A DNA stretch of 64,000 bases, taken from Pavona decussata. Lineage: Eukaryota. Position numbers and translations under genes: made by a program. Location of the stretch: positions 3,038,001 through 3,102,000 of the forward strand of contig CDRNST010000067.1 in the NCBI GenBank assembly GCA_977016875.1. The letters run 5' to 3'. Shown here piece after piece: positions 1 through 64,000 of the stretch. Position 1 is the stretch's first letter, and each line of letters opens with the position of its first letter. A model generated the notes under the pieces. The model was not told where the DNA came from, searched no databases, and worked only from the letters and a program-made list of their open reading frames with translations.

Positions 1-297
1 TATGAGAGGCTAGCAGGGTAGTTGTTTATATCTCTCTTTCTGAAAATATTTTCAAATGCTAAGCCTTGTTTTATTTAACTGGATTCAAAGTTGACGATTT
101 AAAACTTCAATTAGCTTAATCGTGTTTTGAACAACCGGTGCCAGATGTTTATCTATTTCGCTAGGTTTCTGTAAGGACTGATTCGATTTTGTAATGGTCT
201 TAAAAAAGTGCAACCTGTCCATGTGAACGAATACGAGCGCAAGCGTACTACAAAAGCTTACATACTCACAAGGTTTTCGACACAGAGATTAGAGACT

Positions 298-1125
298 GCC
301 GGATTTCCACTGTCGCTTAAATTTTAGTTTTGTACAGACGTGAATTTAGCTGGCTTTAGGTAGATTTCCACTGGCGTGTAAATTTCATGTGGGCACAGGC
401 GTAAATTTAAAGTGGATTTCCACTGTCGCGTAAATTTTACGTGCGTACAGACGTGAATTTAGCTGGCTTTACGTACATAAATGAAATAAGAAGTGATGTA
501 TGAGCCGCGTGCGTAAACGTAAAAAGTTAGTGCTGTTCAACTTTTTAAGTTTACGCACGCGGCTCATACATCGCTTCTTATTTTATTTACATACGCAAAG
601 CCAGCTACATTCACGTCTGTACGCACGTAAAATTTATGCGACAGTGGAAATCCACCTTTAGCTGGCTATACGAACGTAAATAAAGTAAGAAATGAAGTGT
701 GAACGGCTTGCGTAAACATAAAAGTTGTGCGTTCTTAAACTTTTAACGTTTACACATGCAGCTCATAGAGGTTGGACAACGCTCAACTTTTTATGTTCAC
801 GCAAGCCGTCCATACGTCATTTTTTATTTTGTTTACGTACGTAAAGCCAGCTAAATTTACGTCTGTACGTACGTAAAGTTCACGCGACAGTGGAAATCCA
901 CCTTTTTATTTTATTTACGTACGCAAAGCCAGCTAAATTTACGCCTTTACGTGCATAATATTTACGCGACACCTAAACGTAAAATGTTGAGCAGTGTTCA
1001 ACCTTTTACATTTAAACGCACGCGGCTCTATAACATCACTTCTTATTATTTTTTTGGTTTTTTGTACGTAAAGCCAACTCAATGCACAACCATACGCACA
1101 ATTTGCTCGCGCTCGGAAAATTCAA
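298..1125. mobile_element. Cluster of nested and partial copies of one palindromic MITE family (termini AGGTGGATTTCCACTGTCGCG)
   Basis: GGATTTCCACTGTCGC / GCGACAGTGGAAATCC and AATTTAGCTGGCTTT recur at about 300, 360, 412, 650 and 895; further remnants at about 1471-1610. Confidence 0.8.
410..657. mobile_element. Complete ~248-bp fold-back MITE with TTA target-site duplication (PIF/Harbinger, Tourist-like)
   Basis: Near-perfect inverted repeat over its whole length. TTA at 407-409 and 658-660. Removing it restores GTAAATTTAGCTGGC of the host copy. Confidence 0.85.
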
Positions 1126-1268
1126 AGCTAGTGTTCCTAATTATTATTCGCTAGTTTTTTTTTGTTAGGATTGATTCGATTTTGTTTGTTTCGTGAACAC
1201 AGGTTGTGGACGCCGCGTCTCCCAACTAGATAAATGAAAGTATAGAGGACACATCTGATGACAGCTAG

Positions 1269-3247
1269 GACGATGATGATTTCCTGCTGGTGGCCTATAG
1301 ACCGCAACGTGAGAAGCCTGTGCAGGAGACACCTGAAGAAATACCACATTTCCCAGAGTCAGAGGAGGAGTCCGACAACGTAAATTTCGGAAGCCTGCTA
1401 TCCAAAGCAATCAGAACTGTGGACAATTTGACGGCCATTGTAAGTTGTTGGTTTTGTTCACTTTCACGGTTGATTTCCACTGTCTCGTAAATTTTAGGTG
1501 CGATTGACATTTTGTTCGATTTTCCCGGGTCTATTTGAGACCGTGCCCAGCCTCTGGGCATATGCATGTAGCAACAGCGTAAAAGAACGTGAATTTAACT
1601 GGCTTTGTTTGTACACAAGTAAATATAATTAGAGAGGGTCTACAATGCGTATCAACCATTTTTTTAAAGACTTCAGTTTTAAACTAGTCAGAACAAGAGA
1701 CGTGGATTCTGAATAACTGAATATGGAGGTAAAATGTTAACCTAAATCAAATGGCTTGACGTTTTCAATCATGAAGATCACCATCACAATCTTGTTCTTT
1801 CGTGTTTCTGTACTTAGGCTGTTTGAAACTCTCTTGGCTGTTCTGGCTTGATTCTGGTTGGAGTTTTATTGAGAAGAGTCAGCCTTTGTCATATTAGTAA
1901 AGGATAACATAATTGACATGTAGTTATTTTTATTTAGGTTAGCACTGGCAAGAACAGCGGCTCAAACAAGCACGATCAGACAGCGAACGAGCTTCGATTA
2001 GTACGGACGATATTAGAGCGGCTCGAGTGTTCCTATGCAAGACAGGAGGCCAAGCTGGACAGATTGCTGAGTCTAGTGACAACACAGCCCTTCCGAGCAT
2101 CACAGTGTACCACCACGGCAACACCAGAGCTGCCCTATACGCCACCTATGCCCTTCAGACAGGAATCCGCTGCAGACCTACATCGCACGCCTTGCATGAC
2201 AGAACCTGACCGTGTGCTGGACGAGCTAATTCGACAAACGGACTTTGATTCCACAGGTATGAAAGTTTTTATGGCTTATGTTCACTGAAATTTTCTTGAC
2301 ATCTGAAGCCCGATTAAGCTAATCCTGGATCAACGTGAACTTTGTTTCGAGTTTAATAACTAATCAATAAAGATTCTTCCAAAAGAGTTTTGGCCCTCAG
2401 TTTTGACTTAAGCTTTTCTTTACCTTTAGCTTGAAATAGGAATTCTGTTCACCCGTGTTTTGTTTATTATTCTTGTTATCAGAGAGAATCAAAGTCGGAG
2501 GAGTTGAAGAGGTCAAGGTAGCGAAAGTAGACTTTGATTTCGTAAAGGCAGCGACGAAACCAACCGTTATGGCCCTGCGGCTCGTCGACAAGCTGTTTCC
2601 AAAGGAGGTCTTAATGAATTCCACAGTTCATGGCACCAAGGACTTTGCTCCTCTGGATCACAGAATCATTGCTGCAATCAAAGGTAAGCTTACAACATTA
2701 AATCTGTTTTCATCCTTGAATATTCAATTCAAACATTTACAAATGAGTAAAGAAGAGGTATTAAATTTGGTATGCTTCAGCTTGTGTAAAACGCAACGAA
2801 ACGAAAGAAATGAAAACAAATAAAAGGTAAAATAATGATATCAGGTGACATTGTTCGGCGCGCGTTGAGATGTAAACAGAAGTGCAGTGAAGAATAAACA
2901 CCGGAAGTGTAGAGTTTTGAAATTAAAGATCTGTATTTTGCGAAACGAGCTCTTATCAGACCACAGCAAACTTTTACCTGCTTCATTGCATTTCGTTTCG
3001 CAAAATACAGTTAGCCATTATTTGCGTATAAATGCCCTATGTAGCTGGCAGGATTATTTGCGTATTACCAAACTTGAGTTCTCACCAAGAATTTTGTTTT
3101 GTTTCAGCGGAAGTGACAAGGAGCTTCGGCTACCAGTGCAGGGACAGAGAGGAACTCAAGCGCATGTGGGAGTCATGTAAAATAAGCATTGGCAAACGCT
3201 TCCAAAACTTGAGAAAAAATAGCGACAAACAAACTAGGCAAGATTAA
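1269..3247 (+). CDS. Spliced BEN-domain protein gene (exons ~1269-1439, 1938-2256, 2483-2683, 3108-3247); 5' end unresolved
   Basis: GT-AG junctions join in frame (phases 0, 1, 1). C-terminus MALRLVDKLFPKEVLMNSTVHGTKDFAPLDHRIIAAIK-AEV...WESCKISIGKRFQNLRK fits the BEN pattern. A coiled-coil-like segment lies upstream. An in-frame TAG at 1266 leaves the 5' end uncertain. Confidence 0.7.
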
Positions 3248-3874
3248 TTCGTTAGCAACTGTGTGTATATTTTTGCATGTAATCTAAGTAGATTTTAGAT
3301 TCGTTTTCTTTGTTTTTTGGAATGAAATGTAAACCTTAACAATAAACCAGATGATGTATTAAGATTTGTTTCTTACATTTATTTAGTTTTCAGCAGGGGT
3401 AAACATTTGTCATAATATTTTCTGACCGGAGTTCTCACGGGCATATTGTGTAAACAAATGCATCTGCCGGCACAGAATTTCAATAATTATCTTTCATTTT
3501 ATAAAAGACTTGCAATATACCATATCATGCGAATATCAACAGTTTTTTGTCTAAACATTTTGAACTACTGGTATGCAAATCAAAGCACTTTTTGTCTATG
3601 AAGCGAATCAAAACAATGCAAGCTCGACGTTCAATTGGAGTTACATTTCAACCAGAAATTTGCATGCGTAATCATGGAGTTTACAATCCCTCTTGTTGTA
3701 ATTACGATTCAGTCCTTGATTCAAGTCTTCTTTAAAAACAAACGGGCAGTTATTCTACTGAAGCAGGGTGCGGATTAAATCTCTCTAGCTTATTTTTAAA
3801 TGCTTTTCAGTCGTGGTGTTAATAAATAAACAAAGCGCGTTTAGTTCCCGCGAGTTATGTACTGCAATTATAAT

Positions 3875-4115
3875 TCGCTGCTTCGAAAATTCGAAGAAAC
3901 GAAAGTTCATTTCTTCGAAATTTCGAAAGCAAGGAAAGTTTGTCACTTCGAAATTTCGCAAGAATTCGCCGAATTTCGCCGCATTTTCTTCGAAATATCG
4001 CATTGAGCGACGCAAAATACCGCCTGAAATGTCGCCGACATATCGTCAAAAATTCGCAAGAACAATAAACGAAATTCGTCAAAATTCGCTCTCATTACTT
4101 TTGCACAGTACTGTA
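3875..4115. mobile_element. Right end of a Tc1/mariner-like TIR element with subterminal TTCG/CGAA short repeats
   Basis: Ends ...CATTACTTTTGCACAGTACTG-TA, the reverse complement of a TA-CAGTACTGTGCAAAAG Tc1-type terminus. Many (T)TCGAAA(T)-like motifs at 3880-4090. No matching left end in the window. Confidence 0.55.
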
Positions 4116-4518
4116 TGAGGCTTTAGAATTAGTTGATGCCTTAAAGAACACAGCCCACAATTCCAAGCATGAAAAGGAGGCATATTATCGCCTAGTCTTT
4201 GAAACGCTGCGAGGGAAGCTTGATCAGCCCAGTGATCAGTTTTGCAACTTTATCTTCCCACTGTTTGGGGACAAAGACCAGGAGAAGGTCTTGGATGTTG
4301 TAGCCAAAGTCGAGAAGAGTAATCTGCGGCAGCTCCAAAAATCGTCTGGTGCAGGTGGTGTATCAAAGAATAAGAGCTACTTGTCCTCTAGACCGCCTCG
4401 GCGATGTTTTCATTGTAACAAGCCGGGTCATATTAAGGCTCAGTGCCTTCAGAGGAAGATAGATTTTGGTAAATCAAATGTGCAGAATTATAAGACACCC
4501 CCCAACCAGTTCCAATAA
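4114..4518 (+). pseudogene. DIRS gag-like ORF, 5'-truncated, with CCHC zinc knuckle
   Basis: Open frame from 4114 contains CFHCNKPGHIKAQC. Confidence 0.8.
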
Positions 4519-4825
4519 GTATTGTTCTGAATGTAGCTCGCATCTCAGTTGGCTTTTTCACAACATTTTGAGTTGTAATTTCGGCTGTAGAGTTCGATAA
4601 ATGTTATCCCAGCAATCTCTATTGTCTTTTATGTGTAATAGACCATTTTGTGTGCCATATCCTTTATTTTTTTTAAAGTCGTGGAGTTTGGCAGTTTTGA
4701 AAAAGGGTATCTCAATCAACCCCCCCCCCCCCCCCCCCCAGTCAGAGCTGTCATCTCTCTGCTGACTTTGGGTTTCGTCGCCAAAAGTTTCTCATTTTAT
4801 TTTCCCTTTTATTTTCCCTTTTCAG

Positions 4826-6980
4826 GGATGCCTTAAAGCCTTTGGCTGGGCATGGGAAAGGGACTTAGCATTTGATTCTAAAGTGGTCCAAGCTGGAATG
4901 AATAGATGCTGTCTCTAATGGGTAGATTGCTGAGGAAACCCTGTTCCTGTCAGCAGCGAGGTGACAGCAAATTCTCAATTTAGATCAATGGTTATGAAAT
5001 TGTCACGTGGGGAAGCTCTTGGAGATGTTGGAGATTTACTCTTTCGAGACCCCGAACATTTTAGGACGGGCGAGTTACACGAGCATGTTGATAGCTGGAA
5101 AGAAATTGTCACGGGGAATCCTATGTTTCATCAATCGGAAGTCTTATTATGGATTGAGGGCAAACTGTCTATCTTTCCCTTTTTTTCAGCATTTCTCAGG
5201 GTTTTTTAAGGGAGAATCGTATGACTTTGATCTCCCCCCGGGGAAGGCATTTCTAAATAATGTCTCTTGTAAGCTGTTTGTAAAGTTTATTCATTAAACC
5301 CTTCTTGATCGCTAAGAAACTGGTGCAGTATCTTTGTTGGGGAAAGTGGGTGAGGTCCAACCCCCCCCCCCCATCTCGTTTTCCCTTTGACCGTGGTACC
5401 AACTAAGCCATGTTTGTGTCATGATGCACGTTTTTTGAATCTTTGGATGCAAGACAAGCCGTTTAAGTTGGATCCTGTTAGTGACCTGCCCATTATGCCC
5501 ACGGGATTCATATCAGAGTGTTCTTGATGGCAAGTCTGGATACGATCACATTCTTTTGTCGGATGACAGTCGAACATTTTTCGGCATTCAGTGGGGTGGA
5601 TGGTATTTCACCTATAATACTTTACCATTTGGCTGGAAGATTTCACTGTACATTTATCATAATACTGGTCTTGTTGCAACAAATTTCTTTCGATCTTTGA
5701 ATGTCCCTTGCCTTTTGTATATTGATGATCAGCACAACGGACAACTACAAATTTCCCTTGATAAGGAGGTATACGCTGATATTCCGACCCCTGATGAGCG
5801 TAGATTTGCAGCTGCAAAATCAGTCCTTTTTCTTGTGGCCTATTTTATTCAACTTAGATATTTTTTAGGGCTGGCAAAATCTGTTTTGAGTCCCAGAATG
5901 CTTGTTCCTTACTTAGGGTTTTGATCGGACTCAGCTCGACAGGTGTTCCACCTCATTCTCGAGAAGAAAAGCAAATTTTTGAAATTAATCCGGAAGGTCC
6001 TAGATGCTGAAACAATAACGATTAAAACACTCCAGCGTTTGGTTGGTAAAAGTGTTTCCTTCTCCTTAGTCGTTCCTGGAGCACGACTGTTTACCAAAGA
6101 AATGAATGCGGCTATTTCGAAGGGCCATCTTTCTTCCAAGCTAATACGGGTGTGTGGGGCCCTTAGAGAGGAAATTTCCCATTGGTTGTTTCTAGAGACA
6201 TGGGACGATCCTCTTCTTTGGAGGAATGGGCGTCAGTGTCTGTAGATATTTCCGATTATTGGACCAATGAAGAGCAATCTTGGGACATTGCCACAAAGGA
6301 AGCTACTGCCCTCAAGAGGGTGCTGCTGGCTTTTCAAAATCAGTTAAGGAATTCCCGGGTGGATGATTTGGTTGATAATCAGGCTGTGGTCCAGGCCTGG
6401 AACAATCAAAGTGGAAAGAGTGGACCTCTCAATGAATAGTTTAAAGAGGTTGTTCTTTACTACGGTGGAGCTGAATGTGTCTTTACATTTGTCATATATT
6501 TCCACCAATGATAACCCAGAGGACACTCACTCTCGCCGTCTATCTACCATGGATAGCAAACTGTGGCCTGCCTTATGGCGGGTTGTTGAGCAAGAGTTTG
6601 GAGGCCCTACTGGTCACACCTGCAATTTGATGGCGTTGGATTCAAACGCAATGAAAGCTAAATTTGGGAAATCCCTTCCGCATTTTACGCCCTGTCAGAC
6701 TCCTGCGCCGTTTTTGGAACGACCTTATGTTTTTCCTCCGTCAATCTTAGTGAGTGAGGTCTTATGTTTTTTGAAGAGTTTTCGGAGGTCATGTTCCGTA
6801 CTTGTTTTGGATGTGTATCCAAGGAAATATTGGTGGCCGCTGATCCAGTGTTAGTCCATGAGGTCTCTTAGGCTTGCTCATAAAGGCGATTCACAAGCCC
6901 TTCTCATTCCGTCTAAGGAAGGATGGATAAATCACTCTAATATTCCGGGAGACTTATGGACCTTCTTAGTTGAGTTCTAA
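4826..6980 (+). pseudogene. DIRS reverse transcriptase, RNase H and methyltransferase-like domains (frameshifted)
   Basis: DGKSGYDHI, LPFGW, LLYIDD, YLGF (RT); LVDNQAVV, NPEDTHSR (RH); NLMALDSN and YVFPP (DIRS MT-like). Confidence 0.88.
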
Positions 6981-7242
6981 ATTATTTACCTTGTGTTTAA
7001 CTTTGAGCTGAAATGGCGAGTTAGTCTGGAAAGAGATGTTTTGAAGGATGATTGATCGTCTCAATATTTTTTGTCTACAAAATGATGTGATGTTAAATAG
7101 CTTATGGGGTTCTAATATACGTGATTTAAGACGATTTGGTCATACCCTGTTGTCACTGTCTTTTCTTTTCGAGAGATGTAGTTAGTATGATGCTCGCAAT
7201 TTTAAATAAAATTTTGTAATATCTTGTTGTTCCCCATCCTAG

Positions 7243-8568
7243 GAGCTCCCGCAGGTGGCGAAATTGTTTGTACCTTCTTTTTGGTGTCCATCTTGTGGCT
7301 ATTCCAATGATTGTGATTTTCGATTCTGCCAACGCTGTGGTTACTCTCGCAAGACAGTGCGTGTTGGGTAGTCAGGTTTGGCTGATATTAATTTAGACGA
7401 AATTGATACTCGTTTGAACCAATTGTGGAATTTTGATCAAGCTACTAGCTATTCAAAACAAAAGGACTCTCTTCAAAAGGAATTGGAGAATTTTCTTTTG
7501 GGTCTGCCGGGTAAACCATCTCTGGCTATCGTTTCACCCCGCGATCTGGGTCGTTTCTTTGTGTTTAAGGATCGAGGTGGCAAAACTCAGGTGCATTGAA
7601 ATGGTTGTGCCTTTTTAGGGCAACGTGGTACTCATTCATGCGGATGTCAAGTGAGACTTTCATACAAGACTGTTGATTCTTACATTGGAAACTTCGTTCA
7701 ATCTTCCACGCAATTGGTTGGGATGGTGAATGGGACAGGTGTTTGAGTCTGGGGAATCCGGCGGCGGATAAATCGGTTAAGGACTATCTTCATTTTATAA
7801 CGGCAGAGCAGTTGAAGGCTAGGATTACGCCTAAACAGGCAACTCCGTTTTTTGTTGATAAGTTAACTCAGCTGTCCTTTCATCTCGACCAGAAACTAGC
7901 CTTAGAGGATTTGTCTCCAACACAGCGTTTTATTGTGGCCCGAGATCAGGCTTATTTTAAATGTGCTCTCTTTAGCGGTGACCGCCCAGGAGATTTAGGT
8001 CGTGTGAAAGTCCCAGAGATCTTGCGTTTTCCTAATGATGTTGGATTCCTTTTCAATCATGTCTGGGGAAAGACTTTAAGAGACGGTGATGAAAATGTTT
8101 TTGGTATCAGGAGAAGTCTTCAATTGGCGATCTGCCCGATTAAGGGGATTGAGCAGTACATGGCAGTGGCCCGAGACCTCAGAATTGATCTCACAACCGG
8201 CTATCTTTTCCGCCCTACTAATCCTCAGGGAGGCATTGTGGATTCCCCCTTTTCTTCAGCAAGCGCTGAAGCCCATCTCCGATGAGGGGGAGACGCTTCA
8301 TGGCTTTCGCTTGGGGTGCGCTATTACATTGGCGTTAACTGCTGCAGATTTATCGGAGATTGTGGATCATGTAGGATAGACTCGTCGGCATACTGCACTT
8401 TATCATCTCCAGTTAGCCAAGCTCATGAACCACTCTGGTGCCTCAGGAATGCTGGCGGCAACGGATTTAACGGAAGTTATAAATCCATGGCAGGATGTTA
8501 ACCAGGTAAAATGCTTTATTTGTGCTTTTCCTGTAAATCATTCTGACAAGCGTAATCTGTCAACTTGA
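7243..8568 (+). pseudogene. Zn-ribbon + ALOG-like domain + tyrosine recombinase
   Basis: CPSCG...CQRCG; FKDRGGKTQVH*NGCAFLG...CGC..RLSYKTVDSYIG..LRSIF...GNPAADKSVKDYL; catalytic-type GDRPGDL, GKT, HGFRLG, HVG. Confidence 0.85.
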
Positions 8569-8718
8569 AGGACAATGTTAACTCTTTTAGCTTAGTTTGG
8601 GTTTAGTTATGGTGTTTGGAGTTAAGATTTGGAGAGATGAGGTATGGGATTAAAGAAATGTTGCAGTTGTGGGGTGTATGCTTATTGGCTGAGTGTAGCG
8701 TTAAACGTAGGTGGCGTA

Positions 8719-9094
8719 GATCAATAATTTCCCCCATATCTTATATTAGCTGAGCATGAAATAGGAGTGTTGTAGAATGGAACACTATTTACAATGGTAC
8801 CAATGAAATGCGATAATAAGATAAGTTATTATAATGCTTAATTAGCACCAGGCCTGCATATGCATGCTGATTACGTAACCAGGATGGCATAAATAGGATG
8901 GAAAACACTTGTTTCTTGCTTCCTTTCGGCGGACAACCAGAGTTAAGGACAGCCCACCCACCTGGCCCTTACAAGTCGTGCGGTTCGGTCGCCCTTACAG
9001 TTATGTTACAGTTCTTCACCTAGCTCGCTGGATCAATAATTTCCCTCATATCTTATATTAGCTGAGCATGAAATAGGAGTGTTGTGGAATAGAA
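8719..9094 (+). repeat. Split direct repeat terminus (B1 8719-8782, spacer/A2, B2 9031-9094)
   Basis: GATCAATAATTTCCC.CATATCTTATATTAGCTGAGCATGAAATAGGAGTGTTGT.GAAT.GAA present twice with 3 mismatches. Confidence 0.9.
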
Positions 9095-9699
9095 TACAAT
9101 TTAAAGAGCAAACAATCCTCTCTGTTATACATCGCATGCATGATTTGTTCAGAAAATGATACAAAATGAAAGAAACAAATTTAATTCCCATAATACTAAA
9201 AAATAATCACAGTTACAATATCACGTGATTAAATGTTACTGGGGACATCCGAATAGTATTTTCTTATTGCTCCGATCTTTTATGATTGACACTAGAAAAC
9301 CTTAGCAATACCTGAGAAGAACACATTCCTGTTGGCTCTCTGTAATTACAATAGTGTATAAATGTTTTCACGACTAGCCACCACGAAGAACTCACATTCA
9401 TACACTAATCAAAGAACAATTCATATTTGTAACTTAAATAATACTTCAAATTGAAATGCATGACTTTTCATTCCTTCTCAGCAGTACCGACAGAATTTCA
9501 AGGACAGGAAAGGAAACAGAGTAACTTATAATACATGCTTTCAATTTTACTTAATGCTTTAAGGCTGAACCTTCGATAATGAAATCTTTGATTGGCTCCT
9601 CATTACGATATTAAAATTAAAAACATTTATAGGGAAAGCTACTAAGCTTTAAAGTAATTTATACCAAACTGTAATTGATTTGATATTAATAATTACTCA

Positions 9700-10036
9700 T
9701 TAATTAATCTCCTCCTGAGTATTTAAAATTGCCCATTCTGGGCAGTCCATGGGCTTGTTACAATTGGCCAACATGGAGCCGCTCCCTCTTTTGATTGAAC
9801 GGTCTCTAGAGCGCTTGCTCTGTTGGCCAACATAAAATTTATCTAATGCCTTCTTTCTTTTTTATCAGTTTCCTGCTTTCCCAGGACTCCTTTACCGAAT
9901 TAACAGATTTGCCGGCCTTGTCAATGGCTGTGTCCCCCGAACTCATGTAGTCTTCTGTTAGGACTTCTGCCATTTCGTCTTTTTTCCCTCGGCTCCACCC
10001 TATTTTGTCTAAAGCCAGGGTCCTACGTGTTAGTTT
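9700..10036 (-). pseudogene. Terminal exon of an uncharacterised protein (MSS...W.S..L...LD...P.WA family), frameshifted
   Basis: Acceptor TTCTACAG, then KLTRR...EDYMSSGD...WESRKL(fs)KKALDKFY...CPEWAI, then stop. Confidence 0.45.
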
Positions 10037-10330
10037 CTGTAGAAGCAAACTATAAAAAAATACAGTGAGAAAGTGTCTACAGAATTGGTGGAACATGTAC
10101 TGGGTATGTAAACTGTATGTCATATTGATTTCAAAAGTACAAAATCTGTACATAGATTATGCTGAGTATGTGTTGTGAGGCCAGGTCCTTGAAAGCTTGG
10201 CCTCTTAACACAGCTTAGCACAGCTTGAACTTAGATTGTAACTAAGTTTTTAGGCTATTATAGTGAAACTGAGGATGTTCCTTCTCTTGATATCTGCGTT
10301 AAATGGAAACAATTTTCATCATCATCAAGA

Positions 10331-10388
10331 TTATTATTATTATTATTATTATCATTATTATTATTATAATTATTATTATTATTATTAT
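10331..10388. repeat. (TTA)n microsatellite
   Basis: Read directly from the sequence. Confidence 0.95.
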
Positions 10389-10618
10389 TGTTCGTGGCTA
10401 GTCTGACGCGGCGTTTCGTCTCGGCCAAGAGACTCTTCAGAGACCTTTAGAATTTGTAGGCAAACTCGTTGAGCATCAAGCTCAAAGTCCCGTCCCATCT
10501 TGAATTTGCGAACGGGACTTTGAGCGTGATGCTCAACGAGTTTGCCTACAAATTCGAAAAGTCTCTAGAGAGTCTCTTGGCCGAGATGAAACGCCGCGTC
10601 AGACTAGCCACGAACAAT
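10387..10618. mobile_element. ~230-bp fold-back (hairpin) MITE
   Basis: ATTGTTCGTGGCTAGTCTGACGCGGCGTTTC... pairs with ...GAAACGCCGCGTCAGACTAGCCACGAACAAT over arms of about 105 bp. Confidence 0.85.
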
Positions 10619-11198
10619 TCACAAGTATTTGACAATTTTTCAATTCTTTATTGTATAAATTTTTATTATTAATGATAATAATGATTACGGTGATTATTGA
10701 ATCCAACAAAAAAACAAGAGGGCAAAGTAGTCTTTCTTTCATTAAATGCTAATGAGCAGGTATCGACAATGCAAGGGCTTTCCACAAAAAAGGAGTATCT
10801 CGCATTTTTTGGTGAAATAAGGATTTTTTTACTGGATCTCGCAATATCTTTACAGAAGGACTTGTTCTGCTGCGGTGAAAGTTGTTCTCCGATTGTTCTG
10901 CTGAATTGAAAACGAGGCCAAAAAGTCGAGTGGGTGCCATGACACAAAACTAAATAACTAAATAAATAAATAAATAAATAAAATTAACTGATACACAACT
11001 ATATTTTTCATGTCAAAACAAGGACGTATGTAAAGAATTATAAGGCATTGTACTTAAGGAACCTTGAGTTCTAATTCTTGGCCCAAAGGTCTAGCTCCAG
11101 ACACTTTAACTGTAATCTCCACTTCACATGCTCTACCTTCCTTTTACCCCAGTTTACATCAGGAACACTAGAAAAACATGTTTGCAATTTGATTACAG

Positions 11199-11810
11199 GT
11201 GCTCACAGTAGACCTGTGTAAGGCTCGCATGACCGAAATTGATCCTGCTCTCTTGGAAAGTCCTAAAAATACCTCTGCAGGCGTAAACAACGTCCTTGGT
11301 GCAGGTGTGTTTGGCAGTTGTACAAAAATGTTTTGCAGAGGAATGCCTGTTGCTGTGAAAAGTTTTCCTCTGCATTAACAGAACAGGTCAAAAGGGAAGC
11401 CCAGATAATGATGACCCTGCAGCACCAAAACATTCCATGCCTATTAGGAATTTCAACATCATCATCTCCTAAACTGTTAGTGCTCAATTATTATAGTGTA
11501 AATGATAATTCATTTACAATATGCACTGCACTTCAAAGCAAGTCCCTTCAGCTTTCTCAAAATGAGTGGTGTAGCATTTCTTTGCAGCTGGCCCAAGCCA
11601 TTTCATAAGTGCACAGCAAGGGATTTATTCATCAAGACATTAAATCAGATAATGTACTTGTTTCTTATTGGAATAATGGGTATCATGCAATCCTGATTGA
11701 TTTTGGAAAGTGCATCAGGTCCGTGTCTACCTCTGTAAAGCAGCTAAGACTGAAGGAGCAACAAGTGTACCATGAGAAGCATAGTCATGTAGCATCGGAA
11801 ATATTTTCTC
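11199..11810 (+). pseudogene. Protein kinase domain pseudogene (subdomains I-VIII)
   Basis: LGAGVFG, VAVK, REAQIM, HQNI, IHQDIKSDNVL, IDFG, HVASE; one frameshift and an in-frame TAA at about 11606. Confidence 0.85.
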
Positions 11811-12599
11811 CTTCGGGCGATTGGTTACCAACCCTTACCTCAAAGCGCAAGTAATTCTACATCCAAAGCATCTGCACACTGTACCAAATGTGTCCAGCCA
11901 GTCAAAGGACACAAAAGATCTCACGACACTTCAAACAATTAATGAAATTTTTTCCCCAACACCACTTCTCCATGTTCTTCTCCATGTACGTATGAGTGGC
12001 ACAGGGCAAACAAGGTTAACAACAGAAAACAGCAAGCCCCACCAACAGTACCTCATTGGAAACCACTACTTACCATTAGCGAGTGGCTGTTGCCCCCGCC
12101 CCCCACATTTGCCAATCAATGATAGGTGGGAGACAGACCGGAAGCAATGGTTCCACAATCATTTCCATGTTAACAGGCCTCCTTTTCCTTGAAGCATCTC
12201 TTCCAATTCCCAAACAATTACAAGATCTCAGTCAGACTATACCAGTATACAGCAGTTAATCTTTACAGGAAACCACGTATACAGCTCCTTTTTAATCTTC
12301 CACCTCAGCAGCCAAACCTTGATGTCAAGCACTTGCTGACAAGAAGGATGAAAACCTTCAGAATCTAACAATCTTGCAGACAACGGCTTTTCTCTCCTCA
12401 ACATTTGGAAGAATTCACTGTGCAATACCATCGCTGAGTCCAAAGTTTGCTGCTCTGCTGCTGTGCTCATAGTACCACCCGATAACTCAATGGCACTATG
12501 CTTCATCCAAGCAGTCATGTGCCTTTTTTGAAAGTCTCTCACATGGTCTACAGGGGGCCGTTATTAATTATTAACAATCTTTAAATAGGATGCTCCATC

Positions 12600-13545
12600 A
12601 CAAGAGTGGTTTACATAGAGGTCCTATTACTAGATGTATATTAAATGATGCAATTAAAATATAAAAAATTTAAGCTAAAATCGAGATATAAAAATAATTA
12701 CAGCATACACACTGCAATTAAGGATTAAAAACAAATACTTAATTATAAAAAGCAGGAAAAAGACACTTCTTAAAAATTGCAAAACTCGCTGAGTTTCTTA
12801 CAGTTCTCTCTAACTCATTAAAGTCTTTGAAACAGTGGTACCGCGAACGATGTTTTCCCCAATTATATTTGATTTTGGGGAGCTTGATATTATCGTTATT
12901 GCACGTATTGTAGGAGTGCATATCACTTTCTTACAATGTCCAAAGAATGATTAAGTTGGCCATTAATACACTTGCATGCATACATACATCGATGACATTT
13001 CCTGAGTTCTTCAAGATTCAGCCATCTCAAGACTGTCAATGCATCAGTGGATGAGGAGTGAGGTGATCTATCTAATATCAACTTAGCTGCTTTGTTTTGC
13101 AGAATTTGCAATTCCTTCATAAGGGAGACATTGTCCTTGTCACCCCAGACTAAATCAGCATAATCAAAAATAGGTAGCACTAAGCTATTATAAAAAGTAA
13201 CCGGGCATTATAAGGTAAATAATACTCAATCCTATGTAAAAGACCAAGGTTCTTATTAAACTTACATGAAATATACTCAATATGGTCAGACCATGTAAAA
13301 GTTGAAGACAACATAACTCCCAAATATTTAAAACTAGTTACAGAATTTATATCAGTGTCAAAAATTGATAACGTGAAAGAGGAAATACCAACAAGTTTCC
13401 TATTACTTCCTATAATCATGGATTTCGTCTTAGTAAGATTTAAAGTTAACTTATTTCAATGTAACCAATGGGCAACTTGCAAGAGATCATCATTCAGTGC
13501 CTCTTGTAACAGGTGTGGCTCCTTAGCAAAGTAGTACAGAAACCA
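12600..13545 (-). mobile_element. L2/CR1-group LINE 3' fragment (RT C-terminus and 3' UTR)
   Basis: LTLNLTKT, FKYLGV, TWSDHI, LPIFDYADLVWG, LQILQNKAAKLIL. Confidence 0.85.
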
Positions 13546-13574
13546 TTATATCCACAAACTGTTCAGGCAATGTC

Positions 13575-14296
13575 AGCATTACAAAATCGCGCCCACTGAA
13601 ACACATCGCCCGACAAAACTAGGGAACCATGATGCTTTGCGAGCATTACAAAACGTGCCACTGCTGGTGGTATCTTTTGTCGCACAACATGAATCCTCAA
13701 GAGTGTTCGTTTATTTGTTTGCTCAAGAAAAAGGAGTTTGGTAAGGAAACAGTAGCAGCGCCCTTTAAAAAGCAATGTTTTAAAGTTCTAACATCGAATG
13801 TGGTTGATTTAGGATCATTTCATTCCAAATTTTTGCTTGGAGTCGCAGTATATTGCCGTAAAAACACGCTTGGTTGATTGAAAATTGCATTTGCTTGTTT
13901 CCGCTGTGCCGCTCGATATGCAAATTACTTTCAATTCACTGGAAACTGTGATTATCTGTTTTCCTCCTTTTTTATCGCAATGATAGCATACATAATGCCC
14001 ATTCTTATTGGGAACTGTCGTTTGTCATTGAATAAACTAAAAATCGTCACTTCCTTGATAGCACAAGGCAATTTTTTATTTAGTTTAGTTTAGCCATGCA
14101 ACTTCTACTGATAAACTTTGCCTTTCGTTCTTTTGTGCTGCGTTATTTTCTCTATTATGTTTCAATGAATAGATGCATTCCACGAATTGTCACTCTAACA
14201 ACACCATACACAAAAGACTGCTGTGATTGACGTCCAAAATGAAGCTCATTTGCAATTTACGAGCGACGTGATTCAATGGGGCGATTTCGTAATGGC
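13575..14296. mobile_element. Non-autonomous TIR element with imperfect TIRs
   Basis: CATTACAAAATCGCGCCCACTGAA (left) vs reverse complement of TTCAATGGGGCGATTTCGTAATG (right). Confidence 0.5.
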
Positions 14297-15953
14297 AATT
14301 TTGTGCAATACTTTAACAGAATGGTCATGTGCGACTGGCAGACTCATTTACATGGGGCAAATTTGGCTGTGTTAGGTCTTAAAAGAAGAAGGAAATTTAT
14401 TGACAAAACAGAAAGAACCTACTGCACAAATTACAACCAGAAGTTCAAAATTATGCAATATAATTTAAGCCCAGAAATTGCTCCCTTACCCACATGTACA
14501 GTTCCAGGACATCGAATCGAACAAATTAAAACAAAATTTTAATTCAAACTATCAAACTTGATCAAACATAATCAGAAAGATTTCTCAACTGTTTTTGTCA
14601 GTTTGATTTTGTTCAATTGGGTTTGGAAATCTAATCCAATCAAACTATTGAGTAGGATGATTGAGAGGTCCAATTAGATGTCGCAGACCACAGTTAATTT
14701 GACCCCAGCGCCATGCAGCGATGAGAAAATCAGGTCTACCCTCATTTGCTGAATTTGTGGGATTATTGATGCTCCAGTAGTGTCATAAATTTTGAGAGAG
14801 CATCCATCAAAACCTTGGTTACCTATCTGTAACAGCTTCCCGATAAAGCTGTGAGATGTCTTCTAAGGCATGCCATTGGTGCCAAAATTATACAATTCAT
14901 TTCCCGCGTTTAACAGGGTGGGTCACATGACATAAATCTTGTATTTCAAGGGTATTGGTGTTTCATTCTTACCTTTGTCTTTGTTTTGTTTTGTACACTC
15001 TATAGTTAGTTCTGTATTTTTGTATAAATTTCGTCTTATATCAATCATGATTCAATACAATTTACGATCGCTTCCTCCCCATGACTATGTGGTCATGAAT
15101 TCAGGCATGGACTTGAAGGAGAACGAAGAATTTCATGACAGTTTCGACTTTTCTCCAGAGACAGTCCCACCTGGCACCAGTCATAGAAATCCTTCAAGTC
15201 AGTCCTCCACTCCCCTCACTCCGAAGAGAGGAGCAAATGGTTTGCAAGACAAGATTGCTGAGTTAACCATGGCCGTGAATCAAGCTGAGGCTGAAAATGA
15301 CGAGTTAGAACCGCAAGCTGAGGTGGCAAAGCTAAAGATCAAGCATCATGCGTTACATAAGCGGATTGCCTCTTGCAGAGTCAAACCGCTTGTGTCAAAG
15401 CAGTTCCAGCTTAACATGCAGGACCCTGGTAGCCTTCTGTAATGATTAAAGACCTCCGTGCAGATCCTGCTTTGACCACAAGGGTTTTTGCCAAAATCAG
15501 TCATCTTGGGCTGTCTTCAAGCAACTCTGAAGATGAGGGCATGGCATCCACCCAGAAGAGTGCCCGAGGTAAGAAACTGAAGCCAGGAAAAACTGTCAAG
15601 CTTACAGGCCGAGTGTTCACTCCAGTTATGGCCACACAGCTTTCTCAGTCTTGATTACGTGTCTAAAGATCATAATTATGACAAGCTAACTCTCACTGAA
15701 TTCGCTGCCAGGTATGCCTCCATCTTGCAATTGAAAAGCCTCCTGATAGATGAGCAAGCCGGATGCCTTGATCATTTTGTGGTTTTGTAACTCAGTTTGC
15801 CTGTCCTGCCATACAGGAATTTCACGCCCCTGTCCTTTTTGAAATCGAGTGTGGCTGTGCTCGTTGGGGTGATTCGTTTGCTCATTTAGAATCTCCCCTT
15901 CTTCATGTCACGACTAGACCTATGGGTAGCTCAAGTTCTTCTCGCCAGTCCAG

Positions 15954-16140
15954 NNNNNNNNNNNNNNNNNNNNNNNNNNNNNNNNNNNNNNNNNNNNNNN
16001 NNNNNNNNNNNNNNNNNNNNNNNNNNNNNNNNNNNNNNNNNNNNNNNNNNNNNNNNNNNNNNNNNNNNNNNNNNNNNNNNNNNNNNNNNNNNNNNNNNNN
16101 NNNNNNNNNNNNNNNNNNNNNNNNNNNNNNNNNNNNNNNN
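15954..16140. other. Assembly gap (187 N)
   Basis: Run of N. Confidence 1.
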
Positions 16141-16931
16141 AGCCCAGAGGCTGGATTACGGACTGTACAATATATAATGCTAAACACGCAATAAGATAAA
16201 AAAAACTATTCTAAATAAATAAATAACAGTATAAGTGAAAATAAAAAACAAAGGAACAAAGATACTACGTCGTAAAATATAAAAAATAGCCGCGGATATA
16301 CGATAAAAACATTAGAAAATAGCCACGTTATGCATGATAAAACCATTCTTAAATCTATTTGTTCTACAAATAGGTACCTTAAAAGCGCACTTTCTCCTTA
16401 AAGCTACGGTACTAAGATTACGTGGCGGGAAAAGGCCATGTAATTTGGGGAGGCTGTTGTCCTTAATCCCATTGAATAGTCTCTCCGTCAGCCATTGGCG
16501 CCGTTGATGGAGGGTGGTAATGTTGCACTCTTTAAAAGCCTCTTGGTAGCCTAAGCCTGGGAAAATAATTCTAAGTGCATGGCGCTGAATTTTCTCTAGC
16601 TCGTCAGAGAGATACTCAGGCAGACCATTGTGGAAAACTTGGCGAGCATATTCAGACACGGGCCGGATACACGTAGTATAGAAACAAAGTAGCTGCGGAG
16701 GATCTCCTTTTGCACGCTTCAGTTGCCTTAACAGATAAAGCCTAGAGGCTCCTTTTTTGATAACATTCTCTATGTGAGCGTTCCACTTTAGATTGTTTGA
16801 AATTGTGAGACCAAGACGTTTTACGCTAGTTACAACCTCTATTGGTTTGTTGTTAAAAGTAACTGCTTCGAAGGGATCTACAGACTTTAAGAAACTTATC
16901 TGCAACTCTTTACACTTGTTTTCATTCAATT
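16141..16931 (-). mobile_element. LINE 3' fragment (CR1/L2/Rex group) inserted in the Ngaro-like gag
   Basis: ORF 16312-16929: NENKCKEL, KRLGLTISNNLKWNAHI, RLYLLRQLK, IRPVSEYA, RTNRFKN. Confidence 0.85.
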
Positions 16932-18149
16932 GGTACTTTTGCCATGATTTTCAGAGCGGCAAGTGTACGCATACCAAGGATCATTATGAAATGATTTGCA
17001 ATGAAAGAAAATGGTTACAGCATATCTGTGCTTTGTCGCACACCACTGCTAGACACTGAGTTTTCTGAAGACTGCCCCAATCAAGTCTGTCTAACTTTCA
17101 AGTGACACTGTGTTTCCGACTAACAATCGTTTTCCAGACTTTTATGATTCAAGATTTTTCCAGACTTTTTTGCCTGTTACTGAGTCGGGTTTAGATTCTC
17201 GAGAGGACTCTTGTAATGCAAGTTCTTCAAGTCAATTTGTAGATTCGCACGATCTGACCGATATGTTTTACATGCAGGTTTTGTGCCTGACTCACGTTTC
17301 ATGACAAATTCGCCTGTTGTAGTCTCTGATTTATCTTCACCCACTGATTTAGTTGCTTCCAGTGGTTGTAGGATTCTTCGCTTTGCATGCCGTTTGGAGA
17401 TCATATCTGCGGGAGTATGCTGATTATGCAGTTTGCGATTTTTTGAAGTTTGGCTGGCCAGTTGGTTTCAATTATTCTTGTCTACTCCCGACAAATGTTC
17501 TCTTTCACAATCAGAAGGGTGCTATTGATTTTCCTGATGCTATTGATATTTACTTGTTATTGGAGATTGGGCGGCATGCGGTTATCGGCCAGTTTTCCCG
17601 TAATGCTTTCTCATGTCCCATTGCAGTCTCTCCTTTGAACTCTGTAACTAAGCCAGATACCACGGAACAGAGAATTACTCTGGATCTTAGCTGGCCAGTT
17701 GGTTCTTCGGTAAATGATGGCATCCTTTCTGGTATTTATTCAGTTACATTAGGAGTTTGAGCTCGTTTATCCAATAGTGGACCTGACTGCTGATTGCGTG
17801 GCAGCTCTCGGTTCTGGTTGTTTACTCTTCAAACAGGATTTTAAATGGGCTTACCATCAATTCCCTGTGGATCCGCATGATTATCAGCTCTTACGATACT
17901 ACTGGAACGGTCATTTCTATTTTGGCATCGTGTTACCTATGGAGCTTAGGACTGCTGCATAGCCTGCGTAGCTGGCAGTCTTGTTCGCGTTGGGGTAAAA
18001 AAGCTTTATGGTGGAGCAGCCATAGCGAGCGGCAAAGCCGTGAGAAAAACAGTCTGCTGGATTTCTTGAGTTTTTTGAATGCTGCCCACTTTTAGCACTT
18101 TCGTTAATTTTCGCGGGGTGTAAAAGCGATGTAAAGGTGCGAAACAATA

Positions 18150-19180
18150 CGAAGCTCGTATGCATGGATAGATCTATTGAAAATACAGCAAAATAAGGAA
18201 GACCGGCCAAAGAGGAAAGCCCGAGTGAATTTTGTAGACTGCGCTTTTGTAAACTCAAGCTGCAGTTCGGAGATTTTCAGAAAACGTGTTATGTTTCTAC
18301 GGAGAACTTGTTCAAACATCCAAGGGAGACGACAAAACCTTAGCGGAGCTGTGCTCTCACATTGGACTGCAAGTCTCAACACAGTTCTTTTGACGATAAA
18401 ACTAAATCGATGATCTTAAACTTGTATCGAAGAAATTGGAAAACTGTTGCTAACTTAGCGGTAAGTCACCCTGATATGCAACGCAAACTTGGGGATCCGT
18501 TGGGAGGGGCAGTCTCACAAGAGTTTAAAGAATATTACAGGGATGCTACTGAATCTGTATTAAAGAAGTTGAGCCCTGATGATCGGATGAAGCGGATGTT
18601 TGGTGTCCATTGCGGATGTCTTGCTTAAAAGATGACTGTATTATATCACACTCACGCCAAAGCGAGAATTTCAAGGGAACAAACTCCCTTGCCTTGTCAA
18701 TGGCAGTTGCTGCTAAATGCAGGAATCAAAAGATGTCGGCACTTTCATACGGTATATGAACACTTCTCTTTCACAGCGGCGTCAAACATGATGATTTGAA
18801 GCTTCTGAACAGCATGAGTTTATGCATGTCTCTCGAGTCAATCATCGAGCTTCAGAAGAAGATGGGGGAGAATTATAAAACGAAAGTGACGCAATCGAAA
18901 AAGGAAATTGAAACGGTGAAGAGGGGCAAGTCTGTTAATGAGCGAGGTGAAGGCGAGGCAAGTGGGATACCAAATGCGAATTGCGAATTGAAATTGACTT
19001 TACTAAGGACACTGTCAAGACATACGATTTCTATGAGCCACGTATCTACAGGTACTGTAAAATGCAACTTGAAAGCTGTGCATATGTTCGGGTCCAAATC
19101 GTCTGCTTGTTACAGACCGTGATTTAGCTCGAGCAACAGATGAAATTGTTAACGTAAAGCTCCCATGTTACAGGTGAGAC
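18150..19180 (+). pseudogene. Decayed N-terminal region resembling DUF6589-associated proteins
   Basis: Reconstructed AVAAKCRNQKMSALSYGI*TLLFHSGVKHDDLKLLNSMSLCMS motif; family recognised by eye only. Confidence 0.45.
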
Positions 19181-19717
19181 AAAAGATAAGTTACTGCTAA
19201 TTAATGAACCAATTTGTTATTGGTCAAAAATTTAAGGTGGCTAGAAGTAGTTTTTTTTTTCCTGCGACGCCTAGTCACTAGTCTGGTGAGCCTCCACAAC
19301 ATGCGCGCATTATTTAAAGTTTCACAAAATCAAAACAAAGATGGCGGCCAAATAGTTGTGTCCCAAAAATTTTATACGCCTTCGAGTACGAATCATCGGT
19401 TAATTAAGTCTTCCTAAAAGCTTTGGTCCTCGAAATGTTTTGAGTTGGTACCTCAAGGAAAATGGTGTTAAAACCGCAGTCAGTGTATCGTATAACATGG
19501 TGAAAGCACACTATTCTGCGATCGAGTGCTTGACTAGTGAAGAAAACAACAAAAGTCAAGAAGAAGAAAAATGCAACTTTTGGTTTTCTTCGGCCTTTCT
19601 AATGGGCTGGCCTCGATATCAGAACACTGTTTAACATGTTTTCCGTCGCTTATGGCGCTGGTGGCGAAGATGATAGAAAAGAGAAAAATCCTTTGTGCAT
19701 GTTTCACGCTATAAAGG

Positions 19718-20084
19718 GTGCCTCACGTCATGAAAATACAAAGCGTGTTTGAAAGCCTCGCGAAGGCAATTGCAGTGAAGTCAAAACGACCCAGTGAAAA
19801 AGAAAATGAAACAGAGGAAGAATATTTGGAGCCAGCTAGAAAAAGGGCAACTAGGTCCCAAGAGGAGTTTTTATTCGATGAACTTTATTCAATTAACCCA
19901 AAATTGTAACATGTTTTGCACAAAAGAGCATCTCGTGTATAAACCAGTCAGAGTCTTCAATGCAGACAATTATCTGTTTTATAGCAAACTGTCAATGGAA
20001 AGAGTTTTCACCCTTCAGGGCCAAGAGTGATTGATTTGGAAGTTCTAACAAATGACCTGAAATGCTGCTCACACTGTCACGCAG
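19718..20084 (+). pseudogene. First exon of a Mutator-like transposase relic
   Basis: Ends SGPRVIDLEVLTNDLKCCSHCHA followed by GTAAGT; resembles the GRRIVEL..L...L.CxxC start of this family. Confidence 0.45.
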
Positions 20085-21724
20085 GTAAGTCAAAATTATC
20101 CCTGATATTGTCACTGATGCATTGAGTCTTTCAATTTGTAGAACAACAATTCAAGAGTATTTCATGGAAAATATACATTTCTGCATTAAGTTTTCTTCAA
20201 GCAGTATTCTTATACGACAAACTCAAGAAATGTAGATAAATCATTTATTTGCTTTTCCATAAAATTGTTGGTTAAATTATTTCTCTGCTCCATCTGGTTC
20301 TTCCTCATTTTTTTACCCAAAGCTTCATGGCTCTCTAAACCAGCTAGGAGGGCAAGGCAGTTCTGGGGAAGAGAATGGTTCCTCGCTGATTATTCAAAGT
20401 AAATGATACCTAATAGAGATTTACTTCTTATTCCAAATGTATTGGAATATCAGATGAATCATAATCACTTTTAGTAAAAAGTAAACAAAATAAAATCAGT
20501 GTTTTTGAACTTGTATCTTCTAGATTCATGTTTTATTTCAAGTGTTTGGCAAAATCACCCTATTACATTCTTATCTGTAGACTATGAGTGGTATCTTACT
20601 CTCACAGGGATTGTGGAGCAGACGAAACACCAAAGCTCCCTCCCCCACACTGTCTTTTTGTGACAAGGATCTTTTCCACTCTCTCTGAGATAAATAACAG
20701 ACTAGTTGAAGTCTACATTGCTTTAACTATCTAACAATCAAAAACGAGATGAATGGAAACAAAGATTTGAAATACTTGCAACCAGTATGCAGGCTAACCT
20801 TAGTCACATTATTTATTTTAAAATAACTAAATACTGTAAAAGCAGCCAGAACTGTATTTTTTTGCTAGAAATGGATACCAGTAATTAGATGGAACTAAGT
20901 TATTACTAAAAAATCATTTTCTCGATTACAAATTTACAGTAATAGTAACAAAAGCAGGAACATCGGAGAACAGCTGTAGATACAAGCCAAACTATTTTCA
21001 CAGCAGTTTTCTGCTCTCCCAATCTTTGACTAGTGTTACCACATCCAAAATGAAGTGGCTTTCACTCAACCATAATGCAAATAGAATGATTTCACATAAA
21101 CTGTGAAACACGTTTATGTTCACTATGTTTTAGTGAATAATTTAAACAATAGGGGACAAGAGAATTAGGGTCAAATAATACCTTATTGTCCAGTATGCAT
21201 TTTCAGATAGATGTTTTGGGGATCAACCCTCCATCAGAATTTGTTTGCCACTGATGAAGGGGTCATTCCAAACTGTCTGTCTGAAAACACCAGACCAAGG
21301 ACTCCAACCTTACAGATTGTTATGAATATGCAGCCAAAAATGATTTTACCTTATTGTCCAATAGCTATTTCATGAGTTTTGTGAAATCATTCTATGACCA
21401 TTTTTCTTCTTTATCTAATATTTAATATCCTCAAATGTTGTACTCGTGTCCAGAGAGAGGAGATACTCTCCTATATAAACTTTGGAGTTATGTGCTGCCC
21501 AACATGAAAGGATATTTTTGAACTACGCATTTGGTGTCCCTAGTATTTGCCTCCTGCACTCCGACTTGGTGTGAATCTTCAAACAATAGACCCCGTCCAA
21601 AATACAGAAGAGTACCCCTTCATTCAGGACTGGGGTACTTGTTTGTTAACATATAGTGTCTGTTTATTTGGTCCAGTTTAGAAAATACTGACCCCTAAAC
21701 TTCACACCACTGTAGACTACGACG

Positions 21725-21910
21725 TCTCTTATTTTTGTTTGAGATAGTAGAGCGAGCATTAGTAGTGTGAGCGAGGTAAGTCACCTTCTACGGAGTCACC
21801 CTCGTGAGGGAAAAACTAAAAATACCCACCCTCACGTGGGTGACTTTAAGCAGCAGGCGACTTCCGCGTGCGGGCTTCCTCGCTCTACTATCTCAACCAA
21901 AAATAAGAGA
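21725..21910. mobile_element. MITE with ~32-bp TIRs
   Basis: TCTCTTATTTTTGTTTGAGATAGTAGAGCGAG ... CTCGCTCTACTATCTCAACCAAAAATAAGAGA. Confidence 0.8.
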
Positions 21911-24900
21911 GTGAAGATTGTTGAAAAGTATTATTAAAGAAGTTTACCGTGTTCAAGAACGCGGTACTCGATCTTTCACATTGGTGGCAGCGACCCGGAA
22001 TTCAAAACACGCCAAACAAGCTAAATTTTGGCGTGATCATGGGCAAGAAGAAGGAAACCAAAGGCGCCGAAGTTGGAGTGAAACCCGAATCGATGGAATT
22101 TGAAAGCAAAGGCGCCGAAGGTGGATTAAAAGTCGAATCGGCAAGCCATGGAAGCAACGAACCGCAAGAAGACAGCACTGGACAACTTGTAAGCTCTTTA
22201 TCAGAAGCCTTGAAGCGAAGTCTAGAATCCCAAAGCAAAAACCGTGGTGGGAAGAAAAATTGCAAGACTGCCGCGAGTGTTTTCAGTCGGGCAAAATTTC
22301 AAAACATGGATTGCGCAGTTCACACGATATGCCAACCTGGTGCAAGTTAAAAACTCTGAACAGCGGGCATATTTTCTTAACTTGCCCAATCAACCTGCTC
22401 TCAGGGCTGTGGAAATGTTACGGCTTCCAGACGCTATCGTTTGAGGATTTCACCGTGAAACTGATCGAGAGATTAGATTCTGGTAAAACGCATGAAGACT
22501 ACAAGCTTCAATTAGTGCACAATGCCAAAAGCCGAGCAAAGACATTTGAGAGTTACAGTGATGCGTTGATGGAGTTAGCGGAGAATGCTTACCCCGAGGC
22601 AGCTTACTCGTTTAAAGTCGAACTGGCCCGGGATCAGTTTATGCAAGGGTTATCGATCAGCGACGACTTGAGGGAAAGATTGGTTATGAGTAAGCCTCGT
22701 TGTTTGACAGAAGCCATTCGAGTTGTAAGGCAACTGGAGAGCGCACGCAAGGCATGTAAACCGAGTGGTAGAAACAAGTCACTGAATGCGGTAGCAAGTT
22801 CGACTGCAGATCAGAAAATTACAAGTTAAATTCACGAGCTGAAAGAGCTGGTTTTGGGAATTAGTAAGAAAGTTGAGGAGCTCGAGAAGAAAACGACCGA
22901 GAGGGATTCTGGGATGTCTCGCCAGGGACCTTTTACGTGCTACGTGTGCAGTCATATGGGTCACTTTGCACGAGACTGCCCTTCTCAAGCTCAGCAAGCA
23001 CAAATTTCGGGAAACGGTTTACGGGGCCTGCAAAGGGCCAACCAGACCCCGCACCAGCGATAAATGGGTCCCCAGAAATGCACTGTGATGTTGAAGGCAG
23101 TCGTGTTGTTTCGTCCATTTCCGATGCTGGTATTTATCTCTCTGGACTAGTGAATCATCGAACGGTCTCTATTATGCTTGATACGGGTGCAACAGTGAGT
23201 GTGTTAAGTGAGCAAATGTGGAGGAAATTCAAGCCTTACACCTGTGACTGCCACTCTGACTGCTGCAAATGGCAACCAGATTAAAGTTCAAGGACAGAGA
23301 TTAGGATTCGCATAGCAGACTTTGATACCTCTTGGACAGTGATTGTTGCACGCAGAGTATCACATGACTGTCTGCTGGGTAATGACTTTTTCCATGAGTC
23401 CAAGTGCAAAATTTGCTATGATACGGGAACATTTATGGTCGGTGCCACTGCAGTTCCTTTCCATTATCAGAAAGTAAAACCTGTTGTGTGTAGGGTGATT
23501 TTGCACACTGACACTGAGATTGAACCAGGGACTGATCGAATTGTTGGAGGAAGGCTGGAGATAGGGTTTGAAAGAAACTCTGGGAACCCGGGGAGAGTTG
23601 AGGATTTGAAAACACTGCGAAAGAACAAAGAGTTCAGTGTTGGACGTTCCCTTGTAGTTCCAAAAAATGGGGATACCCGAGTATGTGTTGCTAACTTTAC
23701 TGACAAACCAATCAAGCTGCCAACTGGTCATGTGATTGGATTCTATCACCCACTTAGTATTGTGAATGGGGAGACTACTTCAGTTCAGGTGGATGTGAAT
23801 GTGCCACAGGACCTCCAGTCAAAATGTTCAAACCAGACTGTGGACAGTGAAGGGAAGGTGAATGCAAAGAAAGATAATCGTAGTTAAGTCGGATATTCAG
23901 TTTGATGAGTCTGACATTTCAGAAGACCAGCAAGAACGTTTTTTGTCTATGATCGATAACTTTTCAGATATCTGATTTGGGAAAGACCAGCTTGAGTGAA
24001 CATACAATTGACCCTGGTGAGTTCCAGCCAATCAAACTACCTCCCAGGCGTACACCACCCCATCAGAGGGAAATAATTGACCGGCAGCTGGATGACCTGT
24101 TGAAACATGGAAGAATTGAGCCCTCGCAGAGTCCTTGGAGTCCCCCTGTGGTCCTGGCACGCAAGCATTATGGGAAATTTCGTATGTGTGTAGATTACCG
24201 TAAGCTAAACCAGTGTACTGTGAAGGATGCACAGCCATTGCCTAGGTCAGATAATGTGCTTGAAGCAGTGGGCAGGGCACGTTTTCGTGTTTGGACCTTG
24301 CTTCAGTTATTGGCAAATGCAAATAGCAGACAAAGACCGACCAAAGACTGCATTTTCCACACACAGAGGCCATTTTCAATGGAAAGTTATGCCCTTCGGA
24401 TTAACCAATGGGCCAGCCAGCTTTACCATCTTATGAACTTGGCCCTAGATGGGCTTACTTGGACTTACTGTTTGGTTTATCTCGATGACATTATTGTCTG
24501 GTCTGCTACTTTTGATGAACATTTGTATCATCTACGTCAAGTCTTTGACAGGATTAGAAAGGCTGGATTGAAGTTGAAACCTGCCAAATGTCAGTTCTTG
24601 AAGAAGCGAGTAACTTTCCTGGGACATGTCATGTCCTGCAAGGGCATTGAGACTGACCCAGAGAAAACTAGAGCTGTTGACGAGTGGCCAACCCCTGAGA
24701 ATTTAACAGAATTGCAGAGTTTTCTTGGTCTGGCAAGTTAATAGAGACGGTTCATTGTTGACTTTTCCATTGTCGCAGAGCCTCTGCACAGACTGAGCAA
24801 GAAAGGAGTAATGTTCCAGGGGGGGCCGGAGCAAAAAAGCATTTTAAGAGCTGACGCACCGCCTTACCAGTGCTCCAGTGCTTGCCCGCCCAGACTTCTC

Positions 24901-26335
24901 ACCAGGTTCAGGGACCTTTGTACTGGATACTGATGCCAGCCAGCAATTGGGGATCGGTGCAAGTCCAACACGATGGAACCGAGAGGGTAGTGGCCTATGG
25001 TAGTCATCTGTTGAATGACCATGAAAGGAACTACTGTACCACTCGACTAGAAATGTTAGCCCTTGTTACATATGTGGACTATTTCCGCTATTATCTTGCC
25101 AGCTGCAAATTTCTAGTACGGACTGACCATCATTCATTGAAGTGGTTGATGTCATTCTGAGAGCCAGAAGGCCAGATTGCGCGATGGCTTGTACGACTTC
25201 AAGAATACGACTTTGAGGTAGAGCATCGAGCTGGCAAATCACATTGCAATGAGAATGCAATGTCTCGGAAGCCGAGATGCTTCCATGGCGACTGTCCGTC
25301 ATGTGGTCCAACTGAGCCATTACGAACAAGGGTTTTCACCCTGACACCAGGACACTCCAAATCGGGAGAGGACGATGTCACCCCTGGAAATTTGTGATCT
25401 GCCGACGCCATCGCTCGAGCTCAAAGAGAAGACACAGATATTGGACCGGTATTGGGGCAGTACCTGAAGGAAAAAAAGAAGCCACCTATGCGTGAATTAC
25501 AGTCCTTAAGCAGCACTTCAAGAGCAATATGGGCTCAGTGTGAACTTATGGAGGTTGTTGATGGTGTGCTTTGTATTCGTTCTGAGAAGAGTAGTTCACC
25601 GAGGCAACACCATGTTGTCTTGCCAGTGAGCCATGTCCAGTCAGCACTCAAAGAATGCCATGATGCTGTGGCAGGAGGTCATCTTGGGCGCGAGAAAACC
25701 CTTCAAAAGTTGAATACTCGCCTCTGGTGCCCAAACCTCTCCAGAAGTGTCAAGGAGTATTGTGATGACTGCCTGCCTCGTGCCAAAGGCAAACCATGTC
25801 GGAAACCCAAGGCACCATTACAGCCCCTTCCTTCTGGTTATCCTATGCAGCGGCTGCACATAGACATAGTAGGACCACTACCACGAACCAAGAGAAAGAA
25901 CCGTTTTATCCTCACTGTGCAATGTAGCTTTATCAAATGGGCCGAGGCGTATGCAATACCAAACCAACGGGCTTCTACATGCGCTAGAGTTCTGATCGAG
26001 AACTGGATCTGTAGGTTTGGAGTGCCAGACAGTATACATTCAGATCAAGGACGCAACTTTGAGCTGCAATTGTTCCAAGAAACATGTATGCTGCTGGGAA
26101 TCAACAAGACAAGATCCACTGCGTATCACCGCGAAGGAAATGGACAAGCCGAGAATTTGCATCGGACAATGAAGGGCATGCTTACTGCAAGGGCAGAGGA
26201 GCAACAAGGTCATTGGGACGAACAGTTGGACTTCTGCATGATGGCATATCAGAGCAGTCTCCGCTCATCGACTGGACACACACTCTTTGAACTTGTGTTT
26301 GGGCATAAAATGTGACTCCCTTTGGATGTAATGAC
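21911..26335 (+). mobile_element. Degenerate Ty3/Gypsy LTR retrotransposon (LTR remnant, PBS, gag, PR, RT, RH, IN); 3' end truncated
   Basis: CYVCSHMGHFARDC knuckle; LDTGATVS; MPFGLTN; YLDD; TDHHSL; H-x6-H and CxxC; IDIVGP, HSDQG, QAEN. Confidence 0.93.
21982..21992 (+). promoter_or_regulatory. Primer-binding site (tRNA-Leu-like)
   Basis: TGGTGGCAGCG, 1 nt after the LTR-end CA. Confidence 0.65.
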
Positions 26336-26915
26336 GTGAGAAAAAAAAACACTAGACATGACTTTTCTCTTTGTTTTTCGTTTCATAGGATCTATTGTAT
26401 AAAAAATAGAAAGAACTAGCTAAGGATGTGGCGATCTTCATCAGTTACTATTCATATTGTTTTGTAAAATCTATTGCCCCACCCCCACCCCCCCAGCCAA
26501 CGCTCCTAACAACCCAGCCCGCGCACGCAATCGAATTCGCTAATAAATAAATTATCTGGATTTTAGCAAGAGAAAAAGAACGTAACTAAAGGTATCACTA
26601 TCTTAATTGTTGTTGTTGTTGTCGCTTGGGTATGCACATGTTCAGTTATCAAGCATTTTAACCCTCCTCCATCCCCTCTCCTTTCCCCCCTTAAAATGTC
26701 CATGACATTGCGTTGCGTGAGAAAGAAACGGCTGCGTACTTTAAGCACCGACATCATAATTTTTCGTCATGCTAGCAGTGGTCAGATGTAATATTTTTGT
26801 GCACTGTAAACCAAGTAATACTTCACAAATGACTAAGCCGTCAAAGAAGATGCGGTATTGATGAAATGCCCCGAAAGTTGATCAAAGATTTGGAAATAAT
26901 CGACCACTGAATACG

Positions 26916-28278
26916 TTGACAGTTAGCAACAGAGCTCAAACTTATGCGGCGAGCGACCAGAAAATCATGCTAAAATGGCCTTTGGCCTTAATAAGGTAAG
27001 AACATTTAGAAGTGTTTTCTATGTGTTTATTTAACTGAGTATGGGTCAAGACACGTGCACGGACTAAAATTTATGTCTGACTGGCAACTTCAAAGTTTAC
27101 CGCGCGGGGTCAAATATTTGAATTTTCTACGGACTTCATAGGGCTCTTGCGTCGCTGTTAATCATTTGCCCAAAGAAATTTTTACAGGAATCTGTAGACC
27201 ATCCTTCTAACATTCAACCACCAGAAGCTTAATCGATTTGAAGGTTTCGCACATGGTGAAAATTCGTTTTATTCACGAAGTGTTTTTACTGCAGTGAATT
27301 GTATGCCTTCGAAATTAAATTATTTCGTATACACAGAACAACGCAATATTTCCTAAAATAATTCCAACACATATTTAGAGATTGTAAAAAAAGATTTGAG
27401 TGTTTTAAAGGCGGTAGAATGATTTGTTTTTGCACGCGAGGCTCTCAAATCCGTGTAATAATTTAGCGCTTCAAATGACGTCTTTTAACAGATTTTCGTT
27501 ATTTGCATTTTTCTTTGAAATAAAAGGATATTTCACCGAAAAAACTACACAGTAATTTTAGTTATATCCAAGCCTATCTAACATTAAAATATGAAATAAA
27601 TTGAATTTTCTACGCTTGCCGCGATAGGTTTGATTTTTACGGACAGGCACTCTTAATGAGAATGAAATACTTAAAATATCATTTAAGTACACACCATAAA
27701 CAGATTCAGCTTTGCATGCCAATCTGCAAATTGACAGTTAGCAACAGAGCTCAAACTTATGCGGCGAGCGACCAGAGAATCATGCTAAAATGGCCTTTGG
27801 ACCCGTTTTTTACAGCATATTATAGGTCATTATAAGGTTAGAAGTGTTTTCTATGTGTTTATTTAACTGAGTATGGGTCAAGACACGTGCACGGACTAAA
27901 ATTTATGTCTGACTCGCAACTTCAAAGTTTACAGCGCGGGGTCAAATATTTGAATTTTCTACGGACTTTGTAAAGCTCTCACGTCGCTCTTAATCATTTG
28001 CCCAAAAATTTTTTTACAAGAATCTGTAGACCATCCTTCTAACATTCAACCACCAGAAGCTTAATTGATTTGAAGGTTTCGCACATGGTGAAAATTTGTT
28101 TTATTCACGAAGTTTTATTCACGGATTTTCGTTATTTGCAATTTTCTTTGAAATAAAAGGATATTTCACCGAAAAAACTACACAGTGATTTTAGTTATAT
28201 CCAAGCCTATCTAACATTAAAATATGAAAGAAATCGGAATTTTTACCCTTGCCGCGAAATTTAGAAATTGTCTGATTT
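26916..28278. repeat. Tandem duplication of a non-coding TE end (26916-27657 and 27731-28278)
   Basis: Both copies start TTGACAGTTAGCAACAGAGCTC and end AGGC(A/G)CTCTTAA; the second has an internal deletion of about 190 bp. Confidence 0.9.
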
Positions 28279-28475
28279 TTACAGAAAGGCGCTCTTAACT
28301 GGTGGGGTTTGTATATGAAAACCAGATTTTAGACTGTCATCATGATTGCGGCACAATGGTCTTGCTGGTAGTAGCATCCCATCCAGGGAGTAGTATTGGT
28401 AGTCGTAGTTGCTACACACTATAGATCCTCAGCCAAGTGCAACTACTGCATGCATGTATATATCACGTACACAGT

Positions 28476-29148
28476 GGCTGCAATCACATCCGGGCTACTA
28501 ACTATAGTTAGCTATTTTGGTAATGTGACCGCTTCTCTGTTTGCTCTAAATTTATGCCTCGGTGATCCAAGACAATACAGACTAACTATAGTTATACCCA
28601 AGCAGGGTTTATGGGTTAGTCTTAAGTTTACAAACAAACAACCAATCAGAAAGTGATAATTCTTTTCGCACGTGCGAGATGAGCATTTATAAATATGCAA
28701 AATAAAAACCAAGCGTGAAGCGAGAGGAAAGCCAAACAACAACAAACACAAAATTTACATACAACAAGGTAATAACACGTGTAGTCTTCAAGCTTTTGTG
28801 CAGCCGTCCTTGTATTTGCTTCTTCGGCTTAGAGCATCCATTAAAATACTTAGCTCATTTCGCATTTTTCTCCAAGGGTTTGCCGCTCAGAAAAATAAAT
28901 AAGAAGAAAAACTAGACACACTTTACGTCGGTCGACCATGTTGACATTTCATGAATCAACAATAAGGGCCTTCACAAACCTCGTTTAATTCTGACTTCAT
29001 CCATAGGCTAATTAGAACTAACTGTAGTTAACTGCGTGGTGTTACTGCAAAGCCGACTGAAAGCACTAACTACAGTTAGGTATGACGTCGCGTAACTTGA
29101 CACTTACTTTAGTTAAACTTTACTTATGTCATAAATGTGACCGCAGCC
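28476..29148. mobile_element. Harbinger-like non-autonomous element with AGT target-site duplication
   Basis: GGCTGCAATCACAT ... ATGTGACCGCAGCC flanked by AGT on both sides; internal ACTAACTA(C/T)AGTTA repeats. Confidence 0.7.
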
Positions 29149-29280
29149 AGTGTACATTAGTTATTATTCAAATTGGAAAACAGAAAATTAGAGTGTATGT
29201 AGCTACAATAAATAATGTATTTCCATGCATTTTCAATTAATTTTGTTGTTTCCTTTACATTGAATTTCACACATTTTTAG

Positions 29281-29462
29281 ATCATACCTCTGTCAGCGAG
29301 GTTGGGACCTCATGGGCCACGATGAAAAGGACAAGCAAAACTAATACTGCAAAGGGGGTCAAGAGCAATATATTATAATGAGTATAAAGAGTTTCACCAA
29401 AGTGAAGTTGAGGGACATATCTGTGCCTTATTCATGGAGATGTCAGGAATGCAGTTTTGATG
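29281..29462 (+). pseudogene. Isolated exon resembling the DUF6589 core
   Basis: AG...GT-bounded; SEVGTSWATMKRTSKTN...(fs)YNEYKEFHQSEVEGHICALFMEMSGM. Confidence 0.45.
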
Positions 29463-29999
29463 GTAATTATTGCAGACGTACTCATGAAGTATTCAAAGAC
29501 CATGTAGAGGCTGGAAAATGGGGCACAGACAGAACACCGTAACAGACATAAATATTACAATAACATCTATTATTGCAGTCTTGTTTTGCTTAAATAGCTT
29601 AAATAAACTGAGTCTATGGGTAAGACAAAAAAGCACAATCTAAGGGCTTGACAGGAGGTGGGTGAAGTTAAATTCAGTAATTTACAGCATCTGAGCAGTG
29701 TGTAAGGCCTACATGGGTTCGAATATTGGTTTTAAAATGCAAGAATTTGTAAATACTATTGTTATGGAGTAAAACTGAGGCCACGTGTGCCAATATTGCC
29801 TTTTTGCATGATCGTAATGATAAGAAAAAGTCAAACTTCTCATAAGCCTATAGACATCCTTGGGACAACGTTCAAGTTTCTACTGCAGCTAGAGTCCTAT
29901 AATAGCAGGTGCTGAAATGCAGAGGTTACGTTTTTGTGTTGACATGTGTTCATTGGAGGAAGATTATTGTCTGTATCTACAATTGTGGACGAAAGGGTT

Positions 30000-30680
30000 A
30001 AGAAACTGTCAATCAATCTCCAAATTTGAGCGCTACAATGAAAAGTCAACAACACAGCCATGTTGTTGAAAATGTGTTGATTGTTCATTTGGTTTAATCC
30101 GACCGTATCTAGACCATCTCTGGTTACCGTGGTATTTAACACTGGCGACAAGGATGGGATATCCTAAATAATGAAGAATGATGGTAATAAACATCGAAAT
30201 TCAAGGAGAAGCTCCATTCGATTGCAACGGTAATTTGTCGGCGTTACCACCACATTCGAAGAAGTGGCATCAATCGTTTCAATATTTTTTGGTGGCCAAA
30301 GGAGTGGTGAACGATGCACAAAAGAAGGCCTTGCTACCTCACTCCACAAGAATGGAGGTTCTAGTGTCGTATGACATGTTGACAGACCCAGAAAGAGAAA
30401 TGGATACGGAATTTGAGAAAACACTGCACACTCTGAATGCTTATTTTGCAACCAAACTTAACAAGCCGTCCGAGAGACGTGTTCAGGAATGTGGTTTAGC
30501 AGGATGGCAGGACAGTCAATCAATTTATTGCCAAACTCTAGAAACAGCCACAGAATTGCTATTTTACTGATCCAGATACCGACATCAGAAATCAAGTCAT
30601 CGATAAATGCCGATCGTCAGCCTTGAGGAGAGACTACTGGGCAAAGTAGATCTCGCATTAGAGAAGGTGCAAGAGGTAGC
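30000..30680 (+). mobile_element. Gypsy (Mag-like) 5' fragment: LTR end, tRNA-Ser-like PBS at 30143-30160, gag
   Basis: ...AACA-C-TGGCGACAAGGATGGGAT; gag KKWHQSFQYFLVAKGV.NDAQKKALL, IRNQVIDKC. Confidence 0.75.
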
Positions 30681-30879
30681 TTGATAATAAATATTATTAT
30701 ACATTGATGTCATTATCTCAATTTTGATTGGCTACAAGCACACAGCGAATTCTTGCTGGCTCTGTTTCCATTACGTAATACTTGCAGACAATAGTCTTTA
30801 TACATGTAGAAGTGAGGTCATACCAACAGAAATAGATCTCATCCCTAAACCGCTTCCTGAGATAGTTAAAGTTCAGGGA

Positions 30880-31385
30880 CGCTGCTGCCTCTTTGTCGTT
30901 GTAATTAACAAAATTCCATAAAGATGAGCCTCGTACCTTGGTACGAGGAGACAGTTCTGCCCTCGAGTAAAATAAGTGTTAGCGCCGTTTTGACAAATAG
31001 TCTTGGACAGTGTATTAGGTAAAGACTCGCTATGAGCCTTACAAAAAAAGGTTGACCACTGAACACGCCTAAGGACTTCATCAGAAGCCATATCCTTTGG
31101 TCTATTGAATTAAAAAGGTCGGAATTACGACACAAGCCCCACAAAACTAAACTGTACCTAACAGCTGGAAGAATCACTTTAAAATAAAAGTCTTTTAAAA
31201 TGCCTCTTGGTAAAAAACAAGATCGTTTAAGCAAATCAAGTTTATTAAAGAAGGTTCTCTTTGTCTCAAGCACGTTGGCTACCCAGGTGAGTTTCTGTTC
31301 CACTGTCAGTCCTAATAATTTCGTCTTGGTAACCAAATTTAACACTGAAGTTCCTAAGTACACAGGGGTGAAGGGTCGCATCGGT
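30880..31385 (-). mobile_element. LINE (CR1/L2 group) RT C-terminal fragment
   Basis: TKLLGLTVEQKLTW, FYFKVILPAVRYSLVLWG. Confidence 0.75.
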
Positions 31386-32400
31386 GTCTGATTTTTCATT
31401 CAACACAGACTGCACCGGAGCACGCTACGTGTGCAAAACAATGGATGAATTAACTAAGAACTGCCTGGAAGATGACGAAGGTTTCGATAGAGGTAGGATG
31501 TATGAAAAACCTGGTCCAAATTGTCCTGTGGCTTCCTTCGAGCTGTTTCTAAGTCACCTAAATCTTTTAAACAAGTTTTTATTTCAGCGCCTAAAAAGAA
31601 ACGTCTCCATTTCTGAGAATGTTTGGTACGACAACATGGTGATTGGAGAGCCTACACTTGGTCAGAAATTGAAAAACATATCACGAGAAGCCAACCTTCC
31701 AAGTGTTACACAAACCATTTAATCAGGGCGACAGCTGTCACAATCCTTGACAAGTCAGGTTTTGAAGCAAGGCATATAATGGCTATAAGAGGATATAAAA
31801 ATGAGGCCAGCATCCAGAGCTACAGTAAAACAGATACCGTAAAATTCCGAAAAAAAGCCCCTCCGTGTATAAGCCCCTCCATATGGAAGCCCACCAAATC
31901 TGAAACCCAAAAAAACCTCCTATAATAAGCCCCTCCGGATATAAGCCCGAGGGACTTGTATTTGGAAATTATCCTCAATGATGAGCAAGATCTTGAAGCC
32001 ACTGAGGCAGAGAAAACTGATGAAGAACGATATGAGCTTTAATAGTTATCATGAACTTTGAGCCTGAACTACATTACCGTTTTTACTGTATTTCCGTTCT
32101 TATAAAGTTTATTGCCGTTGTGTTTGAACTTGGCATTTTTAGTGCGATTAATTTGTTACGAATTTCTAGCCAGTTGCACATTCAAAAATTTGGACACAAA
32201 TTTTCCTCCAATTATAAGCCCAGCCTATTTCCCTCCTATAATAAGCCCCTCTAAATATAAGCTCCTTCCAAAAATAAGCCCCTTAAAAAGGTCCTTTGAA
32301 AAATATAAGCCCCAGGGCTTATTTTCGGAATTTTACCGTATTTGCACAAAGAAGAAAATGTGAGAAACCCTTAGTGCAGGGTGCGAGGTTAGAGAAGAGT
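31385..32400 (+). pseudogene. Crypton-type tyrosine recombinase (DUF3504/KCTD1-like) C-terminal fragment, split by a MITE
   Basis: TKN, CPVASF, WYDNMVIG, YTNHLIRATAVT, HIMAIRGYKNEASIQSY; the frame continues (TDICTKKKM) once the MITE is removed. Confidence 0.8.
31837..32338. mobile_element. Tc1/mariner(pogo)-like MITE with TA target-site duplication
   Basis: TA-CCGTAAAATTCCGAAAA.AAGCCC ... GGGCTTATTTTCGGAATTTTACCG-TA; many internal ATAAGCCC motifs. Confidence 0.88.
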
Positions 32401-32700
32401 TATCAGTTATGTATTAAAATCAGTCATCTCCCATTCTTAGCCTTTCTCAAGAGAGTTACGGGAGCTAAGAACACTTGCACAGTTTAAGGTCAGAACATTT
32501 ACTTACTTGATGAACATGGACAGGGCCAATCATATTTGTAAAAGCGATGCTTAGTTCATTTTTGTTATATTTCTCTAACTATTTTTTACCGCTGTTTTTC
32601 AAGTAACTATTTTTATATATTTCTTATGTGCTGGTCACCAATTAATACCAGTCTATCACTTTATTGTTTGACTGACCGGTCTTTTATCAGGATAAATAAA

Positions 32701-32732
<32 letters not shown>

Positions 32733-34040
32733 ACAACTCTCGCTAGGAGATTATGAAGAATTTTTATTTCTTTAACTGTAATGTTAACATACAGTAAACT
32801 TGAACAAACTTGTGCATACAGTTAACTTCAAATACAAGTTGATGTGCTGTACAGTGACCATTTTCTTGTGCGTGCTCCTGTCTTTACAATTGCTCAAGTA
32901 TATGCATAATAAAACAATTGGATTCGGTTTTTGCATGAAAGTGAGAATTATCAAAGCCTCGGTTTGTGTTATTTGCCTCAGTCTTCAGCCTCGGCAGATA
33001 ACACAAACCTCGGCCTTGATAATTCTCACTATCATGCTCAACCTCATCCAATAATTGCTAAATAAAATAATTTCCATAGCACTTAAATGTACATAAAATA
33101 TTCTTAAGTCCTTTACAATTCTGAGAATAAGTTAAAAGTAAATATACAACAAATATAAGAAGCAAGCAATGGAAGCAGTCCACCTGCAAACTAAAAAAAA
33201 TGGGAGTGCACGGCCTTGAGGTGAAGACAGAGGAACCGTTGGGCATAAACAAGATTAACCGGAAGTTCTCTTTGCCAAACAGCCTCAAAAGAAGTTGTCA
33301 CAAATAGCAATGAATAAATAGATTCAACCTGGATTAAAACCTGTTCCCGCTAGAGAGGATATTTTTGTGCTCTATTGTTCTCATTGTCTTCAACAATGTT
33401 ATCTTCTGCATGTATATCAGGAGAGAGGGTACTGAGTCTCTCTACCAAATTAACGTCACATAGCCATGATCTGAGGTCAAGGCTTCTTTCAAAAGGGTGG
33501 CCAATATGTATACATGTTTTAGACTCAAACAGGACATTTTCGGAAAGAAAATTACCCCTTTTGAAGGGATAAATCGAAAGAACAACTTCTAAGAACTACT
33601 CAACAGTATAAATGGTGGAAATTGGACAGTTCACATCAAAGAAATTGCGTTTTCATTGACAGATTGTTTCTCCACAAGGAAAAAAAATAGCTCTATAAAG
33701 CACGAGTCCAAAAGCAATTTCTGGTATGATCATCAATAATGTAATGCAACAGATAAATAGGAAATATAAATAACCCTGAGTAGCGCGTGAATCAGATATG
33801 TATCTACCACTGTCATGACGTTTTCAGAAAAAAAATTTCCGGTATGATCTCAAGTACCATTTTGTATCCTAATATCCATAAAAAAAAACCTGCTTCACTT
33901 TAAACGATTCAAAATTTCAACTTATTGTTTCATTCAGTAGCACCAAGTTGGTTTTGATATAAATAGGATCCTTTCCCTTCTTAGGTTTGCTATGACATTT
34001 GTCAGTTTTTATTATTTTGTTCAAATTTAACTTTTCACAG

Positions 34041-34336
34041 ACTTGCCCCTTACGTCTGCTGAAATGCATATGTTTGCAGAGTTAAATCAGCTAACTACAG
34101 ATGAGTGCCTGGATGTCCTGAGGTCTATTCCACTACCGCAACACTGCAGCATATTTGAGAGTAATCAGGTTGATGGCCCAATGATGGAGGCTTTGATTCA
34201 TCCCCAATTAGGGCAGCAAATTATGTTATCTCTCAGAGTGTATGATACATCAGATTGTCGTCGGCTTGTAACAGAATTGTACAGGCTGAAAGCATATGTG
34301 TACAAGAAACCGAAATCTACCTGCCCATCATCTTAA
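34041..34336 (+). CDS. Orphan terminal exon with SAM-like domain
   Basis: Acceptor TTTTCACAG; LTTDECLDVLRSIPLPQHCSIFESNQVDGPMMEAL...DCRRLVTELYRL resembles SAM. Confidence 0.5.
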
Positions 34337-35109
34337 AGATCTATCAAATATACGTCAGGAGGGTACACGTTTCCATTTGTTGAGTTATTTATTAATCGTG
34401 CACAATATAGTGATTTTTAGGTGACATTGAATTTAGTCCAGTTACACCCTTATCATCAGATTTAATTATGTTTGTGAGTTGATAAGGCTCCATGCCACTC
34501 ACTTTGAGACAGCATTCTGGGAGAATTTTTGATTATTACTGCACTTAGCCGGGATGGGGAGTGTGTAGTTTGTTGCAGGCCAAAGGTTTACTTGGGTTCC
34601 CCCTGTTGGGCACATGCAAGTACTAGTGCCTAGGCTTGACCGTGAGTTTGTCATGACATTCCAGGGACACGGCTCGGTTCACAACAAAAATGGCGCCCAA
34701 TATGAATCAACTTTGTTTTCAACGATGGCCTGTGTCCCAATAAATGAACTTCTCCAAAAAATAGTTGCTCCGGAATGACCGCACATCATCCTTCTTGGCA
34801 TATGGTGAGGGAGATAAGCGTAGGTTTCAAGCAAATTTTAGCGAGGTTTTTGAAGTGCTCTCCTCAAATGATGGGCCAAATTACATTCAAATTCGACTTC
34901 AATTTTCCAAACGTTTAATTAACATAATACAGTGATGCAGGTGGACCAGCCGCTGAGAGATAAACTGCTCAAAACAGCGTTTGGAAGCACTAGGATACCT
35001 TGAAAACACAGTTCAACAATTTTTGTGGGAATGTTGTCTAATTTTCGATTTAATTTTAACACCATGCAAACTCTTATATCACACTTTGGTGACCTGTGAT
35101 CCAACCAAA

Positions 35110-35540
35110 ACTATTGCTGCACCCTACAGTCAAGGTAACGTTGAGGTATTTGATACGGCAAATGCAGGCACACAATGTGTGGCAATATCTTTGTCAGCAC
35201 TTGGTTTTAACTTCAGAAATCCAATAACCTCTTCAGCTGACTTGGTTCAAATTATGAACATTGGAAATAATATGTATTCAGCATTGTCATAATCATGCAA
35301 ACAGGGGCTTCTGTTGTTGACAGATTTGCCTGTTATGGTTAACTTATGTGACATTAACTACCAGTTGACATACAGTGAAAGTTATAGTAGTTTGTTAAAT
35401 AGTACACTTTCTATAATCGCAGACTTTCCTTATGTTACATTATGTCAGCTGCCTTTAATATTTGGTCATGGATAATTATCATGCATTTATTTTAACAGTT
35501 GACATTTATACGGTAGCAATATACTGTCTGCCTAATGGGT
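35110..35540 (+). pseudogene. Herpesvirus-tegument-like deubiquitinase (peptidase C76/VTD-like) fragment, probably Helitron-derived
   Basis: YSQGN..F..ANAGTQCVAISL, LVQIMNIGNNMY, LLLTDLP, ILTVDIYTVAI; truncated at a LINE junction. Confidence 0.7.
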
Positions 35541-36435
35541 TGTCAGGCCCTCCTGCTCTAGATACACTTATCTTGCTTAGGCATACTGGTACAGAATCGA
35601 CTGTCAATTGAATAGGCTTGTCATCTTCGCATAAGACCATGACGTCATCGGATAGTGGATTGTATTCATGCATAACACAGACAAAACCATCGTTGATTTT
35701 ATCAGCGAGGTCTCAGTCAGTGCAGTCCATGTGTATTCTTAAGATGGACCTTATGTCTGTCCGTGCACCATCACCATTTTAACAGACCTGTTTAATTTTA
35801 CGCCACCAATCGCGGGGGCGCGTGTCCTTTAAGTCACGCACTTTGCTGTCATAATAAATCGCCCTACACCTTTACCTTTCGCGATTTACTTTGTTCCTAA
35901 GCAATTTGAATAGGAACGTGTCACCAGATGTGAAGGCTTGCTGTCTTTTCTGAACAAGTCGTTTTAGATCAGCATTTATCCAGGGTCTGTCTGTTTGGTG
36001 AACTTTTACTGATCGCACAGGAATAATTGTGTCAATACCATAATTGATGATCTGCGTGACAGCAGCCAGCTTATCATCGCATGACTCATTTTGACTCAGT
36101 ACAGTGTCCCATGGGAACTCCAGCAGATAACGACCAAGACTAACCACATTATTAGATCTTCTGTCGCACATTTTGATGATCTTACTCTGGGCTTTGGATT
36201 TCTTGCAAGCGTTGGGCAGGACCGTAATAGTTAAGTGGCCAGAGAGACCAAAGGCCGGACCACTTATTGGAGGCTTGTAGTATTCCTTCAAGTTCGTGTA
36301 CATCTGATCCAGAGTATTTCTACCCCGTGTCGGGATCTTGATGATTGGCTCGAGCTGGTAACATTTGGCTGATGCTTTGAAGTCGATTTTATAAAAATCG
36401 CCAGCTATCAAAAGACACTTGAAACCTGACACTTC
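35541..36435 (-). mobile_element. LINE fragment (endonuclease C-terminus and linker)
   Basis: IAGDF, PTRGRNTLDQMYTN, GLSGH, RPWINADLK, LRNKVNRER. Confidence 0.85.
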
Positions 36436-36540
36436 CAGCTCAATGTCCCCACTCTACTCAGCCAAAGATAAAATTCCCCCGCCCAAGTAAGGCCTTACCC
36501 ATGAAATCCCCTACTCCACAGGCACACACAAGTGTCAAAT

Positions 36541-36800
36541 AAGGTAAAGTCGCACAAGAGCCTAAGTGGCCCACAAGGACGGAGCTTAACCTGGTTTCTG
36601 TAGCATGAAGCAACTAGGAGTATTGCTACTCCCCCCTTGATACACCTGGGTGAAGAGAGACAATGTGGAGCAAAGTTTCTTGTCTAAGGAAACAACACAG
36701 CAATGAAAGAGACCAATCTGGCCTCGAACCAACGACCCGCAGATCCTCCGAACATTCGATCGAAAGTCCGATGCGCTAACCACTACACCACCGCACCTCC
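36541..36800 (-). mobile_element. tRNA-derived SINE
   Basis: A box GGTGTAGTGGTTAG and B box GGTTCGAGGCC, then body TCCTTAGACAAGAAACTT...CACCCAGGTGTA and tail CTTTACCTT. Confidence 0.8.
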
Positions 36801-37399
36801 TGCAACTGTCAAATGCTTGTGTCGTAAATTGTCCATGGGCGAATATTCAAGTCTTGAGTTGATGGACACATAAGCACTTGCATATATTTACGTTAAAGAA
36901 CTTTAAGATTTTGGGGCTTTGAAAAATGTTCAATTTTTGTAGGAATGGGAGCATTGATTCCAGTTGGCAATAATGACAAAATTCACTTTGATATTTTTAT
37001 TCAAATAATTATGTATTTTGACACCAATAATACAAGATTTGTACTCCTGTTTTAAAAATAAGAGGTGAAGACGAAAATTTGTATTCCATATATTTTAGCA
37101 TTTTTACAAGCTTTCAATATTTGTTTTATACAATGTGATTACACTTACATACTACAGAACACTGAATATTATTATCTTAAATGAAAGACAACCAAATTTA
37201 TTGATTTTTATATTGAGTTTATGGTTGTGCTTTACATTTCTTTCTTTTCATATGTCATCACATTTTCTATAGATACATGTCACCATTCTCAATGCTTTTC
37301 TGAAAACGTGGTGTTTCTACTCTTATACTCTGCCTTACGACTGACTGGAAAATTAATCATTTACATACTGTTACATTACTGAAATAGTGATAAAGACAA

Positions 37400-40300
37400 T
37401 AATTATTATTGCCAAACAAAAGAAGAAAAGGGAGCAAAAAGCAAAGGAAACTGAGAAAATCCACCATCTAGACCTGGAGTTGAAGGCAAAGAAATTGGAG
37501 ATTGCTGAGAAGAGAAATGTGTGGAGGGCAAAGAAAAGAGGGCTAAAGTTGCGACATCTGGAAACAAAGGTACTGTGAATCATTGTCATTACCTAGAAAA
37601 TGAGATCATTACTACTGTCTGAGAATGGTTGAGAGATTTTTTAATTCCAGGGCTTAAAACCTTTCACATACATGTACAGTCTATGTATAATGTATCGATA
37701 TTGTATTTGACTCCCCTGGAACACCAATGAGACAGAATACTAGTAGTTTCCATCCTCCCACTCCCCAGGAGAAAGTCGATCAATGTAATGGAGGGACGTC
37801 TGTGCAGTATGTTAGACTCATAGCAACCGTCTTAATCTTTAGGTAGAGGAGGCAGTTAGGGACATAGAAGAGGTAGAGGAAATACACTGTGAGCTGAGGG
37901 CAGATGTAGGTACACAAAGGAAGAAAGCTGACAAGTATCCCCCATCTAAGTCATTAAGTGAACGAAAGAAAAACCCAACACAACTGGCTGGCAGCTTAAG
38001 TCCATCTGCAGATAGAAAGAGAAGATCAGAATTGTTTGAAGCTGCATGTCAGATAAATGGAGGAAGCAACAAAAAGAACGGCCGAGTACCAGAAGAAGTG
38101 GGCCTGTGTAGTACTACTGTGAAGAAATGTTATGGGGAAATGAAAGTATCGGGCCACATACAGGGATAGTAGTTATAAAAGGAATAGTGCTGAGGTTGTG
38201 CACATTGTTGTTAATTGCTGTCCTGTCCCATTATTAAAGTGTATTGACATTGGTCAATTTTATAGTGCAAGGGAGACACTGTGTCAAGGACTTGAAGAGG
38301 AGGAGAAAGTGGATGGTATTATCGGGACATAAAATAGTTGTTGTTTTACCTTGTTAAATTTTATCTTTGTCAGAGCAGGTATAAGCTGGAATGGTTTCGA
38401 GGCGAAGTCAACACATTCCATGTTTCTTGGTGGTGATGGAGCTACATTTGGCAAAGATGACACTGCTTGTACCTGGCTTGTCAGTTTCCTTAATATAGGG
38501 CAGAGGAGTCCTCAGCAGTACACTTTTATTATTTAAGAAAAAACTCAAGACTTTCCTTTTTACTAAATTTATTGAGAGTAACTCTTTATCGTATTTTTTA
38601 AATTTTAGATTCTAGTCTTTTTTTTAGGTACTTTGCTAGTCTTAGTTTTCTAAGTTATTTTTTGGGTAAATTTTTTGTAAAGCGCCTTGAGCAAATAATG
38701 GATGTGTGCACTATATAAATGAACCATTATTACTATTATTATTATTATTATTATTATTGTTATTATTATTATTATTATTATTATTAAGCTCGGTACACAC
38801 ATGCGTAAGAGGCTCCAGGACACCTTTCCACAGAATTCCACAAGGGGATTTCATCGATGACTGTCGCCTAAATGCTGGCCAAGCGTGTGTCCTTTGATTT
38901 TCTGTGAATTGTTTTTTTTTTTTTTTTTGGAATCGGAACTTTTAACTTGTAAATAGTTTGGAATATGTTGATTAAGATGTTGTTTTTTATTATTTTTATT
39001 ATTATTATGACATTTGTATTTTCTTTTGAAAAGTTTGTGCTTGAAAATTAGTCTCAAAATCGGAATGAATTGTAAATAGGTTTTAATAGTTCTTTTCTCA
39101 ACTTTTAACTGTAAATAACAATTTCAGCTGCTTGGTATATGTTAATAAAGATTATTATTATTATTATTATTATTATTTTGTTTGGGGCCAATTGCGAGTA
39201 GGATTGCATTCCAGTTGCACGTTTTCTAAAAAAGGTTGTAAGTGATATCAGTGATTTAGAGAAGAGCACTTTTTCTTTAGACTGTAACAGCGACTTCAGA
39301 GATGTTAAATTTAAAATTTCAGAACTACTAAATGACATGAAAATGTTGGCATTCCTTGCTGGCGAATTATCTAATGCTGCAATGTACTTTTAAACCTTTG
39401 TAGATGTTAGCAGTGACACTATAAGTAAACTTGATGGCGCATTTGGATTTACTGGAAAGGAAGTGTGGACTCGCTGCAAATATGAGACCAGAATAAATGT
39501 TGCTAAGCAGGTTGACACTTTAAAAAAGTACCTGGCAAAGAAGCAAATGGCTGCATCCACTCGTCGATCTAAAATAACATCTTTTATTGCGCGAAAAAAC
39601 AGCCGCCAGGAATTTGAGCCAGTTGTATGTAAATTGATTGACCGGGCACATATGGATCCACTGCACTTAAAGAATAATGCTTGTGCACGAGCTCATCAGC
39701 AAATGTGAAATGAAGTCATTGCTATGTCAAAACTAACTGACGAAGTTAATTCTTTTTCGCAGCGGCCTGCACAGTCTCCTTTCAACAGGTACATTGTAGC
39801 TATGCGTAAATGTGGGTTATCCAGGTTGGCTAAAAAGGTCACTAAATGGTTTGACGACAGTAAGGCTAATGGCAAATCTTTTGATTATCACTTTACAGGG
39901 AAGAATTCTAGGCTGTTTTTGTTACATTTTATGTCATAGATTTCAGCCATTGAATGCAGTGCTAATGCTCATGGCAGAGAAGCCATGATTCTCCATATTA
40001 TTGCTTACATTTGTCTTTGTTTGAGGGACTGTGTGTCTCTTTTCAGTCGCTTAGATATATCAGATGAACAGGTGAGTGAACTGAAAACCCTCTGCACAAA
40101 TTACTTTAGAGCAAATGCCATTTTCTTTCATGTAAATCCAACAGTCTGGACCATTGTTCATCTTGTACCTGCCCACACCGAGTACATGAAGGGAAAGTAT
40201 GGGCTTGGCCTTGCTCTCAACTCATGGAAGGGCGAGAGGCCAAGCATGTGTTCATATCAAAGTACTGTCAGAATAGGTTTCATTCCAGATGGGAACAGAT

Positions 40301-40530
40301 CTTTCTTCACGGATTTGTTTCTCTTTTGTGGTTGAAGAAAGAGGTTATAATTGTTCTAATGTGAATTCTTCCACCCTGTCTTATATTCCTAAGTAGGTGA
40401 TCAATTTAGACCCAGTATTCTGTTAGGCTTCAGAAGGAAAAGTCAACAGATGAGAAGTACAGAGTGTGTTCTAACAATTTGCAGACCAGAATCGAGTCAA
40501 GTGTTAAGAAGGGAAGGAACTTGCTTTAGA
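37400..40530 (+). pseudogene. RAG1/Transib-like DDE transposase relic, spliced and interrupted
   Basis: GGDG (D1), NDMKML (D2), DPLH, FTGKNSR, VPAH, (fs)MEGREAKH (E); insertion at about 38525-39170. Confidence 0.65.
38570..38785 (+). mobile_element. L2-type 3' tail with (ATT)n
   Basis: GTAAAGCGCCTTGAG...CTATATAAAT followed by ATT repeats. Confidence 0.6.
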
Positions 40531-41150
40531 TCACTTAGTGGTACATTACGTGGTGACTCACAGTCAAACAAAATTTGTTTTCATATGTAGTTTGTATCAG
40601 TAAGTGACATCATTCTGTTCGGATGTATTCTTTTTGTGGCAAAATAAACAAAACTGAACTAAAACTGTGAGTCTGTGGATGAGATCTTAAAAGTGTGACC
40701 ATTCAGATGAAAGCTGCTGACCAGTACTTTCCTGTGGTGCTGTTCTGACATTATGTTCATATACCTTCCCTTTCACTTTAACAACAGTATGCACAGCCTT
40801 TTAATTAGCTTTAAATATTATTAATATCGTTATGGATACTGGGGTTGCCATGGAAACAGCATATTGAATGTTAATCTGGTTCAATAAATCGTTTCCTTTG
40901 TTTCTGTGTATAGTTATGTTTAATAATAGAACATTTTCAGAAGGGCAAACAATTTATTTGTTCTTTTATTTGCATGTTAATTAGCCGTTCTGACCTCATT
41001 GGCACGTGTAAAAGTAAAAGAAAATTTCTTTCAAACTATGCCAGAGAGGATAATTTACATACATACAAAATAATAAAAAAAGGCTGCTGTTATGGTAAAG
41101 GTCTATAAGTATTTAACTAAAAGGATAATAAATAGAACTCTTTGAACATA

Positions 41151-41397
41151 TTTTGACCAAGAAAGGTCAGACATTTTAGCTTAGTATTTATTGACACAAC
41201 AGCATAGTGATTGTATATGTGAAAGCTGTTGGACATGAACTTTTGACCAAGAAAGGTCAGACAGTTTAACTTAGTATTTATCGACACGACAACATAGTGA
41301 CTGTATATGTGAAAGCTGTTGGACATGAACTTTTGACCCAGAAAGGTCAGACATTTTAGCTTAGTATTCATTGAAACAACAGCCTAGTGATTGTATA
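41151..41397. repeat. 90-bp minisatellite, about 2.7 copies
   Basis: TTTTGACC.AGAAAGGTCAGACA recurs at 41151, 41241 and 41331. Confidence 0.92.
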
Positions 41398-42229
41398 AGC
41401 CGTTAGTTGCCGTTGATAAGGATACACTAATTTTTAACCTCCAATGTGGTCAGTGATGTGAAAGAAATTCTTGGCTGCTCATACAAGGCAAGTGGAAAAA
41501 TCTACAGAGGATGGAAGGTGCCTCCTTCAGTAGCCCCCTTCCATAGGCTACCCACCCACTCCAGTTGCTCTAGCTCCACTTGGAAACTGGTAGTAGTTAA
41601 AAAATTATAATAGGACTTAGTGAAGTCCAATTCAGTCTGTAACCATACAGTGATCTTACAAAATTGGACAACGGCCTAACGGAGTCCAATTTGTTTAATC
41701 ATGAGTTAAGTATGATTACAGACAGAATTGCATAACACAAAGGTCCATTGCCAATTAATCATAACTAAAACAACATCTGAGATAATAATTTGTGATACTT
41801 TCAACTTTTGTTTAATCAAAATACAATATTTCTCCAGAGTTTTTTGCTAGATATGAGAAAAAAACGACAAAAGAACCCATTTAACCCTTTAATTCAAAAT
41901 ATCAACATCCATCTTCTCACTATTCTTTACATATTTATTTTGTGATTAGTTGGGTTAATTTGTGTAAACCTGAAAACATTTCATCCTAAGTGATCATTTC
42001 CTTTATTCTCATGACTTGCGGGTCCTGTCCTATTACAGCTCGCACAATTAGGTACATACAACTGTCCAATTACTTAGGCATGATGAATACTGTCATATTT
42101 CACTGTACTATTAATGCTTAAGTCAGGGATACAAATAGCCAATAAGATTAGGGAAAATATTCCATCACATTTATTTCAATTTTGTTATGGTTCTGATTAT
42201 CTCAGAATAGGGAACTTTGAATTCTCAGT

Positions 42230-42500
42230 CAAAAAACTCAGACCTCCTTCACTTGAGCAGGGAAGACAAGAAGGGGAGAGAACCCAACGAAAGAGAACCG
42301 CCCTTATGCATAGAAATTCCAGAAAAGGCAGAAAGTGTGAGCCCCAAATGCACCTCGATATGCAAAGGCAATCCAGGTGGACTCTCATGCAGCAAGATCG
42401 TACTGGTAGGCATCTACAACGAAGACTGTCCCCATGACGTACATTGAGTTTAAGCAAGCGTAGATGATCAAAGCAATTCATGGTTAACTACACCAGTTTT
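42230..42500 (+). mobile_element. Small BEL/Pao pre-protease fragment
   Basis: KCTSICKGNPGGLSCSKIVLV...DDQSNS. Confidence 0.55.
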
Positions 42501-42519
42501 AGCAGACAAGCTGAACGCT

Positions 42520-43040
42520 AAAGGTCCTGATTGGAAGTAATACCTTGTATAAAACCTCTGAAGAAAATGACGGTTACAAAGCAATGAAGTTTTACATAGC
42601 GAAGTTGAATCCTAAAAACAATGCATTTTTCAATATGTGAAGAAGCAGTGGAATTATGATGATGAAATTTGGTACGATGCACGACCCATCGGTGTCAACG
42701 AGCTCAACAACATGACGAAAAGCATCAGTGAGGCAGCAAAACTGTCGAAAGTCTACACCAACCACAGCATCAGGGCCACTGTGATCACCTTGTGGTCAAA
42801 TGCCAGTATCTGGTCACCATAGTGAGCAGAGTTTAGCGCACAAGCAACACAGTCTTCCACTTCTCAACTGCAACGCTGCAGTGAAGTTCTGTCAAGAAGT
42901 CTCACAGCTGAAAGTCCCTTTTCTTCTGGCACAGCCATAAACACCCGCACCCAAATTCATGAACAGATCGAGATGACAGGGGCAACAACATCAAGCAGCT
43001 ATCTTGGATCGCTCTTCAACAACGGCACGGTACAACAAGC
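42520..43040 (+). pseudogene. Second Crypton/DUF3504 tyrosine recombinase fragment
   Basis: YIAKLNP, WYDARPIGVN, SKVYTNHSIRATVIT, SGH.SEQSL. Confidence 0.75.
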
Positions 43041-43833
43041 TCATGTTTTTTTTTTTTTAATTTATTAATTGACAATACAATCCATTACATTGCCATACAT
43101 ACAATACAAATATACAATAGTTAATAGTAATAATAGCTAACAATAGTTAATAATAATAGTTTTACAACACCGCAATTAGTGCCGGGCAACTTCTTACATT
43201 TCATTTTTTTTCCTGTTATTTCCACAGTTACACAGTTACAGTTTACATATAGTACGTAATTTAACATAACTGTGGACTTGATCTTTAAAGAATCGTTTCC
43301 TCAAACATTCTCCATTTTTTCCTAAACGAATTGGTCTTATTCGATTTAAGAGAAATGTGCCTTTCAGTTTGATATTTATTTAATAAAATTCTCTTAAAGT
43401 GGCTAAAAGATGGTTTCGTTTCTTTACACCAGCAAGTCCACAGATACGTTTTTCCTAAAATAAGTATATAGTTTTGCAGATCCATCTCCTCCTCTAAGAA
43501 CCCTAAAATAATCTCACAATATTTTAAAGAGAGGCCTATGCAACTGTTTAGTTTATTTAAAATTTTGTCACAAACTTCATTCCAAAAGGAGGTCGAGAAA
43601 GAACAATCAAAGAAAATATGAGATATCTTCTCTATTGTGTGATGACAAAAGGAGCAGTTGGGGTTAGAAGCATAGCCTATCTTACAAAGTAATTCATTTG
43701 TGTATAGAATTGAATTTAATACTTTATATTGAAAGGAACGTAGATAAGGTTCATTTGCGGCTCTCAGTGGCATCACAAATGCCTCCGAAAGTTGCTTATC
43801 CTCTAGATCTAATTCCTCTCTCAACTTAGCCCA

Positions 43834-44276
43834 TGTTGAGGCCCGCGCTCAACACCCACTTTCCGCTCAGCGGCCTTCCCTTTGAGGACCTTTGATGTAC
43901 CCTAGAATTTTGATTACTAACGCAATAACAAAATCAATCTCTGTGATCGTCGCCTGTGTTAGTCACTCATGTTTTTCGAAGCCCCTTTTTCTTCTGCCTT
44001 TTTTGTCCACCTTGGATCGTTCGCTAATTGTCGATACTAGGTAAGAAGTGTTGTCAAGTTTATTAGTGATTTGCTGTGATTTCCGTAGATTTGTGTTATT
44101 TTTGGATTTTCACCGTGAATCGGGCGGCCCGCGTGACCTTAGTGATTTGTATTATTTGCAGAATAAAACGGAGTTTCCAGAAGATATCCAAGCCTTCTTG
44201 GTCAATTTCGTCTCAAATAAAACTTCGTCAAATTCATATCGATTGGGATAGGCCTCACCTTTTGGGCGCCTATTCA
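43834..44276 (+). repeat. 5' LTR (443 bp)
   Basis: TGTTGAGGCC...GCCTATTCA; about 96-97% identical to 51031-51476. Confidence 0.97.
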
Positions 44277-44464
44277 TGGTTCTATTCTAGTAATTGTTCA
44301 TCGCCTCGATAACAATTGCAAGATCGTTCGCGCATCGAGTTTCACAGGCACAAACAACATCGCGCACGTGGTTCGGAGAAACTGTTCAATCCTGACAAAC
44401 GCCAGTTACCATTGGAAGGAAACCACAGCATTCAACGAATTACCACAACACATTGTAAAGCCCC

Positions 44465-47400
44465 ATGTATCCGCTCCTAGTGGATATGGCAAACAGACAC
44501 GGCAACAAACGAGAGTCGCGCCCATCTGCACTACTAAACCATGAAGATGTGAGACGGGAAAGGGCGATCGCCTTAAAACGTTCGCGCGCCGGCCACCTAA
44601 GCGCTACCACCGACGCTCGACAAGAAGTCGAAAAGCTCATGCAGGATCACTCAGACGTCGTATTGATAAGGGAAAAGTTCAATGAATACGAAGCCCAATG
44701 GAAAAACTTTGTTGTGTCACACAATAAGTTTATGGATTTCGCGACTCCCGATGAACAAATTGAGTGCTCTAAACAATTCGACGCCCTAGCACAACTCAGG
44801 ATAAATTTCTCCTCGACTGTGGAAAATTTTATATGTAACGCTGCAACTGCCCTTAACGAACACGTGATGGAAAACCTTCAAGAAATGTCCAGCCATCTCC
44901 GTGGATCTGTAAAGTCACGCACTTCCGGAACGTCACGTAATTCAGCCAGCGTTACTAGTTCAAAGGCCCACGCACGAAGGCTTGAGGCCGAAAAGGCTCA
45001 ACTGGCTCTTTTCATCGCGGAACAAGAAAAACAAAGGCTAGTGGAAGCAAAAATCAAAATGCTCGAATTGGAAAGAAAACAACGTGAATACGCAACGATG
45101 AGAGAACTTCAGGAAGAAGAATTAAAAGGCATTATGAGGTTGGAATCCCTCAAAACCGAGGCCGATGCTAAGCTCGCTGAAGCAAGGAAAACAGCTGCCC
45201 TGATGGATCTAGAAGTCAAAATTGTCGATGAAACGGGAGACGGATTGTCGGACATGGAGACATCATCTGTTTTCGGAACCAGTGAAGTCCGTAACGAACC
45301 TGTCGCGTCAACGCCCACGGGTTACGCCCCACCTGTTTGCGGTAATCTTCCAGCGCTGACATGTGGCGTCTCGACCTACACTTTGACTGTCCCGAGTACA
45401 TTGGCTCCCGATTCCCAACAGACAACTGCCACTGTACCAGTATTCTCTGCGATCCAGAGGGTGTCCACTGAGACGATTGTCACCCCTGCCCACCAGCCTA
45501 GGATCAGCGCTTCAACAGCGGCTGGCAATAGTCCCGGTCTACCTGCAGTGAGCAGCCTTTCTCCTTGGGCCCCACCCTTTCCAGATCCATTAGCCCAGCT
45601 AAGTTCGTGTGAACCGGCAATTACCAGGGTAACCGTTGCCCCTGCCCACCCCTCTGGAATCAGTGCTTCAGCGACAGGCCGGCGGCAAATGGTCTGAATC
45701 TACCTACAGCAGACAACCTTTCCCCTTTGGCGCCGCCTTTTTCAACTACATCCGCGCAGCAAACTTTGAATGGACCCGATTTCACCAAGGTAACTAGCAC
45801 CCCTGTGTACCCTCCTGGATTTGGTGTCCCATCGACAGCAACTATCAACGGTTTTCCTTTTACCCAGTCCTATTCACCTCCATCTGCGAGGCCAATCTCT
45901 CATGCAGAGTCTAAATCGTCCACTCACGATGAAGTCCTTGCGCTTGTTGTGTCGACTATGAAGGACATTTCAATGATGCAACAAACGCTTGCATACAATC
46001 AAAGTCTCCCGCCCATTCATTTCCAAAGGTTTAGTGGCATGCTGGAGGAGTTTCCCCTGTTTAAACAGCGCTTCAAACGCATCGTAATGTCGCGGGAACA
46101 CCTGGACGAGGAGAGCAACATGACCCTTCTGTTGCAGTTCCTTGATGGGGAGACTAAAGAAGCTGTGTCGGGACTCGAGACAGTTGCAGGCGGCATCCAC
46201 GAAGCTCTGGCGATCCTTGACCAGAGATACGGTCGACCATGTATGATTGTTGGTTCTGTTGTTGCCAACTTAGTCAAAGGACCACCAATCGCAAGCGGTG
46301 ACAAGAGTGCCCTCTGGAAGTTCGCCGATCAAGCCACGAGGGCCCTAGCCACCCTGACATCCATGAACTGTCTGGCAGAAATAAAAACAAGGAAACATCA
46401 TGAGCATGGCAGCGCGTCTGCCCAAGCCACTCCAGGACAAGTTCGCCGCTCTAGCGTATGACCTGGAAGCGAAGGGCCAGCGGTTCCCAACCCTGGCTAA
46501 CTTTGTTAACTTTCTCACCAGACATGCGAACATTGCCAACCACCCCATTAGCGGCAAATTCCAGCAGTTCAGCTACAACAACCCTATCAAGAACAGAAAA
46601 CTGCTGCCCAGTGGGAAACAGGAGCCACCGAAATTTACAACAATGTCAATCAGCAATGACAGCAAGACCACCCCACAACCATCCAGGACACCTCAGAAAA
46701 ACGGAAGTGCCAGTTCAAATAGCTTTCGATGTTGTGGCCAAGCACATCCATTGTACCGGTGCAAAGAGTTCAAGAAGAAGACACCACAAGAGAGAGCGAC
46801 CCTTGTCTCCTCAAAGAAAATGTGTCCCAATTGTCTCAAGAACACTGAGCATTCAACAGACACCTGCACCAGCTCCTTTAGGTGCCGGATTCAAGGGTGT
46901 GGTGCATTCCACCACTCTCTCCTTCACCAAACGCAACTTCACGTGAGCATATCAGAAGACCACACCACAGATGGCCCAACTGCAGCAGTCGACACCACAG
47001 TTTCAGTTACCTCCTGTACCACCACCAGGACTGATGAATCGGGCACCATTCTCTTGCAGGTCGTACCCCTGAGAGTTGTCGGTCCTAACGGTTTAACCGT
47101 AACCACTTATGCAATGCTAGATTCTGGATCTGAAATCACAGTGGTGGACCCGTCACTCGCTAGTTTCCTGGGACTCAGTGGCCAACCAGACCGTTTGGTC
47201 TTCTCAACCGTAGGTAATCACAATGAGCCTCATGACGGAGAAAGAGTAAATCTTGCAGTGGAGTCACTTATCGACGACCATCCCCAACAGCTTCAACTAC
47301 AAAGGATGTGGTCCGGGAAAGCACTAAGCATTCCATTGCGCCACCAGTGTATTGCCACCAACAAGTCAAGATGGCCACATCTTCACGATGTTCCCTTCCC

Positions 47401-50400
47401 GGAAGTCCAGCGACAGAAGGTCTTGCTTATAATTGGAGCTGATGTAGCTGAAGTGTTTGTCCCCCTGGAGGTTCGGTACGGAAGCGCAAACGACCCTATC
47501 GCTATCCGTTCCTGTCTTGGCTTCGCTGTTCTCGGCAGAATCGGTGACAGACCAACACAACAGCGGTATGATGTTCACCACATTCACACAGGAGCTTGTG
47601 ACCTGACACTCAACCACCAAGTTGAACTGTTCTGGCAGTCGGAGTCCCTTGGCATCGAACCCTACAAGTCGTTGTCAGTTGAAGACAGGCGTGCCGAGCA
47701 GATCATTGACAAAACAATTTCTAAGACAAATGGACACTACAGCATGGGTCTCCTGTGGCAAAAGGAACGTCCCAGCCTTCCTTTCAATCGCCCAATGGCT
47801 GAGATACGTCTGCGCCACCTCAAGCGACGCCTGGAACGAGACAAAGATCTTCACGTAAAGTATTGGTCAGTCATTGACGATTACGTCGCCAAAGGTCATG
47901 CCCGCAAGCTCACAAGGGAGGAAGCTCATCAGAGAAGTAACAAGACCTGGTACTTACCTCATCACCCAGTTATTAACCCAAACAAGCCAGGCAAGATCCG
48001 CGTTGTTTTTGATGCAGCTGCAAAGTTTCAAGGCACCTCCCTGAATGATCAGCTCCTGCAAGGTCCAGATTACATAAACAACCTAGCTGGCGTCCTCATG
48101 CGGTTCCGACAAGAAGAGGTGGTCCTCATTGCAGATATAGAGCAGATGTTCCACCAAGTACACGTGCCTGCCGAAGACTGCGATGCCCTTCGATTCCTTT
48201 GGTGGAGTGGGAACCTCAACGAGGAACCTGAGGAGTACCAAATGCAAGTGCACATATTTGGCGCTACGTCCTCCCCTTGCTGCTCCAATAAAGCCCTGCG
48301 ACAAACTGCTGATGATCATGAGGACAAGTACGGCAGAGAAGTTGCAGAGTCCGTCCGCCGTAATTTCTATGTCGACGACCTTCTCAAGTCTATCCAGACC
48401 ACCAACCAGGCCACTACCCTGGCGGTTAACCTAATTGCCATGCTGAATGAAGGTGGCTTCCGTCTGACCAAGTTCTTGAGCAACCGGAGAGAGGTTCTGT
48501 TGGCACTTCCGTCCCAAGAAAGGGCCAATCCAACTCTCAACCTTGAGTTAGACAGGTTACCAATCAACTGCACGCTCGGTCTACACTGGGACGCAGAGAG
48601 GGATGTCTTCTGTTTTAAAACTGTCTCCACGGACAAAACAGCCACCAAGCGCCGGATTCTCTCCTCCATCAGCTCGCTCTTTGACCCTCTCGGATTTTTG
48701 TCACCCTTTGTACTCCCTGTCAAGGTGTTGATACAAGATCTCTGGAAAGAGAAGGTCGGATGGGATGATGAAATCCAAGATCACCATCGGAAGATTTGGC
48801 AGCAGTGGACACATTCTCTTCCACGATTCGAAGATATTCAAATACCTCGCTGCTACCGGGAACCAAGCATGCTGACCAACAGCACAGTCCAACTCCACAT
48901 GTTCAGCGATGCAAGCGAGTATGCCTACTCAGCCTTGGCATACTTAAGGTTGAGTGACGTCCACAGCGGCCAAACTCACTGCTCCTTCGTCTTTGGAAAA
49001 TCTCGCAACGCCCCCCTAAAGAGACCAACTATCCCACGTCTCGAGCTCATGGCAAGTCTAATGGCAGTCCGAACGAGCAACCTCATCAGAGCAGAGCTGG
49101 ACCTTCCTATCGACAGTGTGGTCTTCTGGACCGACTCACTGACTGTGCTTCAGTACATCAAGAATGAAACCAGACGGTTCCATCGTTTTGTTGCTACCCG
49201 AATACAAGAGAACCACGAGCACACCACCCCTGATCAGTGGCACCACGTCCCCGGAGTCCTGAACCCAGGTGATGTGGACCAGACTTCCTCTGGCGGACAG
49301 AAGATCATTGGCCTCGCCGTGAAGTTGGCGACGTCGTAGAAGACGACAAGGAAGTAATCGCCCCAAAGGCCAATCAGAACACCATAACCATAGCAACTGG
49401 TTCCCCCTTGGATGAGTTGCTGAGGAAGTTCTCTTCATGGCCCAGGCTAGTCCAGACTGTAGCATGGCTCATGCGCTTTGTCCACTTCGTGAAGTCCAAA
49501 CGCAGTGTACCGCCTACAACAAAACCTTGCAAGATCACCCTAGCAGAGACATACGCCTCCTCGAGGGCAATCACGAGGACCGTCCAACGTCAGTATTTCC
49601 AGGAAGAGTTTGATGCCTTGGAGGCCAAAAACCCGTTGAAGAAAGACAGCAAGTTGAGTGCTCTCTGCCCAGTTCTCATCGACGGTACGATCTCTGTTGG
49701 AGGTCGACTACCACGCACCGGTAACTTCTCAAGCCATCCACCCTCTGGTGATTCCAAGTGAGCATCCCATTGCCACATTGCTTATCCGACACCACCACGA
49801 GATCCTGGGACATGCAGGGCGGGAACACGTTCTGTCGATGCTGCGACAAAAATTCTGGATCCTCAACGCCCGCGCACTGACCCGACGGATACTCCGTAAC
49901 TGCATAAGCTGCCATAGGCGTCACGAAGGCGTGATGAACCAGATGATGGGAGACCTACCCAGAGCTAGGCTCACGCCTCACGAACCTCCATTTACCTACA
50001 CTGGGCTTGATTTCTTTGGTCCCTTCTATGTCAAACACGCTTGCAGCACGGAGAAGGTATATGGGTGTATCTTTGTCTGTCTCACGTCAAGGGCCATCCA
50101 CATCGAAGACGTTGGCGTTAGATCACTCGAGACAGACGCCTTCATCCAAGCCTTACGCCGCTTCATCTGCATCCGCGGCGCAGCAAAAGAGATCTGGAGC
50201 GACAATGGTACAAACTTCACCGGAGGGGAGAGAGAACTCACAGTTGCCATTCAAGATTTGGACCAGGAGATCATCCAGAGATCCCTACATGAGAAGGATG
50301 TCGAGTGGCACTGCCAGCCACTCAAGAAGTGGCACTTCCAGCCCCCGACTGCGAGTCACATGTCTGGAGTGTGGGAGCGACTTATCAGAAGTGTCCGCAA

Positions 50401-50920
50401 AACCATGAAACCTATCCTTGGCCACCCGCACGCCTTCGTTGCACGAGAGACCCTCAGAACCGTATTTGCTGAGGCAGTCGGGATACTAAACAGTCGGCCC
50501 TTATGCCCAAGCAGCGACGACCCAAATGACCGGGAACCAATCACGCCCAGTCATCTCCTTCAGCAGCATCAAGGGATGTCCTTGCCACCCGGAGCCTTCC
50601 AAGAAGAGGACCTGTATTCCCAAAAGCAATGGCAAAGAGGTCAAATCCTTTCAAACCACTTCTGGACCAGATGGCTGCGCGAGTATCTGCCCCTGCTGCA
50701 AGAACGTAAGAGGTGGATCCTCAAGCAACGCAACTTAGCAGTCAACGACCTCGTTCTTGTAGTCAAAGAGAATGCCCCACGCGGTCAGTGGCTGCTAGGC
50801 CGAGTGACGCGAGTTATTCCTGGGACTGACGGCTTGGTCCGAGCCGCCGAGGTCAGGACAGGAAACTCAACACTCCTGCGCCCTATTTCCAAGCTGTGTC
50901 TCTTGGAGGAGTCGAAGTAA
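44465..50920 (+). pseudogene. BEL/Pao gag-pol polyprotein (frameshifted): gag, 3 Cys/His knuckles, PR, RT, RNase H, integrase
   Basis: CCGQAHPLYRC, CPNCL..H...C, CRIQGC..HHSLLH; LDSGS; YLPHH, RVVFDA, NFYVDD; FSDAS; [20 protein letters not shown]; RPISKL. Confidence 0.95.
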
Positions 50921-51017
50921 CCACGAACAGCCCGAAGTGAACCCTGAACATTGAACTCTGTTTTGAGCTATATTCATAATATGTTTTGTTGAACGCTAGT
51001 TTAAGTTTAGCTTGTTC

Positions 51018-51030
51018 AAAGGGGGGAGCA
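51018..51030 (+). promoter_or_regulatory. Polypurine tract
   Basis: AAAGGGGGGAGCA directly before the 3' LTR. Confidence 0.85.
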
Positions 51031-51476
51031 TGTTGAGGCCCGCGCTCAACACCCACTTTCCGCTCAGCAGCCTTCCCTTTGAGGACCTTTGACGTACCCT
51101 AGAATTTTGATTACTAACAAAATTACAAAATCAATCTCTGTGATCGTCACCTGTGTTAGTCACTCATGTTTTTGGAAGCCCCTTTTTCTTCCGCCTTTTT
51201 TGTCCACCTTGGATCGTTCGCTGATTGTCGATACTAGGTAAGAAGTGTTGTCAAGTTTATTAGTAATTTGCTGTGATTTCTGTAGATTTGTGTTGTTATT
51301 TTTGGATTTTCACCGTGAATCAGGTGGCCCGCGTGACCTTAGTGATTTGTATTATTTGCAGAATAAAACGGAGTTTCCAGAAGATATCCAAGCCTTCTTG
51401 GTCAATTTCGTCTGAAATAAAACTTCCTCAAATTCATATCGATTGGGATAGGCCTCACCTTTTGGGCGCCTATTCA
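51031..51476 (+). repeat. 3' LTR (446 bp)
   Basis: Copy of 43834-44276 with a 3-bp insertion. Confidence 0.97.
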
Positions 51477-52242
51477 GCCCATTTATTTGGTTTTTCGTAT
51501 TTTTGCTTTATAAGATAGTGATAAAAGTCACGGCACTTAAAATTTTCTAAATTAAAGATATTTTCTACGTCGGGCATGTGAAAGCGCAGTTTCAATGGAA
51601 CTGATTGCCTTAGACCGGTCCATACTAAAAAGTTAGAGTTCTTTAATCCTGTAACTTTGACAACATTGAAAGATTCAATATTTGTCATATCATAAGGCAG
51701 ATGATTTGTGTGTATGATATTGTTATCAAAAAAATGTTTATAAAAGACACTCTTGCCGTCAATCTTTATATCTCTGTTGTTCCATAAAATATACTTATAT
51801 GTATTTTCGGGGTCCTCGACTTCAATTAATTTTGACCACCACTCCAAAAGTTCTCGATAAAAGGTCGCTGAGATTGTTAATCGGTTGATATCATAATTGC
51901 ACTGAATTAAAAATAACCCCCCTTCGTATACCAAAAGATGATCAAGATATGACTTCCAAAATCCAGAGTTATCTGGGTCAACTATTCGTTTTAACCAGCT
52001 TAGCCTTAAAGCTTTAACCATACTTTCATAATCTAGCATTTTGAGGCCACCTTGGTCATAAGGTGCATAAGTTGAGAGTCTAATAACCTTGTCATTACCG
52101 TTCCACAAAAATCGAAAAACCAAACTGTTGAATTCTTTTATGACTTCGAAAGGAGTACATAATACCGAACCACACCACACCACACCTTTGGTTCAAATTT
52201 CAGCCAGAGAAGTTGACTTAAATTTTGTGTATTTCTGCTTAA

Positions 52243-52612
52243 AGGGGAAGTATCACGAAAATTTGATGTCATTTCAAAACCCAGAAATGTTTGTCTGAGG
52301 ACAGAAACAAGAATATATTGTCTAGTTTTGTTATAAATTATCACCCCAGTGCAACAAAACTGTCGATTAGTGCCTCTGGCCAGATACAGAAGGGGCCAAT
52401 ATGGACTGAAACCTGAAAAATATTAGGCTAATGTTTTTCAAGTTTTTGTATTTTTGTTTCCAAAATGCGCTAGAACAGAGTACGTGTTGTTCCTGTCAGG
52501 ATTTGAGTTGATTTCTCTCCCCTCGTTGTTCTAGAATTATTTTGTAGCAAAGTGGAGGTCTCATTTCACCATTTTTAACAAAAGAGGTCAGAAACCCCAT
52601 GATACTTTCCCT
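52243..52612. mobile_element. TTAA-flanked MITE (Kolobok-like AG...CT termini)
   Basis: TTAA-AGGGGAAGTATCACG ... CATGATACTTTCCCT-TTAA. Confidence 0.8.
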
Positions 52613-52727
52613 TTAAATGTTTGCACATATTTATACCATGAAAGCAAGTTGAAATATTCTTTTGTGTCGAAAAGGAGAAAATATTTAGGAAGATTGTGTT
52701 GCCTTCCAAAACTGTTTGCAAGTCGAA

Positions 52728-54575
52728 CTTTTTTTTTTTTATTTATTTGTCCATTATATTATAAATACAATCAAATAGAATCTTATGACTGCTAACTTAG
52801 ATATAATGGCAGGAGATCTTAGCAAGCTCAATGAGCTTTTCTATGAAGATCCCCTTATTCAAGCTTAGACTAATTACAGGGCAGATGGTGATTTATTATA
52901 ATTCTAGATAGATTACTTCTAATACTTGCTTTGTCCTAAAACAAAACTAAAAACCTAATAACCTAAGATACTTTGATTTTGCAAATAAGCCTTTGTGCTT
53001 CTCTTAAAAAAATTATAACCTTGTAATGATTTCAATTCTTTTGGTAAATTATTCCAAATATGCGCCCCCCTATATTTTAGTGAAAATTTCCCATAATTTG
53101 TCCTTTTGTAATCAATATATACATTTGATGCTGAACGAGTACCATGACTATGTATATTCTTATTTAAAGTAAAGTAATTATTAAAATATTTTGGTAAATT
53201 ATTGCTAAAGTATGAATACATAAAGAGTGCTATAAGATACATGTTTAACTCATATATATTAAGAATTTTCAGAGATTGAAATAGCGCCTTGGATTCATCA
53301 TGATATTTTGAAAAAGTCATTAACCGCACCAATTTTTTCTCTATGATAATTATCGGTTTCAGTCTAGTTTGGTAAGTGCTTGTCCATATTATACCACAAT
53401 ATGTTAGATATGGATACATCATAGTGTTATATATTGTCTTAAGTGTTTGGATAGATAACACATGTCTAGCCTTGGCCATGATCCCTGTCATTTTCGCTAT
53501 TTTTGTTGAGATTTGGTCAATATGCTTTCTCCGAGAGAGTTAATCATCTATATATAAACCAAGAAATTTTGTGTAATTAACCTTATCAATCTGTTGATCG
53601 TTTATTTTAATTTCAAAAACTTGGTCTAGTTTTTTTCTTTTAGTTTTAAATACCATGAAGTGTGTTTTCTTAACATTTAGAGAAAGCTTATTGCATGAAA
53701 GCCAAGATGTGATGTTTTTTAGTTCTTGGTTCATGGTGTTGTATAAAATATCAACATTTTTATGACTATAAAACAAGTTTGTGTCATCAGCAAAGAGAAT
53801 AAATGATAACTTTTTTGAGCACCTTGATACATCATTCATGTAAATGAGAAACAAGAGTGGTCCAAGGACAGAGCCTTGGGGTACTCCACATGTTATAGTT
53901 AGGCTTTGTGATTGTACTGACTTGTATTTTACTATTTGTTTTCTTCCTGTCAAATAATTTTTAAACCATTTATTTACAATCCCCCTTACTCCATAATGAT
54001 CAAGTTTCCTTAACAGAATTTCATGATTTACAGTGTCAAATGCCTTAGCAAGGTCTAGAAATACTCCCAATGTATTTTCATTGTTGTCTATTGCTTGTGA
54101 TATTTTTGTTATTAGTTCAATGGTTGCTAAGTTTGTAGAGTGTTTCCTTCGAAAACCATACTGACTTGGGAATAATATGTTGTTCTGATCAAGGTATTTA
54201 AGTAATCTATTGTACATTAGTTTCTCTAGTATTTTGCTGAAACATGGGAGAACAGAGATAGGTCTGTAATTAGAAAATTCTTCCTTATCGTTCGCTTTAA
54301 AAACTGGGGTAACAAGTGCAACTTTGAGATCATCAGGAATAGAACCAGTAAGAAATGACTGGTTATATATGTATGTTAATGGTTTAATTACATACTTTGA
54401 AATATTTTTTACTAATTTAGGTGGTATATCATCATGACCACAAGACTTGTTTTCTCTTAGTTTACGTATTTCAAATTCTACTTCATTTTCTGTAACTGCA
54501 TCCAAGAAAATAGATTGAATAGATCTTTTACTTAAATAATTTGAAAAGTTTCTGTCACACAAAGCTGGGATGTGC
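52728..54575 (-). mobile_element. 5'-truncated L2/CR1-group LINE with a nearly intact RT and poly-A tail
   Basis: NYRPISVL, QYGFR, FLDLAKAFDTV, GVPQGSVLGPLLFLIY.ND, LFADD, KFLG; a premature TAA at 53540; T13 tail next to TTTATT. Confidence 0.93.
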
Positions 54576-54811
54576 CCTGTTGAAAATTAGCCAATGAAAC
54601 AGTACTTTTGAGATAGGAGAATTTTGTATTTAATCTGGAAATAAAGTTTATTTACAAACATGAGTTCACCTGTCAGTTTTTTAACCAATCTGAGACGAGA
54701 TCGTTGAAGTATAGCAAAATCTTTTTCTGAAAGAACAACGCATCAATTGAAGCGTAGCAAAGGGTATTTATCTTAATATTTTAAACATTTAAACTACGCG
54801 TTGAAATTGTT

Positions 54812-54980
54812 ATAAAACAATTTATTCATGCATCAGCTGTCCGTTCATCGAGATAGGAAGCACTTGGGAAGTTTGGAGAGCACTCAAGAAGCTAGAGTTG
54901 CTGCATCTTTCGTGCTTTCCAAACTTTCCATGTGCTTCATATCTCAATGAAGGCACGCTGACGCATGAATCAATTGTTAA
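54812..54980. mobile_element. Palindromic MITE-like repeat
   Basis: AACAATTTATTCATGCATCAGC...GAGATAGGAAGCAC vs GTGCTTCATATCTC...GCTGACGCATGAATCAATTGTT. Confidence 0.65.
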
Positions 54981-55995
54981 TTATAGCATGACATAGCCCG
55001 AGATGTTCTACGAGACGCCATTTTTGTGGCTACTGCCTTCTGGAAAGGTCAGTAGCCACTATGCTACTGTGTTGTACGTAAGTCCGTACATCAGAACCTT
55101 TTGGAATTGCAGAATTTACCTGAAGTTGGGTCGAGTTCACCACGACAGGTTGGCGAGATCTCAGTCGGCTTTATTTGTGGATCCTTGTATTTCAATTCAA
55201 AATGGCTGCCGCATCTCTCATGCGTGAATTGGCAGTTTGTGGTTCTTGGAACAAAAACAGGTTTTCAAGACTGTAAATCAAAAGAACAACTTCTAAGGAA
55301 CACTCGTCTGCTTAAAAAGAGGAAATCAATGAGTTCATAGTGGAGAAATGCCTGTTCGAGATTGTGTCAAGGCGAAACATGTGTGATCGGAGACAAGATC
55401 TTGAAATCATCACATGAGCTGTAGACGTTCTCGGAATTTTTGTGTGCTCCTGGGAATCCACTTTACAAAATACCACAGGTTTAAATGTGAATTTTACCGT
55501 GCTTTATGATAAAAATTAGTCGATTTGCCATATTTCAAATAGCTTTGGCGAAATTTTGGAAAAACAAGAAATTGAGCTTTAGTGAATCGCAGTTCGCCTC
55601 GATCGGTGGCCTCTTCACATAGCTTCACTCGAGGACAAAATTGAATGAATTTGCTTTTCAGGCGTGAACACAGGTCTGTCTGAATAAATTTTTCAATTAA
55701 GAAAGCTTATTATCTGTTCATCTGTGTCTTGATTCACGGAATTTCTTCACCATGCGATGTTATGTAAACAATGGGAGAGCCAAACATTATAGATCTATTA
55801 CTCTCCCCTGTGTATTAAAGTGTAAACAAACTGAAATCCTCTAGCGCATACTAAATTGGCACTGATTAGACCTGTTCATTTACCCCTCTGAATTTTATAC
55901 AACATTGCTTTTTTACTGCAATATTCTAAAAAAATAAAGCAGTAGCCACATGCAGTCATAGACTGCCTTTTATTTTACTGTTGTGTTCGAGAGCA

Positions 55996-58900
55996 ATGGA
56001 AGATGTGGAGGAGGTTTTGGACTTTGGTCTACAGAAATTAGGATACCGCGAGTTAGGAGAAGGCCAGAAAAAAGTTGTTGAGGCATTATATCAGTAGGAA
56101 GGACGTATTTTTCGTTCTCTAACGGGATCAGGCAAATTGCTTTGTTTTGAGATTGCTCCGTCTGTGTTTGAGGGAATTGCTGTGGGAGTAGAGAATGCTG
56201 AGCAAAAAGAAAGTATATCTTCTGTTTGCCTTGTAATGCCCCCCCTGGTGTCTGATGAAAAATCAAGTTGCAGGTTTAAGAAAACGCAGTATAACAGCAC
56301 CCATTATCGGCCCCAAATGTACTACATCCGAACTGAAAGATATGTGATGTTGTCAGTTTATCTTTGTGTTTGAAAGTCCAGAGGCTCTATTGAACTCCCA
56401 CAGAAGCGTTATTCCTGATCTGAAGGATTAAATCAAAGCTGTCTTTATCGACGAAAGTCACTGTATTGCAAAGTGGTAAGAAAACATTGGCCTTAAGATT
56501 TAATCCATCAGGAAATGGAGTGATTTGTCAGGGAAACCGAACGACTGTTTTCTGTATCTGCAGTTTCATGTAAGGCTTATGTGCCATTTTCGAAGCATAT
56601 CAAGTTTTCTGACTTTCTGGAGTTAACTTTTTCTCATCTTACTGTCCAGGTTAAGTTATACAATGTTCTTTGTAAAAAGAAGAAACCTATGTAAAATTTT
56701 TGAATTCGAAATGTGATGGAAAAATGAGTCAAAAATTCTCACCATCGTAAGATTTAATTTGTATCAAAAATTTTCTGGCAAATAATTCCTAGCAGATACA
56801 AATTTGGTAGTGCCGCCTAGAATGCACTTCTGTTTCTGGAGGTCTAAAAGTACTCTGGATGGCCTAAAATGTGTCTTCGATGTATTTAGGAGAAAACCGG
56901 CCTTGGGTGCCCTTGATTATGATTTTTATTTTAATATTTCCAAAGTCAATTTTTGTTGGGAAGCTGGGAAAACAAATTTCTAATTTCAAATGACTTTTTT
57001 TAGACACAGGTAAAATCATTTTTGATTGATTCATATGAGATTCCAAAATATATTGAACAAGGTTTTCAATAGGGTATTGCATTGCAGCATTTATGATTTT
57101 TTGAGTGGTTTTTGTGTAATGTCAATTTCCAAAAAAAAAATTGTGCAAAAGAGGGAATTTGTAAAACACTGTGTGGAATTTCCTAACTGTAATTATATGG
57201 AATATAGCATCTTTACCGCCGACCGGTTTACCGCCGAGCAGTTAGCTCAGTTGGTAGAGTGCCGGACTACCGTGCGGGAGGTCGCGGGTTCAAACCCCGG
57301 CCGGATCACCACTCAGAGTCTTTAAATAACTGAGGAGAAAGTGCTGCCTTTGCTCTGACATCTGCAAATGTTTAGACTTTCTAGTCTTCTCGGATAAGGA
57401 CGATAAACCGTAGGCCCCGTCTCACAATCCTTGTTTGTAAATAACTCTGTGGGACGTTAAAGAACCCACTCACTGTTCGCAAAGAGTAGGGGACGTAGTT
57501 CCCGGTGTTGTGGTCTGGTCTTTGTGCGTATATTATCATGGTTGGGTGGGAAAATGCTCGGAGATATTAGCTGCATTAAGCTACTCTACAATCCGAGGGT
57601 AAATAAAGATTGATGATGATGATGATGATCTTTACCATCTGGAAAATAGGGTTAATTGACGCTCACAACCCTGTGGAACGTCCAATTTCCTTTGGGTTGG
57701 GGTATAGATTAGTTTGGAAATACACATAGGTACTTAATTTGCTGGCACTTCGGTCATCATTATTTGTATACTCTTAATGAATCTTAAGTGGTTATGGAAA
57801 CATAATGGCAGGTTCACTTGAATGAAGGTAAAAGTTTCGTGCATTTTTTTTTTGGGGGGGGGGGTGGGGTTCCCAGTTTAAAAAATTCAAAAAAAAATTC
57901 TCCATGTGCTTGTGTTTAATGTGAACCACATAAATGCAAGAAAATGGTTTGCTTAAAGATGGTGCTGGTGTCACTATGGTGCAAACCTGTTATGGTTGCA
58001 CTTGCATTCATGATGCATCCAAGTTCATCCTGATGGAGCTAAAAATTTAAGTAACATTCCAATATATACTGCTCGAGAAGATGTAATATGTTTTTTGCCA
58101 CTTTATTTCTGATAGGGGTAAAGACAATAAAAGTGCTGCTGCCTTTAGAGCAGACTATAAAGGGCTCGGAGAGCTGAGATTTCGTCTAAAGAAAGATGTG
58201 CCCTTCATCTGCCTGACAGCCATTGCAACAGACAAGACAAGAGAAGCGATTGTAAAGGAACTTTGTATGGAGGAATGTGTTGTTGTGGGCAGTGATCCCA
58301 ACAGGCCAAACACAAAGTATTCTGTTGTAACACCTAAAACAGACAACTTGTATGGATGGTTTGAGAGCTTATTACAGAACAGGAGACAGAGCAACAATAT
58401 ACTGAAAGGGTCGTCATTTTCTGCCGGCGAAAAGAGCTTTATGAGCTATTTTCCAAACACTTGGGTGACAAGTCCTACTATCAGCCTACAGGGACAGAGC
58501 CGAAGGATGATCATAGTAGACTTTTTGCCATGTATCATAAGAGAATCCATAAACTTGTAGAGGAGACCGCTGAGAAGGAATTCTGTTAGCCCGATGGTAT
58601 CATGCGGGTGCTGTTTTGCTCCAAAGCGTTTGGAATGGGGATTAATGTGAGAAGCGTCTACCTTGATATCCACATAGGGACCTCTGCTGACCTTGACGAT
58701 TACTTACAAGAGGCAGGTAGATTTGGAAGAGACTCACACCAAATGACTCATGCTATGTTGTTAAAGTTTAAGGGATGTACAGGAACAAAGAATATTAGTA
58801 AGGACATGAGAAGCTGTGTTAATAACACAACTTAGTGTAAGAGAGAGATGCTTTTGGCCTAATTTAAGTCATCGGCTCCAAAGGACAAAGTTCTGCATTC

Positions 58901-59486
58901 ATGTTGCGATGTGTGTACCATGAAATGTGAGTGCTTATGCTTTTGTGATGACAGTGATTGCTCATGTGAACTCAAGTGTGAACAGGAGAAGCACATATCA
59001 AGAATAGAGTTGTTTCTTTTGGCCAGAGATACCAGTCATGATGATGATCTTAGTGACAAAACTGTTCAAACTATATGGCAACAGCTCACGGACTATAGAT
59101 CAGCCCTTGCAGCAGTGGCAAAGGACAAGCTGGTTACAGGAATTGACGTAGCCACAGGAAACAGCAACTAATTGATTGACAGCATTATTTCTGGTATTGC
59201 TTACATAACAGACAGAATATTTGAAGAGTAATTTTCCTTTTTACTCTTGGGAACATGTTACTAAAATATGGGAGATTCTAGAGTGCCACTTGAAAGCTAA
59301 TCAAGAGACACTGAGTGATACCTCTAGTAAAAGTGACAATTCAGAAACCACTGATGCATCTAAAGTTGATAGTTCTGATGATGAATCCAGCACCTTGAAC
59401 AGTCCAGTTCTCCGCAGGAGGAAACACAAGATAAATGGAATGATTTTTCTGACGATGCAAGCTCATCAGAAGTAGACTCTGATTAA
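55996..59486 (+). pseudogene. RecQ-like SF2 helicase pseudogene, two exons (55996-56475, 58116-~59486)
   Basis: GQKKVVEA, TGSGK, PEAL, VFIDESHCIAKW|G, LTAIAT, PNRPN, AFGMGIN, YLQEAGRFGRD, CKR..L...CCDVC Zn domain, acidic tail; multiple disruptions. Confidence 0.88.
57232..57629 (+). mobile_element. tRNA-derived SINE with Deu/Nin-type central domain, inside the RecQ intron
   Basis: TAGCTCAGTTGGTAGAG (A box), GGTTCAAACCC (B box), GGATAAGGACGATAAACCGTAGG...GTTAAAGAACCC...AAGAGTAGGG, (GAT)n tail. Confidence 0.85.
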
Positions 59487-60107
59487 GTCAGCCCATTACA
59501 AAATTTTCCCTATTCATGTGTCACACATCAGAAAAAAGAAAACACTTGGTTTGATGAACAGGCTCTGACATTTCTTTCATTTTATCTAATTTCTATCTGA
59601 AGCCCATTTTAATACTTCCATCAATTTTGTACCAAAATGTATTAATTTTAAGGATCTTCTTTGATGAAACAGGTTTTTTTATAATCGCCATGTCTTACTA
59701 AAGATTACGACCTTTACTGCCCAATGTAGTTAAAGTTGTTTGCAAGTTTCAGTTCAGTTTGCTGAGAAAAAAAAATGCATGTATTCCATACTTAATGCAA
59801 CCAGTGAGTTTCATAAAAATGCATACCCTTGCCTTCAAATATGCTCATCTTTGGGTTTCAAAGGCTGGTCACAGACAGGACGTGGGGTTTGTGGATGAGC
59901 TCTTACACTCTCTGAAAGTGCTTCCAGGGCGTGCGTCTCTAACAGCCTCTGACAGCCAAGTCCAACTCCTACCTTCACGTGGTGAGGCCTGTTGTTAACT
60001 AGCAGGAGAAGGGGGGAGGGCTACTGGCCCCTTAAAACCAGTTCACTCGGGGGAGATGGGGCTCTTCAGCCATGGCAGCCTATCTAGGTGAAGGAACTTC
60101 AGTAATT

Positions 60108-60307
60108 TAATAGTAATAATAATAATAATAATAATAATTTTATATTTTTAGACTATGACTTTTATACATTTTTACATATTTTATATTTTTTTATACATGT
60201 ATATATGTTACTGATTTATTCATGTGCTATTTTAAGTTCCGCTTGGCTCACAGGTTACGCTACGCGCCCTCTGGTGCTTCCTTATACCGTGCATACAGAT
60301 AGTTTTA

Positions 60308-60338
<31 letters not shown>

Positions 60339-60358
60339 TAACTAATAATAATAATAAT
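60108..60358. repeat. Two (AAT)n microsatellites flanking a short retroposed-tail-like segment
   Basis: Read directly from the sequence. Confidence 0.7.
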
Positions 60359-61770
60359 GGTTTTATGATGCCTTTTCTACAGGGTATCTCTACACTCATC
60401 ATGGACTAACTAAAAATTGAAAATACATATAGATATATCAGTATAATTTACAGGTAATGAACTATGTGGAAAACGCTTGTAAGTATTTAAAAATGAAAAT
60501 AGACATAAATTGAAATCAATCTAATCTGAGTTTGATTGATGATCAACTCCAAAAACTGACTACATTTTGGAAAAGCCAGGTATTTTCCCCAGCTTCTGGT
60601 TTTCATCTACATCTCTGTGAGCCAGAGGAGAGGAGAACAGAGGAGAACAGAGGAGTGCTGAATTTGAACATTATTGTTTATGTCACTCGCATCAAACTTG
60701 AAAAAAGGAAAACCTAGTTCTTGTATGGAGGTTCAAAGTTTCGATTCTAATTTCCAATTTAGATCACTTCTCTTTCTTTTTATTACTTAACAGGTTATGG
60801 TAGAAGTCAGAAGGGTGACTTAATGTGTCACCTGTGAAAAGGCCTGGGGACAAATACTCCCACAGCTGTGGGAGTATACAAATGCAAACAACCCAGACTG
60901 CTTAAATAATGAGGACAACCTGAAGAGCTCAACAACTTAGATGATGGTTAAGTTATCCCTTACATAATGTACTCTGTGCTAACTTTTTTTGTTATCATGA
61001 CTAAGCTTCACTTGAATGAAACATACTTCTACTATCATACTTTTAGATGACAACCTTGAACTGCTCTAGTCATAAAATATTGTTTAACATAATGTTGTTC
61101 TGTTTTCAATATATTCTAACACAGGCATGGTTTTGTCTAGCCTTCATGACCCTTGGGATACAGGCGACAGACCGGCAGACTTCTTGCAGGTAAGGCTGCC
61201 AAACTACAGTCTGTACATGGCAGTCATGCAATATCACTTTAAAAATTTCTACTTAAAAAAACTGGCTTTGGAATCAAATTACGGTGCCTATATTAACATT
61301 TTTTAGACCAGAATTGCAGAGGACTGAGGAATGAACGCACATCTATTATTGAAGGAATGCTAGCTAGACTGGTTTCTCTGTTAGTACATAAAAGTAGAGT
61401 AAAGGTTCCACTCTTGTGAAAATTGTGTTTCTAGTTAAAACAGTCTTAAAATGTTTATAGGCCCTTTAGGCACTCATCCCTTCAATTGTTCTTTCATGAC
61501 TGAATGAAAAAGGATTTGTACATGGATTGCATGCTTGATTTGGTACCAAAGATTGCTAACCTGAGACCAGTTCCTAAGGGTATAAAATGAAACAAGGAGG
61601 TCCAAGTGTTTAAGAGTAAAGGACAGCTATGAAACCTTGAATGCTCCTGTTACAGTGTGAAAATAAATTTGACCAATCATGAGCAACAAATCACTGCAAT
61701 TTATGAAACAAATAATCTGTCAATTTACCAGTAAGACATTCAGTCACCATTTATCTGTAACTCTTCACAG

Positions 61771-62094
61771 AATGGCGTGGACTGCATGACCTACTTTAAG
61801 AAACTGGATTTGCTCTTACCAGATGAGGGGGAGGATGAGCCTCAACTGCTGATTGTTATTGACAATCAAATTATTTTAACTACAAACTCATACACACAGG
61901 CCCTTTATGCACTATTTGGGGTGCACTACGTTTTTAATTTAGAATGCCCAAAGAATTTAAAATATGTGTATCATTTTATTGAGGTGTACGTTCTTAGTAT
62001 TCTTCAAAAGAAAAGGTCAAGTCAATACAGAAAAGGTGCGTCAGCTGTTTTTACAGTTGATTCTCAAGTCATATATTATTCTTTTGTTTTCTAA
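61771..62094 (+). pseudogene. Exon encoding an F..(H/Y)YVFNL.(Y/C)P domain (SAMD3-like C-terminus, often transposon-associated)
   Basis: Acceptor TTCACAG; QLLIVIDNQII...ALYALFGVHYVFNLECPKNL..VYHFIEVYVL; small candidate exons upstream at 60794-61370. Confidence 0.5.
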
Positions 62095-63053
62095 ATTCAT
62101 TGCGTTCTATTTTAAGCCTTATTGTTATAACCATTGTGGTTTCCTTTTAGGCTTTCTTAGCACTTTTGTTTTCTATTTTAAATGTAGCCATGAATTTTGT
62201 CTTTTGTTTTATGGTGAAATAAACTTTATGCCTTTTGAGAGCCATGCAAATGCCAGTGGGTGAATACCATGCCACACGTTTGTATACCAAAACTGCTGAT
62301 AACTGTAAGAACAGCTGTTACTATTCAGGATTAGTCAAAAAAAATTTCTGTAAAAAAACATCAGGTTTTGTAAATGTAACATACAGTGGTATACATGGAA
62401 CAGTGTTTTACATACTTCAGTTTACTTATTCACGTTCAATTTTTATTATTCTTTGTTTAATACTTATCATAATACATAACCATGCTCAAAAACAAGAGAA
62501 TCTTAAATCTGAACAAAGGGTAAACTTGAACCGCACTGATACAAAACAAGTTATGTCAGCATTGAAACAATTGTTTTTTTATAAGACAGTATACATATTA
62601 TTAAAATGAGAAGCCTGTTGCACACTAGCCGTTTTTTTTGTCAGTGAATCTTGAATCTTAATTTCATTTGGACCTGATCAATTGTACTTGTGTTTGTGTT
62701 TATTGTCCAAACATGTCTCTGGTGCACATATTCCCTATAAACAGGGAATTAACAAACTTACTTCCCTAGAAGAATATTGTTTATTTGGTGGAGAACAATG
62801 ATTCTTCAAAATTCTTCAAGGAAGCAAAACGATACCTCTGGGATTAGATCCCTTTCCTTGGAAAAGGGAATAGATTCTTGCAAAGAGAATCGATAATCTT
62901 ACAAAAAGAATTTGAATTCCTCTCAAAAGAATTGTAGTTCTTTTAGGGAGAACATTTCTTCTCTTGAGAAGAATTTAAATTCTCCTCTGGTGACGAAGAA
63001 TCAGATATTAATGATTCTTTACAGAAGACTCCATATTCTAGGTATAAGAATAT

Positions 63054-63230
63054 TAAAACGCACCTATGAGAGTGGATTTACATGTGGGAAACAGGCGAAA
63101 GGGTGTGTAAGGTGCGACATATTTTGTGACATAATTTTGGGGCCCACAGTTTTGGCTAAAATTGTGTCAAAATATGTCACACCTTTTTGCCTGTTTCCTA
63201 CATGTAAATCCGCTTTCGTAGGTGCAGTTT
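63054..63230. mobile_element. Fold-back MITE
   Basis: GCACCTATGAGAGTGGATTTACATGTGGGAAACAGGC vs GCCTGTTTCCTACATGTAAATCCGCTTTCGTAGGTGC. Confidence 0.75.
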
Positions 63231-64000
63231 ACGTAATGTTAAATTTATTTTAGTCTCTTATGTAGGTCTATACGTTACCCAGCATGCCTTAGTGTAAAGT
63301 GATTTACCCATGATCCTTTCTTAGAAGGCTGTTCTCGCATGTGAGTCAGCCATGTTGTCACATACCATAAAATCAAGTTGGAATCTTAGTTGCTGTTAAT
63401 TCGTCACATGGTGTCACAAAGCTCGTAACTCACATTTTTGTTCCTCGCCTCTATCTGCCCCTCGCCGACGGGAGCTTTCGTCCTCAGCTACGTTGCATTG
63501 CTCAAACTTCGTAGGATTTCTTCGCACTAACCTGGCGTGGCTCAAGTGATTCTGTTGATTGTTTCCCCCACTTCGTGGCTCTCTTATCTCTCCTTGTTCC
63601 CGACCTCAGCTGGCAGATCTCCTGTTTCTCCATAAAGGGCAAGGATCGACCTATTTTTGATACAAGCTCATCGGATCGCCATCGCACGTTCAAGTTTTTT
63701 GTGGCAAATTTCAGACTTTGCTGTCATGGAAGCCTACATAAACCCGGCTAAACCGCTCAACAGCGCCTGTAACGGAATGTTCTAGCTTCTTATTAGCGGC
63801 CAAGTTTTTTCTCACTTACGTCCTAGTTAATTTTCCATTATTGTTTTATATTTTTCCCGTTAGTCTCATAGGGGCCACTTAACACTTGTGGCACCTAATT
63901 ATGTGTACTCGGAGTATATAGCACATGTTATTTTATTTTCTCGCTCCTTTTGGTTGCATGTTTTGGGGTAGCGCATATCTACCGTCTAGTTACAAACATT

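Follow-up and report, generated by a model that had tools for sequence, protein, structure and literature searches.

Tyrosine-recombinase (YR) retrotransposons with an ALOG domain were described in 2012 by Iyer and Aravind (PMC3537659), who called them "DIRS1-type" and found them in cnidarians, molluscs, echinoderms, Branchiostoma and Ectocarpus, with Nematostella, Acropora and Lottia among the named hosts. Their architecture consists of a Gag with a zinc knuckle, a reverse transcriptase (RT) with RNase H, an adenine methylase that is inactive, and a recombinase in which an N-terminal zinc ribbon, the ALOG domain and the catalytic domain follow one another; the animal copies were all reported to be inactivated. 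A second point of reference is the Pat1-like "echinoderm form" of the DIRS order (SpPat1), to which the excerpts of PMC4157794 and PMC3266345 used here attribute a methyltransferase (MT) domain, split direct repeats, a Gag with a zinc finger, a recombinase in the orientation of pol and, after that recombinase, internal repeats. According to the same excerpts this form is present in Lottia and Nematostella, in such a way that both kinds of element, the Pat1-like form and the ALOG elements of PMC3537659, have been reported from these two genera. In plants, the zinc ligands of the ALOG domain were defined on LSH3 as HxxxC...CxC, located in the loop between helices 2 and 3 (PMC10927535).

We analyzed a stretch of 64,000 nucleotides of the coral Pavona decussata (contig CDRNST010000067.1, positions 3,038,001 to 3,102,000), referred to below as the window. 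With a probability of roughly 93%, positions 7243-8568 of this window are a recombinase gene in decay, located at the 3' end of an old and broken Pat1-like (DIRS order) retrotransposon of the ALOG tyrosine-recombinase class. The Pat1-like label refers to the structure of the element only, and the excerpt of PMC4157794 warns that the structural features of DIRS-order groups are homoplasious. The features of the element are collected in Table 1.

Table 1. Features of the ALOG-class element in the window (window coordinates).
Feature	Position	Strand	Details
gag remainder, downstream of a foreign TIR-transposon insertion	4113..4520	+	paralogue homology from 4113; tblastn
Acceptor-like site, pyrimidine tract ending CAG	4811..4825	+	directly 5' of the first conserved pol codon (4826)
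pol (RT, RNase H-like, methyltransferase-like)	4826..6980	+	tblastn; Pfam RVT_1
Non-coding spacer, pol to recombinase	6981..7242	+	ends in pyrimidine tract + TAG, AG at 7241-7242
C4 zinc ribbon, N-terminal	7243..7368	+	Cys codons 7285, 7294, 7327, 7336; followed by TAG 7369-7371
ALOG domain	7438..7790	+	four-helix DNA-binding domain with inserted HC3 zinc knuckle; PF04852 in two collinear pieces
Tyrosine-recombinase (YR) catalytic domain	7791..8568	+	Phage_integrase on paralogues; Cre match of the whole-protein model
B1, internal copy of 3' split direct repeat	8719..8804	+	direct repeat with 9031-9116
A2, internal copy of 5' terminal repeat, TATA-like motif	8784..8950	+	paralogue comparison
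B2, terminal copy of 3' split direct repeat	9031..9116	+	direct repeat with B1

Six-frame translation of 7200-8600 gives a protein-like reading that hops between two frames and that runs, across the breaks, from the C4 zinc ribbon through the ALOG domain to a Cre-like tyrosine-recombinase domain. In the frame starting at 7243 a first CxxC lies at codons 7285-7296 and a second at 7327-7338, and the stop after the ribbon separates it from the ALOG domain. The segment FKDRGGKTQVH then leads to a TGA at 7597-7599, which interrupts the HxxxC of the ALOG knuckle, and continues as NGCAFLGQRGTHSCGCQVRLSYKTVDSYI (reading NGCAFLG...SCGC..RLSYKTVDSYI). After a one-base slip near 7688, the next frame is open for 198 codons, KLRSIF...GNPAADKSVKDYL, up to 8282, where a second frame change is followed by TAG 8377-8379 and by a tail reaching 8568. 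When the DNA is aligned with its two closest paralogues (on contigs C233 and C67, 89-95% identical), a gap of one base is seen near 7688 and, relative to these paralogues, one of 26 nt near 8278, the latter shifting the frame. The preliminary description had read the YR N-terminus in the same way (FKDRGGKTQVH, NGCAFLG, SCGC and LRSIF, preceded by a CxxC...CxxC ribbon), and our translation reproduced it; the damage that it mentioned, one stop and one frameshift, was too low a figure, since three stops and two frame shifts were counted. The catalytic R-K-HxxR-W-Y set is also incomplete. R, K and HxxR are kept, the TAG at 8377-8379 occupies the position of the catalytic Trp of the relatives, and the nucleophile Tyr, present in 121 of 126 relatives, is replaced by a His (8404-8406). 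The window copy is a dead YR member by descent, and its age is judged from these lesions and from an identity of 89-94% to the two nearest paralogues.

The ALOG domain was searched for with the Pfam profile ALOG_dom (PF04852). The piece 7378-7596 matched profile positions 10-62 (E 0.004, 17.7 bits) and the piece 7600-7698 matched positions 65-95 (E 0.014, 16.0 bits), collinear with the former. Each of them alone falls below the curated cut-off of 26.6 bits, because the stop splits the domain, and the firm ALOG scores come from paralogues, the window copy itself being sub-threshold. Five open paralogues from different subfamilies scored between 64.1 and 85.7 bits (E 1.9e-17 to 3.7e-24) and matched Phage_integrase as well. 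One open paralogue was aligned by phmmer to the ALOG domain of Arabidopsis LSH3 (8p5q) with an E of 7e-11, the alignment passing through GKT.VH...C...C.CP.R...D..IG.LR. An AlphaFold model was made for the same paralogue (pLDDT 77, from a 39-row alignment), and its helical domain superposes on 8p5q_A in Foldseek with a TM of 0.78, an rmsd of 2.3 Å and 32% identity. As judged from these comparisons, the resemblance of the window to the ALOG domain is far more than chance.

The four ligand codons of the knuckle are all present in the window (H 7594, C 7606, C 7639 and C 7645). To place them among relatives, an alignment of 126 sequences was used, composed of the window (its breaks filled with X), 24 distinct open frames from the genome and database relatives. 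In it the four ligand columns are occupied by H in 122, and by C in 117, 122 and 122 sequences, respectively. Three points of the preliminary description are borne out in this way: an ALOG profile match, expected at 7500-7800, lies over 7438-7692 in the two collinear Pfam pieces; the H/C/C/C ligands are conserved in intact copies (117-122 of 126); and the likeness to the ALOG consensus of the plant LSH1/G1 regulators is supported by Pfam and, through a paralogue, by the phmmer match to LSH3 and by the fold.

For the N-terminal ribbon, the first 42 residues of the window reading match Pfam DZR and zinc-ribbon families with E-values from 1e-4 to 1e-3, all below the cut-offs, and the four cysteines are kept in every relative of the 126-sequence alignment that has the N-terminus, as they are in the window. 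In the paralogue model, residues 12-35 form a small beta ribbon (pLDDT 80-85). The ribbon announced in the preliminary description is thus present, with two conserved CxxC pairs, and is not "extra", because an N-terminal zinc ribbon was already described for the class (PMC3537659). In the catalytic domain, the columns of the same alignment are occupied by K in 124, H in 126, R in 124, W in 121 and Y in 121 sequences, and the first catalytic Arg is invariant in the 39-row alignment. The corresponding residues of the paralogue are R249, K278, H363, R366, W389 and Y398, and the best overall structural match of its model is the Cre recombinase (E 1.6e-10).

This recombinase has many relatives. A protein search of the same genome with an open piece of 180 residues gave at least 151 matches, many of them with open frames of 400-467 residues. 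A word search of the databases gave 560 relatives with E below 1e-10, of which most already bear the tags PF04852 and PF00589. Porites lobata (72%), Oculina patagonica and Actinostola are the sources of the nearest named ones, which fits an anthozoan host.

The remaining parts of an element were found on the same strand upstream of the recombinase. The gag of a young sister family (see below) aligns by tblastn to window positions 4114-4455, and a CCHC zinc knuckle lies at about 4402-4446 (Pfam zf-CCHC, E 9.5e-5), the young-family gag being matched by zf-CCHC as well. The young-family pol, of 752 aa, aligns by tblastn to 4853-6971 in frames 2, 3, 2 and 3, that is, with at least three frame changes. 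Within the pol of the window, Pfam detects the RT at about 5481-5924 (RVT_1, E 4e-6) and, below threshold, an RNase H-like domain at about 6182-6440 (RT_RNaseH, E 0.06). A methyltransferase-like (MT-like) domain at about 6430-6978 was seen as a fold on a paralogue. The last 190 pol residues (the MT-like part) together with RNase H gave no Pfam match, even at E 10, and for the MT-like part a fold comparison was therefore used. The model of the paralogue (pLDDT 86) matches a cap adenosine-N6 methyltransferase (E 3e-5), KsgA/Dim1 and TaqI, and an Atlas feature search gave a lead to Dam. The conserved blocks of the pol C-terminus read DLM.LDSN, GVN.FAQ, PYVFPP and YWWP, with FPP at the place of the NPPY-type motif. 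A methylase-like domain of this kind is the mark of DIRS and PAT elements.

Downstream of the recombinase, B1 and B2 of the window are 87% identical across 86 nt (93% across 73 nt), and B2 likely marks where the element ends on the right. A2 has 91% identity to the sequence that the C233 paralogue carries just 5' of its leader ATG. The A1 repeat of the window copy was searched for and not found. The 5' part of this copy lies upstream, on contig C67 at 3031891-3034582, and gag is split by an insertion of around 7.5 kb that takes up window positions 1-4112 and extends upstream to position 3034583 of contig C67. The insertion has terminal inverted repeats of 46 nt starting with CAGTACTG and a TA duplication, and in the C233 paralogue its target site is uninterrupted. 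With this Tc1/mariner-like signature, it is a TIR DNA transposon. The claim that most of the architecture is retained is on the generous side: gag knuckle, RT, MT-like domain and YR are there and collinear, in a copy that is dead, with its gag split and its 5' terminal repeat missing.

Other features were observed in the window. Positions 300-1500, inside the inserted transposon, are densely occupied by direct and inverted repeats of 35-120 nt nested in one another; the arms 409-528 and 539-658, for example, show 93% complementarity. An AAT/ATT microsatellite at 10258-10620 has a flanking inverted repeat of 107 nt (10387-10493 and 10512-10618, 94% complementary). Open frames at 11199-11854 contain kinase catalytic-loop and DFG-like motifs (HQDIKSDN ... 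DFG) and probably represent a kinase gene, either its exons or a remnant. On the minus strand, two adjoining open frames at 12923-13419 look like the C-terminal portion of the reverse-transcriptase protein of a non-LTR (LINE) element.

The arrangement of the repeats is the basis for placing the element within the order. A strict DIRS1-like element, bounded by inverted terminal repeats and with an internal complementary region, would have in common with this one the RT, the MT-like domain and the tyrosine recombinase, and "DIRS1-type" is the name given to the class by Iyer and Aravind (PMC3537659). Repeat searches, however, found inverted terminal repeats neither in the full young-family copies nor around the window element; what they found were direct repeats in the order A1 ... 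B1-A2-B2, complete in the young family and with B1, A2 and B2 only in the window copy. This order is the defining difference of PAT elements in the excerpt of PMC4157794, and the recombinase is placed after pol without overlap, which makes the DIRS1-like structure very improbable. Since the terminal repeats are split direct and not inverted, the element is assigned as Pat1-like within the DIRS order, following the excerpt of PMC4157794. The earlier term "DIRS-type" can be kept for the order, as RT, YR and the MT-like domain belong to one element, and has to be dropped in its strict DIRS1 sense.

Split direct repeats are also carried by Ngaro elements, so that an even slimmer chance was considered, namely that this is an element with a recombinase of the Ngaro or Crypton type, or that a recombinase gene had landed beside an unrelated RT. 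Against this, the RVT_1 region and the YR share a strand, the whole gag-pol-YR stretch is collinear in three paralogous copies, all the parts lie within one pair of repeats in the young family, and an MT-like fold is present, whereas Ngaro elements are by definition devoid of MT (PMC3266345). A host gene for an animal ALOG-type DNA-binding protein, domesticated from an element as in plants, an origin raised for solo ALOG frames in Nematostella (PMC3537659), is hardly credible for a frame that is broken by a stop within its zinc knuckle and by a frame slip, belongs to a dead element and lacks a start codon of its own. The reading as an animal copy of the ALOG/DIRS lineage, already put forward in the preliminary description, is supported by the ALOG domain, YR, gag knuckle, RT and MT-like fold on one strand.

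The same genome contains a younger relative of this element. Around 45 loci (for instance L015-L030 and L041-L043) carry a recombinase frame of 444 residues that is 61% identical to that of the window, and four full copies share 99.1-99.4% identity across 6.7 kb. They are arranged as A1 (81 nt), a region of tandem repeats, gag, pol and recombinase, B1 (61 nt), A2, 139 nt of unique sequence and B2, with both A1 and A2, and both B1 and B2, 100% identical to each other. The frames are open in the copies examined, and contigs of likely RNA origin cover the element from end to end. These data suggest that the young family was recently active in an animal genome, and they bear on the 2012 statement that all the animal copies are inactivated (PMC3537659). 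It was also observed that both B repeats of this family end with AATAAA a few bases before the repeat end (L033, 7670-7687 and 7947-7964), and this could provide two alternative polyadenylation sites.

Contigs of four public runs were mapped on one young-family copy; judging by their size, three of these runs are probably RNA, with around 140 million letters against a genome of 602 Mb. In two of the likely-RNA runs (X1 and X7, from one sample and two studies) the contigs branch at position 2820 of this copy (L033, on contig C96), and the letters preceding the branch are those of 1467-1493 of the same locus. The junction removes 1496-2821, a GT-AG intron of 1326 nt that holds the tandem repeats of the element, and joins in frame to the gag body a leader exon with an ATG at 1346, 50 codons and phase 0. 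The joined leader-gag sequence is absent from the genome assembly, with 3 mismatches allowed, and it therefore stems from spliced RNA and does not reflect a variant in the DNA of this assembly. A real GT-AG intron is present in gag of the young family. The pattern of a leader-YR junction was likewise not found in the assembly, and the absence of both junctions from it indicates that it contains no retro-copied spliced form.

In the young family, none of the three frames (gag body, pol and recombinase) opens with ATG. Those of pol and recombinase each start directly after a pyrimidine tract and AG, in phase 0. The same acceptor-like arrangement at the start of pol was found in the window, in the young family and in L049, and the tract with AG before the first YR codon was found in the window (7228-7242) and in the 12 subfamilies tabulated (loci among L004-L053), among which the sequences upstream of the YR start cannot be aligned. 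One exception to this YR tract was seen, a decayed paralogue with the AG mutated. At these sites, in the window as well, neither pol nor the recombinase has an ATG of its own. The YR tract is also present in relatives from other species, where its translation opens the called proteins and gives a Gln (CAG) as the last residue. A matching leader (MADRPVQIP..., with a phase-0 GT donor) and a gag acceptor of the window's own subfamily lie upstream of the window.

From this arrangement we propose, with a likelihood somewhat short of an even chance, that gag body, pol and recombinase are all expressed by one leader exon spliced alternatively to three phase-0 acceptors. The leader would consist of an ATG and about 45-50 codons with a phase-0 end, and the use of the pol and recombinase acceptors is predicted from the conserved tract and AG. 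The run contigs, which drop rare forms, contain no junction to the pol or the recombinase acceptor, and the young family has no good phase-0 donor at the end of gag or pol. Such an expression would be a retrovirus-like subgenomic strategy.

The recombinase acceptor could also be reached from a donor at the end of pol, resulting in a pol-YR fusion. The window does have a phase-0 GT after codon 6966-6968, and NCBI gene models of Porites and Oculina, which may be predictions, join different pol-end donors to the same acceptor. However, no donor scoring above 4 of 9 exists at the matching place of the young family and no pol-YR junction appears in the run contigs, so a fusion is not supported. Separately, a 666-aa frame in L010 was considered as a processed, intron-less pol-YR copy and was rejected, since it reads through the spacer by chance and has the ribbon in another frame. 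Regarding splicing from a common leader to three acceptors, the literature searched, which excludes the reviews of Poulter and Goodwin 2005 and Poulter and Butler 2015, gave no case of a natural intron or of splicing for DIRS, PAT or Ngaro elements; only engineered reporter introns, in Dictyostelium DIRS-1, turned up.

By extension from the family, the element would be transcribed from the A repeat and then reverse-transcribed, the split repeats would let a closed circle form, and the recombinase would clamp the DNA between its ALOG and catalytic domains and integrate the circle. The window copy is capable of none of these steps, because its recombinase, pol and gag are broken and the nucleophile Tyr and A1 are gone.

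Taken as a single locus, this fossil copy of a class published in 2012 has little weight, and hundreds of animal proteins are already tagged with the ALOG and integrase families in the databases. It is useful as an entry point to the young, transcribed sister family and to the gag intron, and the parts that deserve more attention are the splicing model and the young family. If the three acceptors are indeed used, some of the "stops and frame shifts" behind the 2012 calls of dead copies would be introns. Should splicing give access to the recombinase as well, the element would use a mode of expression that is unusual among retrotransposons, and this would serve as a practical warning for the annotation of such elements.

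We compared the recombinase with its closest structural relatives. With phage P1 Cre it has in common the two-domain clamp architecture, and HxxR, Trp and Tyr align; Cre has neither the zinc knuckle nor the N-terminal ribbon, and the sequence identity is about 17%. With plant LSH3 (8p5q; PMC10927535) it shares the four-helix bundle and the HxxxC...CxC knuckle between helices 2 and 3. Whereas the plant ALOG factors are DNA-binding domains that stand alone, followed by a nuclear-localisation tail and lacking a catalytic domain (PMC10927535), here the ALOG domain is the core-binding domain of a recombinase.

At the level of the whole element, the SpPat1-type elements of Szitenberg et al. 2014 (excerpt of PMC4157794) show in common with this one the MT-like domain, the Gag zinc finger, a YR co-oriented with pol and split direct repeats whose internal pair follows the recombinase, and that excerpt makes no mention of an ALOG domain for Pat1-like elements. 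The ALOG elements of PMC3537659 have the same gene set and order, a methylase-like domain without the usual catalytic motif, and many copies in a marine invertebrate genome. In Ectocarpus these elements have terminal direct repeats of 159 bp (PMC3537659), whereas here the repeats are split, A1 ... B1-A2-B2, with B of 61-86 nt and A of 81-167 nt. The class is already published, its N-terminal ribbon included, and the locus is an ordinary member of it; unlike the animal copies of PMC3537659, the genome that harbors it also has a 99%-identical family with open frames in the copies examined and with transcripts.
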